64,000 nucleotides of DNA. Origin: Ignavibacteriota bacterium. Its GTDB lineage: Bacteria; Bacteroidota; Ignavibacteria; UBA10030. The notes beneath the pieces are model-generated. The model had not been told where the DNA came from. It searched no databases and saw only the letters and a program-made list of their open reading frames with translations. The position numbers and the translations under genes were made by a program. The DNA lies in the NCBI GenBank assembly GCA_963727825.1, contig CAVSHO010000001.1:160001-224000 (forward strand). Reading direction: 5' to 3'. Below, piece by piece: positions 1-64,000 of this stretch (within the stretch, counting starts at the first letter, position 1; each line of letters opens with the position of its first letter).

Positions 1-485
1 AGATGACATCCCGTGGCAATATGCCGTCACTCCATATCAGCGGAGAATACGGTGTAAAGAACGGGCTCTATTTTCCCGACCTTAACATCATTCGCGGTAA
101 TTGGGCCCTTAGTGCACAATTACGCGTGCCTGTATTCGACGGCTATCGAGTCGATCATATGGAACAAGAAGCACAAGCGGCAATAAATGCGGAGCAGGCA
201 CATACACAAAACACTGAACGGCAAATTCGATCAGATGTTGAACAAACTCTTGCTGACTTTCAAGCATCAGCGAGAAAAGTGGAAATTACAAAAGTGCAGC
301 TTCAGCAGGCACACGAAGCTGTTGCAATTGCACGAACTCGTTACGAAACCGGTTCTAGCACCAATTTGGATTTACTGGATGCAGAGACTGCAGAGTCGGA
401 AGCTAAGTTAATGAACTTGGAAGCAATGTATCGCTTGGTCATTAGCAAATACGAACTTGATCGTGCTGTTGGAGTATCGTTTTAG
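1..485 (+). CDS. TolC-family outer membrane efflux protein, C-terminal part (5' truncated by window)
   Basis: OEP-repeat motifs VPVFDG, ARTRYETGSSTNLDLLDAE and terminal LDRAVG. Confidence 0.85.
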   Translation, partial: MTSRGNMPSLHISGEYGVKNGLYFPDLNIIRGNWALSAQLRVPVFDGYRVDHMEQEAQAAINAEQAHTQNTERQIRSDVEQTLADFQASARKVEITKVQLQQAHEAVAIARTRYETGSSTNLDLLDAETAESEAKLMNLEAMYRLVISKYELDRAVGVSF

Positions 486-516
486 AATTATTGATGTATG
501 GGTTAAAGTGAATAGC

Positions 517-1983
517 TTATAATTCGAACCACTGTCGGACAGTTTTCAAATTGGATTCCTTAAATAACTTGTGCGAGAATTCGTTGCTATGCACATTATA
601 TCTGTAATCTTTTTCCCACTTCCCGATATTTTTTTGTAATGACCGTAATGCATCAAGGATATTCGCAACCTCATCATCTGTTGTTGTTGGATGAATGGAC
701 AGCCGAATCCATCCGGGTTTCGTTGAAAAATCACCATGGTCGATGCGGTTTGTGATCTCATTTGAATGTTGCGGATCAACATGAAGTAAATAATGTCCAT
801 ATGTACCCGCACAATCGCACCCGCCACGCACCTGAATGCCAAAACGGTCATTGAGAATTTTAACCGCAAGGTTGTAATGAATATTTTCGAAGAAAAATGA
901 AATAATACCAAGCCGATGAGCAATATTGTCTGCAAGAATATGCAGGCCGGATATTGTACGCATTTCTTTTAAAGGTACAGGGACAATTTCTTTCTCACGT
1001 TTGAGCATCTGTTTCACACCCATTTGTTCTTTTAATTCTACGGCCAGCGCGGATCGAACGGCCTGTAAAAATCCTGGTGTGCCGCCGTCTTCACGTTCTT
1101 CGATGTCAGGTTTGTAACGATATGTTCCCCATGGATTTGTCCAGAGGATGGTACCGCCACCGGGTTGATCTGGAGATTTAAGATGATATAGTTCCGAATC
1201 GAATACCATCACACCAGACGAACCAGGGCCCCCTAAAAATTTGTGCGGTGAGAAAAAAATTGCATCCAATCGCTCCAAGGGATCGGCAGGATGCATGTTG
1301 ATGTTTACGTATGGCGCAGATGCAGCAAAATCGATGAAGCAAATTCCGCCATGTTCATGCATAATTTTTGCCAGTTCATGATAGGACGTTTGAATACCGG
1401 TTACGTTGGAACAACCAGTAAATGAGCCGATTTTCAAGGGACGATTTTTATATTGCTCTAAGGATTCCCTGAGACTGTCTGTATTGACGAGTCCTTCTTG
1501 TGTCGGCGGAATGACACATACATCGGCAATTGTCTCATACCATGATGTATGGTTTGAGTGATGCTCCATATGTGTTATGAAAACGACAGGTTTCTTATCA
1601 GATGGAATAGTAATAAACTGATTTAGCTGGTCCGGGTATTTCAACCCTAACATTCTTTGGAACTTGACCAGCGCGGCGGTCATACCAAATCCGACATTCA
1701 ATAAAGCATCTTTCGGTCCTGCGTTAACATGATGTTTTATTACTTCGTGAGCATGATAATACGCTTGCGTCATCATTGTACCGGTGATATTTGTTTCCGT
1801 GTGTGTGTTACCGACGAACGGGCCGAACACTTTATGCATCTTCTCTTCAATAGGAGCATACAATCTTCCGCTGGCTGTCCAATCTGCGTATGTGATTTTC
1901 TTCGTACCGTACGGCGAACGAAAAGTTTGTTTTATTCCAACAATGTTTTTACGGAATTGCGAAAAATATTTTTCTATGTTCAT
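517..1983 (-). CDS. Class V PLP-dependent aminotransferase (cysteine desulfurase/selenocysteine lyase-like)
   Basis: YADWTASG, EHHSN, DFAAS, SPHKFLGG (PLP lysine), GGTP, RGGCDCAG. Confidence 0.85.
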   Translation of the reverse strand: MNIEKYFSQFRKNIVGIKQTFRSPYGTKKITYADWTASGRLYAPIEEKMHKVFGPFVGNTHTETNITGTMMTQAYYHAHEVIKHHVNAGPKDALLNVGFGMTAALVKFQRMLGLKYPDQLNQFITIPSDKKPVVFITHMEHHSNHTSWYETIADVCVIPPTQEGLVNTDSLRESLEQYKNRPLKIGSFTGCSNVTGIQTSYHELAKIMHEHGGICFIDFAASAPYVNINMHPADPLERLDAIFFSPHKFLGGPGSSGVMVFDSELYHLKSPDQPGGGTILWTNPWGTYRYKPDIEEREDGGTPGFLQAVRSALAVELKEQMGVKQMLKREKEIVPVPLKEMRTISGLHILADNIAHRLGIISFFFENIHYNLAVKILNDRFGIQVRGGCDCAGTYGHYLLHVDPQHSNEITNRIDHGDFSTKPGWIRLSIHPTTTDDEVANILDALRSLQKNIGKWEKDYRYNVHSNEFSHKLFKESNLKTVRQWFEL

Positions 1984-2071
1984 ATTATTGCTTCTCTAAT
2001 ATTCAATCAGGTAGAGGCGTTCAATTTTTATCCGCCGTCTTTGTGGCGGAGAACGCCTCTACAACGTAAAA

Positions 2072-3344
2072 TTATATTTGTGATAATGCCTGATCCAAAT
2101 CCCAAATAATATCTTCTGCCGCTTCGACTCCTACAGAAAGACGTAGCAAGTTATCAGTAATGCCAAATTCTTCTCGCTTATGCGGTTCTACGGCAGAGTG
2201 CGTCATTGCTGCCGGATGTTCGGCAAGCGATTCTGTCCCGCCAAGACTGACTGCGAGCTTTACCATTTTAAGTGAATCCAGAAATCGGAATGAAGCTTGT
2301 TCATCACCCTTAATAATAAAACTGATCATTGCTCCGGGTGACAGGCATTGCTTTTTGTAGATAGTATACTGTGGATCGCCTTCCTTAAGTAATCCAAGAT
2401 ACAGCACCTTCTCAACTTTAGGATGTGTGGAAAGCCATTCGGCAATTTCTTGTGCACTTTCCGCTGAAGTGGTCATCCGCATCTTGAGTGTTTCAAGACT
2501 CCGCAGAAGTAACCAGCCGGTCAATGGACTTGCCACTGAACCGAAAGCAACGCGCAGTGATTTGATACGGTTAATAAGTTCTTTGGAACCAAGGCATGCA
2601 CCGGCGACGACGTCACTGTGGCCGCCTATATATTTTGTTGCTGAATAGAGAACAAGGTCAACACCATGCTTGATGGGGTGTTGGAAGACAGGCCCGAGAA
2701 ATGTATTGTCCACTGCTGTATAGACTTTGCGTTCTTTTGTTGAAAAGTGTTTTGCAATATCCACACACATTTCAATATCGATTAAGCAATTAGTCGGATT
2801 TGCCGGCGTTTCAAAGAAGATCATCCGAAGTTTATCTGCAGCACCCGCCTGTTCCACCATATCGATGATCTGTTGTTTAGTGTGTTGTACGCCAAAGTCT
2901 ATAGTTTTAATGCAAAACTTTGTTAGTACGGATTCGAAGAGATATTCTGTGCCGCCATAAATAGGTTCACTGCTTAAAAGAACATCTCCCGGCTTTAATA
3001 GTTCGAGTACAGTCGGTACTGATAGCTGCCATACCGCTATCAAAAACTGCGCAAGCTTCAGCTTCATCCCAAATAGTCAGGCGGTCTTCGAGAATTTCCA
3101 GATCCGGATTATTAATACGGCTGTAGATGAGTCCGGCGCCATGCTTGCCCGGTTCACGCACGCCATGCGCCATCTCAAAAAACTCTTTTCCATCATTGGC
3201 ATTTTCAAAGACGAAAGTTGAAGTTTGAAAAATAGGGCACTTTACAGCACCTTCCGACCATTCCGGTTTATAGGCATAGCCCATCATCAGAGTTTCGGGT
3301 TTAAGCGTTTTCTTTTTTCCGTTAGCGATGAGTTCTTTATCCAT
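2072..3344 (-). pseudogene. Methionine gamma-lyase/cystathionine gamma-synthase family enzyme split by a +1 frameshift near 3015 (possibly an assembly error)
   Basis: ORF 2967-3344 gives PIFQTSTF, YSRINNP and SGMAAIS. ORF 2072-3067 continues with VLELLKPGD, ETPANP, DNTF, YSATKYIGGHSD and SLGG. Removing one base of ACCGACT joins them. Confidence 0.85.
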
Positions 3345-3498
3345 AAAAGTACCTCATTGAATAGTGGTGGGAAATTTGTTGTGGAGGAAGGTACGAGAAT
3401 ATTTTTGAAAGTCAATTATGCACATTGAAACAGAAACAATTACTAAGGCAAAAAATATTGTTGCTAAAACGATCCAATATATAGTATCAAAAATAGAT

Positions 3499-3532
3499 CA
3501 GCCCTCCAAAGAAGTGTATCTTCGGAGGGCTG
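3499..3532 (-). terminator. Probable intrinsic terminator downstream of serC
   Basis: Hairpin CAGCCCTCCAAAGA/TCTTCGGAGGGCTG, followed by a T-rich tract on the minus strand. Confidence 0.55.
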
Positions 3533-3651
3533 TGTATATTCGATCCAAAAAGTGCTGTGGAAAGTTTTTTCTCTCAACAAGCCATATTTAACCGGCAGAA
3601 TACCTGCCTAAAAATCGGCGGATATAAAAGTCTCAACAGCACAGATATATT

Positions 3652-4737
3652 TTATCCTTTATTTGCCTTATAAAATTCTTCCATATGTTTAGCCAATAAT
3701 TCCACTGATTCCATAGGGCAGGCGTTATAAATGGAAGCGCGCATGCCGCCAACAGAGCGATGGCCTTTTAGTCCGAGCATCTTCTTTGCTTTTGCCTCGG
3801 CTATAAATTTCTCTTCCAACTCCGGTGTCGGCAAATTCCAGGTAACATTCATAAGAGATCGGTCTTCTTTGTTGACAACGGAGCCCTTATAAAATTCCGG
3901 ATATGCATCGAAGATATCATAAATAAGTTTTGCTTTCTTTTGATTGCGTGCCTGAATAGCGTCTAACCCGCCTTCTTTGATAATCCATTTTAATGTTCTA
4001 CCGACCACGAATACCGGCAGGCAGGGAGGTGTGTTGAACATAGAACCCGCATCGACATGTGTTTTGTATTTCAGTATTGAAGATAAATTTTGTTTTGCTT
4101 TTGCTTCCATCCATGCTTTTTTAATTACAACCATAACAACGCCGGCAGGACCTAGGTTTTTTTGTGCACCTGCGTAAATGAGACTGTACTTTTTAAAATC
4201 ACGTTTGATACCAAGCATATCAGACGACATATCGGAAACCAAAGGCACATTGCCAACGTCGGGATCGGTTTTCCACTCAGTGCCAAAGATTGTATTATTT
4301 GTGGTGATGTGTACGTAGTCGGCGTCGCCGGAGAATTTAATATTTTTCGGTAATTGATTGAAGTTTGTCGGTTTCGACGAGGCAACTTCAATTGCATTTC
4401 CAAGAATCTTTGCTTCCTTCAGCGCTTTCGATGCCCATTCGCCAGTATTGACATAATCGGCTTTATTCTGGAGAAAGTTCATTGGCACCATTGCAAACTG
4501 CAAGCTTGCTCCGCCGCCCAGAAAGATTACTGCATATTCTTCCGCTGATAATCCCATAATACTCAGTGCATCGGCTTGAGCTTCTGCCACTACTTTATCA
4601 AAAGCTTTATCTCTGTGGCTGATTTCCATTATTGAAACGCCGATACCCGCAAAATCCATTACAGCGTCGCGTGTCTCTTCAATAACAGAAAGAGGGAGAA
4701 CAGCCGGTCCAGCGAAGAAATTATGTACACGTGCCAT
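3652..4737 (-). CDS. serC: Phosphoserine aminotransferase
   Basis: NFFAGPAVLP, EISHR, GGGASLQF, DMSSD, YAGAQKNLGPAG, NTPP, KGHRSVGGMRASIYNA. Confidence 0.95.
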   Translation of the reverse strand: MARVHNFFAGPAVLPLSVIEETRDAVMDFAGIGVSIMEISHRDKAFDKVVAEAQADALSIMGLSAEEYAVIFLGGGASLQFAMVPMNFLQNKADYVNTGEWASKALKEAKILGNAIEVASSKPTNFNQLPKNIKFSGDADYVHITTNNTIFGTEWKTDPDVGNVPLVSDMSSDMLGIKRDFKKYSLIYAGAQKNLGPAGVVMVVIKKAWMEAKAKQNLSSILKYKTHVDAGSMFNTPPCLPVFVVGRTLKWIIKEGGLDAIQARNQKKAKLIYDIFDAYPEFYKGSVVNKEDRSLMNVTWNLPTPELEEKFIAEAKAKKMLGLKGHRSVGGMRASIYNACPMESVELLAKHMEEFYKANKG

Positions 4738-5017
4738 AGGTTTTATCCTTTCTAAGTTTAATTTGCAATAACAGCGGGAGTTCTTTCGATCACTTTAACA
4801 TACTAATATTTTTATAAACTGTCTACATCAATTTATTAGATATATGAAAATAATTTTTCCAATTGAGAATACAATGTTGCTGGTTATGAAATTTTTTGGT
4901 ATAATCTGTACAGAATAATTCACCAGGTAATTTTTCCTTCGGCATTCGTAGCCCCTCGGTAATCAAACAGAATGATTGCCTTAGGAATTTAACTATAATA
5001 ATCCCATGGAGTTTACT

Positions 5018-5926
5018 ATGAATATTCTCGTATCTGATGGAATCACGCAAGAAGGCGCAAAAATTCTTACCGATGCCGGTCACAAGGTAGATAAACTCAA
5101 GCTGACACCAGAAGAGTTGCTAAAGAAGATCGGTGACTATGATTGCATCATTGTTAGGTCTGCAACAAAAGTAACAAAGGAAGTGATAGAAGCTGGAACA
5201 AAACTCAAGGTGATTGGACGTGGCGGTGTCGGACTTGATAATATAGACGTGGCTTTTGCGCAAAGTAAAGGGATAAAAGTTTTAAACACGCCTGCTGCTG
5301 CATCGGTATCCGTTGCAGAGCTTGCCATTGGGCACATGTTCGCTGTATCGCGTTTCTTGTATATAAGTTCAATGGAAATGCGGCAAGGCAAATGGCCGAA
5401 GAAAGAATATGGAGAGGGAAAAGAACTTTTCAAGAAAAATCTTGGCGTACTCGGATTCGGCAATATTGGCAAAGAAGTTGGACGCCGTGGGAATGCGTTG
5501 GGAATGCATGTGATGGCATATGATCCGATTGTCAACACTGTCGATTTTCCAGTTGAGATGACTACTAAAGAAAAAATTCTTGCCGATTCCGACTTTATCA
5601 CTCTTCATCTCCCATTGAATAAAAAAGAAGGACCGGTTATTGGGAAAAAAGAGTTTGATATGATGAAACAGGGAGTTGTGATTATCAATTGCGCACGCGG
5701 CGGCGTTGTAGATGAAGCTGCATTGCTTGAAGCTTTGAATTCAGGCAAAGTTGCGGCAGCTGGAATAGATGTATTTGCAAATGAACCACCAACCGATGCG
5801 CAGAAAGCTCTAATCAATCACCCGCATGTTAGTGTTACACCGCATATTGGTGCCTCTACAGTCGAAGGACAGGAGCGGGTTGGTGCGGAGATCGCGAATA
5901 GAATAGTAAAAGCATTCAACGCTTAA
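5018..5926 (+). CDS. serA: D-3-phosphoglycerate dehydrogenase (short form, no ACT domain)
   Basis: VRSATKV, RGGVGLDNID, GFGNIG Rossmann motif, NCARGGVVDE, TPHIGAST. Adjacent to serC. GGAG RBS before ATG 5018. Confidence 0.85.
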   Translation: MNILVSDGITQEGAKILTDAGHKVDKLKLTPEELLKKIGDYDCIIVRSATKVTKEVIEAGTKLKVIGRGGVGLDNIDVAFAQSKGIKVLNTPAAASVSVAELAIGHMFAVSRFLYISSMEMRQGKWPKKEYGEGKELFKKNLGVLGFGNIGKEVGRRGNALGMHVMAYDPIVNTVDFPVEMTTKEKILADSDFITLHLPLNKKEGPVIGKKEFDMMKQGVVIINCARGGVVDEAALLEALNSGKVAAAGIDVFANEPPTDAQKALINHPHVSVTPHIGASTVEGQERVGAEIANRIVKAFNA

Positions 5927-5931
5927 AAAGC

Positions 5932-7173
5932 ATGGCAACGATCCGATCGTTTAAAGCATTTCGGCCGAAACCTGAATTCGCGGGCGAAGTCGCAGCAAGA
6001 CCTTATGATGTGCTGAACTCAGATGAAGCACGCGAAGAAGTAAAAGGACACCCGCTTTCGTTTTTGCACATCGGCAAGCCGGAGGTCGATCTCGATCCGA
6101 GTATCGACCTCCACGATAAGCGTTTGTACGAAAAAGGAAAAGAGAATCTCCAGAAACTCATTTCCCAAAATATTCTGGTTCAAGATTCTGCATCATATTT
6201 GTATGTGTATGCACAGACAATGGGCAAGCATACTCAGTACGGTCTTGTAGGTTGTGCATCGGTTGATGAATATTGGAACAATACTATCAAGAAACATGAA
6301 TTGACGCGAAAAGATAAAGAAGAAGATCGCTGCGAGCATGTGCGCGTTACAAATTCCCATTCCGGCCCGATATTCCTTACATACCGTGACAACGATGAAA
6401 TCAATAATATAGTTGCAGGCATAATAAGTAAATCGCCGGAGAATGATCACACAGCGTTAGACGGTATACGGCATCAAAGCTGGGTGATAAAAGATAAAGA
6501 GGTAATCCGGAAGATCGCCTCAATCTTTAAAACAATTCCAAACCTATATATTGCAGATGGACATCATCGTTCGGCGGCGGCAGCAAGAGTTGGAAGAGAA
6601 CGCGCGAGTGCAAATCCCAATCATCGAGGAGATGAAGAGTATAATTTTTACTTAGCTGTTTATTTCCCTGCAAGTCAGCTCCGCATTATGGATTATAATC
6701 GGTTGGTTAAAGATCTATGCGGTATGACGAAAGAGGAATTCTTTGCGAAATTGAAACCAAACTTCGATATCGATGAAGCTTTTGCACAAGTGGAGCCTGC
6801 GAAAAAAGGCGACTTCGGAATGTATCTCGAAGGTAAATGGTACACACTCTCCGCCGGCACCGCGTTACAAGGCGTTGCCGATCCGGTCCTACAGCTTGAT
6901 GTTTCAATTCTGCAAAATCATTTGCTTGACCCGATTCTCGGCATTAAAGATCCACGCGTTGATAAACGAATTGATTTTGTCGGCGGTATCCGCGGCTTAG
7001 GTGAATTGGAACGGCGCGTCAATTCAGGCGAAATGAAAATTGCTTTCAGCATGTTTCCAACTTCTGTTACCGAATTAATGGCTATTGCCGACGACGACGA
7101 ACTCATGCCGCCTAAGTCAACGTGGTTTGAGCCAAAACTCCGCGATGGATTATTTGTGCACTTCTTGGATTAA
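5932..7173 (+). CDS. DUF1015 family protein
   Basis: PYDV, IKKHELT, YIADGHHR and MPPKSTWFEPKLRDGL motifs; typical serC/serA neighbour. Confidence 0.9.
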   Translation: MATIRSFKAFRPKPEFAGEVAARPYDVLNSDEAREEVKGHPLSFLHIGKPEVDLDPSIDLHDKRLYEKGKENLQKLISQNILVQDSASYLYVYAQTMGKHTQYGLVGCASVDEYWNNTIKKHELTRKDKEEDRCEHVRVTNSHSGPIFLTYRDNDEINNIVAGIISKSPENDHTALDGIRHQSWVIKDKEVIRKIASIFKTIPNLYIADGHHRSAAAARVGRERASANPNHRGDEEYNFYLAVYFPASQLRIMDYNRLVKDLCGMTKEEFFAKLKPNFDIDEAFAQVEPAKKGDFGMYLEGKWYTLSAGTALQGVADPVLQLDVSILQNHLLDPILGIKDPRVDKRIDFVGGIRGLGELERRVNSGEMKIAFSMFPTSVTELMAIADDDELMPPKSTWFEPKLRDGLFVHFLD

Positions 7174-7326
7174 TCTCGATTAGGATGTAGAGAGTATTTT
7201 TACGAACACGGGGATACCTGTTCTCACACCGCTCGTTGCTTCTCTTTCCCTTGTTTTCTAAATTGATTTCAATGATTACATCGATTTATCGCTGAGGGTA
7301 GATTAACTGATTTTACAAATTGGAGA

Positions 7327-8013
7327 TTGAAGATGGTTCGTTGGTTGTCAATTGTTCATTGTTCGTTGCTTGCTGTTTGGTGCTCGTTGTTTATTGCAGA
7401 GGCGCAACCTCGCATTGAAAGCCAATTTCGTATAGCACGCCTAAAGTACAGCGGTGGTGGCGATTGGTATAACGGTCCAACGGAAGAGGTAAATCTATTA
7501 AAATTTGTTCAACAGAACACAAATATAGATTGTGATCCTCGGTACGAGTTTGTCGATCTCTCCAGTGATAAACTTTTTTCATATCCATTCCTGTTTATGA
7601 CCGGACATGGCAACATCAACTTTTCTGATTATGAAGTGCAGCGGCTTCGCACATATCTGATACAGGGTGGATTTCTTTACGCAGATGATGATTATGGAAT
7701 GGATAAAGCTTTTCGGCGTGAAATGAAAAAGGTGTTTCCAGATCAAGAATTGATCGAGCTACCGTTTACCTATGGAATGTACAATTGTCACTTCCATTTC
7801 CCAAATGGTGTACCAAAGACGCATGAACATAACGGTAAGCCACCGCAAGGATTTGGATTGTTCCATAACGGCAGGCTGATTGTTTATTACACGTACGAAT
7901 CGAATCCTAGTGATGGCTGGGACGATCCTGACGTACATGGTGATCCTGAACCGGTGCGGCAAGAAGCGTTGCGGTTCGGAACAAATATTATTGTTTGGGT
8001 TCTGACACATTGA
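7327..8013 (+). CDS. DUF4159 family secreted protein
   Basis: Signal peptide; ARLKYSGGGDWY, YPFLFMTGHG, GGFLYADDDYG, DGWDD, ALRFGTNI. Confidence 0.85.
   Translation: MKMVRWLSIVHCSLLAVWCSLFIAEAQPRIESQFRIARLKYSGGGDWYNGPTEEVNLLKFVQQNTNIDCDPRYEFVDLSSDKLFSYPFLFMTGHGNINFSDYEVQRLRTYLIQGGFLYADDDYGMDKAFRREMKKVFPDQELIELPFTYGMYNCHFHFPNGVPKTHEHNGKPPQGFGLFHNGRLIVYYTYESNPSDGWDDPDVHGDPEPVRQEALRFGTNIIVWVLTH
7345..7396 (+). repeat. Degenerate heptamer tandem repeat (TTGTTCA-like, about 7 units) encoding the signal-peptide core of the DUF4159 gene
   Basis: ttgtcaa-ttgttca-ttgttcg-ttgcttg-ctgtttg-gtgctcg-ttgttta. Confidence 0.6.
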
Positions 8014-8076
8014 CTGCGATTGAAAAACAGGAAGTTAATAATTAATGGTTGAGTGATTTTGCGATTGTATGAATAA

Positions 8077-11000
8077 ATGATTCAAGGATTTTCTTCAATA
8101 TTAACAATGTTGTCACATCGATTAATGTTGGTTCAAAACAAACAGAACCGCGTTGATTTGTTGTCGAATGCCATTGTCTTCCTTGCAGGTGTTATCGCAA
8201 CAGTGACTGTTTTGGTTGTTGCGGAAATGCTGTTTGAGTTTTCCCGCATTGGGCGAACGGCTGTTTCTGTCCTTTTTGTTTTCTCATTTCTTGTCGTTAG
8301 CAGTTGGATGATGGGTCGTCCGTTTCTTCGTCTCGTTGGTATGTTATCCTCGGCAACGGAAGATTTGACAGCACGCCGCATTGGCGCTTTTTTCCCTTCC
8401 ATCCGTGATCGACTTCTCAATGCACTTCAACTTGCGAAAAATGCCGCATCCGATTCCTTAATTTATTCAGATGAGTTGATTGATGAATCGCTAAAAGATT
8501 TTGCCGCAGAAATCCAACCGCTCGATTTTGCGCAATCAGTAGATATGTCTCATCTTCCTTTAAATCGCCGCTGGCTAATGATCAGCGCTGGTATAACGAT
8601 TCTGGTTGTGTGCTTATTCCCGACATCTTTCTCCGGTGCAGCATACCGGTTGATTCATTTTACGCGCGAGTTCGCACCTCCGCCAAAATATTCATTTGAA
8701 GTTTCTCCCGGTAATAAGGAAATAGTTAAAGGTGAAAATGTTGCTGTTCGAGTCAAAGTCATTTCTCTTCTTCCGCAATTCGCTCTGCGACCAACAGATA
8801 TCACTATTTACCGACAGCAAGAGGGACAGGAGAATTATGATGGAGTTAAGGTGAAGCCGGATTCGGGCGGTATATACAATACAATATTTCAAACTTTGCG
8901 CGCATCGACAGAATATTTTGCGCGAATCGCAGATGCTGAGAGCGAGCATTATAAATTGATAATGCTGGATCGGCCATTGATTCGGTCCTTCCACGTAAGG
9001 CTCGAATACCCGGCATACACCAAAATTCCACCAAGAGCAATGGATGAATTTATCGGTGATGTTACAGCATTGGCAGGAACACACGTTACGATTTCTGGCG
9101 CAGCAAGCAAATTATTGAAGCAGGCGTTTATTCAATTTGGAAACAATATAGAACTTCCGTTGATAATACATGGAGAAAAGTTCTCAGCATCATTTCTCCT
9201 TCTTTCAGACAACTCGTATCATATTTCCGTCGTTGACGAAGAAGGGTTATCGAATAGTGAACCGGTTCAATATCAAATCAAAGTCGTGCCGGATGAATAT
9301 CCCACTATCGCGATAATCGAACCAGGCCGCAATATAGATATTGCCGGCGATCAGTCGCTGAATCTTCTTTTACAGGCAAAAGATGATTTTGGATTTTCCA
9401 GTTTGCGTCTGGGGTACCGACTAATAAAATCACGATATGAACAGGCGCAGACCGAATACACATTTGTTCCTATTTCCTTTTCCACAGATGCGGTGGGACA
9501 GATTGAATTGCCGTTCATTTGGAATCTTGCCAAACTCAATCTTGTGCCGGAAGATGTCGTTGAATATTTTGCGGAAGTGTTTGATAACGATAATGTAAAA
9601 GGACCGAAAAGCGGAAGAAGCAATCTCTATCTTCTTCGTCTTCCATCGTTGGACGAAGTTTTTACAGATGTCGATAAAGAGCACGAACACTCAATAGACG
9701 ACTTGAAACAATCACTTGAGGAAGCGAAGAAATTGAAAGGCGACATCGAATCCATTAATCGCGATTTGAAGAAGAACAAAGATCCCGATTGGCAGACACA
9801 GAAGAAAATGGAAGAAATGGCAAAGCAGTACCAGCAAGTGCAGAAGAAATTGGAAGATGTGCATTCGCGTATCGAGCAAATGACACAGCAGATGCAGCAG
9901 CAAAACGTACTTTCCAAAGAAACAATGGAAAAATACCTGGAACTTCAACAATTATTCCAGCAGCTCGATGCAACCGAACTGCAGAAAGCACTACAACAAT
10001 TGCAGCATCAAATACCGAATATCAGCAAGGACCAACTTCAGCAAGCAATGCAGAACATGACATTTTCAGAAGAACAATTCCGTCAAAGCATCGAACGAAC
10101 GCTGAATCTACTCAAGCGCATTCAGATTGAGCAGAAGGTGGATGAAGTAAAAAAACGTGCGGAAGAATTGGAAAAGACAGAAAAAGAATTGCAGGAAGAA
10201 AGTTCAAAGTCTTCTGATAATCCACAAAAGCAAAAGGAGCTGTCAAAGAAACAATCAGATCTTGCGAATAAAGAACAAGCTATGGAACGTGAAACAGCCG
10301 ATCTTCAGCGGCGAATGGAAGAATTTTTTACGGAAATGCCTGCGGATAAATTACAGAAGTTGTTGGAACAGGTTCAAAAACAACAAATTGATCAGAAGAT
10401 GCAGCAAGCCTCCCGGCAAATGCAAACAGGAAATATGCAATCAGCACAACAAATGCAAAGTCAGATCAGTCAACAGTTACAGCAATTCAGAAAGCAGATG
10501 GAAGCAATGCAGCAGCAAATGCTTCAACAGCAATCGCAATATGTAGTAACAGAACTGCGTAAAGCGAGCAGCGACATGCTGGAGCTTTCAAAAGATGAAG
10601 AAGCACTGAAACAACAATCGCAAAATGCGCCACAAAACTCTCCACAACTCCGGCAGAACGCAGAAGATCAACTGCAAGCGAGTCAGGATTTGAACAATGT
10701 CATCAAAGGATTGAGTGAACTGTCGCTAAAATCTTTTGTAGTGACGCCGGAAATAGGAAAAGCAATTGGCCAAGCGCTTGCACATATGAACAACGCTTTG
10801 CGTTCTCTTGAGGTGCGTAATGGTGCCCAGGCGTCACAGGAGCAAGGACTAGCAATGGCAGCACTTAATCGTGCAGCAATGCAGGTGCAGAATGCACTGC
10901 AATCAATGATGCAGGGCGGAGGCGGCGGTGCTGGAAGTTTGATGCAGCAACTGCAGAGAATGGCAGGTCAGCAAATGGCTATCAACATGCAGACACAGCA

Positions 11001-11478
11001 AATGGGCGGAATTTCTCAGCAGCAAGCCGAAGAGGCGGCGCGTTTGGCACAAGAACAAGGTGCTGTCCGAAAATCTCTGGAAGAACTCAATCGCGAATCT
11101 CAACAGAGCGTCGAACATGAAAAATTGCTCGGCGATCTTCAGAAAATTGCGGATGAGATGAGCGAAGTCGTAAAAAATCTTGAGCAGAACAATGTTAATC
11201 CTGAGACGATAAAAAAACAAGAACGCATTCTCTCTCGTTTGCTCGATGCATCTAAATCTGTGCATGAGCATGATTACGAAAAAAAACGCAAATCGGAAAC
11301 CGGCACGCAAATAGTCCGGCAAAGTCCAAAAGAAATTGATCAGAATTTTCTAGAGGGCAAAAGTCAATTAAAGGAAGAATTGTTGAAAGCGTTAGAACAG
11401 GGATATTCAAAGGATTATCAAGAACTTATACGAAAATATTTTGAGGAATTGGAAAAGACAGAAAAGTTAGTACATTAG
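8077..11478 (+). CDS. DUF4175-like membrane-anchored protein with Ig-like region and long Gln-rich coiled coil
   Basis: N-terminal TM helices, PAYT and AKDDFG motifs, EVFDNDNVKGPK, extensive Q/E/K/M heptads, C-terminal YQELIRKYF. Confidence 0.75.
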   Translation: MIQGFSSILTMLSHRLMLVQNKQNRVDLLSNAIVFLAGVIATVTVLVVAEMLFEFSRIGRTAVSVLFVFSFLVVSSWMMGRPFLRLVGMLSSATEDLTARRIGAFFPSIRDRLLNALQLAKNAASDSLIYSDELIDESLKDFAAEIQPLDFAQSVDMSHLPLNRRWLMISAGITILVVCLFPTSFSGAAYRLIHFTREFAPPPKYSFEVSPGNKEIVKGENVAVRVKVISLLPQFALRPTDITIYRQQEGQENYDGVKVKPDSGGIYNTIFQTLRASTEYFARIADAESEHYKLIMLDRPLIRSFHVRLEYPAYTKIPPRAMDEFIGDVTALAGTHVTISGAASKLLKQAFIQFGNNIELPLIIHGEKFSASFLLLSDNSYHISVVDEEGLSNSEPVQYQIKVVPDEYPTIAIIEPGRNIDIAGDQSLNLLLQAKDDFGFSSLRLGYRLIKSRYEQAQTEYTFVPISFSTDAVGQIELPFIWNLAKLNLVPEDVVEYFAEVFDNDNVKGPKSGRSNLYLLRLPSLDEVFTDVDKEHEHSIDDLKQSLEEAKKLKGDIESINRDLKKNKDPDWQTQKKMEEMAKQYQQVQKKLEDVHSRIEQMTQQMQQQNVLSKETMEKYLELQQLFQQLDATELQKALQQLQHQIPNISKDQLQQAMQNMTFSEEQFRQSIERTLNLLKRIQIEQKVDEVKKRAEELEKTEKELQEESSKSSDNPQKQKELSKKQSDLANKEQAMERETADLQRRMEEFFTEMPADKLQKLLEQVQKQQIDQKMQQASRQMQTGNMQSAQQMQSQISQQLQQFRKQMEAMQQQMLQQQSQYVVTELRKASSDMLELSKDEEALKQQSQNAPQNSPQLRQNAEDQLQASQDLNNVIKGLSELSLKSFVVTPEIGKAIGQALAHMNNALRSLEVRNGAQASQEQGLAMAALNRAAMQVQNALQSMMQGGGGGAGSLMQQLQRMAGQQMAINMQTQQMGGISQQQAEEAARLAQEQGAVRKSLEELNRESQQSVEHEKLLGDLQKIADEMSEVVKNLEQNNVNPETIKKQERILSRLLDASKSVHEHDYEKKRKSETGTQIVRQSPKEIDQNFLEGKSQLKEELLKALEQGYSKDYQELIRKYFEELEKTEKLVH

Positions 11479-11532
11479 GGCGCTAGTGTAATTGAACAGC
11501 GGCTATTCACATTTCAATATAAGGAGAAAGCT

Positions 11533-12111
11533 ATGAAAAAGTGGCTTGGAGAAATGTGGAGATTAATTCTGATTACATTTCTCGGTTTTGCCGGAAGTAT
11601 GATTGCCGGGCTTATGAGTTACGGGGGAGAAATATTTAGTCCGCAATCTGTAGGATTTGCGTACTACATTATGTTTGGCTTCAGCACGTCATTTATTTTT
11701 GCCTTCTACCATGTGCGCGGGCTTTCCAACACTATCACAGCGGCTGTTTCTACAGGAGCGGTAATTTTTGTTATTGCTTCATTCTGGATGCCAATATTGA
11801 ATGCAGCTATCTGGTCGTTCGGGGTTAATCTCTCTGTGGTTGTGCTGGCATTTCTTTTTGAACGGAAGCTAGCAAATTTCAAACAGTGGAAGTTTATTGT
11901 TATAGGTGTTGTCTATGGTGCTATATTTGTACTTTTAACTTTGTTTGTGGGTATTATTACAAAAGTGGCAACATTACCTCCTGCACTTTTCCAGAAAAAT
12001 TATCTTGATGGATTGTGGTTAGGTTTAAGTCTCGGTATCGGTGTAGAGATTGCAGAGTCAATTGTACACTCTGTCGATCTTCACCGGCAGACGAAACGGG
12101 AAGCATATTAA
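11533..12111 (+). CDS. Hypothetical multi-pass membrane protein
   Basis: AAGGAG RBS; about 6 hydrophobic segments. Confidence 0.7.
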   Translation: MKKWLGEMWRLILITFLGFAGSMIAGLMSYGGEIFSPQSVGFAYYIMFGFSTSFIFAFYHVRGLSNTITAAVSTGAVIFVIASFWMPILNAAIWSFGVNLSVVVLAFLFERKLANFKQWKFIVIGVVYGAIFVLLTLFVGIITKVATLPPALFQKNYLDGLWLGLSLGIGVEIAESIVHSVDLHRQTKREAY

Positions 12112-12182
12112 GAGAATATTTTACTACAACTTTTTGCTGTCAGGAGTTACGAGACTCCGGACAGCAAAATTTAAATTTGCAT

Positions 12183-12958
12183 CTACCAACTCACATGCCA
12201 GTGTTTGATTTGCCAATCGCCTTTCTCGGTTTTCATCAAGACGACGGTGTGAAATCGTATTGGCCCATTCTTTTTGATTTGAGTTTTCAAGACTATAAAT
12301 ATAGTCGTTTCATCTTGTGAACTCCTCAGCACTAAAGGAGAAAGTGTTTTGGATTCAGAACCTTCAATCAGTTTTATATTTTTATGCTCACCGTTTAAAA
12401 CACCATACAAGCTTTCGAAATATTTTCCATAGATAAGATAAGCATCAGGACTGATATACTTTTTGGCTTGCGTGATATCTGCTCCTTTAAAATATTCTCA
12501 ATGGGCGTCTTGATCGATTCGAGCTTTTCTATGCTCAACCTGAATCGGAAAGGAATAGTTACCCACACGGCAATTGGTTTCCCTTTTTGTTTTGCGGGTG
12601 TAAATTTCCATTGTGTACTTGCCTCAATGGCTGCGTTATTAAAAATCTCTCGATCACTTTTAACGATTTCTGCTTTTTTTACATCTCCTCTTTCGGTAAT
12701 CCACACTCTCACATATACATTTCCTTCTAAGCTGTCCTTTAATGCTAATTCCGGGTACTTAGGTTGAAATTTTTTGATCACTTCCGGTTCTTTGTCATAT
12801 GGAACAAAATCCTCTGGAACTTTTAAAGTATCCTGTTCAAATGCTAAAAGGTTTTGATGATTTGAACCAGTATTTTGGGCTGTTAGCAATATGCTTTGAC
12901 TAAGCAAAATAGATGACGAAAGTAATAACCCCAATAATGCTAGTACTATCTTTTTCAT
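12183..12958 (-). CDS. Secreted TonB C-terminal-domain protein with probable NTF2/SnoaL-like C-terminal domain; frameshift near 12488
   Basis: Signal peptide; PKYPELA..EGNVYVRVWI..G.V..FNNAAIEA..QWKFTPA..G.P....TIPFRF. The -1 frame continues GADITQAKKYISPDAY...FHTVVLMKTEKGDWQIKHWHVSW. Confidence 0.7.
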
Positions 12959-12968
12959 TAGTGTCTCC

Positions 12969-13417
12969 TCAATTATTATGAATAGAAGAAGGTATATATC
13001 CTTGCACTACCACTGTAGGAAGTGTTGGAACATAGACTATGGTTTCTTTTGAAGCAAAGTATGATTGATATACTAATGAAGTGAATATTGCGCTTGTAAG
13101 AATAGTGAATGCAAGAATAAAACCAACAGCCCTCAGGGACATCATTCGACCTTGCTTTATCCAATCAAAACTAAAACTTGCTGGTTTTCTAATACTTGAT
13201 GCCGTCATAATATTTGTAAGGATCTTTCTGTTTAGTGGTTCTGGAATAATTGTTGATTGCTTGTTCAATAGCTCCGTACGAAGACCCATTGTTTCTTTTA
13301 AAACCCCCGGCAATTATCACATGAGCTCAAGTGGTGAAACAAGCTGGCTTCACCTGCAGTGTTTAATTCACCATCAATAAATTGGCTTACATATTCTTGG
13401 TACTGTTCGCAATTCAT
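12969..13417 (-). CDS. zf-HC2 (ZAS) membrane anti-sigma factor; frameshift near 13300
   Basis: GAGG RBS; MNCEQYQEYVSQFIDGEL..HLSSCDNC (HxxxCxxC). Continues in ORF 12969-13313 (LKETMGLR..) with one TM helix. Confidence 0.8.
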
Positions 13418-13445
13418 AATACACCTCAATATTTCATCATTAGAA

Positions 13446-13838
13446 CTAATTAGGCTCACGTTTAAGTTTAGAACGATTCCATGGTTTATCTTTTGTTTCT
13501 CGCCAAGCTTTCCACCCGGCAGGCAAGTCGGAGAGTTGTTTAACGCTGTTATCAATTTTTACAATTGCTTCAAGTGTTATAAAAGTGACTTCATCTCCCG
13601 CTGATTTTTCATTAGAAAGGAATATCCATTGTCCATCAACAGAGTCACGAAATACATAGAGAATTGGACTAAGTCCATCTACTATTACTTTCTCGGTTAC
13701 AACAGTAACAGAACGTTGTTCTTTAAATGTCCAATTGTTCAAAGAGGAAGTTGCGCACCCCCAAAAGACAAATGTCATAATGATAAGAATGGAACAACAA
13801 ACATATTTCTTCGGAGGGAACTTAGCAGGATGTTTCAT
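13446..13838 (-). CDS. Lipoprotein with DUF2185/Imm33-like domain
   Basis: Lipobox FWGC; RD..DGQWIFLS..LEAIVKIDNSV..L.DLPAGW pattern; stop/start overlap with the sigma gene. Confidence 0.55.
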   Translation of the reverse strand: MKHPAKFPPKKYVCCSILIIMTFVFWGCATSSLNNWTFKEQRSVTVVTEKVIVDGLSPILYVFRDSVDGQWIFLSNEKSAGDEVTFITLEAIVKIDNSVKQLSDLPAGWKAWRETKDKPWNRSKLKREPN

Positions 13839-14371
13839 TATTGATAGTACTCCTTTAGTCGTCTTGTTAATGCTTTGCGTGCTTTGAATAATCGTGACTT
13901 CACAGAACTTTCTGTATCACTGGTAACCTCTGCAATTTGCGCATAGGAAAGTTGTTCGTATTCCCTCAATAAAATTACTTCGCGATATTCGCTTTTCAGA
14001 TTCTGAAGAAGTCGTTGAACAATCTCCTTGGTCTCAGTTGATACAATCAATTCGTATGGTGTCGTTTCATCCCAAACATCCTCCTCGTTTTGAACACCAT
14101 TGCGCCGTTTTCTTCGGATGTGCATCATCACTTCATTGCGAGCTATACTGAAAAGCCACGACAAAAATGATTCCGGTTTTTGTAAGAGCCTGATATTTGC
14201 ATGCATCTTGATAAAAGTTTCTTGTGTCGCATCCTCTGCCGCGTCGGAATTAGTAAGCATTCGAAGACAATAGCGATAAATCGCAGATTTGTGGAGTTCA
14301 TACAAATCGGCAAATGCTCGCCGATCACCATGGCGCAATAGTTCAATCAGTTCGGTGTCTGTTCTCACCAC
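13838..14371 (-). CDS. ECF RNA polymerase sigma-70 factor
   Basis: DAAEDATQETF, SWLFSIARN, YREVILLREYEQLSYAQIA, VKSRLFKAR. Confidence 0.92.
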   Translation of the reverse strand: MVRTDTELIELLRHGDRRAFADLYELHKSAIYRYCLRMLTNSDAAEDATQETFIKMHANIRLLQKPESFLSWLFSIARNEVMMHIRRKRRNGVQNEEDVWDETTPYELIVSTETKEIVQRLLQNLKSEYREVILLREYEQLSYAQIAEVTSDTESSVKSRLFKARKALTRRLKEYYQ

Positions 14372-14428
14372 GCGATTCTTTCTGTACTGCAGGAGTTGTT
14401 GTCTCTGCCTGTTGATTTACATATAGAA

Positions 14429-14453
14429 GATGCACAAAGAGAAAGAAAGTTGC
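14429..14453 (-). promoter_or_regulatory. Possible ECF autoregulatory promoter
   Basis: GCAAC-N15-GCATC about 60 nt upstream of the sigma start; resembles AAC-type ECF -35/-10 elements. Confidence 0.3.
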
Positions 14454-14733
14454 TGTAGAATTTTTGTTATTTAGCTCCCATTGGTATACTTCATCGTTGC
14501 AATCCAACGACTTATTGGCTACATTTTGGGCGAATATCGACAGGGAATATTCCAAGCGCAAACAGCACAACCTGAAAAGATCAAACAATAGAGTCGTGTG
14601 AAATATCGATTAAATCGTAGGAGAAGCAAAATTGCTGGTGAGGATGTTGTGCAATATTTATGCGTTTACGATTGAACAGATGAAAGAAATTGATGGTATT
14701 GTAAAGAGGGTTATGGGGAAGTGATTTTACTTG

Positions 14734-14761
14734 GTAAAGACGTGATGAATCACGTCTCTAC
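14734..14761. repeat. GTAG-type REP palindrome upstream of RAYT
   Basis: gtaaagacgtgat-ga-atcacgtctctac, imperfect 28-nt palindrome. Confidence 0.75.
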
Positions 14762-14768
14762 AGATACT

Positions 14769-15302
14769 ATGACATTATATAAAAACACATTTCGCATCGA
14801 ATCAACGCGATTAAAAGGATATGATTATTCCCAACCCGGTGAATATTTTATTACGATTTGTACACATAATCACGAATGCATTTTTGGCATACTCGCTGAA
14901 GAAGAAATGAAATTGTCACATATTGGAATGATAGCAAAAAATTGTTGGGAAAATATTCCAAATCATTTTCACAATGTTGAATTGGATGAATTTATTGTAA
15001 TGCCAAACCACATACACGGAATAATAATATGTGAAAATAATATTCGTAGAGACGCGATTAATCGCGTCTCTACAGGTGGAATAACAAAAACAAATAATCC
15101 GATGCTGTCGCATAATTCGTTATCAAACATTATTAGGCAATATAAAAGCCGTGTATCACATGAAATTCATAAAACACAACCAGATTTTGCTTGGCAACCC
15201 AGATTTTACGAGCACATCATCCGTGACGAAAGAGATTTGCAGAACACCCGAGATTATATTGTCAACAATCCAATAAAATGGTTTTATGACATCAATTCTT
15301 AA
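14769..15302 (+). mobile_element. REP-associated tyrosine transposase (RAYT, IS200/IS605 HUH Y1 superfamily)
   Basis: RLKGYDYS..YFITICT, MPNHIHGII (HUH), WQPRFYEHIIR, YIVNNP (catalytic Tyr); associated REPs. Confidence 0.9.
15046..15073. repeat. Perfect 28-bp GTAG REP palindrome inside the RAYT CDS
   Basis: GTAGAGACGCGATT|AATCGCGTCTCTAC, read in frame as RRDAINRVST. Confidence 0.9.
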
Positions 15303-15325
15303 ATGAAAATATTAGAAGTTAAACT

Positions 15326-18300
15326 GTGCCTTCTATTCTTTTAAACGATACCGAACTTCATTTCCCTAATTTTACTATCGTTTCTGCATCTGCAGGATCG
15401 GGTAAGACGCACACGCTCACGTTAAAAATTTTACAGCTCTTATTGTCTCCGAATGCGCCAAACAATCGGTTGAACAATGTACTTGCGATGACGTTCACTA
15501 AGAATGCCGCCGCTGAAATGCGCCAACGTGTTCTGGAGTATTTGAAGAAAGCATACCACGGTGATAAAAACATTCTTGATCAATTATGCCCTCTCGTTTC
15601 AATGGATGAAGCGGAACTCCGCACTCGAAGTGGTGAATTGATTGAAACAATATTACAGGATTACTCCGCGTTTCAGGTGCAAACGATAGACAGCTTTATG
15701 GCACGAGTGTTTCGCGCTTCTGCGTTGGAGTTTGGTTTTTCACCGACGCTTGAAATTGTTTTGAATAACCGCACAATACTTGATGCGGCTTTTGAACAAT
15801 TCGCCCGCGAACTTGCAACCGACCCGACAAAACGACATCTGCTTGAAGAGCTGACAGATATTCTTGTTGAAAGCCAGTCCCGACAAATCGGAACTTCACG
15901 GTATATTTGGAATCCATTTCAAAAACTCTCAGATGAAGTTCGCAATCTGTATAACATCTTGAGCGCACAATCAAAAGAAGTTCTGTCATTAACGGAAAAC
16001 AGTGGACAGGTGAACACACTGCGCACGGAAATTCTTGATACGTTTCGTCAGCTTCAAGCACTTGTAAGAGATTCAGGATTGGAAATAACTAAGAATTTTG
16101 AAAATGTCACTGATATCGCTAATACCGGAGATGTAGATAAGCTGATAGAATTGAAGAGTGTCAATAAACCGGTAAAAGCAGGTAAATCGAAAGCCGAAAA
16201 AGAAGAAACGGAAAAATGGAACGCACGTTTTTCACAACTGCAGGAAAAGTTCAACTCGCTTGCTGCAGAATATGTTGTGCAGCAGGCATATCAATATTAT
16301 CATCCGTATGTCGAAGCGCATAAATTGTTTCGGGGTACTATCGAACAGATTATGCGGCGCAACAATCAAATTAATCTTTCTGATGTCAACCATACGCTTC
16401 TGCATTACATTTCGGAAGAAATTGTGCCGCAAGTATATTTCTATTTGGGCGATACCGTCTACCATTATCTCATTGACGAGTTTCAGGATACTGCACCAGT
16501 GCAGTGGGAAGCAATAAAGCCGCTGTTCGCCGAGGCACTCTCAAAGCAGGGAAGTCTGTTTGTTGTCGGAGATACCAAACAATCCATTTACGCTTTCCGT
16601 CATGCCGATTGGCGCATTATGAAAAACGTAATGATGAGCAACGTCTTTCCATCGGCGCCGCCTGAAGTGCGAGAACTGGAAATAAATTACCGGAGCTTCG
16701 AACGAATACTTGATTTCAACAAAACGGTCTTTCATTCCATAGTGCCATCTGCAATAGATGGTGACGCACCGCGTGCTAGCGGGTTATCAACTTTCAAACA
16801 AGAGGTAGAAGAAAAGAATAAGAAGAAAGGATACGTTGAGATTGTCTCGTTTGAAAAAGGTGAAGGCCAAGAACAGGAACGTGCGAAGATATTGGAAATT
16901 GTAAATGGTTGTCACACGCGTGGTTATCGATATGGCGATATTACAATCCTGACACCGAAGAATGAACAGGTCGTTACTATCAGCGGATGGCTTAATAAAG
17001 AGCATATTAAGTTTATTTCGCACAGCAGTCTAGATATTCGCGGTCGTGCAATCACCGGTGATGTCATAGCACTTCTTCGCTTTCTTGATTCACCAATTGA
17101 CGACCTTGCATTCGCAACTATTTTACTGAGCGGCACATTTCATCGCGCACTTACCGCTGACAACTTGAAGTTGACGCAAGAGGAACTTCATTCGTTCATT
17201 CTTCAGGCGCGAAGAGCGGAACATCCGGTGTCGCTGTATGCATCTTTCCGCCTGCGTTATGCCGATATTTGGCAGAAATACTTTAATGAACTTTTCACAG
17301 TCGTCGGTTACTTGCCGATGTATGATCTTCTATCAGAAATTTATAAGCAATTTCGATTGTTCGAGATTGCACCCGAGGAAGAAGGCGCACTTGCAAAGCT
17401 GTTGGATGTGATGAAAAATTTTGAAGAGACCGGACAGAATAATCTAAAAGATTTTCTTGCCTTTGCCGATGATGAAGAAGATGATACAGATTGGAATATT
17501 GCTGTACCCCACGGCGAAGATGCAGTTTCTGTAATGACAATCCACAAAGCTAAAGGATTGGACAATCGTGTAGTCATTGTTTTGTTGATAGATTCTAAAT
17601 TACGATCAGATAATTTGTTTGTTGAAGAAAATAGCGACGGTGTCCGGTTAGTGCATATAACACAAAAAAATGCGGCGTTTGATAAGACGCTTATGGAACT
17701 GTACAATCAACACCGTTTTGAACGAGCAGTAGATGATCTCAATAAATTATACGTTGCTTTTACAAGAGCAAAAGAAGAGATGTACGTAATCAGCGTTAAG
17801 ACCAAATACGCCGATGAACCGTCAAAATTTCTGCCATCTTCCGGCTATGAACCGTCGATAAAGCCGGAAGTCGAAAAACAGAAACAAACACAAGAACTAG
17901 TCATGCCCCTGTATCATTCGTCAAGGCGAACACCCGTTAGCAATGCTACATCGGAGAAGTTGGCGTTGTATGAACGCCGCCGCGGCGAGGCTATTCACGA
18001 TGTATTGTCGCAAGTAAAGTTCGCAGGTGCTGATATTGAAATGCTCATATCATCCTCTATAAGGAAAACCGCGGGAAGCTGGATGCAACCAAATGATGAA
18101 GAGCGTATCAAATCGTTGACTTTGGAATTTCTGCGTTTGCCGGAAATAGCGCCATTCTTTACGTGCGTTGAAAACAGAAAAATATTGAATGAGCAAGAGT
18201 TTGTTAATCCAGATGGACGGCTGTTCCGAATGGATCGGATTGTTGTTGATGCAGACGTAGTGACGGTGCTCGATTTCAAAACGGGAGATGATAAAGATGC

Positions 18301-18415
18301 ATATTCAGATCAAGTGAAAGGATATATCAATATTCTTCAGAACTTTTATCCCGGTCGTACAATTCGCGGCGTGCTAGCATTTGTTGACCGAAAGAAATTG
18401 CGGGTGGTTGCATGA
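15326..18415 (+). CDS. AddA/RecB-like UvrD helicase with C-terminal PD-(D/E)XK nuclease
   Basis: ASAGSGKT, MTFTKNAA, IDEFQDT, VGDTKQSIYAFR, NYRS, MTIHKAKGL, LYVAFTRA, RMDRI..VLDFKTG. Confidence 0.9.
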   Translation: MPSILLNDTELHFPNFTIVSASAGSGKTHTLTLKILQLLLSPNAPNNRLNNVLAMTFTKNAAAEMRQRVLEYLKKAYHGDKNILDQLCPLVSMDEAELRTRSGELIETILQDYSAFQVQTIDSFMARVFRASALEFGFSPTLEIVLNNRTILDAAFEQFARELATDPTKRHLLEELTDILVESQSRQIGTSRYIWNPFQKLSDEVRNLYNILSAQSKEVLSLTENSGQVNTLRTEILDTFRQLQALVRDSGLEITKNFENVTDIANTGDVDKLIELKSVNKPVKAGKSKAEKEETEKWNARFSQLQEKFNSLAAEYVVQQAYQYYHPYVEAHKLFRGTIEQIMRRNNQINLSDVNHTLLHYISEEIVPQVYFYLGDTVYHYLIDEFQDTAPVQWEAIKPLFAEALSKQGSLFVVGDTKQSIYAFRHADWRIMKNVMMSNVFPSAPPEVRELEINYRSFERILDFNKTVFHSIVPSAIDGDAPRASGLSTFKQEVEEKNKKKGYVEIVSFEKGEGQEQERAKILEIVNGCHTRGYRYGDITILTPKNEQVVTISGWLNKEHIKFISHSSLDIRGRAITGDVIALLRFLDSPIDDLAFATILLSGTFHRALTADNLKLTQEELHSFILQARRAEHPVSLYASFRLRYADIWQKYFNELFTVVGYLPMYDLLSEIYKQFRLFEIAPEEEGALAKLLDVMKNFEETGQNNLKDFLAFADDEEDDTDWNIAVPHGEDAVSVMTIHKAKGLDNRVVIVLLIDSKLRSDNLFVEENSDGVRLVHITQKNAAFDKTLMELYNQHRFERAVDDLNKLYVAFTRAKEEMYVISVKTKYADEPSKFLPSSGYEPSIKPEVEKQKQTQELVMPLYHSSRRTPVSNATSEKLALYERRRGEAIHDVLSQVKFAGADIEMLISSSIRKTAGSWMQPNDEERIKSLTLEFLRLPEIAPFFTCVENRKILNEQEFVNPDGRLFRMDRIVVDADVVTVLDFKTGDDKDAYSDQVKGYINILQNFYPGRTIRGVLAFVDRKKLRVVA

Positions 18416-21198
18416 GCGAACGCATCGTCCTCAGTTCAACAGATCATCTTATTGAAACTGTTGCTTCTCATCTGGAAGCGCAAGGAAGAGATTTCTCAAC
18501 TACCGCAATTGTTTTCCCAGGAAAACGCCCTGCGCATTTCTTGCGTAAAGAGCTTGCTCATCGTGCTGGCGGCAGTATTATTCCCCCAAAATTATTTTCT
18601 GTGGATGAATTTATTATTTCGCTTTATGAGCAACTTCATCCGGAGCCCGTACACGATCTGGAATCGATTGATGCTGTCGCATTGCTTTACCTCGTACATA
18701 ACGAATTAAAAGAACGGTTAGGCGGCAACTACTTTGCATCACTTGATGCATTCATTCCAATTGGATTGAAGTTGTTTGGTGAACTGGAAGAACTCAAGCT
18801 GGCTCATCTTCCCGAAAGAAAAATAAAAGAAGTAATATCAGCACTTACATACAACCGGCTATTCTCGCTTGTTGATTATTATACAAAGTTCTACATGCTT
18901 GTTGCAGAAAAAGGTTTTACGACGCGTGCTGTCCGTTACGCAGAAGTTGCCGAAAATATCGATGAATTGGATCTCAGTGGCTTCACCCAGATTATTGTGG
19001 CAGGATTATTCAAGCTGACTCACGCCGAACAAATCATTTTTAATGATTTAGAAAAACGTTCAAACACGCTGTTTGTGTTTCAAGCGGATAAAATTGAAGA
19101 AGGAACGCCAGAACCAGAAATTCACTTCTATAAAGCATCCGATACGCACGGACAGGTCTTTGCACTTTCGGCTCTTATCAAGAAACAATTAGATAATGGC
19201 TCACAACTCGATGAACGCTCGGTGATTGTTCTGCCGACTGCCGATGCGCTCTTTCCTGTGGTACACCAAACACTTTCGCTTATGCCGCAGGAACAATATA
19301 ATATTGCGCTTGAATATCCGATGGCGCGCACACCGATTTACGGTTTTCTTAATAACCTAATGAAATTGTTATGCACGAAGCAAGGAGAACGGTACTCAGC
19401 AGCACACTATATAAAATTTATTTTGCATCCATACACTAAAAACATTCGCTTTGGAAATCGAACTGATATCACACGCATACTTTTTCATGCTATAGAATCG
19501 GAGCTGACGAAAGATAAATCTAAAATTCTGTTGACGTTAGAAGAGATAGAGCAGTCGGATGAAATCTTTACGAATATCTCATTAGCAATTTCAGATTCTG
19601 ACATTAAAGTTACATCGGAGCAAATGAGAGAACATCTTCTTGTTATACATTCAAGCACTATCCATATTCTTGAAAATATTGTCTCAGTTAAAGAATTCGC
19701 ACACAATATCATAAAAGTTCTTACTTACATTTACGATCAAAGCACCGCTTGTCTACACCCGCTGTTTCGTCCTTATGCAGAAGCATTGTTAAAAGTGTTT
19801 CTGCACTTAGAAGAGTCGTTTGTTGGAAGTGCATCGTTTCGCGATACCTCTGGGTACTTCAATTTCCTTCAGCAGTATGTAGCCCTTCAAGATGTTCCGT
19901 TCCCCGGCACACCGCTTCGTGGTTTGCAAGTGCTCGGTTTATTAGAAACGCGTAGTCTGCACTTCGATGATGTATATTTTTTAAATGTGAATGACAACGT
20001 AGTACCCGGCGGCATCGGCGGCGACATGCTTTTGCCGCAGCAACTGCGTGAAAAATTAGGATTGGAGACTAGGCGCGATCGGGATAAATTAAGCGAGTAT
20101 TATTTTTATCTGCTTGTGCGCGGAGCAAAACGGGTACATCTATTTTATTCGGAATCAGGGGAGAGTGATAAGAGCCGATTCGTTGAGCAATTGCTGTGGG
20201 AACGCCAGAAACGGGATGGTTCGAACTCATCCGACAATTACATTCAGACAGTGCGTTATCAAGTGAAACTTGCCAATGAAGCAGTTCGGCCAATTCCAAA
20301 ATCGACTGATGTGCTCGCAATGATGCATGGATTTACGTACAGCTCAAGCTCGTTAGATACGTATCTGCAATGTCCGATTAAATTCTATTACAGACACATT
20401 TTGCACATACAAGAAAAAGAAGAAGCATCGACCGACCTCGATAATCAGGATATCGGTATCTTTGTCCACGAGGTTCTAAAAAAATTCTTTGAACCATGTA
20501 TAGGAAGGAGATTAGAAACACACGATCTATTGCCTGAGCGCATGAGACAAATAGTAGATGACTTGTTCACATTGAAATTCGGAACGGATCCGGCAGGAGC
20601 GGCATATTTGCTGAAACGTCAAATTCAACGGCAATTAGAATCACTTCTCAAAGATTACCAACAGCCGGTGTCAGAGGAAAATGAAATTATTCTTAAGGGA
20701 CTTGAAGAAAAGATTTCCGTCCATACATTAGGAGCAAAGTTTGAAGGGCGCCTTGACCGTATTGAACAACGCGGCAATAAGATTTTCATTCTCGATTATA
20801 AAACTGGACCAAAACCAAGTAAGCCGCCGATTAATTTCGGCAAACTCAATCTTAATGAACGGGAAAGCTGGAGTGAAGCAGTTATGTCTTTGCAGCTGCC
20901 GATGTATCTATTGTTGTTTAGTATTTATACAAAAACTGCGATAGAAGAAATCGTTCCTGCGTACCTCTATCTTGGTAAGAACCGGCTCAGCAAGGAATGT
21001 GAAGAGGCTTTTATGGAGGGCACAGAAGAACGGGCGGCTGGTTTTGAGCAAATCAAACAGTTCATCGAGCTTTTACTGAAAGAGATAAACGACAGTGATA
21101 TTCCTTTCTTGCCGCCTGTCGATCTCAGCAAGACTTGTCCGCGTTGCCCTTATACCGGATTTTGCGGCACAGCATGGGTGCAGGGTTGGAAGGTATAA
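18412..21198 (+). CDS. AddB-like inactive-helicase/PD-(D/E)XK nuclease with Fe-S cysteines
   Basis: ATGA overlap with the helicase gene; GLQVLGLLETR, YLQCP, GRLDRI..ILDYKTG, QLPMY, CPRCPYTGFC. Confidence 0.88.
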   Translation: MSERIVLSSTDHLIETVASHLEAQGRDFSTTAIVFPGKRPAHFLRKELAHRAGGSIIPPKLFSVDEFIISLYEQLHPEPVHDLESIDAVALLYLVHNELKERLGGNYFASLDAFIPIGLKLFGELEELKLAHLPERKIKEVISALTYNRLFSLVDYYTKFYMLVAEKGFTTRAVRYAEVAENIDELDLSGFTQIIVAGLFKLTHAEQIIFNDLEKRSNTLFVFQADKIEEGTPEPEIHFYKASDTHGQVFALSALIKKQLDNGSQLDERSVIVLPTADALFPVVHQTLSLMPQEQYNIALEYPMARTPIYGFLNNLMKLLCTKQGERYSAAHYIKFILHPYTKNIRFGNRTDITRILFHAIESELTKDKSKILLTLEEIEQSDEIFTNISLAISDSDIKVTSEQMREHLLVIHSSTIHILENIVSVKEFAHNIIKVLTYIYDQSTACLHPLFRPYAEALLKVFLHLEESFVGSASFRDTSGYFNFLQQYVALQDVPFPGTPLRGLQVLGLLETRSLHFDDVYFLNVNDNVVPGGIGGDMLLPQQLREKLGLETRRDRDKLSEYYFYLLVRGAKRVHLFYSESGESDKSRFVEQLLWERQKRDGSNSSDNYIQTVRYQVKLANEAVRPIPKSTDVLAMMHGFTYSSSSLDTYLQCPIKFYYRHILHIQEKEEASTDLDNQDIGIFVHEVLKKFFEPCIGRRLETHDLLPERMRQIVDDLFTLKFGTDPAGAAYLLKRQIQRQLESLLKDYQQPVSEENEIILKGLEEKISVHTLGAKFEGRLDRIEQRGNKIFILDYKTGPKPSKPPINFGKLNLNERESWSEAVMSLQLPMYLLLFSIYTKTAIEEIVPAYLYLGKNRLSKECEEAFMEGTEERAAGFEQIKQFIELLLKEINDSDIPFLPPVDLSKTCPRCPYTGFCGTAWVQGWKV

Positions 21199-21406
21199 GT
21201 AGAGAATAAAAAAACCTGATTGCGTAACTTTGCACAAATGCCATATCTTGAAATAGGAACAAAATACCAGCATAAAACGTTTGTACTATTAAAAGCAACA
21301 ATTATTAGCAGGTAAGATAAATATTTATAAGATATTTCAGTGTATTCCATTAAACTCATAGAGATGATGATGCATCTAATTAATAGACAATAGACTTGGA
21401 GGTAAT

Positions 21407-21859
21407 ATGAAACACAAATTAATTATACTCGCCTTCATTGTGGCAAGTGTTGGCTTTGCCGGATGTGCTGCTGAGCAATATACACAAATGCATAAAGAAC
21501 ATTCAATGAAGATAGATACGCTTCGGGCGATGAAAATGGAAGATGTGATCGCTTTATCGAAAGCCGGAGTGAGTGACAGTCTCATCATTGGAATGATGGA
21601 TGCAACAGATTCGTGGTTCCAATTAAAGACACAGGATGTTATTAATCTCAGAAACGCCGGTGTGAGTGAGAAAGTGATCGCGGCAATGATGCAGCCGCCA
21701 CCGCAGCCATCTGGCAAAACAGGCGATTCGAATGCGGTACGATATTATGCCTATCCTTCGCTTTTCTGGTATGATGGATTTTATCCGTATTGGTATTATC
21801 CTGCATTTGGATATCGTTCGTATCATCCTATGTATTTCCATAGTAGGCGATTCCATTGA
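21407..21859 (+). CDS. Lipoprotein with two helical repeats and an aromatic-rich tail
   Basis: GGAGG RBS; lipobox FAGC; repeats DVIALSKAGVSDSLI and DVINLRNAGVSEKVI; Y/P/W-rich C-terminus. Confidence 0.8.
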   Translation: MKHKLIILAFIVASVGFAGCAAEQYTQMHKEHSMKIDTLRAMKMEDVIALSKAGVSDSLIIGMMDATDSWFQLKTQDVINLRNAGVSEKVIAAMMQPPPQPSGKTGDSNAVRYYAYPSLFWYDGFYPYWYYPAFGYRSYHPMYFHSRRFH

Positions 21860-22070
21860 GCCATAGCTGAATGAATGTGAGAATTATAGAACCAATCGGT
21901 TGATGTGTATAATAGGGAATGAGTCGAGATTTGCGGTGCTCCACTCATTTTGGCCGCATTCACAGAGATCGAGAAATGAAATAAACAGAAATGAATTCAT
22001 AGATAATGTTATTTGATTCTATGCTTCATTTGTAATGATATTCACGTTCCGGCGCAAATTCTTTCTATCG

Positions 22071-22691
22071 CTAAACTGTCCAAATTCTCAGAAGAGCCGC
22101 CGCGATCTGACACACGCCAAGCATCGCAAGTATTATTGCTGATATAAGAATAAGTGCGCGCCTGCCGCTTGATCCCAGAAAGCGTGTTGTTCCGAAAAGG
22201 AAAATAGTACACGCCAAAACAGTGACCATCGTTGTGTAAAAGGCGATGATGAGCACAACAGCACTCGTAGAATTTTGGTGCCATGCTGCCAAGACAGCGG
22301 GTCCTAAAACCAAACTCCAGCCGAGATAAGGATTGGGGTTAAGCATATTTATTGTTGTCGCTTGCATAAGAGTACGTGGCGCCGAGTTGTTTGTATTAGA
22401 CTCTGTTTTGGTTTGTTGTTTCCATTGCTTATAACTTGCCCATGCTAAATATGCTAGAAAAATACCGCCTCCTGCTTGTAGAATCCTGCTCATTGTTTCT
22501 GGGATGCGATTGAGTACAAATAGAGTAAGAATTGCGATAGGCCCGTCACTAAGAAGTGGGGCGAAAGAGGCAGGCAATGTGCGTCGCCAGCCTTTCTGCA
22601 CAACACTGGATAAAAGAAATGCTTGCAAAGGACCGGGCTGAATAGCTGCAGCGAAAGCGAACCCACATCCGATGAGAAAATATTCGAGCAT
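22071..22691 (-). CDS. LysE family translocator
   Basis: QPGPLQ, GGGIFLAYLAW, INMLNPNPYLGW; about 6 TMs. Confidence 0.85.
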   Translation of the reverse strand: MLEYFLIGCGFAFAAAIQPGPLQAFLLSSVVQKGWRRTLPASFAPLLSDGPIAILTLFVLNRIPETMSRILQAGGGIFLAYLAWASYKQWKQQTKTESNTNNSAPRTLMQATTINMLNPNPYLGWSLVLGPAVLAAWHQNSTSAVVLIIAFYTTMVTVLACTIFLFGTTRFLGSSGRRALILISAIILAMLGVCQIAAALLRIWTV

Positions 22692-22822
22692 TTTTTCAGT
22701 CCTTCTTGTTAGGATTCATGTCGAGCGGAAAAATCGGGCGAAGAGCAACGAATTAGCTAACGTAATTTTTTTTTAATCATAAAAAAAATATCATACAACG
22801 ATTGATCTTACTATATGGGCCT

Positions 22823-23020
22823 TCACATTTTAAGGAATTCAAGTAATTTATACATTAAAATAGCCGGCCATACCAACGCTTTGATAAAGCCCAATACACC
22901 GTCCCAGAAGGAGGCTGAGTGTTGTATAAAGTAAACGGCTGCCCCAATAAACGCCAAACCGTAAACACTGCTAAAAGTTATATTGTTATTCGCTGCCCTT
23001 TTATTATCATAATCTTGCAT
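22823..23020 (-). CDS. Small two-TM membrane protein
   Basis: AGGAG RBS; VYGLAFIGAAVYFIQH..FWDGVLGFIKALVWPA. Confidence 0.75.
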   Translation of the reverse strand: MQDYDNKRAANNNITFSSVYGLAFIGAAVYFIQHSASFWDGVLGFIKALVWPAILMYKLLEFLKM

Positions 23021-23296
23021 GGTTATCTCCTATAGTCGATATTGGATTATGTTACGTTTGCCAGTGGAAAAATTGCGGGTTATGCCATCACCATTTATAA
23101 ATAATTACCAAGAATTTTTCTACAAGGAATCTTTTTCTTTCATCGACAAAGGTCTATCATTTGCCATGGTTTCAGCTTTGGCAATTCTATTTTCTCATTC
23201 ACTGTTTTTCTTTACTTGAGCTTTTTGTTTACGAGTTAGTTATGAAGGTGTTTTCTGTTTCGTGCTTGAAGAATCAATCTGAATACTTTCCTACTA

Positions 23297-23785
23297 TTAA
23301 TCGAACTCCTTACGAGGCTTGGATTGCTCCAACCCAACTTTGCCGATAATGATATCAGCTTTGAAATAATTTTCACCTCTTATAGGCGCGCCTGATAAAC
23401 GTCTCAGCATAGCAAGTTGGCCAACATGCGTGAAAGCATCCGCAATCGGCCCCTGGAACAACTTATCTAATGGGCATGCGATTGGGGAATTGCTTGCCAA
23501 GTATGTATCGAACTTCTGCAAAGAATCGCAGAAACGGGCAACCTCACGATTCCAATCCTGAGGGTGGGAGTCAAGCCAAATCTCCTCTCCTTTTAACATT
23601 GAAAGCGCCCAATCAAAAAGATCGCCCATATGGGCAAGGATTTCAACTGGTGCCCGGGATTTTGTATCCACACGAAAAGTTGCGAAGGTATCGGGAACGT
23701 CACGAATCGTTTTCGTTGCTCGATAAGCCAAGCTGGCAGCAATATGCCGAAACATTTCGCGATTGTGTTCAGATTTCATTGTCAA
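23297..23785 (-). CDS. DinB/YfiT-like four-helix protein
   Basis: P.EILAHM, DAFTHVGQLAMLRR..G.P motifs. Confidence 0.7.
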   Translation of the reverse strand: MTMKSEHNREMFRHIAASLAYRATKTIRDVPDTFATFRVDTKSRAPVEILAHMGDLFDWALSMLKGEEIWLDSHPQDWNREVARFCDSLQKFDTYLASNSPIACPLDKLFQGPIADAFTHVGQLAMLRRLSGAPIRGENYFKADIIIGKVGLEQSKPRKEFD

Positions 23786-23817
23786 ACTATCCTCATGAGT
23801 CTATATAATGCAATCGC

Positions 23818-24432
23818 CTAACGCTGTTTTTGTTCTTCATGTATTGGGTGATCAGCAAACGCCAGTTTTGATGTCACGACGATCCGTTCCTGTTCGATGA
23901 CAAGGTTTTGGGCAACAGGCTTGATAAAAATCGTTTTCTTGCTTCCGTCCGGAAGCGCAACGTCGACACTTGCTTGCATCGGTTGCGGGCCCGCGAATTC
24001 GAATTCCGGCTTATAGAACCTCGCAGCATCGATGTCTGTGATATGGATTTTCTTTCCGAAAATTTTAATGTACACTTCAAAGGTAGCATGTAGAACTTTG
24101 ATCGAGATTCTGTTCGATTCCGGGTGAAAAAGGACATCTACATTCCCGGACGCTTCTGAACCATAGGATAACGGTCCGGCGTGGATGTCTGCATCTGCAA
24201 TGAATCGCGCCTGATTCGGACGCAATTCGATTCGGGCATTGCGGAGAGTCCAAGTGTAATCTCCATGCATTCCGAGTACATTATATTGATCTTTGCCACT
24301 AATGGGACCAATGGCATTAAAGAAACCGTTCAGTGTATTCTGGTGAATGATCACTGTTGCATCGGGAGGTGGTACAGGATTTCCTGTCTGAAAACAGATC
24401 AGTGTTGTAAGAATGAAAAGAGATGTTATCAT
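23818..24432 (-). CDS. Secreted hypothetical beta-rich protein
   Basis: AAGGA RBS, signal peptide, 204-aa ORF. Confidence 0.7.
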   Translation of the reverse strand: MITSLFILTTLICFQTGNPVPPPDATVIIHQNTLNGFFNAIGPISGKDQYNVLGMHGDYTWTLRNARIELRPNQARFIADADIHAGPLSYGSEASGNVDVLFHPESNRISIKVLHATFEVYIKIFGKKIHITDIDAARFYKPEFEFAGPQPMQASVDVALPDGSKKTIFIKPVAQNLVIEQERIVVTSKLAFADHPIHEEQKQR

Positions 24433-24460
24433 TGTAATTCCTTTAAGATTGTACTTTTAG

Positions 24461-24556
24461 ATTTAACAAATTGATTGCATATCTATTTCCTTGTGAGCTT
24501 CACCCGTGTAAAGGTTTGCAGTATTCCATCTTAGGCATGAGAGCCGCCAGTAAGGC
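24461..24556 (-). repeat. Degenerate attC-like site
   Basis: Minus strand: GCCTTAC (R''-like, one mismatch) 6 nt after the stop at 24563, and GTTAAAT (R') about 29 nt before the next ATG; internal stem not evident. Confidence 0.3.
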
Positions 24557-24562
24557 AGTTCT

Positions 24563-24784
24563 TCATTCCATTATTTGTCTTAGTTTTTTCTGAAATCTTA
24601 TTTTATCAAAACCCTCTGTAAGCGTTGTTACTCCCAACATTAATAAAATTGGGTGAATGATATTGTCTCTTGAAAATAGAAATGCAGCTATGAAAGTCAA
24701 GAGGCCGAGGACTTGCAAATATATTGTTTCTTTCTTTGAAGGCATAAGTTTTTCAAGTTCCTCAATTTTTATTTCAGTTTTCAT
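24563..24784 (-). CDS. Small two-TM hypothetical protein
   Basis: MKTEIKIEELEK start after a G-rich RBS; two hydrophobic segments. Confidence 0.55.
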   Translation of the reverse strand: MKTEIKIEELEKLMPSKKETIYLQVLGLLTFIAAFLFSRDNIIHPILLMLGVTTLTEGFDKIRFQKKLRQIME

Positions 24785-24898
24785 ATAACCCCCAGCGTTT
24801 AATTTAGACACTAAATTAATTTTAGTGATTGACTACATATCAGAATTATAATCTTCATTGTTTTCCTTTGCCGCCAATTGTTAACAGGGAAGGGAATT

Positions 24899-25267
24899 TC
24901 AAAACAGCAGCCATTTCCTGGCTTCATCAAAAGTACGAAATACTTTTGGTTCAAATCCCACCTCTTCTGAAAAAACGGAACCCATACGCATCAGACCATA
25001 CGGCAAATCTTTTGGAGCAACCAAAGCAATACGATTATTGAAACGTTTAGCCAGAGGTGCAAGAGAGTGTGCCATGGTTATGACATCTTCCCGAGACCTA
25101 TTATAAATACTTCGAGAATCACTCAGATTAATCAATATGAAAGGGTTGGCCGGACACATAGAATCAGCAAGCGAGTTAAGAATAATAGTGCGAATATCGT
25201 CCATTGAATATTCACCAGCCAATTCTACGACAACAATATTAGAATCGAATCGATATGCCACCGGCAT
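24899..25267 (-). CDS. STAS/SEC14 (SpoIIAA-like) domain protein
   Basis: AAGGAGG RBS; RIALVAP..L.YGLMRM..VFRTFDEARKWL. Confidence 0.75.
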   Translation of the reverse strand: MPVAYRFDSNIVVVELAGEYSMDDIRTIILNSLADSMCPANPFILINLSDSRSIYNRSREDVITMAHSLAPLAKRFNNRIALVAPKDLPYGLMRMGSVFSEEVGFEPKVFRTFDEARKWLLF

Positions 25268-25310
25268 TCTGTTACCCCTCCTTTCTTATAATTACATATA
25301 ATCTTTTACT

Positions 25311-25363
25311 GCCTAATGGGTAATTTACTCGCCATCTTTTAGGCAGAAACGCCTCGGTTAGGC
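25311..25363 (-). repeat. Degenerate/internally deleted attC site
   Basis: Minus strand GCCTAAC just after the stop at 25374, and ATTAGGC (R' with G>A) before the next gene. Confidence 0.5.
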
Positions 25364-25373
25364 GCTTTACTAT

Positions 25374-25808
25374 TTAATTCTGCATTACTTTAATTTTTTC
25401 AGCAGTGGATTTTAGAGTTGATATTGTATATTGTTCCTCACATTTTTTCCATTCTTCGTTGCCTGCAAATGCCATAACTCCAAACAATGGTAGGACGGTA
25501 CAAATAATCAATAAACCTATAGCAACTTTTATAGAAAGAATTAAAAGTAATAAAGTTGAAACAATTCCACCCCGCAAAAGTACATAATCGAATAGAATAA
25601 ATCTTGTTTTCCCTTGAACGCGAATCTTCTCCCAATTCAATAATCGCCTCTTATGAGCCAGTATCTCTGAATAGAAGATTAAAGCAATTATAATAAATCC
25701 GATTAGATTAAATCTAAAATTAGAAAAGCTAAATCCTTGTTTCCAATATATGATTGAAATGAATATTAGCGCAATAATAATTTGAATAATTAACGATTTC
25801 CTTTTCAT
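25374..25808 (-). CDS. Hypothetical membrane protein (cassette-like)
   Basis: MKRKSLII start, 4 TMs, WEKIRVQGKTRFIL..VLLRGG pattern; very AT-rich. Confidence 0.65.
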   Translation of the reverse strand: MKRKSLIIQIIIALIFISIIYWKQGFSFSNFRFNLIGFIIIALIFYSEILAHKRRLLNWEKIRVQGKTRFILFDYVLLRGGIVSTLLLLILSIKVAIGLLIICTVLPLFGVMAFAGNEEWKKCEEQYTISTLKSTAEKIKVMQN

Positions 25809-25869
25809 AGTAGAGCGCCTGGCTATGCCAACCACCAACAAGATAATACAAACACAACGCCAAAATTAC

Positions 25870-26145
25870 TTAATGAGAATTATTATGAGAACTATCCTTT
25901 AGCCGCAGAAGAGGTCTGTCCGGAACAAAAAGTTTAAGAGTATCAGATTTGTTCGGGCTTATTTCTTTCTTAATAGATTTATGCTCTTTAAGCATCTGTT
26001 TAGGTGTTTGTTTCTTCAATTTATTTTTCTGAACACCGGTAGTATCTGAAGATGCTGGTGCGGACTTATTTTCCTGTGTGGCCTTTGCCGTTAGAATATA
26101 GAATGTGAAACCTAAAGCTAGAGTGATTATCAAAAGTTTTTTCAT
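25870..26145 (-). CDS. Small secreted basic protein (cassette-like)
   Basis: GGAG RBS directly after the attC R' box; signal peptide MKKLLII..AKA. Confidence 0.65.
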   Translation of the reverse strand: MKKLLIITLALGFTFYILTAKATQENKSAPASSDTTGVQKNKLKKQTPKQMLKEHKSIKKEISPNKSDTLKLFVPDRPLLRLKDSSHNNSH

Positions 26146-26168
26146 AAATATTCTCCAGAATGGTAGTT

Positions 26169-26326
26169 ACCTAACGGATGGCAACTAAGCTGCGGCAACG
26201 ATAACCCGCAAGTTGCTGATAACGAAACAAGTTCATGCTGAAAAGTTTATTATTAAACATCTGAACCTCTACGCGCCATGCTTAACGTACCACGCTCATA
26301 CCGTCAGCTTGAGTTGCTGGTTAGGC
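26169..26326 (-). repeat. Integron attC recombination site
   Basis: Minus strand GCCTAAC-CA-GCAACT(C)AAGCTG(A)CGG ... CCGCAGCTTAGTTGC-CATCC-GTTAGGT: R''/R' boxes, paired L arms and two unpaired bases (G and T on the bottom strand). Confidence 0.85.
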
Positions 26327-27087
26327 AGCAAAATATTTGGTTTACGATAAATTCTTTTATTGTGATAATCTATATAATCTTGACAAATGGGAATCGCATC
26401 AATAGCGACATTGATTTTTCTTGGTTCAATCTGGATAGCACCGTAATCTAACTTTGCATGACAATTAGGACAAACACAGAGAATATTATCTCGTGAATCA
26501 GGTCCATTATGAGGAGTACCAAGCGGTTTGATATGATGAGATTCAGCGTATAATTGTCCATTATCGAACTCAACACGAAAACCACATACTTGGCAGCGAC
26601 ATTTATATAATTCCTTTATTTCTATAGAAAGTTTTGTATCACGAATAATTCTTCTGACCGTTATTGTTTCTCTACCTGGTTCATCTGGAGGAACCTCAAT
26701 ATCGCTAGCCTCTGAAATCTCTTCTGGTTCTGCAAATGTGAAGTTAGTATTGGCAGTTTGCGCATCATTAAAAGATCTCAAAGAAACGAATCGTTGAGAA
26801 CCATCTTTATATATATCAACAAATATTACATCGCCCACCTTGAGTGATTTGACAGGATTTATATATGGCGTATCAAAAAGAAGTTGATAATATGGCGACC
26901 AGCTAGACACAGAAGAATAGATGTGACCTATTGCCTTAGCACCATCAGGACAGATAATTGTCACATCCTGCCGCTCCTTAACGAATCCCTCCTTCTCCAT
27001 ACTTGGAAAATAACGCTTTGGGATTGTTATTGGATGCGTATGATAGTTAACAAAAGCCTCACCGATATTAAAAATAAATGTGATCAT
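26296..27087 (-). CDS. HNH endonuclease (McrA-like C-terminus) with uncharacterised N-terminal domain
   Basis: IIRDT..IKELY..CQVCG..YAESHHIKPLG.PHNGPD..NILCVCPNCHAKLD. Confidence 0.88.
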   Translation of the reverse strand: MITFIFNIGEAFVNYHTHPITIPKRYFPSMEKEGFVKERQDVTIICPDGAKAIGHIYSSVSSWSPYYQLLFDTPYINPVKSLKVGDVIFVDIYKDGSQRFVSLRSFNDAQTANTNFTFAEPEEISEASDIEVPPDEPGRETITVRRIIRDTKLSIEIKELYKCRCQVCGFRVEFDNGQLYAESHHIKPLGTPHNGPDSRDNILCVCPNCHAKLDYGAIQIEPRKINVAIDAIPICQDYIDYHNKRIYRKPNILLPNQQLKLTV

Positions 27088-27118
27088 ACTTGTTTAAATG
27101 AAGTTATTATATTTTGCT

Positions 27119-27140
27119 GCCTAACTAATGATTAGATAGA
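27119..27140 (-). other. Putative attI-like site at the head of the cassette array
   Basis: Minus strand TCTAAT-CATTA-GTTAGGC (inverted half-site, 5-nt spacer, GTTRRRY core); no upstream attC arm found. Confidence 0.4.
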
Positions 27141-27328
27141 GTAGCTTTATAATTCTTGCATATAGTCAAAAATTATAGACAAAAAGTGAAGCAGTCTTTT
27201 TCCCCGTTCTACTTTTTAAAATGTTGTTGTTCTGTATTAACTCCCGCACCTCATAATTCAAATACTCGGCATTAATCTACTGCACTCAATGCACTTTGTC
27301 AATAAATATAAGAATCCCAAAATTTCTA

Positions 27329-28588
27329 TTATTTTAGCGGTTTTCCTTTCATCTCATGTAAGACATACGCGAACACACCAAATGCGCGCACTGCTTGTGA
27401 TTGCGCATGCACCGTTCCGACTTCATTGACTTTATAACCGTCTTCGCCGCCATTCGGATTCCATCCATTTCTGATGCCGTGGTCTATCGGGCGATGGAGC
27501 GTGGTCAATGCAGTGCCGTGATGATTTGTCCACACGTGTTCCAGCATCTTTTCAATTTTCCCCGGAATATCTGAAAGCCGGTCCGGAGCGATTTGATACG
27601 CGTCTAAAATGAAATGAACAAATGCACCGTTTCCATCCATCCGCAGTTGATAAAAATCCTGCTGATCGACCCATCCATTCGCTGGATCCATTAATCGCTT
27701 CGCTGTTGCTGCGACGATCTCTTTATATTTTCTCTCGCCGGTCATCCGGAACATTGCCGCCCCGATTGAGCACATGCCCGCGCCTTCCCATGGAAACTGT
27801 TTGCCGAATGCCGCTTGCCCTTCGTTTCCTTTCCATATTCCATTGCCGCGATAAAACTTTTTCTCAACTCCAGAATATTTTACATCCCCGTTCCATACCA
27901 ACATGGCATCGTCATAAAATTGCCGTTCGTGTGTTGCTTCAAAGAGCCAGCATGCCACGGTCGCCATTTGATTCATATTGCTATTGGTAAATATTTTGAA
28001 ATTGCTTTTTGCATTGGGAGAATAATTATACCAGCTCCAAAATCCATCGTGATGGGAAAGGCGCCCTTCGCGTTTCGCCTCTAAATATCTGCTTCGTGCA
28101 TCTGCCACCCATTGCGTATTTTTTCTTCCAGACATATGCCACCAGTACATTTCTGCTAGACATGCCCAGGCACGGTCGTCAACCCATGTTCCATTGTGTA
28201 CATCGAGGAGCCGGTACGTGTCGGTGTAGAGTGATAGCAAATTTTGATCGCCCGTCGCGGCATAAAGATAAGCATCTCCAATAGCGCCGTTTGCTCCTTC
28301 CCATTCCGCATTGTATTCTTGATGAAAGAGATTGTCAATCGCATAAGTGCGCTGCACAATACTATGAAAAAGATCTGGGGCAGGAGATTCCTGCAGCTGC
28401 GCTTGTTGGATAATAGATGGAGATTCGTTCTTCGTTCCGAAGAATTTATCTCCAGCGATGAGAAAAAACGCTGTGAGAAATGCGAGCAGCCCAAGTGCGG
28501 AGAATATAAAGTACTTTAAGCGGAGGGCTGTTTTCTTCACTGAAACTGTTTTATGAACTGCTTGGTATTGTTTATGTTTATTTGACAT
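27329..28588 (-). CDS. Membrane-anchored glycoside hydrolase, GH76-like (alpha/alpha)6 fold
   Basis: N-terminal TM; WVDDRAW matches the GH76 DDxxW catalytic motif; G.WSW and NSNMN segments. Confidence 0.55.
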   Translation of the reverse strand: MSNKHKQYQAVHKTVSVKKTALRLKYFIFSALGLLAFLTAFFLIAGDKFFGTKNESPSIIQQAQLQESPAPDLFHSIVQRTYAIDNLFHQEYNAEWEGANGAIGDAYLYAATGDQNLLSLYTDTYRLLDVHNGTWVDDRAWACLAEMYWWHMSGRKNTQWVADARSRYLEAKREGRLSHHDGFWSWYNYSPNAKSNFKIFTNSNMNQMATVACWLFEATHERQFYDDAMLVWNGDVKYSGVEKKFYRGNGIWKGNEGQAAFGKQFPWEGAGMCSIGAAMFRMTGERKYKEIVAATAKRLMDPANGWVDQQDFYQLRMDGNGAFVHFILDAYQIAPDRLSDIPGKIEKMLEHVWTNHHGTALTTLHRPIDHGIRNGWNPNGGEDGYKVNEVGTVHAQSQAVRAFGVFAYVLHEMKGKPLK

Positions 28589-28677
28589 ACACTATGACAA
28601 AGTATTAATCAAATGTAGATAAAAGCCATCTGAGACACAAAGAAAAATCCCTGCAATAGTTTTTTTTATAGTTGTTT

Positions 28678-28765
28678 ACCTCCCCTTCCCGACACGATAA
28701 AATATCGCATCGGGATTTTCCCTCCTCAAATGAGGATGGGATGCGCGAAGCGCAGGGGCGGTGTG
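28678..28765. repeat. Degenerate intergenic palindromic repeat composite
   Basis: tcccgacacgata-aaa-tatcgcatcggga hairpin (28687-28715), followed by tcctca-aa-tgagga and tgcgc-gaa-gcgca hairpins. Confidence 0.55.
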
Positions 28766-28996
28766 CTCTATTCTATATATATTCCATGTTCATCGGCATA
28801 TAAAATGGTTTTGCCAGCACCGGAGAGTAAGAAAAAACTTTTTCAATGATGGAACATCAGGAACCTGTGCTGCGTCTATCTTAATTCGCGCACTTTTTAT
28901 TGAAGTTCGTTACGAATTATACTTGAAAATGTGGTTCATTTTTCATAAAATTGTTCCGCTCTATTGAGCGAACACTCACTAACTTGTAAGAAACCT

Positions 28997-29962
28997 ATGG
29001 CTATTGCAGTTCGAAATCTAACAAAACTTTACGGCACCGAAAAAGCTGTGAACGATATATCATTCGATGTCAAAACCGGCGAGATTCTTGGCTTCCTCGG
29101 TCCAAATGGCGCCGGCAAAACTACAACGATGAAGATTATCACTTGCTACATGCCGCCTACTTCCGGTCTGGTTGAAGTTGAAGGATTGGATATCGCCGAG
29201 CACTCATTTGAGGTGCGGAAAAAAATCGGGTATTTGCCGGAAATGAATCCGCTCTACCTTGATATGAATGTTGTGGAATACTTGGAATACTCAGCACACC
29301 TGCACGGTTTGAAAAATCCACTCTTAAGAAGCCGCCTGAAAGAAATGATCGACGTGTGCGGCATTTCAGATGTGCGGCATAAAGACATCGGCGAATTGTC
29401 GAAGGGATTCCGCCAGCGCGTTGGACTTGCACAGGCGATGATTCACGATCCAGAGGTGCTCATTCTTGACGAACCGACCAGCGGTCTCGATCCGAATCAA
29501 ATTGTGGAGATACGTAATCTTATCCGCCAGCTTGGCCGTGCAAAAACCGTGGTGCTTTCCACGCATATACTTTCAGAAGTGCAGGCAACCTGCGACCACG
29601 TCATAATAGTCAACGAAGGAACAATCGTTGCCGATGGAACGCTTGAGCAATTGCAGCAAGATTTCCGCGGCTCTGAGAAGATTTCATTGGAATTAAAAGC
29701 CAGCACAACAAATGCTATGACGGTGATTTATCCGAAGTTCAAAGACATTCCACATGTAGAGTCGGTGGAGTACGGCGGGCAAGAAGGCGATTTGCATAAG
29801 TTCTCCATTCTCGCGGAAAAAGGATTTGATATTCGCGAAGAAATTTTCAAACGTGCGGTGTCCGAAGGATGGATATTGATGGAAATGTCGCGTAAAGCGA
29901 CGAGTTTGGAAGAAGTGTTCCGCAAGCTGACAACAACGGAAACAGCAATTGAAAAACAATGA
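28997..29962 (+). CDS. ABC transporter ATP-binding subunit, GldA-like
   Basis: [44 protein letters not shown]. Confidence 0.9.
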
Positions 29963-29998
29963 ACAATGAACAGTGATTAGTGACCAATGATGTATGAA
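29957..29998 (+). repeat. Degenerate heptamer tandem repeat (CAATGAA-like)
   Basis: caatgaa-caatgaa-cagtgat-tagtgac-caatgat-gtatgaa; reverse complement of the family at 7345. Confidence 0.65.
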
Positions 29999-30041
29999 AT
30001 TAGTATTCTGCATTTAATCTGAGTAATCCAGGAAATCATTT

Positions 30042-30791
30042 ATGAAATTCAGCATCAAAGAATTATCAATGTTTCTCGGCAAATTTTCCAATGTAGGAAC
30101 GATTTTCCAAAAAGAATTGCGTTCCTATTTCAATTCGGCAGTCGCATACGTTGTCATCGTCGTGTTTCTCGCTATTGTTGGCTGGGTATACACGAGCAGT
30201 ATGTTTCTTATCAATGTGGCATCGCTCCGCATGATGTTTGAATGGGTTCCGCTCGTGTTTCTGTTTGTAGTTCCGGCAGTGACGATGCGCCTGTTAGCGG
30301 AAGAAAAAAAGGCGGGGACAATCGAACTGCTGACGACCAAGCCATTGCACGATTGGGAAATAGTTATAGGCAAGTTTCTTGCCGCATGGGCGCTCATCAG
30401 CATTGCACTCCTACCTACGCTCATCTATTATATTACGGTTGCATTCCTCGGTGACATCGATAATGGCCCAGTAATTGGCGGCTACCTTGGCTTACTATTA
30501 ATGGCGGGTGTCTATGTGGCGGTTGGTTTACTGGCATCGAGTTTAACGGAGAACCAAATAGTAGCATTTATCATCGGCTTGCTGATGATGTTTGCATTCT
30601 ATATGATGGATAAGGTGCTTATTTTTGTTCCGGACTTTATGACCAGCGTGGTAGAATATCTTGGTATTGATTTTCACTTTGCCAATATAGCCCGTGGTGT
30701 AATCGACTCGCGGGATGTTGTATATTTCGGTTCCGTGCTTGGTTTCACTTTGTACCTTTCGGTCGTCTCGCTTGAAAGACGCAAATGGTAA
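30042..30791 (+). CDS. ABC-2 permease, GldF-like
   Basis: KELRSYFNS..AY, PAVTMRLLAEEKKAGTIELL.TKP, SSLTENQIVAF, RGVIDSRDVVYF. Confidence 0.88.
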   Translation: MKFSIKELSMFLGKFSNVGTIFQKELRSYFNSAVAYVVIVVFLAIVGWVYTSSMFLINVASLRMMFEWVPLVFLFVVPAVTMRLLAEEKKAGTIELLTTKPLHDWEIVIGKFLAAWALISIALLPTLIYYITVAFLGDIDNGPVIGGYLGLLLMAGVYVAVGLLASSLTENQIVAFIIGLLMMFAFYMMDKVLIFVPDFMTSVVEYLGIDFHFANIARGVIDSRDVVYFGSVLGFTLYLSVVSLERRKW

Positions 30792-30896
30792 AGTCGATGT
30801 CCAATTGTATGATGTTCGATTTGAGAAGTAATTTCTTTTCCAGAATTTATTATTTTATTTTTTCATTTTGAATTAATTTGTTTTGCATTGAAAACT

Positions 30897-32459
30897 ATGA
30901 ATACAAAAAAAGCTCAAACTCTTTTCCGGGTATTGTTGGTATTAGGTATCCTGATTCTCGTCAATTTTATTTCGGTACGGCTTTTTAGCCGGCTGGATCT
31001 AACGAAGGCGGGCGTTTATACACTCTCGGATGCAAGCAAGAATCTTGTCCGTAGCCTTGATGATCGCATTACGGTGAAAGCATATTTTACGGAAGATTTG
31101 CCAGCCCCGTACAATAATAACCGGCGGCAAGTACTGGACATTTTGAATGAGTACAAAGCATACGCCAAAGGCAACCTGCATTTTGAATTTATCAATCCGG
31201 ATGGGGAGAAAAATGAACGCGAAGCACAGCAGGCAGGGATTCCTCCGGTCGAAGTGCAGGTGGTGAAGGAAGACAAATTTGAAGTGAAACGAGCGTTTCT
31301 TGGTCTCGTGCTTTTATACGAAGACAAAAAGGAAACGCTGCCGGTAGTGCAAAATCTTGGTTCGCTGGAATATGACATCAGCTCCGCCATTAAACGTTTG
31401 ACGGTTCATGCAAAAAAACGCATCGGCTATACGACCGGACATCAAGAACCGGAACTGACGAGCATGCAAAAAGCGAATCAAGAGGTGAGTGCACAGTACG
31501 AAATAGTCCCAATTGATCTCAGTTCAAACACCGCAACGATTCCCCAGGATTTAGCGGCTCTATTGATTGTTGCACCACAGACAAAATTTTCAGATACAGC
31601 GAAATATCAAATCGATCAATACATTATGCACGGTGGCAAAGCAGCGTTCCTGCTGAATAAAGTGAATGCGTCGCTTCAGCAGCGTTATACTCAGCCGATT
31701 GAGCTTGGACTGGAAGATATGCTGGAGAATTACGGTATCCGAATTAATAGCGATTTAGTCCGGGATGCACAGTGCGCCAATGTTACTGTAATGCAGCAAC
31801 AGGGACAATTTCAAATGCAGAGTCAGATTCCGTTCCCATATCTGCCGAACGCGGTGAACTTTGACCGCGCAAATCCAATCGTAAAAGATTTACAGGGATT
31901 GATCTTCTACTTTGTCAGTTCGCTCGATACGAGTTTAGCAGTGAACAAAGGATTGAAGGCGGAAGTACTTGTGCGTTCTTCCAAACATAGCGGCAGACAA
32001 ACTGGTTTCATGATGATTGATCCACTCCATCGTTATACTCAGGATGAGTTATCAGAATCCAATATTCCGATGGCGGCAGTTGTGAGTGGTTCATTTAAAA
32101 GTTACTTCTCTGCGACAGGCGGAGAAAATAAAGCGTTCGTGCCGCAAGTAACGAAAAGTCCCGATACGCGTATAATTGTAGTGGGCGACGGCGATTTTAT
32201 GAAAGATGACTTCGCAAGCAGTCGCGGTAATCTGACGTTCTTCATTAATATTGTGGATTACCTTGCAGATGATGCAGGCTTGATTACAATTCGTTCTAAG
32301 GATGTTGCACAGCCGCCGTTGGATCAAATTTCAGATGGAACGAAAAAACTGCTGAAATATGGCGATTTGATTTTACCGCCGTTACTCGTTATCGGGTACG
32401 GTTTATTCCGATGGAGACGACGTGTTGCACTGAAACGGTCGTTCGAAGCTCAGATATAA
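30897..32459 (+). CDS. GldG-like ABC auxiliary component
   Basis: RLDLT..YTLS, LEYDIS, IDQYIMHGG, VVGDGDF, LITIRSK; N- and C-terminal TMs. Confidence 0.85.
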   Translation: MNTKKAQTLFRVLLVLGILILVNFISVRLFSRLDLTKAGVYTLSDASKNLVRSLDDRITVKAYFTEDLPAPYNNNRRQVLDILNEYKAYAKGNLHFEFINPDGEKNEREAQQAGIPPVEVQVVKEDKFEVKRAFLGLVLLYEDKKETLPVVQNLGSLEYDISSAIKRLTVHAKKRIGYTTGHQEPELTSMQKANQEVSAQYEIVPIDLSSNTATIPQDLAALLIVAPQTKFSDTAKYQIDQYIMHGGKAAFLLNKVNASLQQRYTQPIELGLEDMLENYGIRINSDLVRDAQCANVTVMQQQGQFQMQSQIPFPYLPNAVNFDRANPIVKDLQGLIFYFVSSLDTSLAVNKGLKAEVLVRSSKHSGRQTGFMMIDPLHRYTQDELSESNIPMAAVVSGSFKSYFSATGGENKAFVPQVTKSPDTRIIVVGDGDFMKDDFASSRGNLTFFINIVDYLADDAGLITIRSKDVAQPPLDQISDGTKKLLKYGDLILPPLLVIGYGLFRWRRRVALKRSFEAQI

Positions 32460-32487
32460 GTTTGGGAAGTGTAAAAGGTAGATAGAA

Positions 32488-33378
32488 ATGAAAAAGAACA
32501 CATACATTCTAATTGGTTTATTCGTTTGCCTCTTAATCATAGCATTCCTTGTTTTGCAAAAACCTGGAGAACAAAGTGTGAATTCGGCAATTGCCGGATC
32601 GCTATTCACGATTGATTCACTCTCGGTAGATAAGCTTGAAATTAAGACACCTGCCTCTTCTCTTCTATTGGAAAAGCGCGGCGTTGAGTGGTTTGTCGCT
32701 AAACCGATCAATTATAAGGCTGATCAGGCGAACGTTTGCCAGATCATCCATCAGATAAAAAATCTTGAGATTAAAAATGTTGTTTCAGATAAACCTGAAA
32801 AGTATTCCGTGTTTCAAGTTGATCAAACCGGAACGCAGGTGACAGTGTATGAAAAAGGCGTTGAGAAGGCATCATTCATTTTGGGCAAGATGGCAGCAAA
32901 TTATTCGGAATCATATGCACGCAGATTAAACTCTAATGATGTACTTATTATCGAAGGTGCATCTAATTATATGTTTGGTCGTCCAGTAAAAGATTGGCGT
33001 GATAAAACAATTTTAACGACGCCGAAAGAAAGCATCAAAGGAGTGCAATATCAGTATGGCGACACAACCTTTAACGTTACGTTTAGTGACAGTGCGTGGT
33101 TTGTCGGAAAAGATAAAGCACAGCAATCTGTAGTAGAAGGTATTATATCTACGCTCTCAAACTTTCAAGCAGATGATTTTATTGACAGCACCATTTCGCC
33201 CAAAGTATCGGCAATGATAACTTATGCCGGTGCTCAGCTTCGCTTCTCATTCAACAAAATTATAAACAAGTATTACGTTCAGTCTTCCAATTCGCCGCAA
33301 TGGTTTGTGTTGGAACAGTGGAAAGCAAACCAAGTTTTAAAACGGAAGAAGGAAATAATTGAAACAAGTAAAAAATAG
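32488..33378 (+). CDS. DUF4340 domain protein
   Basis: N-terminal TM; W....P..YKAD, DWRDKTI; typical position after gldG-like genes. Confidence 0.75.
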   Translation: MKKNTYILIGLFVCLLIIAFLVLQKPGEQSVNSAIAGSLFTIDSLSVDKLEIKTPASSLLLEKRGVEWFVAKPINYKADQANVCQIIHQIKNLEIKNVVSDKPEKYSVFQVDQTGTQVTVYEKGVEKASFILGKMAANYSESYARRLNSNDVLIIEGASNYMFGRPVKDWRDKTILTTPKESIKGVQYQYGDTTFNVTFSDSAWFVGKDKAQQSVVEGIISTLSNFQADDFIDSTISPKVSAMITYAGAQLRFSFNKIINKYYVQSSNSPQWFVLEQWKANQVLKRKKEIIETSKK

Positions 33379-33507
33379 AAAAAATAAGTAGAAGCTATCT
33401 TAAAAATGCCATTTGCTGTAAGGGTGACTTAAAATCATTTTTGAGATGTCTTATAGAAAGTATCAAAGAAAGACAACTTTTTGACCGCGAGTTTCTGAAG
33501 GCAGATG

Positions 33508-33536
33508 AGGAAGCCCTTCGATAAGGAGGGCTTCCT
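33508..33536 (+). terminator. Intrinsic terminator after the ABC operon
   Basis: AGGAAGCCCTTC-GATAAG-GAGGGCTTCCT followed by GATTTTT. Confidence 0.65.
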
Positions 33537-33641
33537 GATTTTTATCTCATCGGTACAATTCCTTGCTTACGGAAGCATTTTTGATTACTTTTTCATCTGG
33601 CAACAGTTCCTATCATATTAAAATCAAAGGTTACGAGATCT

Positions 33642-35636
33642 ATGACGCACAAACTAATTTTCGGAATCAGCATTATTCCAGTTCTTTTTTTATTAGGATG
33701 CGGAACATCGAACCCAATAGTTGCTACCGTTGGCGATGAAAAAATCACACTTAAATATTTTGAAGACAGCTACGCCAAAGACAACGGCGGCTGGGATACC
33801 AGCGCCATCTCATCGGTAGAAGACCGGCAGCGATTTCTTGACTTACTTATTAAATATAAACTAAAAGTGAAAGATGCACACGCTCAGGAACTTGAAAAAG
33901 ATTCTGCTATTATTAGTGAAATGAAAACCTACAACAACACTGTTGCTCAGTCCTATATAATTGAGAAAGAAGTCGTAGAACCGGGATTGGAGCGGATGTA
34001 CAATAGGAAAAAAGATGAAGTTCGCGCCAGCCACATTCTCTTCAGCCTTAAACTAAAAGCATCGCCTCAGGATACACTCGCGGCATATGAACAGGCGATG
34101 AATACTATTGCGAAAATTCCACAAGTTCCATTTGACACGCTTGCGTTCAAATACTCGGAAGATCCGTCGGCAAAAGTTAATTATGGCAATTTAGGGTTTT
34201 TTTCTGGAGGCAGAATGGTGCCTGAGTTTGAAGATGCAGCTTATTCACTTAAGTCCGATGATTACACTAAAACTCCGATTCGAACGCAGTATGGGTACCA
34301 TATAATTAAAGTAACGGGTCGCCAGCCGAACTCAGGGTCGGTACGCATTAGTCACATCCTTCTACGATTCAAAGAAGACTTGAAAGATACAGATGCGGTG
34401 CGTGATACTGTCTGGATGATCTACCGCAAACTCAAGAGCGGAGCAAGTTTCACTGAAATGATGCAAAAGTACAGTCAAGATCCGAAAAGTGTGGCAAACA
34501 ATGGCGACATCGGTTTTTATGAACGCGATCGGCTTCCACAAAATGTTGCTGATATATTTTATAAAATGAAATTAGATTCAATCTCTGAACCGATGCGATT
34601 CAATTATGGTTTTCACATCTTCAAACTCACGGAGAAAAAGGCACTGCCATCGTTTGCGGAGATGCAGAAAGACCTGAAAGAGCAGTATAAACAAGTACGG
34701 TACCAACATGAATACAATCAATACGTACTGGAATTGAAAGCAAAATACAATGTTGGTATTGATTCTTCAGCTGTACGCAAATTGATATCATCTTTGGATA
34801 CGACTAAATTATCAGGTAGCGAAGGATGGAGAGATACACTATCAGCAGAAATGTTGAAAACGACGATTATCCATAGAACAGGTACTCCATTCACAGTAAA
34901 TGATTTAATAGAAAATGTACTCACAACAAACGATTTTAAAAATTATGTCTTAACGCCTGATAATATTTGGCTGCTAACAAATAAACTGCTTGATGTTGCT
35001 GCGCTCGAAGAACATGCAAGTCATGCCATAGAAAGATATCAAACGCTGGCAAATCTTCTTAAGGAATATGCAGAAGGAATTCTCCTCTATCGGATTGAGC
35101 AAGACGAAGTATGGAAAAAAACAATAGTGAATGACTCGCTTTTGAAAGAATATTACAATGCACATAAAGAAGAATATCGCTGGCCGGAACGTGTCAACTT
35201 TGCAGAAATATATACAATAACGGACAGCATGGCAAAGGCAGCTTATTGGAAAGTACGATATGGCGAAGACTTTCTGGACGTCGCGCAAGAATATACAAAT
35301 CGTTCTGGATATCGAGAGAAAAAAGGTGTTTGGGGAATTCAACCATTCGCATCAAACGACTTATCGCTTAAAGCCTCAACAATGGCAATAGACAGCGTAA
35401 CCGAACCATTCCAATATCAATCAGGCTGGTCAATTATTAAAGTGCTTGCTAAGGATACTGCACATGTGAAGAGTTTTGAAGATGCGACACCGGAAGTTGC
35501 AAGTGGTTATCAAGATATGGCATCAAAACAACGCGAACAAGATTGGATAGAAACTCTCAAGAAAAAATATCCAGTAACTATTAATAAAGAAATATTGACA
35601 GAAGCATTTAAAAGGAAACGGGTTGAATCCCAGTAA
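33642..35636 (+). CDS. Parvulin-type peptidyl-prolyl isomerase lipoprotein (multiple PpiC domains)
   Basis: Lipobox LLGC; VRASHIL, YSEDPSA..GNLG, PEFEDAAY, RTQYGYHIIK; second domain ISHILL..GDIG. Confidence 0.9.
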   Translation: MTHKLIFGISIIPVLFLLGCGTSNPIVATVGDEKITLKYFEDSYAKDNGGWDTSAISSVEDRQRFLDLLIKYKLKVKDAHAQELEKDSAIISEMKTYNNTVAQSYIIEKEVVEPGLERMYNRKKDEVRASHILFSLKLKASPQDTLAAYEQAMNTIAKIPQVPFDTLAFKYSEDPSAKVNYGNLGFFSGGRMVPEFEDAAYSLKSDDYTKTPIRTQYGYHIIKVTGRQPNSGSVRISHILLRFKEDLKDTDAVRDTVWMIYRKLKSGASFTEMMQKYSQDPKSVANNGDIGFYERDRLPQNVADIFYKMKLDSISEPMRFNYGFHIFKLTEKKALPSFAEMQKDLKEQYKQVRYQHEYNQYVLELKAKYNVGIDSSAVRKLISSLDTTKLSGSEGWRDTLSAEMLKTTIIHRTGTPFTVNDLIENVLTTNDFKNYVLTPDNIWLLTNKLLDVAALEEHASHAIERYQTLANLLKEYAEGILLYRIEQDEVWKKTIVNDSLLKEYYNAHKEEYRWPERVNFAEIYTITDSMAKAAYWKVRYGEDFLDVAQEYTNRSGYREKKGVWGIQPFASNDLSLKASTMAIDSVTEPFQYQSGWSIIKVLAKDTAHVKSFEDATPEVASGYQDMASKQREQDWIETLKKKYPVTINKEILTEAFKRKRVESQ

Positions 35637-36471
35637 ATCTCTTTTCGCTGTTCTTCTTGCTATAATGGCAATCGGTTGTTCCAAGAATGCACCGGACAAA
35701 ACTCCTGTTGCTCGCATCGACAATCAGACACTGGCGCTGGAAGAAATCCGTGCGCATCTTGACACAACGCGCGAACCATCACAGGCACAAATTCAGCAAT
35801 ATATTCAACAGTGGCTCACAGAGGAATCTTTATATCGTGAGGCAATAGACCGTGGTCTCGACCATACGGATGAGATAAATCAAAAGGTGGAGGATGTTCG
35901 GCGGCAACTGGCAATCAATGCATTGTTAGAGAAAGAAGTATACTCCCAACAGACATCAAACTTCTCCACGCAAGATATTCGTCGGTATTATGATACACAT
36001 ATTAAAGAATTTAATGTGATGCAGGATGTAGCATTAGTCAGCTTTGCACTTTTTAAGAATCGAGACGTCGCAACAGAATTTCGTAACCTTGTATTGAAAG
36101 GAACCCCGTGGAATTCTGCACTCAATCAAGAGGCGCAAGCGATTGTGACACGTATAGATTCATCTTACCAGACTCAAGCAACCCTGATGCCGGCAGAGTT
36201 ATGGCGAGTCGCATCAAAATCAACAAGCCGCGAGCTTTCGTTCCCAATAAGTACCGATAATGGTTATTATATTCTCGTAGTGTGGAAATTCATCAAGCAG
36301 GGGCAGACGGCAGATGCACCTTTAGTGGAACAAGAAATACGCGGACGGCTGACTGTGGAACGACGGCGCCAGATATTCAATCAACTTGTTCAGAACCTTC
36401 GCGCAAAACATGCAATTCAAGTATTCACTAGTACGGCATCCGATTCGGGAAAGTCTAAAACAGAAGAATAG
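35623..36471 (+). CDS. SurA/PpiC-like lipoprotein chaperone
   Basis: Lipobox AIGC; VARIDNQ, LYREA..RGL, S.PI.T..GYYI. Confidence 0.75.
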   Translation: MNPSKSLFAVLLAIMAIGCSKNAPDKTPVARIDNQTLALEEIRAHLDTTREPSQAQIQQYIQQWLTEESLYREAIDRGLDHTDEINQKVEDVRRQLAINALLEKEVYSQQTSNFSTQDIRRYYDTHIKEFNVMQDVALVSFALFKNRDVATEFRNLVLKGTPWNSALNQEAQAIVTRIDSSYQTQATLMPAELWRVASKSTSRELSFPISTDNGYYILVVWKFIKQGQTADAPLVEQEIRGRLTVERRRQIFNQLVQNLRAKHAIQVFTSTASDSGKSKTEE

Positions 36472-36479
36472 GAAAATGT

Positions 36480-37754
36480 ATGAGGAAAGTTTGTAGATTC
36501 TTAGTGTATCTTTCTCTTTTGATTCCAGCCGCGTTGTCGGCTCAAACACTTGTTGATCGAATTGTTGCGGTAGTAGACAAAGAAATTATTACCGAATCGG
36601 AGTTGAACGAGCGTGTTAAATTTCTTGCAATGCAAAAAAGCATTGATCCGAACCAGGCTGGACTGCGCATGCAAGTGCTTGATGGGTTAGTTTCAGAAAA
36701 ACTCATGCTTGCACAAGCATTAATTGATAGTGTTGAAGTAACAGAAGACGAAGTAACTCGCGGACTTGATCAGCAAATAGCAAACTTCGTTCGGCAGGTT
36801 GGCTCTGAACAGCGTGTGGAACAGATGTACGGAAAATCCATTAGCCGTATAAAGCGTGAGTACCGAACCGAAATAAAAAATCAGCTGCTTGTACAAAAGG
36901 AACAACAACAGCGCGAAGCTACAATTTCGGTAACGCATCGTGAGGTGGAAGATTTTTTTGTATCGTTCAAAGATAGTCTTCCGCAGGTTCCGGAGGAGTT
37001 CGAGTTAAGTCATATTTACATTGTGCCAAAACCAGACACGGCAGTAGAAGCAAAAACCAGAATTGTAATGCAATCTATTCTTGACAGCATTCATGCCGGC
37101 GGGGATTTTGCGTACTTCGCAAAACGTTATTCAACAGATCCGGGTTCTGCCGCAAGCGGTGGTGACCTCGGCTGGGAAAAACGCGGAGTGTTTGTCCGTG
37201 AATTTGAAGAAACTGTGTTTGGGATGAAAGAAGGCGATGTTTCACGCATTGTGAAAACACAGTTTGGATTTCACATTATTCAGTTGCTTGGCAGAAGGGG
37301 TGAATCGGTGCATGCGCGCCATATCCTTATGAGGATTGAGAAGGGGCCTGCAAGCGATTCTGCGGCAGTTGATACATTGCGGGTTCTTCGGGAGAGGGCA
37401 CTCAAAGGAGAATCTTTTGAAGAATTGGCGAGCAAATATTCTGAGGATGAGGACACAAAAACCATAGGCGGCGATTTAGGCAAACTGACTGATGACCAAC
37501 TCCAGCCGGATTTTGCGAAGCAAATCAAAGAAATGAAGGCAGGGGAAATTAGTGAACCGCTTCGTACGGTGGTAGGATCTTCATACGGCTTTCATATTGT
37601 TTGGATGCGTAAACGAACAGCACCACATGCTATTAATTTAAAGGACGACTTTAAGCGCATTGAGCAGCTTGCGCTCTGGATGAAGCGGAATAAACAAAAT
37701 GCTGAATGGATTGATGAACTGAAGAAAACTTTCTATGTCGATGTCAGGCTCTGA
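36480..37754 (+). CDS. surA: SurA-like chaperone/PPIase
   Basis: VDRIVAVVDKEIITESEL N-domain plus two parvulin domains. Confidence 0.8.
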   Translation: MRKVCRFLVYLSLLIPAALSAQTLVDRIVAVVDKEIITESELNERVKFLAMQKSIDPNQAGLRMQVLDGLVSEKLMLAQALIDSVEVTEDEVTRGLDQQIANFVRQVGSEQRVEQMYGKSISRIKREYRTEIKNQLLVQKEQQQREATISVTHREVEDFFVSFKDSLPQVPEEFELSHIYIVPKPDTAVEAKTRIVMQSILDSIHAGGDFAYFAKRYSTDPGSAASGGDLGWEKRGVFVREFEETVFGMKEGDVSRIVKTQFGFHIIQLLGRRGESVHARHILMRIEKGPASDSAAVDTLRVLRERALKGESFEELASKYSEDEDTKTIGGDLGKLTDDQLQPDFAKQIKEMKAGEISEPLRTVVGSSYGFHIVWMRKRTAPHAINLKDDFKRIEQLALWMKRNKQNAEWIDELKKTFYVDVRL

Positions 37755-37792
37755 TTGGCGGTGCATATACAACACAGAACACTGGTGAAATT

Positions 37793-38797
37793 GTGGCGAA
37801 AATAATAAAACCAAACGATGATGTTGAATCCGTAAAACGGCTCACGAAGGCATATGCGAGCCTGCGGGCGGAAATTGGCAAAGTGATTGTTGGACAAGAC
37901 ATCATTATCGAACATCTCTTCATCACGCTGCTTTCACGCGGGCATTGCTTGTTAATCGGCGTACCGGGATTGGCGAAAACACTCCTGATAAAAACATTAG
38001 CGCAAGCACTGGATTTAAAATTCAGCCGTATTCAATTTACACCTGATCTCATGCCGAGCGATATAACAGGAACTGAAATTATCGAAGAAAATATTTCCAC
38101 AAGAACAAAGGCGTTTAAGTTTATTCATGGACCGGTGTTTGCAAACATTGTTCTTGCCGATGAAATTAACCGTACACCGCCGAAAACACAAGCTGCTCTT
38201 TTGGAAGCAATGCAAGAACATCACGTAACGGCTGCCGGTGAGACCTATGTGCTCGATGAACCTTTCTTCGTTCTTGCAACACAAAATCCGATTGAGCAGG
38301 AGGGAACATATCCATTACCTGAAGCCCAGCTCGATCGGTTTATGCTCAATCTCTGGTTAGACTATCCGTCGTTCGCCGAAGAAGTTCAAATTGTTAAATC
38401 AACGACAAGTAAATATGACGCATCGATAAAGCATGTTCTTTCTGCCAGCGATATAATCGAGTTTCAAAAACTTGTACGCAGTGTACCTGTTGCAGATAAC
38501 GTCATTCAATTTGCAGTTAGGCTGGTAGATTGCACTAGACCATCCTCATCTGGCGCACCGGCCTATATTAAAAATTGGATTCGTTGGGGTGCAGGCCCAC
38601 GTGCATCGCAATATTTAATTCTTGGCGCCAAATCGCGCGCGATTCTTCATGGACGTTTCACACCAGACATAGAAGATGTAAAAGCAATTGCAGGGCCAGT
38701 ATTGCGTCATCGTCTCGTGACAAGTTTCAACGCAGAGGCAGAAAATGTTTCGGCGATCCAGATTGTAGAAAAATTGATTCAGGATGTGAAATCGTAA
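37793..38797 (+). CDS. MoxR family AAA+ ATPase
   Basis: GVPGLAKT, RIQFTPDLMPSDITG, LADEINRTPPKTQAALLEAMQE, ATQNPIEQEGTYPLPEAQLDRF. Confidence 0.95.
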   Translation: MAKIIKPNDDVESVKRLTKAYASLRAEIGKVIVGQDIIIEHLFITLLSRGHCLLIGVPGLAKTLLIKTLAQALDLKFSRIQFTPDLMPSDITGTEIIEENISTRTKAFKFIHGPVFANIVLADEINRTPPKTQAALLEAMQEHHVTAAGETYVLDEPFFVLATQNPIEQEGTYPLPEAQLDRFMLNLWLDYPSFAEEVQIVKSTTSKYDASIKHVLSASDIIEFQKLVRSVPVADNVIQFAVRLVDCTRPSSSGAPAYIKNWIRWGAGPRASQYLILGAKSRAILHGRFTPDIEDVKAIAGPVLRHRLVTSFNAEAENVSAIQIVEKLIQDVKS

Positions 38798-38815
38798 TTA
38801 AAAAATTTGAGAAGC

Positions 38816-40880
38816 ATGATGCGAATATTGAATATATCGATGCTTCTTCTTGCCTTGGTTACTGCACCTGCAGCAACGCAAACCAATCACTACTGGATTG
38901 TATTACATAATAAAGTGGTTTCGTCTTCTCTTCAAAAAAAACCACAGTCTCTTGGTATTACAGAGCGGGCGCTAAAGCGGCGTGCGAAATCCCTTCCTCC
39001 AGATAAGTTAATTGATGAATTTGATTTACAAATTTCAGAATCTGCTCTATCTCAAATCAAACAAACGGGAGTAAAAATTCGCGTTGTATCACGCTGGCTG
39101 AATGCCGTGTCGGTCGAAGCAACACCGCAACAGCTTCAACTGCTCAATGCCCTTCCGATAGTTTCGAAATGCGAACCGGTGGTGCGATTCAAAAATTCAT
39201 ATCCCGTGCCATCGCCAGTGACACAATCACAACTTATGAAATCATCAGGCGTTCAGACATTAAATTACGGGTTATCTGCAACACAGCTCACCAATATGAG
39301 AGTTGTTGATCTTCATGCAATTGGTGTGAATGGCACAGGCGTTCTTATCGGTATGATAGATGATGGATTCAACAATTACCGAACGCATGTGGCATTAAAG
39401 AATATTCAAGTAATTGCTACGTATGACTTTATTCATAACATTGTTGATGTTTCTAAGCAACCTTGGGAAGACACTACAAGTCCGAGTCAAGGCAATCATG
39501 GTGCGGGCACATTATCTGCAGTCGGTGGATTTGATAACGGAAATATGATAGGTGCGGCGTACGGCGCTTCATTTCTTCTTGCAAAAACAGAGATGGATAG
39601 TAGTGGAAACTCAGCGGATTTCCCTAGCGAAGAGGATACATACGTAGCAGGTCTCGAATGGGAAGAGCGCCTTGGTGCTGATATTACATCTTCTTCGCTA
39701 GGTTATAAAGAATTTGAAGATTCACTTTTTGTGCCGTTACCATACTATACGACTGCCGATATGAACGGAAAGACAACAAAAGTCGCCCGCGCTGCATTGA
39801 TAGCGTCGCGTAAAGGTGTGCTCGTAGTGACAGCAATGGGCAACGAAGGTTCAATTAGTGGCAAGGGGAATCAATCTCAGCGGGCAGATACAACACTTAT
39901 ATCTCCTGCCGATGCCGACAGTATTATCTCTGTGGGAGCAGCATCATCAGACGGCGAACTTGCGGTGTTCAGCAGCTGCGGTCCAACTGCTGATGGCCGT
40001 ATAAAGCCGGAGGTGGTTGCACAAGGTGTAGGAGTATATTGGGCTGATGGATCAACAACAACAGGTTATAGTAACGTCTCGGGCACATCGTGTTCTACGC
40101 CTCTGGTTGCCGGTGCTGCAGCGTTAATACTTTCTGCACATCCACAACTTACGAATATGCAAGTGCGTGATGCATTGATGAGAACAACTGTTCAAAGAAA
40201 AGATGGAACATCGGAAACTGCAATATATCCAAATAACTATTACGGTTATGGATTTGTTGATGCGTATGATGCTGCGTTATCCGCTGGACCTGTATTCAGT
40301 AATATTCCTGAGGTGACCACAGTCAATAATCAATTGATTGTTTCTACATTCATTATCTCGAATACTGGAATCTTAAACGATTCTCTTTTTTTTTATTATA
40401 GTATCAATGGGAACGTTTTCAATCGTGCTCATCTTCAGCCTACAAGTAATGCTCATGAATTTAGTGCGTTCAATCCCAAATTCTTCTAATGCAATTTCGG
40501 TAGTGGGATATTTTTCGATGTACGACAGCACAAATCAACATTATATCTACCCGGCTGTTGATACAATACAACATTTGCTTACAGTTGAAACATCTCTGCC
40601 GCAGAATTACGCATTATCGCAAAACTATCCTAACCCGTTTAATAGTGAAACAACATTCTTATTTGATTCTCCAGTAAGCGAAGAAATAGAAGTGATGGTG
40701 TTCAACGTCCTGGGTCAGAGAGTGAAGACGATATATCAAGGACAATCAGTTGCAGGTATAAATACTTTTCGATGGGATGGAACTGATGAACAAGGAATAC
40801 ATACTGCGACGGGCGTATATTTTGCCCGCTTAAAAACGCCGCGGACTATTCGTTCTATCAAAATGTTATATCTCAAATAA
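38816..40880 (+). CDS. S8 subtilase with C-terminal sorting/FlgD-like domain; +1 frameshift near 40470
   Basis: Triad IDDG, HGAG and GTSCSTP. ORF 40407-40880 carries LSQNYPNPFN..VFNVLGQ..WDG..GVYF. Removing one T from GCGTTCA fuses them. Confidence 0.85.
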
Positions 40881-40889
40881 TTACTGCCG

Positions 40890-43055
40890 ATGCCGGAGCT
40901 TCATCTTTCTCTTTTATTCCATCTTGTTTTACTTCTACTTGCTGTTGTATGTTCCATTATGTTATCGTTGTTTGTGTACCGTAGCACCGTGCCTCCTGTT
41001 TCATTTGTAAAACGGTACATGTTAATTTCTCTCCGAAGTATCGGATTACTTTTATTATTCCTTCTTCTTGGGGAACCACTGCTTTCGCTAGTTACTCATT
41101 CTGTTGATCAACCTGTCGTTGCAGTACTGGTGGATAATTCTCAAAGTATGGCAATAACCGACCGGGCAGGACGCCGGGAGGACATTCTTAAATCTATTCT
41201 CCATTCTGATATATGGAAAAAAATCAACAAAGAAGGAAGATTGACGTATTCAATATTTGACACAAAAGTCAGAAATCTTAAGGCTATTACCGATGATTCG
41301 TTGACATTCAAAGGCGAAGCGACTGACATAGCAGAAGCATTGAAATCGGTTAAGCAAATTTCTGCATCGTCTAATCTAAAAACTGTTGTGTTAATCACAG
41401 ATGGTAATTCGACAATCGGAATGAATCCATTATATGAAGCAGAAGAAATAGGTGTACCGGTGTTCATTGTTGGTATTGGTGATACAATCGAGCAGAAAGA
41501 TCTTCTCATCCGTAAAGTACTGACAAATGAGATCACTTATGCCGGGACCAAATTACCTGTAAACGTAACAGTGCATAGCGCTGGATTCGGCGGCGAACAA
41601 GTGAAAGTATCTCTCCGTAATGGTGCAACAATACTTGATGAGAAGTCGTTGACATTAGACAGCGGTACACGTGATTATATTATTCCACTCTCGTTTGTGA
41701 CGGAGAAAGAAGGGATGCAGAAATTTACGGCAGAGGTCTCGAATCTTCCGGGAGAATTAACACTACAGAATAATCGTATGAGTTTCTTCATTAAGATTCT
41801 TAAGAGCAAGCTGCGCGTTGCACTGATTGCTGGCGCGCCAAATCAGGACGCAGCGTTTATCAGGCGTGCGATAACGAATGATAAAAATGTTGAACTAAAT
41901 CCTTTCATTGAACAGAATGATGGGCAATTTTTTGAAAACATTTTGAATGAAGATGCGTTGAAAACGGTTGATTGTATCGTGCTTGTCGGATTTCCAACAG
42001 AACATAGTGATCCGCGAAGTTTGCAAATGATTTTAGATGCTTCGGCATTAGCAAAACCGTTTCTGATAATACTGAGCAGAACTATAGATTTTGGGAAACT
42101 CCATGCGTTGGACCAGCTGTTACCGTTCAATGTTGAGAATGGTACAAGCAATGAGCTCCAAATCTTTGCCGCGATTCCCGAAACTCAGCGGAATAATCCA
42201 ATCTTAAAGATTAGTGCAAATAGCGATAACGTTGAATTATGGTCTAAACTTCCGCCCGTGTTCCGCCAGCAGGGAAATTTCCGTTCAAAGGTCGAATCTG
42301 AAGTTCTTGCCACTGTTCGTTTGCAATCAACTACGCTTACTGATCCATTTATCGTGGCAAGGAACGTGAACAAAAAGAAATCTATCGCAGTGCTCGGTTA
42401 CGGTTTATGGCGTTGGAATATGTTATCAGATGCGGGAAACGGAACGGATCAAATGCTTGATCATTTCATGAGCAATGCTATTCGCTGGCTGACTACACAA
42501 GAAGATTCGCGTAGAATTCGAGTGCAATCATCCAAGCATATATACACGACGCAGGATGCGATCGAGTTCATTGCTCAAGTGTACGACGATAATTATCAGC
42601 CATTGGACGATGCCAATATTGAAGTGCGCGTGCAAAATGGAAGTGAAACAAGTTCAATATTATTAAACGCACTTGGCAGCGGCCAATATCAAGGTGAGTT
42701 TGAATCTTTACGGGAAGGTGACTACAAATTCATAGCGACGGTAATGGCTAACGGAGCGGCAATTGGCAACGATCAAGGTACATTCTCTGTCGGCGGCCTC
42801 AATGCAGAATTCCTTGATACACGAATGAACAAACCGTTGCTTCAACAGATTGCAGCGCAAACAGGCGGGCGGTATTATGACAGCAATAATTTCAGTTCGC
42901 TTGCAAATGATGTAACAGCTTTGCCAGATTTCAAACCGCGTGACAAAAGCAAGTCAGCAGAAATTGAAATCTGGAATTCAAGATGGATGCTCATGCTTGT
43001 TGTCTTTATTTTTACGCTCGAATGGTTTTTGAGGAAACGGAATGGAATGTTATAA
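40890..43055 (+). CDS. VWA-domain membrane protein
   Basis: N-terminal TMs, MIDAS DNSQSM, TD, ITDGN; C-terminal LEWFLRKRNG. Confidence 0.85.
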   Translation: MPELHLSLLFHLVLLLLAVVCSIMLSLFVYRSTVPPVSFVKRYMLISLRSIGLLLLFLLLGEPLLSLVTHSVDQPVVAVLVDNSQSMAITDRAGRREDILKSILHSDIWKKINKEGRLTYSIFDTKVRNLKAITDDSLTFKGEATDIAEALKSVKQISASSNLKTVVLITDGNSTIGMNPLYEAEEIGVPVFIVGIGDTIEQKDLLIRKVLTNEITYAGTKLPVNVTVHSAGFGGEQVKVSLRNGATILDEKSLTLDSGTRDYIIPLSFVTEKEGMQKFTAEVSNLPGELTLQNNRMSFFIKILKSKLRVALIAGAPNQDAAFIRRAITNDKNVELNPFIEQNDGQFFENILNEDALKTVDCIVLVGFPTEHSDPRSLQMILDASALAKPFLIILSRTIDFGKLHALDQLLPFNVENGTSNELQIFAAIPETQRNNPILKISANSDNVELWSKLPPVFRQQGNFRSKVESEVLATVRLQSTTLTDPFIVARNVNKKKSIAVLGYGLWRWNMLSDAGNGTDQMLDHFMSNAIRWLTTQEDSRRIRVQSSKHIYTTQDAIEFIAQVYDDNYQPLDDANIEVRVQNGSETSSILLNALGSGQYQGEFESLREGDYKFIATVMANGAAIGNDQGTFSVGGLNAEFLDTRMNKPLLQQIAAQTGGRYYDSNNFSSLANDVTALPDFKPRDKSKSAEIEIWNSRWMLMLVVFIFTLEWFLRKRNGML

Positions 43056-43067
43056 AGAAGGAATCAT

Positions 43068-43607
43068 ATGAAGCTTTCACGATATTTGACATGGCTGGTA
43101 GGATTTTTTGTTTTTGTCTCTCCTTTTTCATATCTCAAATCTCAGACTGCTGATCGGCACCATCAGTGGTGGGTAAATCTTGGAGCTGGCCCGGGATTGG
43201 TTAGCAGTACTTTTGCGATGAACGCTGGTATGGAGTACTGTTATCAATTTGACCAAAGCGTTATCAGTGCACGGATACTTGGCGTAACAAATTATAATCC
43301 AACTGTGCAAGAGATCGATCAGTCATATACAATCTACAAAATGGCTGACTATGGAATTCTTTACGGACCAATTTGGCAAACGGATTGCGGTTATATTTCA
43401 GTCGGAGCCGGAATTGGAATGGTGCGAGCGGCATACGAAACTCCGATTGACATCGCAACAAATACAAGCGTCAGTTTGCCATTTGAGGCGCAATGGTTCT
43501 GGCGTTTTACATCGTACGCCGGAATGGGTCTATATGCCTATGCAACATTAAACTATGAAAAACCGTTATACGGTGTGATGTTGTGTGCTCAACTTGGCGC
43601 TTGGTGA
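43068..43607 (+). CDS. Small outer-membrane beta-barrel-like protein
   Basis: Signal peptide, alternating aromatic beta strands, terminal W. Confidence 0.6.
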   Translation: MKLSRYLTWLVGFFVFVSPFSYLKSQTADRHHQWWVNLGAGPGLVSSTFAMNAGMEYCYQFDQSVISARILGVTNYNPTVQEIDQSYTIYKMADYGILYGPIWQTDCGYISVGAGIGMVRAAYETPIDIATNTSVSLPFEAQWFWRFTSYAGMGLYAYATLNYEKPLYGVMLCAQLGAW

Positions 43608-43723
43608 ACAAGCGAATAACGGCATATTTTTTATCAATAATATCCTGAGATGAAGGATAATGTACAACCAACAACACACAGCTCAATGCACTTCACTGCA
43701 ATTTTTTCTATCTTGATTCCAAT

Positions 43724-46285
43724 ATGACTCGGTTTTATTTACTATTATTCCTTTTTTCCCTCCCTGTAGTTGGATCGGCATACGCACAAACAGTAGCTGC
43801 AGATACTACAAAGGTACGAAGTTCCGTTCAAGATACTACAAAACGCAGCGCGAATGCAGGCATTGACACTGTTGTAAATTATTTCGCAAAAGATTCTATT
43901 ATTTATTCCCTCCGCACTCGTTATATGAATCTATATGGTAAGAGTGAGATGCGGTACCAAACTATTGGATTGAAAGCAGAACGCGTGAATGTGAACTGGG
44001 ATAATGCTACACTAATTGCACATGGTGTGCCGGATACCGTAAAAGCTGATTCTGTAATTGGCAAACCTATTATGCGCGACGGCAGTGAAGAGTATAAAGG
44101 CGATCAGGTGAAATATAATTTTCGCACACGGAAAGGAAAGATTACTATTGGCAACACGCAAATGGATAACGGGTACTATGTTGGCGATCAAATTAAAAAA
44201 GTGGAACCCGATGTGCTTTGTGTTGCAGACGGCATTTATACAACATGCGATTTGAAAGATCCTCATTTTTATTTTGCCAGCCCAGAAATGAAAGTATTTA
44301 TAGGTGATAAAGTTGTCGCAGAGCCCATATATTTATATATTGCGGATGTACCTGTCTTTGCTTTGCCATTCGGAGTATTTCCCGCGCACAGTGGGCGTTC
44401 ATCCGGTTTAATCGCTCCGGCATATGGTGATGACAATCAATATGGATGGTATCTAAGTCATTTAGGATATTACTGGGCTGCCAGTGATTATTGGGATTTG
44501 GCAACGAAGTTCGATTTATATTCTCGAGGACGATGGCAAAATCAAACAGATATTCGCTATGCGCTTCGGTATAACTTTGGCGGCAGTATTAGTGCCCGAA
44601 TAACCAGCACTCCAGAAGGCGAACCGAGCGATCCGGGCTACAATAAATCGCGCGACTATTATGTGAACTTCACGCATGGACAACAAATTAGTCCGTCATC
44701 AAATCTCAGCGTCAATTTCACTTTTATGAACAGCGACTATTTCAGGAACAACAGTTTCAGTCTTAGCGAAATTCTACAGCAGAATATGGAATCGTATGCC
44801 ACTTATTCAAAGAGTTGGGAATCTTCCAACCGATGGTTGTCAATTAACGTGTCGCGAGATCAAAATCTGACTACCAATGAAACCAGCGAGGTACTACCTT
44901 CGATCGCTTTTAATCAAGGAACGATTTTTCCATTCCGCAAGCAGACGAAAACACGTGGCCTTTCAACTACACCAGAATCCGATCTGAGTTTTGCTGAACT
45001 TTTAGGATTTAGTTACAATGCAAATTTCAACTCTACTCTTTCAAAGGTTGCCTCGTTAGTTTCGGCAAAATTAGATACATCACAAGTGGGACTTAGTCAA
45101 ATAAACGATTTTACCAACACAAATACGCAATCGCTAACGCAAAATATTTCACTAAGTATTTCTCCCAAACTTGGTTATTTCACAGTATCGCCTTCTTTCT
45201 CGCTAAGTGATACGAGAACGTGGACGCAGGCAAAGACGCCGGCAATGGACACGGTCAATAGTGATAGTCTGCGTATATATAACAGCAGCAGAAATCAGGT
45301 TATTATAGGAGATCTGAACACTGGCGTTAATGTGAGCACCCGATTCTACGGATTGTTCCAGCCGAATATCTTCGGCATCACAGCATTCCGTCAGACTGTG
45401 ACTCCCACAATCGGTTTGTTTTATAATAAACAGATTTACGGTGATAATATACCGAAGTATTCAATGACAGGTTCATTCAGCGTCGGAAACATTTTCGAAA
45501 TGAAATATCAAAAGAACGACAGCGCAAAAACAGAAGATAAAATACAGCTGCTCAATCTCAGCGGTAATTTCAGCTATAATTTTGCCGCGGACTCGATGAA
45601 ATTCAGCAATATAAATATTAACTACCGAACAGATATTGGACAATATCTCAGTGTTGGAGGAAATGCAAGTTATAATCTTTATGTCTTTGATCCGGCAGCA
45701 AACAACGGCCAAGGTGCTCGTGTGAACAAGTTCCTTTTAGAAGAGCAAGGTAAGTTCGGTGATCTAACAAATTTGACGCTCAGTTTATCCACCTCATTTA
45801 AAGGTGATAAGAAACAGAAGCCAAGTGAAGCTGGTATTCCGGATCTAATAAAGCAAGAACAGGCAGCAGTTTCGGGTGAAGGATCAATACAGCCAAGCCA
45901 GAGAAAAATGTACTATTCAATCTATGATATAGAAGATGCAGATTTCAGCATTCCTTGGAACATCACATTTGGCTATAACTTTTCACAATCGCGGCCGACT
46001 CCACAAAACTATTCACGCTCTTCTACAATCAATGCAAGTCTTTCATTTAATCTGACCGAGAAATGGCAGATTGCTACAAGTGGTTCGTATGACTTTGTCA
46101 ATAAAGAACACTTTATTCCATCTGTCAGCGTAACGCGGGATCTTCATTGCTGGGCAATGTCTTTTTCATGGTATCCAATGGGAACGCTCGAAGGCTACAG
46201 ATTTGAATTGAAAGTCAAAGCCCCGCAGCTTCAAGATTTAAAATTAACAAAGCAAAGCAACGACCGCGGGAATTATAGCTATTAA
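43724..46285 (+). CDS. lptD: LPS-assembly protein LptD
   Basis: YTTCD..PHFY, SG..AP.YG, GYYW, C-terminal RDLHCW. Confidence 0.85.
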   Translation: MTRFYLLLFLFSLPVVGSAYAQTVAADTTKVRSSVQDTTKRSANAGIDTVVNYFAKDSIIYSLRTRYMNLYGKSEMRYQTIGLKAERVNVNWDNATLIAHGVPDTVKADSVIGKPIMRDGSEEYKGDQVKYNFRTRKGKITIGNTQMDNGYYVGDQIKKVEPDVLCVADGIYTTCDLKDPHFYFASPEMKVFIGDKVVAEPIYLYIADVPVFALPFGVFPAHSGRSSGLIAPAYGDDNQYGWYLSHLGYYWAASDYWDLATKFDLYSRGRWQNQTDIRYALRYNFGGSISARITSTPEGEPSDPGYNKSRDYYVNFTHGQQISPSSNLSVNFTFMNSDYFRNNSFSLSEILQQNMESYATYSKSWESSNRWLSINVSRDQNLTTNETSEVLPSIAFNQGTIFPFRKQTKTRGLSTTPESDLSFAELLGFSYNANFNSTLSKVASLVSAKLDTSQVGLSQINDFTNTNTQSLTQNISLSISPKLGYFTVSPSFSLSDTRTWTQAKTPAMDTVNSDSLRIYNSSRNQVIIGDLNTGVNVSTRFYGLFQPNIFGITAFRQTVTPTIGLFYNKQIYGDNIPKYSMTGSFSVGNIFEMKYQKNDSAKTEDKIQLLNLSGNFSYNFAADSMKFSNININYRTDIGQYLSVGGNASYNLYVFDPAANNGQGARVNKFLLEEQGKFGDLTNLTLSLSTSFKGDKKQKPSEAGIPDLIKQEQAAVSGEGSIQPSQRKMYYSIYDIEDADFSIPWNITFGYNFSQSRPTPQNYSRSSTINASLSFNLTEKWQIATSGSYDFVNKEHFIPSVSVTRDLHCWAMSFSWYPMGTLEGYRFELKVKAPQLQDLKLTKQSNDRGNYSY

Positions 46286-46366
46286 AGATCTCAGAATTAG
46301 TCGTGCGGGCAGAATAAAAATGCCTGATAAATAACTTACCAAAAATGTCCTTCGTATGTTAAACAA

Positions 46367-46396
46367 AACGCCCGTTAGAAATTTCTAACGGGCGTT
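46367..46396. terminator. Perfect 30-bp palindrome between convergent lptD and clpX; terminator for clpX
   Basis: AACGCCCGTTAGAAA|TTTCTAACGGGCGTT, with a T tract on the minus strand. Confidence 0.75.
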
Positions 46397-46423
46397 CGAT
46401 TAACGATTGCCTTATTTAAACTG

Positions 46424-47683
46424 TTATGCAGATTTCCGTTCTTCGTATAAGTAAACGGGGTCTTTCGCTTTGATGATAGTATCTTTAGTGATAATGCACT
46501 TCGATACATTTTCCCGAGAAGGCAAGTGGTACATTACATCGAGCATAACCGATTCAATGATAGAGCGGAGCGCACGAGCGCCTGTACCGCGTTCCATAGC
46601 TTTATCTACTACGGACTTAAGTGCGTTCTCTTCCAACTCCAACTCTACACCTTCCAGCGCAAAAAGTTTTTGGTACTGCTTCACGATTGCATTACGCGGC
46701 TGGGTAAGAATATTCAAAAGCGCCGCCTCATCAAGCGGATCAAGTGTAGCAGTGACAGGCAGGCGACCTACAAATTCTGGAATAAGTCCGTACTTCAGCA
46801 AGTCACCCGGTTCTACTTGTTGTAATAATTTTTCACGTGACTTGCTTTTTTTGCCTTTCAAATCAGCGCCGAAACCAACAGGATTTTGACTGATCCGGTG
46901 CTCTATGATTTTTTCTAATCCATCAAATGCACCGCCGCAAATAAATAAAATATTCCTTGTGTTGATGTTAATAAGACTTTGTTCCGGATGCTTTCGTCCG
47001 CCTTTTGGTGGAACGCCTGCGATTGTGCCTTCAAGAATCTTCAGCAGTGCTTGTTGTACACCTTCGCCGGAGACATCGCGCGTAATTGATGCGCTATCAC
47101 CTTTTCTTGCAATTTTATCGATTTCATCTATATAAACAATCCCACGTTCTGCTTTCTCAATATTGTAATCAGCGTTCTGTAATAGATATACAAGAATCGT
47201 TTCAACATCGTCACCCACATATCCGGCTTCGGTCAGTGTTGTCGCATCAGCAATTGCGAATGGAACATCAAGAATGCGAGCAAGTGTTTGCGCCAGTAGC
47301 GTCTTGCCGGTTCCAGTCGGGCCAACAAGCAAAATGTTGCTTTTTTCGATTTCAACGTCATCAAGATTTGACATCTGATCGCTGGCATCAATTCGTTTAT
47401 AATGATTGTACACAGCAACAGCAAGTGTACGTTTGGCTAAATCCTGACCTACCACAAATTCGTCGAGCGCTTTCTTAATATCAATTGGTGTAAGCGAGCG
47501 CCTGAAACCAAACCGCCGCGCATTAATCGCCGCCATATTATTTTTAATGATATCAACGGAGCTGGCAACGCAGAGATCGCAAATGTATACATCTGGTCCT
47601 GCGATGATACTGTTGACTTCTTCCGGTGTGCGCCCGCAAAAGGAACAGGCTATTTTTTCGCCCTGTCTAGGTTTTTGTGTCAT
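46424..47683 (-). CDS. clpX: Clp protease ATP-binding subunit ClpX
   Basis: CSFCG..ICDLC zinc domain, [33 protein letters not shown] loop. Confidence 0.97.
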
Positions 47684-47725
47684 ATTATTTCCGGCTATTT
47701 GTAGCTGCCGGCACTTTACAAACGA

Positions 47726-48352
47726 TTACTTTTCTTTTTTCGTTTCGGCGGTTCGTTTCACGAGGATGTTGTCTATTAATCCGTATTCTTTTGCTTCAGA
47801 GGCGGCTAAGTAATAGTCGCGATCAGTATCTTTTTCAATCTGATCCAACGGACGTTCCGTATGTGCGGCAAGAATTTCATTTATCCGTTTCTTCGTTTTA
47901 AGAATTTCTTCTGCCTGAATGCTTATATCTGATGCAGTACCTTGCACGCCACCCCACGGCTGATGAATCATTACCCGCGCGTTTGGAAGTGCTGTACGTT
48001 TTCCTTTCGTTCCACCTGCTAGCAGCACAGCCGCCATACTTGCAGCCATACCTATACAGATGGTTGAAACATCTGGTCGAATATACTGCATCGTATCATA
48101 AATCGCAAGTCCGGCAGACACACTCCCGCCTGGACTGTTGATGTACAGGTGGATATCCTTATCCGGATCATCCGATTCAAGAAACAGCAATTGGGCAATT
48201 GTCAAACTGGCAACTGTGTCGTCGATCGGAGTGCCAAGAAATACGATGCGTTCTTTAAGCAATCGTGAAAAAATGTCGAACGACCGCTCACCACGGCCGG
48301 TCTGTTCCACGACAATTGGAACGAGCTGATTATAAATTTTCGGATATGCCAT
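47726..48352 (-). CDS. clpP: Clp protease proteolytic subunit
   Basis: [23 protein letters not shown]. Confidence 0.97.
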
Positions 48353-48375
48353 AATGTAATTTTCCTTCTAATCGC

Positions 48376-49641
48376 TTATACTTTTTCTGGAACTTCCTTG
48401 ATCTTCGAGGAGTTCACAAGAATCTTTAATAATTTATCACCGATTAACTTGTCCTTGATTTGGTCGGAGGATTTGTAGTAATTGATAAGGCGGTCTTTTG
48501 GAATTTTAATTTTAACGGATTCTTCTTCCGCCAACTTTTCGAGATCTTCGTCGGAAACGGTAACATTTTCTGCTTTGATTAATTCTTCACGTAGCAGCGC
48601 CCACTTTGCCTGATAGATTGCATAGGTGCGGTTCTCTTCTTTGAACTTTTCTTCGTTAAATTCGGATGGCAGTCGCTTATCAGGATATTCATTTTTAATT
48701 TCTTCCAACAATCCGTCGAGCACACTGCGAATAAGCGATTCCGGCACTTGAAATTCATGACGCCGGATAATTTCCGCAGTTAATGAATTGATTGCCTGCC
48801 GTTCACTTTTTTCTTTCCAGTAAGCAACAATCTCTTCTTTGATATTCGTGCGCAACGTCTCTACCGTATCGAATTTGTTTTTCGTGACTTTAGCAACAAA
48901 AGCTTTGTCTAATGTTGGTAATGTTACCTTCTCTATTTTTTTAACGATAATTTGTGTCTTAACGGTGTGCGTCTGTTCAGCATGTTTGTGATCAAACTGC
49001 ACAGAATATTCACCATTTTTCTTAGCTTCTTTCAATGCATTTTTAAACGGTTGTTCAAGTTGTTCATCGGCAAGATAAAAACGAACATTCTCGCTCTTCT
49101 TATCAATCAACGGTGCTCCGGTTTCATCTAAGTCCTGTAAAGTTACTGTGACGATGTGCTCTTGGGAAGTAACGACTTCGACCTCCTCCATCGCTGCGTT
49201 AGCTCGCTGTAAACGGATTAGTTCTTTTTCCACTTCGTCATCAGTGATCGTGTGAACGATTTTTTCTACTTCGATGCCCTTGTATTCTTTTACTATAATC
49301 TGCGGCCGGACATCAAATTGGATTTTACATCGAAAACTTTCACCATGTTTGTAATCCATATCAACAAGGGTAGGTTCGCCGATCGGTTTTAATTCTTTTT
49401 CCTTTACCGCCTGCCGATAAAATTCTGCGGCAATTTCATTAAGAGATTCATTCTCAATTAAATCACCATACAACTTTTTAATTATGTCAATCGGCACTTT
49501 ACCTTTTCGGAATCCGCGAATCTCAATCTTCTTCCGATATTCCAAATATGCTTTGTTGAAATGAGGTGATAGATCTTCCGGTGTAGCTATAATTTCTGCC
49601 GAACGCAGGACATCCGATAATGATTGAATAGTAACTTCCAC
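48376..49641 (-). CDS. tig: Trigger factor
   Basis: IRGFRKGKVP signature; GTG start at 49641 with AAGGA RBS; tig-clpP-clpX synteny. Confidence 0.92.
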   Translation of the reverse strand: MEVTIQSLSDVLRSAEIIATPEDLSPHFNKAYLEYRKKIEIRGFRKGKVPIDIIKKLYGDLIENESLNEIAAEFYRQAVKEKELKPIGEPTLVDMDYKHGESFRCKIQFDVRPQIIVKEYKGIEVEKIVHTITDDEVEKELIRLQRANAAMEEVEVVTSQEHIVTVTLQDLDETGAPLIDKKSENVRFYLADEQLEQPFKNALKEAKKNGEYSVQFDHKHAEQTHTVKTQIIVKKIEKVTLPTLDKAFVAKVTKNKFDTVETLRTNIKEEIVAYWKEKSERQAINSLTAEIIRRHEFQVPESLIRSVLDGLLEEIKNEYPDKRLPSEFNEEKFKEENRTYAIYQAKWALLREELIKAENVTVSDEDLEKLAEEESVKIKIPKDRLINYYKSSDQIKDKLIGDKLLKILVNSSKIKEVPEKV

Positions 49642-49671
49642 GTAACTTCCTTTACATAATGATATGACCTG

Positions 49672-49850
49672 TAGGCACGAAGGAACTTGAACCCGCACGG
49701 ATTATCCATCCCGCAAAACTGCTGTGGGTAGAGGGGGAGTTGAACCCCCATGGATTACTCCACTAGCTCCTAAGGCTAGCGCGTCTGCCAGTTTCGCCAT
49801 CTACCCGAAATAGTTTTGCGGGACGCGTCTGCCAGTTTCGCCACGTGCCC
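49672..49850 (-). ncRNA. Outer tRNA-Leu-like scaffold split into a 5' half (49824-49850) and a 3' half (49672-49708); anticodon arm replaced by a 12-bp stem enclosing a complete tRNA
   Basis: GGGCACG/CGTGCCT-A acceptor stem; D-arm identical to the inner tRNA; variable arm TGGATAATCCGT; GGTTCAAGT T-loop; clamp TCCCGCAAAACT/AGTTTTGCGGGA. Confidence 0.7.
49725..49806 (-). tRNA. tRNA-Leu(TAG), CCA not encoded
   Basis: GGGTAGA/TCTACCC-A acceptor; CTAGC-CT-TAG-GA-GCTAG anticodon arm; long variable arm; GGGGG-TTCAACT-CCCCC T arm. Confidence 0.95.
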
Positions 49851-49910
49851 GTTGCGAAAAATGCCCAATAAGCTGGGCATTTTTCAAAATGCTTACAATT
49901 AGGCGTTTTT

Positions 49911-49939
49911 AATATAAGAACCGATTGAATGAAAAGCAA
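49911..49939 (-). promoter_or_regulatory. Sigma70-like promoter for the tRNA/tig region
   Basis: TTGCTT-17 bp-TATATT on the minus strand. Confidence 0.6.
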
Positions 49940-49964
49940 AAAGGGATTCATAATGAATCCCTTT
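49938..49964 (-). terminator. Intrinsic terminator after the TPR gene
   Basis: AAAGGGATTCAT/ATGAATCCCTTT hairpin plus T run. Confidence 0.65.
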
Positions 49965-49990
49965 CCGTATCGCACTTTGAGAATTGAAAA

Positions 49991-51904
49991 CTACTTACCA
50001 GTTCGTTGAAGTTCATTTAGTTTCGTGAGGAAATCGACCGCCTCTTGTTTTGTCGGATCGAGACCAATAGCATTGTTAAAATACTCTCGCGCCTTCTGAT
50101 AATTCTTTACATTTTGATGCTCTCGGCCAAGTTGAATATTGGTTTTATAACTTTTAGGATTAAGTAAAAGAGCATGCTCGTAACACTGTATCGCACGCGC
50201 AGGATCAGCATCGCCGCCATATGCCACGCCAAGATCAAAATTGACTTTCCAGTAATCATTTCCTTTGGCAAGGGCAGTGGTCAGCACATTGATGATTTCT
50301 TTAAAATTACTCTGTTTGAGATAAAGATTACAACTTTCGCTATAGGCACTCAAGTACATAGTGTCTATTTGATAGGCGCGTTGAAATGAATAGTTAGCAC
50401 GTATCGGATCACCAGTGCGATTGTAAAACTTCCCCTGAGCAAAAAAGCCGTAAGCAAAATTCGGTGCAATAAGTGTGATTTGTTGATACTTATCCTTCGC
50501 ATTCTGAATGTCTTTTGCCTGCTCAAATTGCTCCGCTTCGTCGAACATCTTCATCACTTCCGATGAGATATGCTGTTCGTGGTTTGTTATGATTACACGG
50601 AGCATATCAAATCGGGCGATAATCTCTGGATCATAACACTTGCGAAATATTTCGACAATCTCTTGTTTTGCGCTGGTGAAATTGCCATAATAATAATCGT
50701 TCACTGCCTTAAGCATGGAATAGTAGGGCTGTGAAAACGAAATTGTATCTTTCTTCAGATTCGGCAAGAAATCAATTGGAAAAATTGGAATATGCGTCTG
50801 CCAACGTTCATTGCAAATCCGGATGAATGTCTCGTATGATCCGGTATCGTTGTATTTCGCTAATCGCGCTTGATAGTCTTCCGGAATCGCCATCTTTAAC
50901 TCTGTAGCAGTAGTATCGGCAAAATTGAGCGATGAAAATGCCGATGCCAATGTTTCAATCATGTTGATATACCGGTAGCCAATTTTACTTGTTGCAGATC
51001 CTTCGATAATCCATCGTATATTTTGGTCGTCCAGAGTGTGCTGAAGTGAATCCCGAAAGCTTGCGGCTTGAGCAAGAGAGATGCGGCATCTATCTAAAAT
51101 AGGTGCGACTGCTGTATCAAGCGAACCGACATTCCATTCGATACGTGGCAATGAATCAAGGATGTACTTGAACGTCGGCTTGAGACCGTCTACCAGTGCG
51201 ATTCGTGATTTTAAATCCGTTTGAACATTTGCAGCAGCTGATTGAAACGAGGCTGAGGTTTCGTTATATAAGTCTTCGAAGCATTGAGTGCGTTTAGATT
51301 TATATTCATCATACAGAGTAAAAATTTTGTAATTAGCATCACTTAAAATTTGTTCATATGAACCTATTGCTGATTTGAAGCGTTTTGCGACTACCGCGGT
51401 TTCTGCTTGCTTTGCAAGGTCGCTCACAATTGTGAAGCCAGGCCAAAATTCCTGAGGTACTTTAAACTCCACTTGATTCGTTGCTTCGTCAATCGGACAC
51501 TGAAATAAGAAAAGAAGATTGAGTTTGAAGGTTTTAGGAAATCCAAGCAAAATAGAGTTGTTCCCTCCAGCAATCAGTTCTCCTTTCCAAGCGATGGGAA
51601 TTTTCTTTTCGTCTTGATAGATGTTCACTCTGGAAAGTTGATCTTTTATAAAATCCTGATCAAGTTGCCAATCTTCCACAGATGTGACAAGAAAGTAAAA
51701 ATACTGTCCACTGTTAACATTGTCGCTGGTTAAAGGCAGTTGTCGATTCTCATTTGATAATTCGATCTTAACGGTGCGCGGTCCGCCAAGCCCAAATAAG
51801 CCGGACTTCGCTTTTATTTTCAATTGAACAGATGGAGCTTGCGCATTTAAAAGCGATGTAATGCAAAGGAGACCAGAGAGCAACGATAAAAATCTGGTAT
51901 TCAT
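49991..51904 (-). CDS. Secreted tetratricopeptide-repeat protein
   Basis: Signal peptide; C-terminal TPRs (A..YE.AL.LNP, AREYFNNAIGLDP). Confidence 0.8.
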   Translation of the reverse strand: MNTRFLSLLSGLLCITSLLNAQAPSVQLKIKAKSGLFGLGGPRTVKIELSNENRQLPLTSDNVNSGQYFYFLVTSVEDWQLDQDFIKDQLSRVNIYQDEKKIPIAWKGELIAGGNNSILLGFPKTFKLNLLFLFQCPIDEATNQVEFKVPQEFWPGFTIVSDLAKQAETAVVAKRFKSAIGSYEQILSDANYKIFTLYDEYKSKRTQCFEDLYNETSASFQSAAANVQTDLKSRIALVDGLKPTFKYILDSLPRIEWNVGSLDTAVAPILDRCRISLAQAASFRDSLQHTLDDQNIRWIIEGSATSKIGYRYINMIETLASAFSSLNFADTTATELKMAIPEDYQARLAKYNDTGSYETFIRICNERWQTHIPIFPIDFLPNLKKDTISFSQPYYSMLKAVNDYYYGNFTSAKQEIVEIFRKCYDPEIIARFDMLRVIITNHEQHISSEVMKMFDEAEQFEQAKDIQNAKDKYQQITLIAPNFAYGFFAQGKFYNRTGDPIRANYSFQRAYQIDTMYLSAYSESCNLYLKQSNFKEIINVLTTALAKGNDYWKVNFDLGVAYGGDADPARAIQCYEHALLLNPKSYKTNIQLGREHQNVKNYQKAREYFNNAIGLDPTKQEAVDFLTKLNELQRTGK

Positions 51905-52063
51905 TTGAAACCTCGGGCAATCAAAGTGAATATAAAAATCTAAATTCTTACGAGAAGAATATAGAAAAACAGAGCCGTAGATGCAACGATTCGTTCAGTC
52001 AACTCCTTGAATTCCTCCACATTTTTTGGTACATATAACATAAGTGCAAAAAGCGATTCATGC

Positions 52064-52087
52064 CCGTCCCGCCTTGTTGCGGGACGG
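52064..52087. repeat. Intergenic TCCCG..CGGGA-family palindrome
   Basis: CCGTCCCGC-CTTGTT-GCGGGACGG. Confidence 0.6.
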
Positions 52088-52110
52088 ATTGTATCTGAAA
52101 GGATGTTTAA

Positions 52111-52785
52111 TTGGATTCTCTTTACATATTGCCGATTCTTCTTTTTTCCATCGTTGTGCACGAGGTAGCACATGGCTGGATGGCGTTGAGGCTTGGTGAT
52201 TCCACTGCGCGTGATTCCGGCAGATTGACACTCAATCCACTTCCTCACATTGACCCGATTGGTTCCATTGCTATTCCGCTCCTTTCATATTTTGCCGCTG
52301 GTTCTGTATTTATTGCATGGGCAAAACCAGTGCCGATAAATCCTGCAAACTTCCGCAATTTTCGCCGTGATGATATCTTGGTATCTATTATTGGACCGTT
52401 TTCCAATTTACTTGTCGCGTTTTTCTGCGCTGTGTTTTACGTTATTTCGGAACGTTTTTTTGGTCCATTAAACCTGATTGAAGGTAATTTTCAACGCGAG
52501 ATTGCGGCGTTCTTGATTCATATGTTTGCAGCTGGCATTACTTTGAATATATTTCTCGCAATTTTTAACTTAATTCCAGTGCCGCCGCTTGACGGTTCAC
52601 ATGTATTATCAGCTTTACTTCCGGCAGAAATAGCTGAGCGGTATCGGCAAATAGGATTCTTCGGGATACTACTTGTCATCTTGTTGATGCGGTTAGACCT
52701 GTTCCGGAATTTTATCTTCACGGTTGTAATGGCTGTACGTATTCCGTATGAAATCTTCATCCATCAATTTTTATTTACGGTTTGA
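52111..52785 (+). CDS. Site-2 protease (peptidase M50)
   Basis: HEVAHG, GRLTLNP..HIDP, AKPVP, FNLIPVPPLDG. Confidence 0.92.
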   Translation: MDSLYILPILLFSIVVHEVAHGWMALRLGDSTARDSGRLTLNPLPHIDPIGSIAIPLLSYFAAGSVFIAWAKPVPINPANFRNFRRDDILVSIIGPFSNLLVAFFCAVFYVISERFFGPLNLIEGNFQREIAAFLIHMFAAGITLNIFLAIFNLIPVPPLDGSHVLSALLPAEIAERYRQIGFFGILLVILLMRLDLFRNFIFTVVMAVRIPYEIFIHQFLFTV

Positions 52786-52802
52786 TTTATTGAAACTTGC
52801 TT

Positions 52803-54071
52803 ATGGATTACATTGCCTATAAGGAAAACATTCTGTACTGCGAAGATATTCCGCTAAGCGAATTGGCTGAAGAGTACGGAACGCCGCTGTACGTGTACAG
52901 TAAAAACCGCATTATAGAAAAATATCGTTCTTTTGTTGGTGCATTGGGAGACGTTAGGTATCAAGTGTGCTATGCACTGAAGGCGAATGCCAATCATCAT
53001 ATATTAAAATTGCTTGCTACTGAAGGCGCGGGAGCGGATGTGGTTTCTGCAGGGGAATTATATTTGGCATTGAAAGCCGGGTTTTATCCAGAAAAAATTG
53101 TATTTGCAGGCGTGGGGAAACGAGAAGATGAAATCGAATTTGCATTAAAACAGAATATTTTTTCCTTCAATGTTGAGTCGGTATCAGAGTTACATACAAT
53201 TTCACGTGCAGCGCTGCGTGTAGGAAAGAAAGCTCGCATTTCACTACGCATTAATCCAGATATTGATGCACAAAGTCATCCGTACATCACTACTGGTTTG
53301 CAGTCGAGCAAGTTCGGAATTGAAGCATCGAAGGCGATAGAAGTGTACACGTATGCTGCAACGTTGTCGTCTTTGGAATTAGTGGGTATTCACACGCACA
53401 TTGGTTCACAAATCACGAAGGTAGAGCCGTTTGTTGCAACAGCTAACTATATTGTCGGGTTAGTCGGAAAATTACATGAAGCCGGTATCAATTTAACACA
53501 TATTGACTTTGGAGGCGGTTTTGGCGTTCAATACATTAATGTTGTTTCGCATGAGGCGATCCCACAAGAGGAAACATCGAACAACATCGTGCCAATTACT
53601 ACGGAATTTATTAAGGCGGTACTACCCATCCTGCAGACAACAGGTTGTTCTATCTGGATCGAACCTGGCCGTTCAATTATTGCAGATGCCGGCGTTTTGA
53701 TTACTCGTGTTATCTCCACAAAAGAAAATGCGATAAAGAAATTTGTCATTGTGGATAGTGGTATGAATGATTTAATACGACCCAGTCTCTATCAAGCGTA
53801 CCATCAAATTGTTCCTCTATCCATCAATACATACGAGAATGAAAAGGTGGATGTTGTAGGTCCAATCTGCGAGAGCGCCGATTTTTTTGCTCGGGATCGA
53901 TTGCTTGCAAAAAGCAATGCCGGAGATTATCTTGCGGTACTTACAACTGGCGCATATGGTTTTGTTTTAAGTTCTAATTACAATGGCCGGCCTCGTCCCG
54001 CAGAAATTCTTGTTATTGGAGATCGCGTTCGTATCATCCGCCCCCGACAGACTTTGGAAGAGTTGGAATAA
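52803..54071 (+). CDS. lysA: Diaminopimelate decarboxylase
   Basis: YALKAN, SKFG, HIGSQI, DFGGGFG, EPGR, GPICESAD, GAYG..SSNYN.RPR. Confidence 0.95.
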   Translation: MDYIAYKENILYCEDIPLSELAEEYGTPLYVYSKNRIIEKYRSFVGALGDVRYQVCYALKANANHHILKLLATEGAGADVVSAGELYLALKAGFYPEKIVFAGVGKREDEIEFALKQNIFSFNVESVSELHTISRAALRVGKKARISLRINPDIDAQSHPYITTGLQSSKFGIEASKAIEVYTYAATLSSLELVGIHTHIGSQITKVEPFVATANYIVGLVGKLHEAGINLTHIDFGGGFGVQYINVVSHEAIPQEETSNNIVPITTEFIKAVLPILQTTGCSIWIEPGRSIIADAGVLITRVISTKENAIKKFVIVDSGMNDLIRPSLYQAYHQIVPLSINTYENEKVDVVGPICESADFFARDRLLAKSNAGDYLAVLTTGAYGFVLSSNYNGRPRPAEILVIGDRVRIIRPRQTLEELE

Positions 54072-54217
54072 TCGTTATTTTAATTTAATTCGAACATTAT
54101 TCCTATTCTATTTTTAATGATTATTCTTTTCGCTGATAATTCCATGGGTTTTTCTCGCAAAACTGCTAATTCTATTTATAGTCGATCATTTATCTTTCTT
54201 ACTTTATTTGTGAAATT

Positions 54218-54706
54218 ATGAATGAAATACTAAAAAACAATCTCGAAAGAATGATACAACTTGCAGAAGAATTCTTTGCGGCAAAAAACGATCCTTCACA
54301 AATTTCTGTTAATGGGAAGGTGATGCTCAGACTCAAAAATATTCATCCGGATACAATAACAGAGAAACGCACAAGCAAGGGACCGATTGCCTGGATTTTG
54401 ATAATTCCAACTACACATAAATTAATGCGGCAGTTTATAACAAAAAAAATAAATGAAAAAGATTTGTATAAAAAAAATCCATTGCACGTAACGTATGATT
54501 CCATTTATTTATGTTCTGCATTAGTCCTTCCGGAATATCGAGGAAGAGGACTGGCAAAGAGCTTGATGGTAAAAGCGATCAAGTCCATTCAGAAGGATCA
54601 TCCAATTAAATGTCTCTTCTATTGGGGATTTAGCATTGAAGGGAAGAAATTAGCTGCATCAGTTGCTAAGGAGCTTTCCTTACCGTTATACAAACGTGCA
54701 AAATAA
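54218..54706 (+). CDS. GNAT-fold hypothetical protein
   Basis: VLPEYRGRGLAKSL acetyl-CoA-binding motif A. Confidence 0.6.
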   Translation: MNEILKNNLERMIQLAEEFFAAKNDPSQISVNGKVMLRLKNIHPDTITEKRTSKGPIAWILIIPTTHKLMRQFITKKINEKDLYKKNPLHVTYDSIYLCSALVLPEYRGRGLAKSLMVKAIKSIQKDHPIKCLFYWGFSIEGKKLAASVAKELSLPLYKRAK

Positions 54707-54809
54707 TTCAATTCGATGATATACTGAATTGTTTATTGTTGTCTTCTTTTAATAATCGTTCGGTTTTTGTATATTTTATAAATCAAATACAATACGTTAT
54801 GGCAGAATT

Positions 54810-56495
54810 ATGACAACGAACGAGAAAAACGATTTTATCCGCGAGATCATTGATGAAGATCTCAAAACCAATAAGTTTGAAGGACGCGTGCATACGCGCT
54901 TCCCGCCCGAACCAAACGGTTACCTTCACATCGGTCATGCCAAATCCATTCGCTTGAATTATGGAATTGCCAAAGACTACAATGGCAAATTCAATCTTCG
55001 GTTTGATGACACCAATCCTGAGAAAGAGGAACAGGAATATGTTGATTCAATTATCGAGGATGTGAAATGGTTGGGAGGCGATTTTGAAGACCGCCTTTTC
55101 TATGCTTCGGATTATTTTAATCAGATGTACCAATATGCTATCGCTCTCATCAAAAAAGGAAAAGCGTACGTGTGCGATCTTTCCGCTGATGAAATCCGTG
55201 CAACACGCGGAACGTTAACAGAACCCGGTAAAGAAAGTCCTTACAGAAATAGAAATGTTGAAGATAATCTTGATTTATTTGAACGAATGCGCAAAGGAGA
55301 AATTCCAGATGGAACAAAAACCTTGCGCGCAAAAATTGATATGGCTTCACCGAATATAAATCTTCGTGATCCGATAATGTATAGGATTATTCATGAGGAA
55401 CACCACCGGCAGGGAAACAATTGGTGCGTCTATCCAACGTATGATTGGGCACATGGCATAGAGGATTCCATCGAAGGAATCACGCATTCCATCTGCACAC
55501 TCGAGTTTGAAAATCATCGGCCGCTGTACGATTGGTATATAAATGAGTTGGGTATCTATCATCCTCAGCAAATCGAGTTTGCGCGATTAAATATTACGTA
55601 CACAGTTTTGAGTAAAAGAAGATTACTTCAGCTTGTTCAAGAAAGACATGTCTCCGGGTGGGACGATCCGCGCATGCCTACTATTGTTGGTTACCGACGC
55701 CGCGGTTACACTTCTGATTCAATAAAAATATTCTGCGATAAGATTGGTGTCTCTAAGAAAGACAGCATCATCGATGTAGCAATGTTAGAGTGGAGTATTC
55801 GCGAGGATTTAAATAAACACGCCCAACGTGCAATGGCCGTGCTGAATCCTGTTAAAATTGTTATCACGAATTATCCGGAAGATAAAGTGGAAGAACTGCC
55901 GGCTGTGAATAATCCCGAAGATGAATCAGCAGGAACTCGAATGATCCCATTTGGCCGGGAATTGTATATCGAGCAGGATGATTTTCGCGAAGTACCGCCG
56001 CCAAAATATTACAGACTTTCTCCGGGCACTGAAGTTCGATTGCGTTATGCATACATTATCAAATGTGAGAAGGTGATTAAAGATTCAAAGGGGAACGTTG
56101 CAGAAATTCATTGCACTTATGACCCGACAACAAAGAGTGGAGAACCGGGCGCCGCTCGGAAAGTAAAATCAACAATCCACTGGGTATCTGCAAAGGATGC
56201 ATTAAATGCAGAAGTGAGATTATATGATAGGCTCTTCATCAAAGAGAATCCCGATGATGTTGAAGAAGGAAAGGATTTTCTTTCCAATCTCAATCCGAAT
56301 TCTTTGCAGGTGCTTACTCATTGCAAAGTGGAACCAATGCTTGGCGCAGCATCGCCGGGAGACCGTTTTCAGTTTGAACGAACAGGATACTTTTGTGCCG
56401 ACGCAAAGGATTCCAAGTTGGGTGCGCCGGTCTTCAATCGTATTGTCACGTTGAAGGATACATGGGCGAAGATTGTACAGCAAGGAAAGAAGTAA
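54810..56495 (+). CDS. glnS: Glutamine--tRNA ligase
   Basis: [39 protein letters not shown]. Confidence 0.96.
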
Positions 56496-56625
56496 ATATG
56501 GTGATTTAAAATGACGCCTTAGAAAGTACGTTCACAAGAGTTTTTCATTTACCCGCTTGTTATCCCTTACCGAATTCAGCAAGAAAATGGTTGTTTGTAT
56601 AAAAAGCAAAAATCTATCTCTACTT

Positions 56626-57336
56626 CTATAGTGATTTGGATCGAGGTTCTTCTTCAACATTCATCCGATAACCAATACCGGATTCAGTTAAAAAGATTTT
56701 AGGATTTGTCGGATCGGTTTCAATTTTTTTTCGCAATTGTCCAACGTACACACGAGTGTACTGTGCTTCTTCTGCAAATGATGGCCCCCAGACTTGTTCC
56801 AAAATAAACCGGTGAGTCAAGACGCGTCCCGCGTTTCGTATAAAGAGTGCCAGCAGCGAATATTCTATCGCGGTAAGCTTGACAATTTCTTCTCCTTTTT
56901 TCACGATGCGTGCTGATAAATCAACAGTAAGGTTGTGAGAAGTAAAGACGTCTTTTTCCTGCACAGTCGGACGGTGACGAAGAGCCGTTCGTACGCGCGC
57001 GAGCAATTCTCCGGTACGAAATGGCTTAATAAGATAATCATCGGCACCGGCATTCAAGCAGGAAATAATATCGCTTTCTGTATTGCGCACAGAAAGGATA
57101 ATCACGGGAAGAGCCGCCCACTCTCGAATCCGTTTCAGCACGGTAAGCCCATCCAAATCCGGCAAACCGAGGTCAAGTATGATGAGTTCCGGCCGCTCTG
57201 TTCCAGCCATAACAACCCCTTCATTCCCTGTTTTAGCAAATTTCAAACGATACCCGTTTGGTTCAAGAGTCAATTGGAGTAATCGGCGAATTTGGATTTC
57301 GTCGTCCACGACGAGAATGATCGGTTCAGTACTCAT
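56626..57336 (-). CDS. kdpE: KdpE response regulator
   Basis: VVDDE.QIR, ILDLGLPDLDG, GRVLTHR.IL..VWG, RVYVGQLRKKIE; follows kdpD. Confidence 0.9.
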   Translation of the reverse strand: MSTEPIILVVDDEIQIRRLLQLTLEPNGYRLKFAKTGNEGVVMAGTERPELIILDLGLPDLDGLTVLKRIREWAALPVIILSVRNTESDIISCLNAGADDYLIKPFRTGELLARVRTALRHRPTVQEKDVFTSHNLTVDLSARIVKKGEEIVKLTAIEYSLLALFIRNAGRVLTHRFILEQVWGPSFAEEAQYTRVYVGQLRKKIETDPTNPKIFLTESGIGYRMNVEEEPRSKSL

Positions 57337-60001
57337 ATCTTTTCTGGTATGCTTTCTATCGGAAGTTCGATCGTAAACTCTGCACCGCCAGATGTTCTAT
57401 TGCGGACGGAGAGTGTGCCGCGATGAGCTTCTATAAATCCTTTTGCAATAGGAAGGCCTAACCCGGTGCCACCTGATGCCGTGCCTTCTGCGCGGTAAAA
57501 TTTTTCGAATACTCTTTTAAATCTGCTGTCGGGACACCCGTTCCATGATCAGCCACAGTGATGATACACCGGTCCTCATCGATACGCGCATTGATTTCAA
57601 TCGCTGTTCCATCGGGAGTGTGAATGGAAGCATTGTAAATAAGATTTGTCAGTGCTTGTTCCATCAACCCAAAATCCAGTTTCACCAGCGGAAGCCCTTC
57701 CTGCACTTCTATTGTTATAGGATGATGAACAAGTTCTTGTTCAAGGCCTCTCACAGTAACATTGATAATGTCACGAACATCACACCAGTCCAGTTTGGGT
57801 TGAATCATTCCAGATTCAAGCCGTGTCATATCCAACAAGTTTGCAACGAGGCGATTGAGACGTTCTGCTGCGACGTGAATTTCTGTGCTCAGTTCTTTTA
57901 TTGTCCCGACAGCATCCGATTCTTGTCCAGCAAGCAAGTTTTCCGACGCGCCCATGATGGCGGCGATGGGTGTCCTCAATTCGTGCGAGATGGAATTGAA
58001 CAGCGTTTTGTAGAGTCGCTCCGATTCTGCCACCGCAATGGATTTCTTAGTAACTTCATTCAATAATTCCCGTTCGACCGCTGATGCAATCTGTGCAATA
58101 AAATTCTCAAGCAGAGTTTCGTAATCGATTGTCATTTTTTCATCGCGCTGCGGTTTTACACCAATCACCCCGAGCGGATAGCGCGGTCCGGACATGGAAA
58201 AGTATGTTGCCTGCGCAAAGGGAAGCGTGTCGGTATGTTTGCCGGCTTTCTTTTCGTTCCAGTACGTCCATGCCGCAACACTCGATTCCTTTTCATCCGG
58301 CATCCACGAGCTCGCTGTATGCGGCTTATGGTTAATATCCCCATCCGCATCACCAAGAAAGACTGCAACATCAGCATTGAAAAATTTTTTAATATTCAGA
58401 ACTGCAGCAGTTATGACCTCGTCTTGCGAATGCGACGACGAAAGATCTTTGGTCAAAGCAAAGAGCGCCGAAGACCTCATTTCACGCTGCCGGACTGCCT
58501 TTTCTCGCTCCCTCACTCGCGCAGACAACGTTCCGGTGACTACTGCAACAAGGAAGAACATTGCAAGCATCAATACGTCTTCTACATGACCGACAGAAAA
58601 AGTAAAGATGGGAGGGATGAATAGATAATCCCACGCCAAGGCACCGAATGCGGCACCGACAAACACCGGGCCGCGTCCCATACGCAACGGGAGGAGCGAT
58701 ACTGTAAAGAGAATAATGAGTGAAACTGTTCGATACCCCACAAAGGATGTAAATGGAAAACAAGCGAGTGCGACACTCAGAACGATAAATGGGGCCAATA
58801 CGTACTGAGGAAGGCCGGATTGGATATTCGGAATTCGGTACACACTGGGCTGCGGTTTCTCTCCTTCTTCATGTCCAACAATGTAAATATCGATATCTTG
58901 ACTTCGTTTCAGTAGGTTGTCAACAAGTCGCGATGTGCGAAAGAAAACTTGTCTTTTTGGTTTTCCGATCAGAATTTGTGTCGCATTTTGCTCGCGAGCT
59001 ACACGCAATAGCGCACCTGCGATATCTTCATCGGAAGTTGTGATAATCTCTGCATCAAGCTCCTTTGCAAGTTTGAAGTTCTTTGCGAGTTGTTCTGTTT
59101 CTTGTTCCGTTATCTTTGCCGAAGTTTCAACGTGGACGACAACCCAAGATGCATCCATGGTATACGAAATTCTGCGCGCCCATCGAATGACGGATAGTGA
59201 TTGCGGGTCAGCACTTATACCGACGATTAATCGTGTTCCGGATTTCCATGTTTGTGAAATCCGTTTCGTCTGTTTGTACTCTCGTAACTGTTGATCGACG
59301 CGTTCAGCCGTCAAACGGAGAGACATTTCTCTAAGAGCGGTGAGATTTCCTTTCCGGAAAAAATTCTCAATTGCGCGCTTCGAGCGTTCGGGAGTGTAAA
59401 CCTTGCCTTCTACAAGCCGTTTCAGGAGCTCATCCGGTGAAATATCTATCACTTCAACTTCATCTGCGGCTTCAAATATCGAATCAGGGACAGTTTCATG
59501 GACAATACTGCCGGTGATCTGCGCAACTGTTTCGGCACGGCTTTCGAGATGCTGAACATTTAGTGTGGTAAAGACATCAATGCCATTATCGAGCAACTCG
59601 AGCACATCCTGATACCGTTTTGTGTGCCGGCTTCCTGGTACGTTTGTGTGGGCAAGTTCATCCACAAGTACTAATTGTGGCTTTCTGGAAAGAATAGCAT
59701 CTAAATCCATCTCTTCAAGCATAGTCTCCCGGTACTCGAAAGTCTTTCTTGGAATAATCGGCAGATTCGAAAGAAGAGCTTCAGTTTCAGATCGTTTATG
59801 TGTTTCTACAAATCCAATAGCAACATCGAGACCTTTTAATAGAGCAACCTGAGCGTCTTTCAGCATATCGTACGTTTTCCCCACACCGGCGCACATGCCG
59901 AAGAATATTTTCAGCTTCCCCCTTTTTTCCTTTTCTTCTTCCTTTTTTATAAGGTGAAGGAGCGTATCGGGATCGGGACGTGTATCATTAGTTACTGGCA
60001 T
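57333..60001 (-). CDS. kdpD: KdpD sensor kinase; -1 frameshift near 57517
   Basis: GKLKIFFG..AGVGKTY, DELAHTN, USP domain, 4 TMs, GAF, SHELRTP. The shifted frame supplies RVFEKFYR..GGTGLGL.IAKGFIEAH and ends with an ATGA overlap on kdpE. Confidence 0.92.
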
Positions 60002-60094
60002 AGGGAAATATAGTCACATTCAAAATAAGATGCATCTAACTGCTTATTTCAGCTGAAAAACAGAGAGACGGTGTAATAATGTGCATACTAAATT

Positions 60095-60277
60095 TTATCG
60101 TGGGTACCAACTTTTCCAATCTAAATGGTCAGGTGTGTACTTAACCAGATAATCATGAGAAAGAAATCCTGCCAGGAATCCGATAAGAAGTGATAATACG
60201 ATAACAATTACCATGTGCTGAAATCGGGTTCTTCCTTCAGGTAATTCTTCTTCCACTAAATCTTTTTGTTCTTTCAT
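60095..60277 (-). CDS. Small single-TM protein between kdpB and kdpD
   Basis: GAGG RBS; 60 aa, acidic N-terminus, TM MVIVIVLSLLIGFLAGFL. Confidence 0.6.
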   Translation of the reverse strand: MKEQKDLVEEELPEGRTRFQHMVIVIVLSLLIGFLAGFLSHDYLVKYTPDHLDWKSWYPR

Positions 60278-60303
60278 ATCCTCGATCCCCCTTCTTGGCA
60301 TAA

Positions 60304-62406
60304 TTAAATAATCCTCATTGCTACCATCAGCATATCGATCAACTTGATGCCTATAAACGGAGCGATGACACCGCCGACTCCATAAATGAGCAAGTGTTTT
60401 CGAAGTAATTGCACCGCACTCATAGGCCGATATTTCACACCTTTCAACGCCAAGGGAATTAATGCCACAATGATTAACGCATTAAAGATGACTGCGGACA
60501 GAATGGCGCTTTCGGGCGTGGCAAGTTTCATAATATTTAATGCATTCAATACTGGATACGTGGTTGCAAATGCAGCGGGAATAATGGCAAAGTATTTTGC
60601 AACATCGTTTGCGATGCTGAATGTAGTAAGAGTTCCGCGTGTCATTAGAAGCTGCTTGCCGATTTCTACGATCTCCATCAGTTTTGTCGGATTGCTGTCG
60701 AGATCGATCATATTAGCAGCTTCACGCGCAGACTGCGTACCGGTATTCATTGCCACAGCGACGTCTGCTTGAGCGAGCGCCGGAGCGTCGTTAGTTCCAT
60801 CGCCGGTCATTGCGACGAGCCGTCCGCCTTTTTGATAATCACGAATCAATTTCAATTTATCTTCCGGCTTTGCTTCAGCAAGAAAATCATCTACACCGGC
60901 TTCAGCTGCGATGGCAGTTGCTGTCAAAGGATTATCGCCGGTGATCATGACTGTTTTAATTCCCATCTTGCGCAAGTGAGCAAACCGATCTTTAATTCCA
61001 CCTTTAACAATATCTTTCAAATGAATAACACCGAGTACTTCCTTGTTTTCGGCGACAACCAACGGAGTGGCACCGGCGCGACTGATATCCTGCACTGTCT
61101 GCTGGACTGCAGATGGAAACACGCCGCCCTGTTGTTCGATATAGAGTTTCATTGCCTCAGTAGCGCCTTTTCTGATAATCCGTTTACCATTTTTCCCTTC
61201 GGGCTGAATGTCAGCTCCGCTCATGCGCGTTTGTGCACTGAAGGGAACAAAATGTGCTGCAATCTCATGAATATCTCGACCGCGCAGGCCATATTTCTCT
61301 TTGGCAAGAATAACTATTGACCTGCCTTCTGGTGTTTCATCTGCAAGCGAGGCGAGCTGCGCTGCATCCGCTAAACGTTCTTTGGAAATTCCTGGTGCGG
61401 GAGTGAATTCCGTCGCCATTCGATTTCCGAGCGTTATCGTACCGGTCTTATCCAGCAGCAGAACATCGACATCGCCGGCAGCTTCAATAGCTCGCCCGGA
61501 AGTCGCTATCACATTATGCCGAATCATCCTGTCCATGCCGGCAATTCCGATTGCGGAAAGAAGTCCGCCGATCGTCGTAGGAATCAAACAGACAAGGAGG
61601 GCAACGAGCACTGTTACGGTAACAGGCGCTCCATGGCCTGCGACCTCAACACTAAACAGTGAAAAAGGAAGAAGTGTTACGCATACGATAAGAAAAATAA
61701 TGGTGAATGCGGCAAGCAAAATATTGAGAGCTATTTCATTTGGAGTTTTTTGCCGCTTGGCGCCTTCAATCAGATGTATCATTCTATCGAGGAAACCGCC
61801 ACCGGGTTCTATGGTCACACGAATAATCAGCCAATCGGAAAGTACGCGCGTACCTCCTGTGACTGCACTCCGATCACCACCGGATTCACGAATGACAGGG
61901 GCACTCTCGCCGGTAATCGCGCTTTCATCCACGGACGCGATGCCTTCCACTACCTCACCATCAGCTGCAATAATATCTCCAGCTTCAACAAGATAGATAT
62001 CTTCTTTTTGTAAATCTGTGGATGTGATGACATCAAAGGTCGAGTTCCGTTGAGGATTGTGCAGACGTTTTGCCGTTGTGTCCCGGCGTGAGCGGCGTAA
62101 TGCTTCCGCCTGCGCTTTTCCACGTCCTTCCGCCAATGCTTCAGAAAAGTTTGCGAAGAGAACCGTGAACCACAACCAAAGCGACACAAAACCAATGTAC
62201 CATGCCGGTGCTTCCCCAGTGCCGAATAATGCTTGAATCCATAATGCCGTTGTGAGGACACTTCCTACTTCCACTACAAACATCACGGGATTTCGTGCCA
62301 TCTTCCATGGATTTAATTTTCTTATGGAATCGATACATGCGCGAAGATACATTTCCCGATTCAATCCTAAAGGCTTTTTCAATTGCTGTGAATTCAAAGT
62401 TGCCAT
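60304..62406 (-). CDS. kdpB: K+-transporting ATPase subunit B
   Basis: [50 protein letters not shown]. Confidence 0.97.
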
Positions 62407-62427
62407 TCTATAATTTCCTTCTTTCTA

Positions 62428-64000
62428 CTAATGTATCATCAATAAATGTTCAACGATCGGGCCGAGCGCGAGAGCTGGCAAGAAATTTAATGCACCAACA
62501 ATCAAGACTACTGCGATAAGCCAGAAAATAAACAATGGCGTATGTGTCGGTAATGTTCCTTCAGATGCAGGAACCAGTTTCTTTTTGACAAGAGAGCCTG
62601 CGAGCGCTAATGTTGGGACGGCAAGCCAATACCGGCCGATCAACATTGCCAATCCACCAGTGAGATTGTAAAATGGTGTGTTCACGTTTGCGCCGGCAAA
62701 AGCGCTTCCATTATTATTTGCTTGCGAAGTAAAGACATAGAGAATCTCACTAAATCCATGAGGACCGGGATTCATTATCCCCGCTTTTCCAGCAGCGGTG
62801 ACAACCGCAATTGCTGTAAGAACAAGAACCGTGATCGGCATAATGAGAATTAAGAGGGATGCCATTTTCATTTCGTACGCCTCAATTTTATGGCCAAGAT
62901 ATTCGGGTGTGCGGCCGACAAGTAATCCAGCCACGAATACAGCGACAATAACAAAGATCAGCATTCCGTAAAGTCCAGACCCAACCCCGCCGAAGACAAC
63001 TTCCCCAAGATGAAGCATAATGAGCGCTATCATTCCACCGAGCGGTGTGTAAGAATCGTGCATGGAATTCACGGAACCATTTGAAGCAGCTGTTGTTGCA
63101 GTTGCCCAAACGGCAGAATTAGGTATGCCGAACCGCACTTCCTTTCCCTCCATATTGCCGCCAGGATTGATGGAAGTCGATTGTTGATTTACCCCGAGTG
63201 CAGTGAGTTTCGGATTGCCTGAACCTTCAAGACTGTACATCCAAAACACTGCTACGACAAGTATCATCATCATAGCAGCAAAGATCGCCCACCCCTGGCG
63301 TGTATCCTTTACCATCTTACCAAATGTGTAACACAACGCCGCAGGTATGAGTAGAATTGCAAGCATCTCTAAGAAATCCGTCAGTGGTGTCGGATTCTCA
63401 TACGGATGAGCTGAATTGACGTTAAAAAAACCGCCGCCGTTTGTACCCAGTTGCTTAATAGCAATCTGAGATGCCACAGGCCCCATTGCTAGAACTTGGT
63501 CTGTTACTTTCACACCGCTGGTGTCGGCTGTTACCTGGAGAAAAGGTACTGAGACGTATGCAGAATTATTTTGGATAACTCCCTGCGAAACAAGTACAAG
63601 CGAGAAGATAATTGCAAGAGGTAGAAGTATATAAAGTGTACTGCGAGTCATATCCACCCAAAAATTTCCAAGGGTCTTTGCCGAGTGACGAGCGATTCCG
63701 CGAATGAAAAGTGCAAGCAGAGCCATTCCTGTTGCCGCTGAAACAAAATTTTGTACCGTCAGGCCGAGCATCTGCGTTAAGTAGCTCATGGTTGTCTCGC
63801 CACCATATCCTTGCCAGTTTGTATTAGAAGCAAAGCTGACGGCGGTATTGAATGAAGAATCTGGAGTAACGGCTGCCATTCCCTGAGGATTCAAGGGAAG
63901 AAATTGCTGCAAACGTTGCAACGCGTACACAAACAAAAAACCGACAAAATTAAAAAGAAGCATTGCGAGAGCATTTGCCTTCCAATCCATCTCCTCATCA
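62428..64000 (-). CDS. kdpA: K+-transporting ATPase subunit A (5' truncated by window)
   Basis: NTNWQ.Y, QNFVSAATG, KQLGTNGGGFF, MEGKEVRFG, SNGSVN, NNGSAFAG. Confidence 0.97.
   Translation of the reverse strand, partial: DEEMDWKANALAMLLFNFVGFLFVYALQRLQQFLPLNPQGMAAVTPDSSFNTAVSFASNTNWQGYGGETTMSYLTQMLGLTVQNFVSAATGMALLALFIRGIARHSAKTLGNFWVDMTRSTLYILLPLAIIFSLVLVSQGVIQNNSAYVSVPFLQVTADTSGVKVTDQVLAMGPVASQIAIKQLGTNGGGFFNVNSAHPYENPTPLTDFLEMLAILLIPAALCYTFGKMVKDTRQGWAIFAAMMMILVVAVFWMYSLEGSGNPKLTALGVNQQSTSINPGGNMEGKEVRFGIPNSAVWATATTAASNGSVNSMHDSYTPLGGMIALIMLHLGEVVFGGVGSGLYGMLIFVIVAVFVAGLLVGRTPEYLGHKIEAYEMKMASLLILIMPITVLVLTAIAVVTAAGKAGIMNPGPHGFSEILYVFTSQANNNGSAFAGANVNTPFYNLTGGLAMLIGRYWLAVPTLALAGSLVKKKLVPASEGTLPTHTPLFIFWLIAVVLIVGALNFLPALALGPIVEHLLMIH

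What the first reader, a model, noticed from the sequence alone, without database searches (positions are those of the whole stretch)
49672..49850. Nested tRNA: a complete tRNA-Leu(TAG) inside the anticodon arm of a second, anticodon-less tRNA-Leu scaffold
Seen (minus strand, 5' to 3'): GGGCACGTGGCGAAACTGGCAGACGCG, then TCCCGCAAAACT, ATTTC, the intact 82-nt tRNA-Leu, CAGC, AGTTTTGCGGGA, and TGGATAATCCGTGCGGGTTCAAGTTCCTTCGTGCCTA. The outer halves end exactly where the anticodon stem should begin and resume at the variable arm. A perfect 12-bp stem stands in for the anticodon stem, and its loop is the whole inner tRNA. The outer acceptor stem differs from the inner one yet still pairs (GGGCACG/CGTGCCT versus GGGTAGA/TCTACCC), so this is not a simple tandem duplication or the usual attL/attR half-tRNA scar. 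A sigma70-like promoter lies just upstream. Established: bacterial LeuRS relies on A73 and tertiary structure rather than the anticodon, and T-stem pairs tune EF-Tu binding. Inference: excising the inner tRNA would leave a clamped two-piece tRNA mimic that could be leucylated but cannot decode. It might act as a non-ribosomal donor, decoy or processing scaffold. Alternatively, a palindrome-bounded mini-element replaced the resident tRNA with a new allele. The weak outer T stem (one C-U mismatch, two G-U pairs) may indicate decay.
Basis: partly seen in the sequence, partly recalled or inferred. Interest (0 to 1): 0.9.

Follow-up and report, generated by a model that had tools for sequence, protein, structure and literature searches.

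The report
tRNA gene nested in its predecessor
A working leucine tRNA gene sits inside the broken remains of the tRNA gene it replaced, apparently delivered by a tiny hairpin-ended DNA cassette that has done the same thing repeatedly in related bacteria.

Summary
On the minus strand, 49850-49672, lie a 27-nt tRNA-Leu 5' half, a 12-nt arm, the complete tRNA-Leu(TAG) (49806-49724), the complementary 12-nt arm and a 37-nt 3' half, just upstream of tig.

The outer halves are the resident tRNA-Leu(TAG) of this Ignavibacteriales genus. Sister species carry it intact at the same spot, with an ordinary 17-nt anticodon arm where the window has a 116-nt insert. The inner tRNA is the genome's only tRNA-Leu(TAG).

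The outer scaffold is decaying. No outer pair shows a compensatory change (0 of 27), and relatives carry broken clamps and hairpin insertions. The "chargeable two-piece mimic" reading is therefore not supported.

The same architecture recurs widely:
- tRNA-Leu fragments flank the working tRNA in 23 of 73 tig loci.
- One locus has two complete outer layers plus a third remnant.
- One metagenome contig shows it around a tRNA-Leu(CAA).

The arms share an invariant 8 bp (TCCCGCAA/TTGCGGGA) and a variable but complementary distal part. Cassette similarity does not track genome divergence, so the cassette moves between lineages.

No enzyme, excised form or cargo was found, so the insertion mechanism is inferred.

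The parts
49824..49850 (-). Outer 5' half. It is the relic of the resident tRNA-Leu(TAG): acceptor 5' strand GGGCACG, the D arm, and the base before the anticodon stem.
   Evidence: Identical to positions 1-27 of the intact tRNA of the plain sister species G011 and G013. nhmmer matches it to tRNA-Leu model positions 2-28, E 2e-4.
49812..49823 (-). 5' clamp arm TCCCGCAAAACT, the left terminal inverted repeat of the cassette.
   Evidence: Perfect 12-bp complement of 49709-49720. The proximal 8 nt, TCCCGCAA, are shared by the 23 distinct cassettes within one mismatch (the search criterion); 20 of 23 are fully paired.
49807..49811 (-). 5' spacer ATTTC between the clamp arm and the inner tRNA.
   Evidence: This spacer is 4-56 nt long in other cassettes.
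49724..49806 (-). Inner, functional tRNA-Leu(TAG), acceptor GGGTAGA/TCTACCC. It is the only tRNA-Leu(TAG) in the genome.
   Evidence: ARAGORN. Rfam 56.5 bits. It is 1 of 45 tRNAs and the sole Leu(tag). It is 81-83 of 83 identical among the nested genomes of the genus.
49721..49723 (-). 3' spacer AGC.
   Evidence: This spacer is 0-8 nt long in other cassettes.
49709..49720 (-). 3' clamp arm AGTTTTGCGGGA, the right terminal inverted repeat of the cassette.
49672..49708 (-). Outer 3' half. It is the relic of the resident tRNA: variable arm, weakened T arm, acceptor 3' strand CGTGCCT and discriminator A.
   Evidence: Aligns to the 3' part of the intact tRNA of G011 and G013 with about 5 substitutions and 1 deletion. 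nhmmer matches it to model positions 47-83, E 3e-4.
49857..49880 (-). Conserved hairpin ATGCCCAGCTTATTGGGCAT followed by a T run, directly upstream of the outer 5' half.
   Evidence: Present upstream of both nested and plain tRNAs in the genus. Its function was not tested.
48376..49641 (-). tig (trigger factor), starting 30 nt downstream of the outer 3' half. clpP and clpX follow.
   Evidence: Pfam Trigger_N 5e-37 and Trigger_C 1.3e-18; CLP_protease; ClpX zinc finger and AAA. tRNA-Leu(TAG)-tig synteny holds in 20 of 20 loci and in 73 of 81 loci.

Best explanation
SHOWN
- The outer halves are the remains of the genus's resident tRNA-Leu(UAG) gene, acceptor GGGCACG/CGTGCCT.
- Its 17-nt anticodon arm was replaced by a 116-nt cassette. 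The cassette is a complete tRNA-Leu(UAG) of another allele (GGGTAGA/TCTACCC) flanked by short spacers and a 12-bp terminal inverted repeat.
- The inner tRNA now does the decoding. The outer halves and the clamp are no longer under selection and decay.

INFERRED
- The cassette itself is the mobile unit.
- Its two ends form a hairpin with a conserved 8-bp base, TCCCGCAA/TTGCGGGA.
- A site-specific process, with the enzyme supplied in trans and not identified, exchanges this hairpin for the anticodon hairpin of a tRNA-Leu gene. The junctions are exactly the two bases of that stem: after ..GACGCG and before the variable arm.
- Because each arriving tRNA carries a fresh anticodon arm, it is the next target. 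Repeated events therefore build onion-like nests.

I put about 0.85 on the 'relic plus replacement cassette' part and about 0.5 on the whole statement including site-specific mobility.
For: 1. Before-and-after pairs.
- Plain G001 and nested G009/G010 have identical flanks: 0 and 1 differences in the 260 nt upstream. They differ by the nest.
- G000 against plain G011 and G013 gives the same picture.

2. Distribution in the genus.
- 9 of 16 genomes are nested and 7 are plain.
- On the tig tree the two states are interleaved. G000 is sister to plain G013 (support 98/97), and plain G001 sits inside an otherwise nested clade.

3. Cassette similarity does not track genome divergence.
- G000 versus G010: tig third-codon identity 0.45, but linkers 29/32, outer 5' half 26/27, inner 83/83.
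- The closer pair G010 versus G008: tig third-codon identity 0.64, but linkers only 24/32.

4. Outer 3' halves keep the lineage-specific variable arm of their own clade right up to the junction: GGA/TCC in clade A, GGG/CCC in clade B.

5. Decay after insertion.
- 0 of 27 outer pairs are compensatory. Paired cells are 84.9% against a shuffled mean of 85.1%. The T stem is 65.6% paired.
- T-loop insertions occur in G015, G004, G008 and G012.

6. Recurrence.
- 23 of 73 tig loci have significant flanking tRNA-Leu fragments.
- The left junction was verified in at least 16 of 277 genomes of the order, always single-copy at tig.
- 13 further nests are on metagenome contigs. One is around a tRNA-Leu(CAA) (L275) and two (L265, L284) have no tig found downstream.
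- G155 has two complete outer layers with layer-specific complementary arms, plus a third 3' remnant.

7. Arm anatomy.
- The proximal 8 bp are fully paired in 20 of 23 distinct cassettes that carry at least 7 inner acceptor types.
- The distal 4 nt are fully complementary in 8 of 17 cassettes, against 9 of 254 mismatched combinations. There are 5 different fully paired sequences.

8. The inner tRNA is the only tRNA-Leu(tag) among 45 tRNAs.
Against: - No recombinase, transposase or cargo lies between or beside the arms in any copy seen. In 13 of 13 metagenome nests a full tRNA-Leu starts 8-59 nt downstream of the clamp.
- No excised or circular form was found.
- The arm is not a repeat family in G000, and the element is single-copy per genome.
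- It was not found in IMG/VR.
- A 17-bp target deletion with no target duplication and no shared core fits no recombinase or transposase class I know.
- The outer halves of a nested donor are themselves homology arms, so ordinary homologous recombination could move the cassette between relatives.
- L054 and L275 are composite structures: a foreign 3' half plus a displaced 3' part of the host tRNA. They look like recombinational shuffling or a different kind of integration.
- The tree rests on one gene (tig).
Confidence: 0.5

Rival explanations
1. Homologous recombination only. The nested allele arose once or a few times by an accident. It spreads and stacks because the outer halves of a donor nest are homologous to the two halves of any intact tRNA-Leu gene. 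Incoming DNA from transformation or conjugation then replaces the anticodon arm by double crossover. Two reciprocal nests can build onions in the same way. No dedicated enzyme is involved.
For: - Each nest offers 27-nt and roughly 39-nt arms, plus conserved synteny with tig.
- The composite structures L054 and L275 look recombinational.
- G155 alternates GGGCACG > GGGTAGA > GGGCACG, as reciprocal exchange would give.
- No enzyme or excised form was found.
- The D-loop variant TGACAG in the outer 5' half is shared by G009, G010 and G012, which hints that outer sequence can travel with the cassette.
Against: - Outer 3' halves keep the recipient clade's variable-arm state from the first bases after the junction. 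That would require crossovers within about 3 nt of the heterology.
- The proximal 8 bp are invariant across three families of the order, in loci where no tig was found downstream, and in a tRNA-Leu(CAA). Yet the same arms decay once resident.
- The distal arm sequences differ but stay complementary. Neutral hitch-hiking does not predict that.
- This rival does not explain how the first nests arose.
Confidence: 0.3
2. Scars of conventional integrase-borne islands or prophages that disrupt the tRNA and bring a replacement tRNA (tRNA-dependent-lysogeny type), or of successive 5'-type and 3'-type islands. In either case the cargo was later deleted down to the tRNA.
For: - This tRNA is a live integration target. 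G004 has a 48-kb island with a tyrosine integrase and a PrimPol/VapE gene, inserted in the inner tRNA with a 39-nt direct repeat.
- The flank directly upstream of the tRNA resembles that island's end in G013 and L048.
- Disrupt-and-replace by integrases is documented in actinophages (PMC10865867; abstract and passages read).
- In L054 a short CGCG repeat flanks the insert and the host 3' part is displaced.
Against: - The two junctions in the window share no core. 17 bp of target are missing rather than duplicated.
- The arms are inverted repeats, not direct repeats.
- Every copy examined is cargo-free, with spacers of 0-8 nt on the 3' side and 4-56 nt on the 5' side. That would need the same near-exact deletion many times over.
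- The island actually seen in G004 reconstitutes the tRNA by carrying its 5' 39 nt and has unrelated ends.
Confidence: 0.12
3. After the inner tRNA is excised, the clamped outer halves form an anticodon-less tRNA-Leu mimic that LeuRS charges, serving as a non-ribosomal donor, decoy or processing scaffold.
For: - In the window itself the outer acceptor still pairs and the clamp is perfect.
- Contigs from an RNA-library run (X12) span inner tRNA, clamp and outer halves. Contigs cannot show a transcript, and DNA may be present in that library.
Against: - 0 of 27 outer pairs covary, and pairing equals the shuffled control.
- The outer T stem is 65.6% paired. Four relatives have roughly 30-nt T-loop insertions, and others have lost the D arm or the clamp register.
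- 7 of 16 genomes of the genus lack the nest altogether.
- Rfam finds no tRNA-like hit outside the inner tRNA at E up to 10. ARAGORN finds none.
- No EndA-type splicing endonuclease is present in the 96.8%-complete genome.
Confidence: 0.03
4. Assembly artefact, or a simple tandem duplication followed by decay.
For: The inner and outer D arms are identical over 19 nt. A repeat like that can confuse assemblers.
Against: - The same architecture appears in 9 of 16 independently assembled genomes of the genus, in other genera and in 13 metagenome contigs.
- Contigs of other runs bridge the junctions.
- A tandem duplication gives 5'-3'-5'-3' order, not a 5' half, a whole gene and a 3' half bounded by inverted repeats.
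Confidence: 0.01

Closest known systems
tRNA-dependent lysogeny of actinobacteriophages (Guerrero-Bustamante and Hatfull 2024, PMC10865867; abstract and found passages read)
   Same: Mobile DNA inserts into an essential single-copy tRNA gene without rebuilding it. It supplies a complete tRNA of the same isotype that takes over decoding.
   Different: In that system a tyrosine integrase on a full phage genome recombines through an 8-10-bp common core kept at both junctions. The phage tRNA lies elsewhere in a roughly 50-kb prophage. Here the insert is 116 nt, has no genes other than the tRNA, shares no core with the target, deletes 17 bp, has inverted-repeat ends, and occurs serially as nests.
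Classical tRNA-targeting genomic islands, which leave partial tRNA copies at attL/attR
   Same: The same tRNA gene is an integration hot spot, and partial tRNA-Leu copies accumulate beside the working gene.
   Different: Those fragments are direct repeats of the crossover segment and flank integrase-bearing cargo. In G004 the repeat is tRNA positions 1-39. In the window the two fragments are the complementary halves of one older gene, with inverted-repeat arms between them and the new gene.
Disrupted tRNA genes of Archaea and some algae: non-canonical introns, split and permuted tRNAs. This includes the mobile-element model of Sugahara et al. 2012 (PMC3293823; abstract only).
   Same: A tRNA coding sequence is interrupted at a helix junction by foreign sequence, and mobile elements have been proposed as the cause.
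   Different: Those genes remain functional through bulge-helix-bulge splicing by EndA. Here the outer gene has lost its anticodon arm, no EndA is present, and the interrupting sequence is itself the working tRNA.
MITE- or REP-like palindromic mini-elements, and hairpin recombination sites such as integron attC (recalled; no call tested these families)
   Same: A very small non-coding unit bounded by inverted repeats, with a conserved stem base and a variable but complementary upper stem. It presumably depends on an enzyme supplied in trans.
   Different: It is single-copy per genome and shows no target duplication. It is strictly targeted to tRNA-Leu genes and carries an essential gene as its only content.
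Group I introns in bacterial tRNA-Leu(UAA) anticodon loops (recalled)
   Same: An insertion in the anticodon region of a bacterial tRNA-Leu gene.
   Different: No ribozyme is present: Rfam lists no intron family in 49640-49880. The whole anticodon arm is missing rather than interrupted, and the outer gene decays.

Membership tests
tRNA (Rfam RF00005): inner gene | Score above the gathering threshold, with a complete cloverleaf and anticodon | tested here: met
   56.5 bits against 29, model positions 1-71. ARAGORN calls tRNA-Leu(tag).
tRNA (Rfam RF00005): outer scaffold | Recognisable as a tRNA, whole or joined | tested here: not met
   No second tRNA match at E up to 10 in 49640-49880. ARAGORN finds nothing with introns allowed up to 200 nt or on the halves joined in a script. 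Infernal on the joined halves could not be run, because the tool takes stored sources only.
Functional structured RNA (outer scaffold) | Base pairs maintained by compensatory change among relatives | tested here: not met
   0 of 27 pairs have changes on both sides. 84.9% of cells are paired against a shuffled mean of 85.1%, and 500 of 500 shuffles reach the observed value.
attL/attR scar of a tyrosine-integrase island | Direct repeat of the crossover segment at both junctions | tested here: not met
   The junctions are ..GACGCG|TCCCGC.. and ..GCGGGA|TGGA.. They share no segment, and 17 nt of the target are absent.
attL/attR scar of a tyrosine-integrase island | Integrase gene and cargo between the fragments | tested here: not met
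   Only 116 nt lie between the halves. The flanks are the same TPR gene and tig as in plain relatives. A true island of this kind exists in G004.
tRNA-dependent lysogeny (disrupt and replace) | [quoted passage not shown] | tested here: met
   The outer gene lacks its anticodon arm. The inner gene is the sole tRNA-Leu(tag).
tRNA-dependent lysogeny (disrupt and replace) | Phage genome with integrase, and a short common core at attL and attR | tested here: not met
   No cargo and no core. The left junction and the arm-plus-tRNA patterns were not found in IMG/VR.
MITE or IS-derived miniature element | Terminal inverted repeats | tested here: met
   12-bp perfect inverted repeat. The 8-bp base is conserved in 23 cassettes within one mismatch, the search criterion.
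MITE or IS-derived miniature element | Target-site duplication and many copies per genome | tested here: not met
   A 17-bp deletion instead of a duplication. One copy in G000 and one per genome in the order, apart from stacked layers.
Intron-containing tRNA (BHB or group I) | Splicing machinery or ribozyme present, and exons that join to a complete tRNA | tested here: not met
   PF01974 has no match in G000, while the control archaea match. No intron family in Rfam. The joined halves lack an anticodon arm.

The most novel reading that the evidence does not exclude
This is a minimal selfish tRNA gene. A 115-150-nt cassette consists of nothing but a tRNA-Leu and a hairpin whose conserved 8-bp base, TCCCGCAA/TTGCGGGA, is a recombination site. 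It moves by a hairpin-for-hairpin exchange on folded single-stranded or cruciform DNA into the anticodon arm of resident tRNA-Leu genes. It kills the resident copy, takes over its job, and becomes the next target. That would be a new class of mobile element and a new mode of tRNA allele turnover. It may interact with the islands that integrate in the same anticodon loop.
Probability: 0.35. Interest if true: 0.9.

Novelty: new variant of a known kind. Interest (0 to 1): 0.74.

Why it matters
- tRNA genes are usually treated as passive landing pads that mobile elements take care to rebuild. Here an essential tRNA gene has been overwritten again and again by a cassette that is little more than another copy of itself. 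The overwriting leaves a readable stack of predecessors.
- If the cassette is autonomous in the sense proposed, it is among the smallest gene-carrying mobile units known. It would point to an unknown hairpin-specific recombination activity in Ignavibacteriales.
- If it spreads by homologous recombination alone, it is still a clear natural case of a gene drive-like allele that carries its own homology arms.
- For annotation, the flanking half-tRNAs are pseudogene fragments and should not be called as genes.
- The layered relics offer a relative clock for tRNA allele turnover, and a marker for horizontal exchange among uncultured lineages.

Tried and rejected
1. IMG/VR scan for the arms in head-to-head order, as an excised junction might look. 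These are generic hairpins; I did not inspect them, and the pattern was too unspecific to use.

2. IMG/VR scans for the left junction (0 hits), for arm plus tRNA-Leu D arm (3 hits) and for the second arm type (0 hits). All 3 hits are a phage tRNA-Leu(CAA) preceded by a chance octamer.

3. Order-wide pattern search with one mismatch.
- It listed 31 places in 29 of 277 genomes.
- Of the 20 places fetched, 11 were chance matches inside unrelated sequence and 9 were true nests.
- 3 places were not inspected (G147, G152, G154).

4. Metagenome scan. It found 27 stretches; 14 are chance matches in other sequence and 13 are nests. L269 looked like a junction with cargo but carries no tRNA features.

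5. Phylum-wide strict pattern. Only G000 and G005 matched among the 401 genomes sampled. This means 'not found in those searched', and the pattern demands exact arms.

6. Looking for the arm as a repeat family in G000: none. GC-rich hairpins of the GCCCGCC..GGCGGGC kind form a small family in G155 (8 places) but not in G000. I could not connect them securely to the window's cassette.

7. ARAGORN with introns and on script-joined outer halves: no call. One exception was a spurious 'tRNA-Lys with intron' on an artificial capped version, which I disregard.

8. Reads. The runs are Logan contigs, so they cannot show starts, ends, strand or level. RNA-library contigs spanning the junctions do not prove transcription. 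Parts without cover mean nothing.

9. I tried to derive one recombination model (attP/attB cores) that fits both junction classes. No model fitted all loci, and I give none as a result.

10. Literature searches found no paper on nested tRNA genes or on Ignavibacteria tRNA-Leu loci. I did not open any supplementary files, so any bearing they have on tRNA-dependent lysogeny att sites was not seen.

Full report
**What is there**

On the minus strand the window reads as follows:
- a 27-nt tRNA-Leu 5' half, 49850-49824
- the arm TCCCGCAAAACT
- ATTTC
- a complete 83-nt tRNA-Leu(TAG), 49806-49724
- AGC
- the arm AGTTTTGCGGGA
- a 37-nt tRNA-Leu 3' half ending at 49672

The GTG start of tig follows 30 nt later.

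ARAGORN and Rfam call only the inner gene. The whole 179 nt folds with the 12-bp clamp and the outer acceptor helix. The z-score is -4.02, and 0 of 200 shuffles fold as well. The arm 11-mer occurs three times in the 3.1-Mb genome, twice as the two arms. The promoter scan does not list a sigma-70-like site on this strand, so that detail of the finding is not confirmed.

The neighbours are a TPR protein gene upstream and tig, clpP and clpX downstream. Record titles of related contigs place the organism among Ignavibacteriales MAGs from peat, fen and similar habitats.

**What the outer halves are**

In 20 of 20 related loci, one tRNA-Leu(TAG) precedes tig.

Seven of the 16 genomes of the genus carry a single ordinary tRNA-Leu(TAG). 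Its acceptor, D arm, variable arm and T arm are those of the window's outer halves. It has the normal 17-nt anticodon arm where the window has the 116-nt insert. Nine genomes, the window's included, have the nest.

The cleanest pair is plain G001 against nested G009 and G010. The 260 nt upstream differ at 0 and 1 positions, and the downstream region is nearly identical. The only structural difference is the nest.

The outer halves are therefore the former resident gene, and the inner gene is a newcomer of a different allele (GGGTAGA/TCTACCC). The inner gene is the only tRNA-Leu(tag) among the 45 tRNAs of the genome, so it must be the working copy.

**Is the outer scaffold maintained?**

It is not. 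On an alignment of seven nested relatives I counted the 27 pairs of the outer acceptor, D stem, clamp and T stem.
- None has a change on both sides.
- 84.9% of cells pair, against 85.1% in shuffles.
- The T stem is 65.6% paired.
- 5 of the 12 clamp pairs depart only by unpaired cells.

Four relatives carry a roughly 30-nt hairpin insertion in the outer T loop, and one has almost lost the 5' half.

Rfam finds no second tRNA-like match in the region at E up to 10. ARAGORN finds none with introns allowed or on the joined halves. No EndA-type endonuclease is encoded in the 96.8%-complete genome.

The idea of a chargeable two-piece mimic has no support.

**The cassette moves between lineages**

On a tig tree the nested and plain states are interleaved.
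- G000 is sister to plain G013, with support 98/97.
- Plain G001 lies inside a clade whose other seven members are nested.

Cassette similarity does not follow genome divergence.
- G000 and G010 share 45% of tig third-codon positions, which is near saturation. Yet 29 of 32 linker positions, 26 of 27 outer 5' positions and 83 of 83 inner positions are identical.
- G010 and G008 are closer (64%) but share only 24 of 32 linker positions.

The outer 3' halves also carry the variable-arm state of their own clade from the first bases after the junction.

The same cassette therefore entered resident genes of different lineages at the same two positions. This rests on one gene tree and should be repeated with more markers.

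**How widespread it is**

- Of 81 tig loci (80 plus the window's), 73 have a tRNA-Leu(TAG) upstream. The 8 without one include 3 at contig ends.
- An HMM of these 73 tRNAs finds significant partial copies flanking the working gene in 23 of 73 (E at most 0.01). More degraded cases seen by eye are not counted.
- The exact left junction was verified in at least 16 of 277 genomes of the order, always once per genome and always at tig.
- It matched only G000 and G005 in a 401-genome sample of the phylum with a strict pattern.
- Thirteen further nests lie on metagenome contigs. One surrounds a tRNA-Leu(CAA) (L275) and two (L265, L284) have no tig found downstream; a tRNA-Gly follows in L265.
- G155 shows GGGCACG inside GGGTAGA inside GGGCACG, each layer with its own complementary arm pair, plus a third 3' remnant. 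Each layer's two arms must therefore have arrived together.

**Anatomy of the arms**

Among 23 distinct cassettes with both arms, the proximal 8 bp (TCCCGCAA/TTGCGGGA) are fully paired in 20, although the inner tRNAs have at least seven acceptor types.
- The left flank is GGCAGACGCG in 19 of 23.
- The right flank is the start of the variable arm.
- The 3' spacer is 0-8 nt and the 5' spacer 4-56 nt.

Beyond the 8 bp the sequence differs between cassettes but stays complementary. 8 of 17 distinct cassettes have all four distal pairs, against 9 of 254 mismatched combinations. Five different fully paired sequences occur.

Arms that are conserved and complementary between independent cassettes, yet decay once resident, suggest that the constraint acts at transfer.

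**Mechanism: shown and inferred**

Shown:
- replacement of the anticodon arm
- takeover by the inner gene
- decay of the relic
- recurrence and layering
- horizontal spread

Inferred:
- that the hairpin-ended cassette is itself the mobile unit
- that it is exchanged for the anticodon hairpin by a site-specific activity supplied in trans

Against this inference:
- I found no enzyme, no excised form and no cargo.
- A 17-bp target deletion without a shared core matches no class I know.
- Donor outer halves can act as homology arms.
- L054 and L275 are composites that suggest recombinational shuffling.

A second junction class exists..GGCAGAC|CTGCCCGCC.. with ..GGCGGGC|GCG plus the anticodon arm. 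It is a clean insertion that keeps the outer anticodon arm. I did not explain it.

**Comparison with what is known**

The nearest described system is tRNA-dependent lysogeny (PMC10865867; abstract and passages). There an integrase disrupts a single-copy tRNA through an 8-10-bp core, and the phage brings a replacement tRNA. The window shares the logic but none of the hardware.

A conventional island does use this tRNA. In G004, 48 kb with a tyrosine integrase and a PrimPol/VapE gene lie between a copy of tRNA positions 1-39 and the full inner gene. Its ends are unrelated to the arms.

Three literature searches found nothing on nested bacterial tRNA genes or on this locus. That covers only the held library.

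**Verdict**

The structure is real and the functional-mimic reading is wrong. It is the innermost and youngest layer of a serial tRNA gene replacement process that appears undescribed. The mechanism of insertion is open.

Noticed in passing
L021-L023 (G004 contig C55, 67500-118800); junctions at about C55:69044 and 117148: A 48-kb island is integrated in the inner tRNA-Leu(TAG) of an already nested locus. tRNA positions 1-39 are duplicated at the left junction. A tyrosine integrase (Phage_integrase, Arm-DNA-bind_2) lies next to that junction, and a PrimPol/VapE gene lies at the far end. The island carries the 5' part of the tRNA, the reverse of the usual 3' arrangement. The flank directly upstream of the tRNA looks similar in G013 (L011/L032) and L048.
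   Followed up: partly
L045, L047, L069, L074, L076, L085, L086, L091, L092 (upstream of tig): A second junction class. The outer 5' part ends at ..GGCAGAC and is followed by CTGCCCGCC. The outer 3' part resumes at GCG plus an intact anticodon arm, after ..GGCGG(TCA)GGCGGGC. This is a clean insertion that keeps the outer anticodon arm. The 3' arm resembles a mutated D arm. Unexplained.
   Followed up: partly
L060/L130 (G155), L069, L070; also G155 contigs C91, C190, C391, C479, C670 (L245-L249): 'Empty' 25-28-nt GC-rich hairpins (GCCCGCC..GGCGGTC.GGCGGGC) are inserted between the variable arm and T stem of relic 3' halves. Similar hairpins occur at a handful of other places in G155, one apparently inside an ORF. 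This may be a small palindromic element family.
   Followed up: partly
L005-L008 (G015, G008, G012, G004), L046: A roughly 30-nt hairpin-forming insertion (..CAGCCGGAGGCTGATGCGC..) sits in the T loop of the relic 3' half. It is shared by several species of one clade but absent from G009 and G010.
   Followed up: no
L275 (metagenome contig, about 3464 on the minus strand): The same arm architecture surrounds a tRNA-Leu(CAA), with a 14-bp clamp. It is followed by a non-matching 3' half and then by a second copy of the inner tRNA's 3' part. The organism was not determined.
   Followed up: partly
G000 contig C11: 18238-18274, 19741-19777, 23772-23808 (outside the window): Three near-identical 37-nt palindromes (GCCCGCCGACAAT..GCCGGCGGGC) lie within 6 kb, with a fourth related one at 22816. 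They were not examined.
   Followed up: no
G000 contig C10: 194060-194087 (outside the window; L253): A GC-rich 28-nt hairpin with CAGG-type flanks lies inside what reads like an AT-rich coding region. It resembles the hairpin family seen in G155.
   Followed up: no
window 49905-49925 (minus strand) and the equivalent place in many loci: A conserved ..TTCTTATATT(G/A)AAA.. motif lies about 55-75 nt upstream of the tRNA in nested and plain loci of several genera. It may be the -7 element of a Bacteroidota-type promoter; that consensus is recalled, not tested.
   Followed up: no
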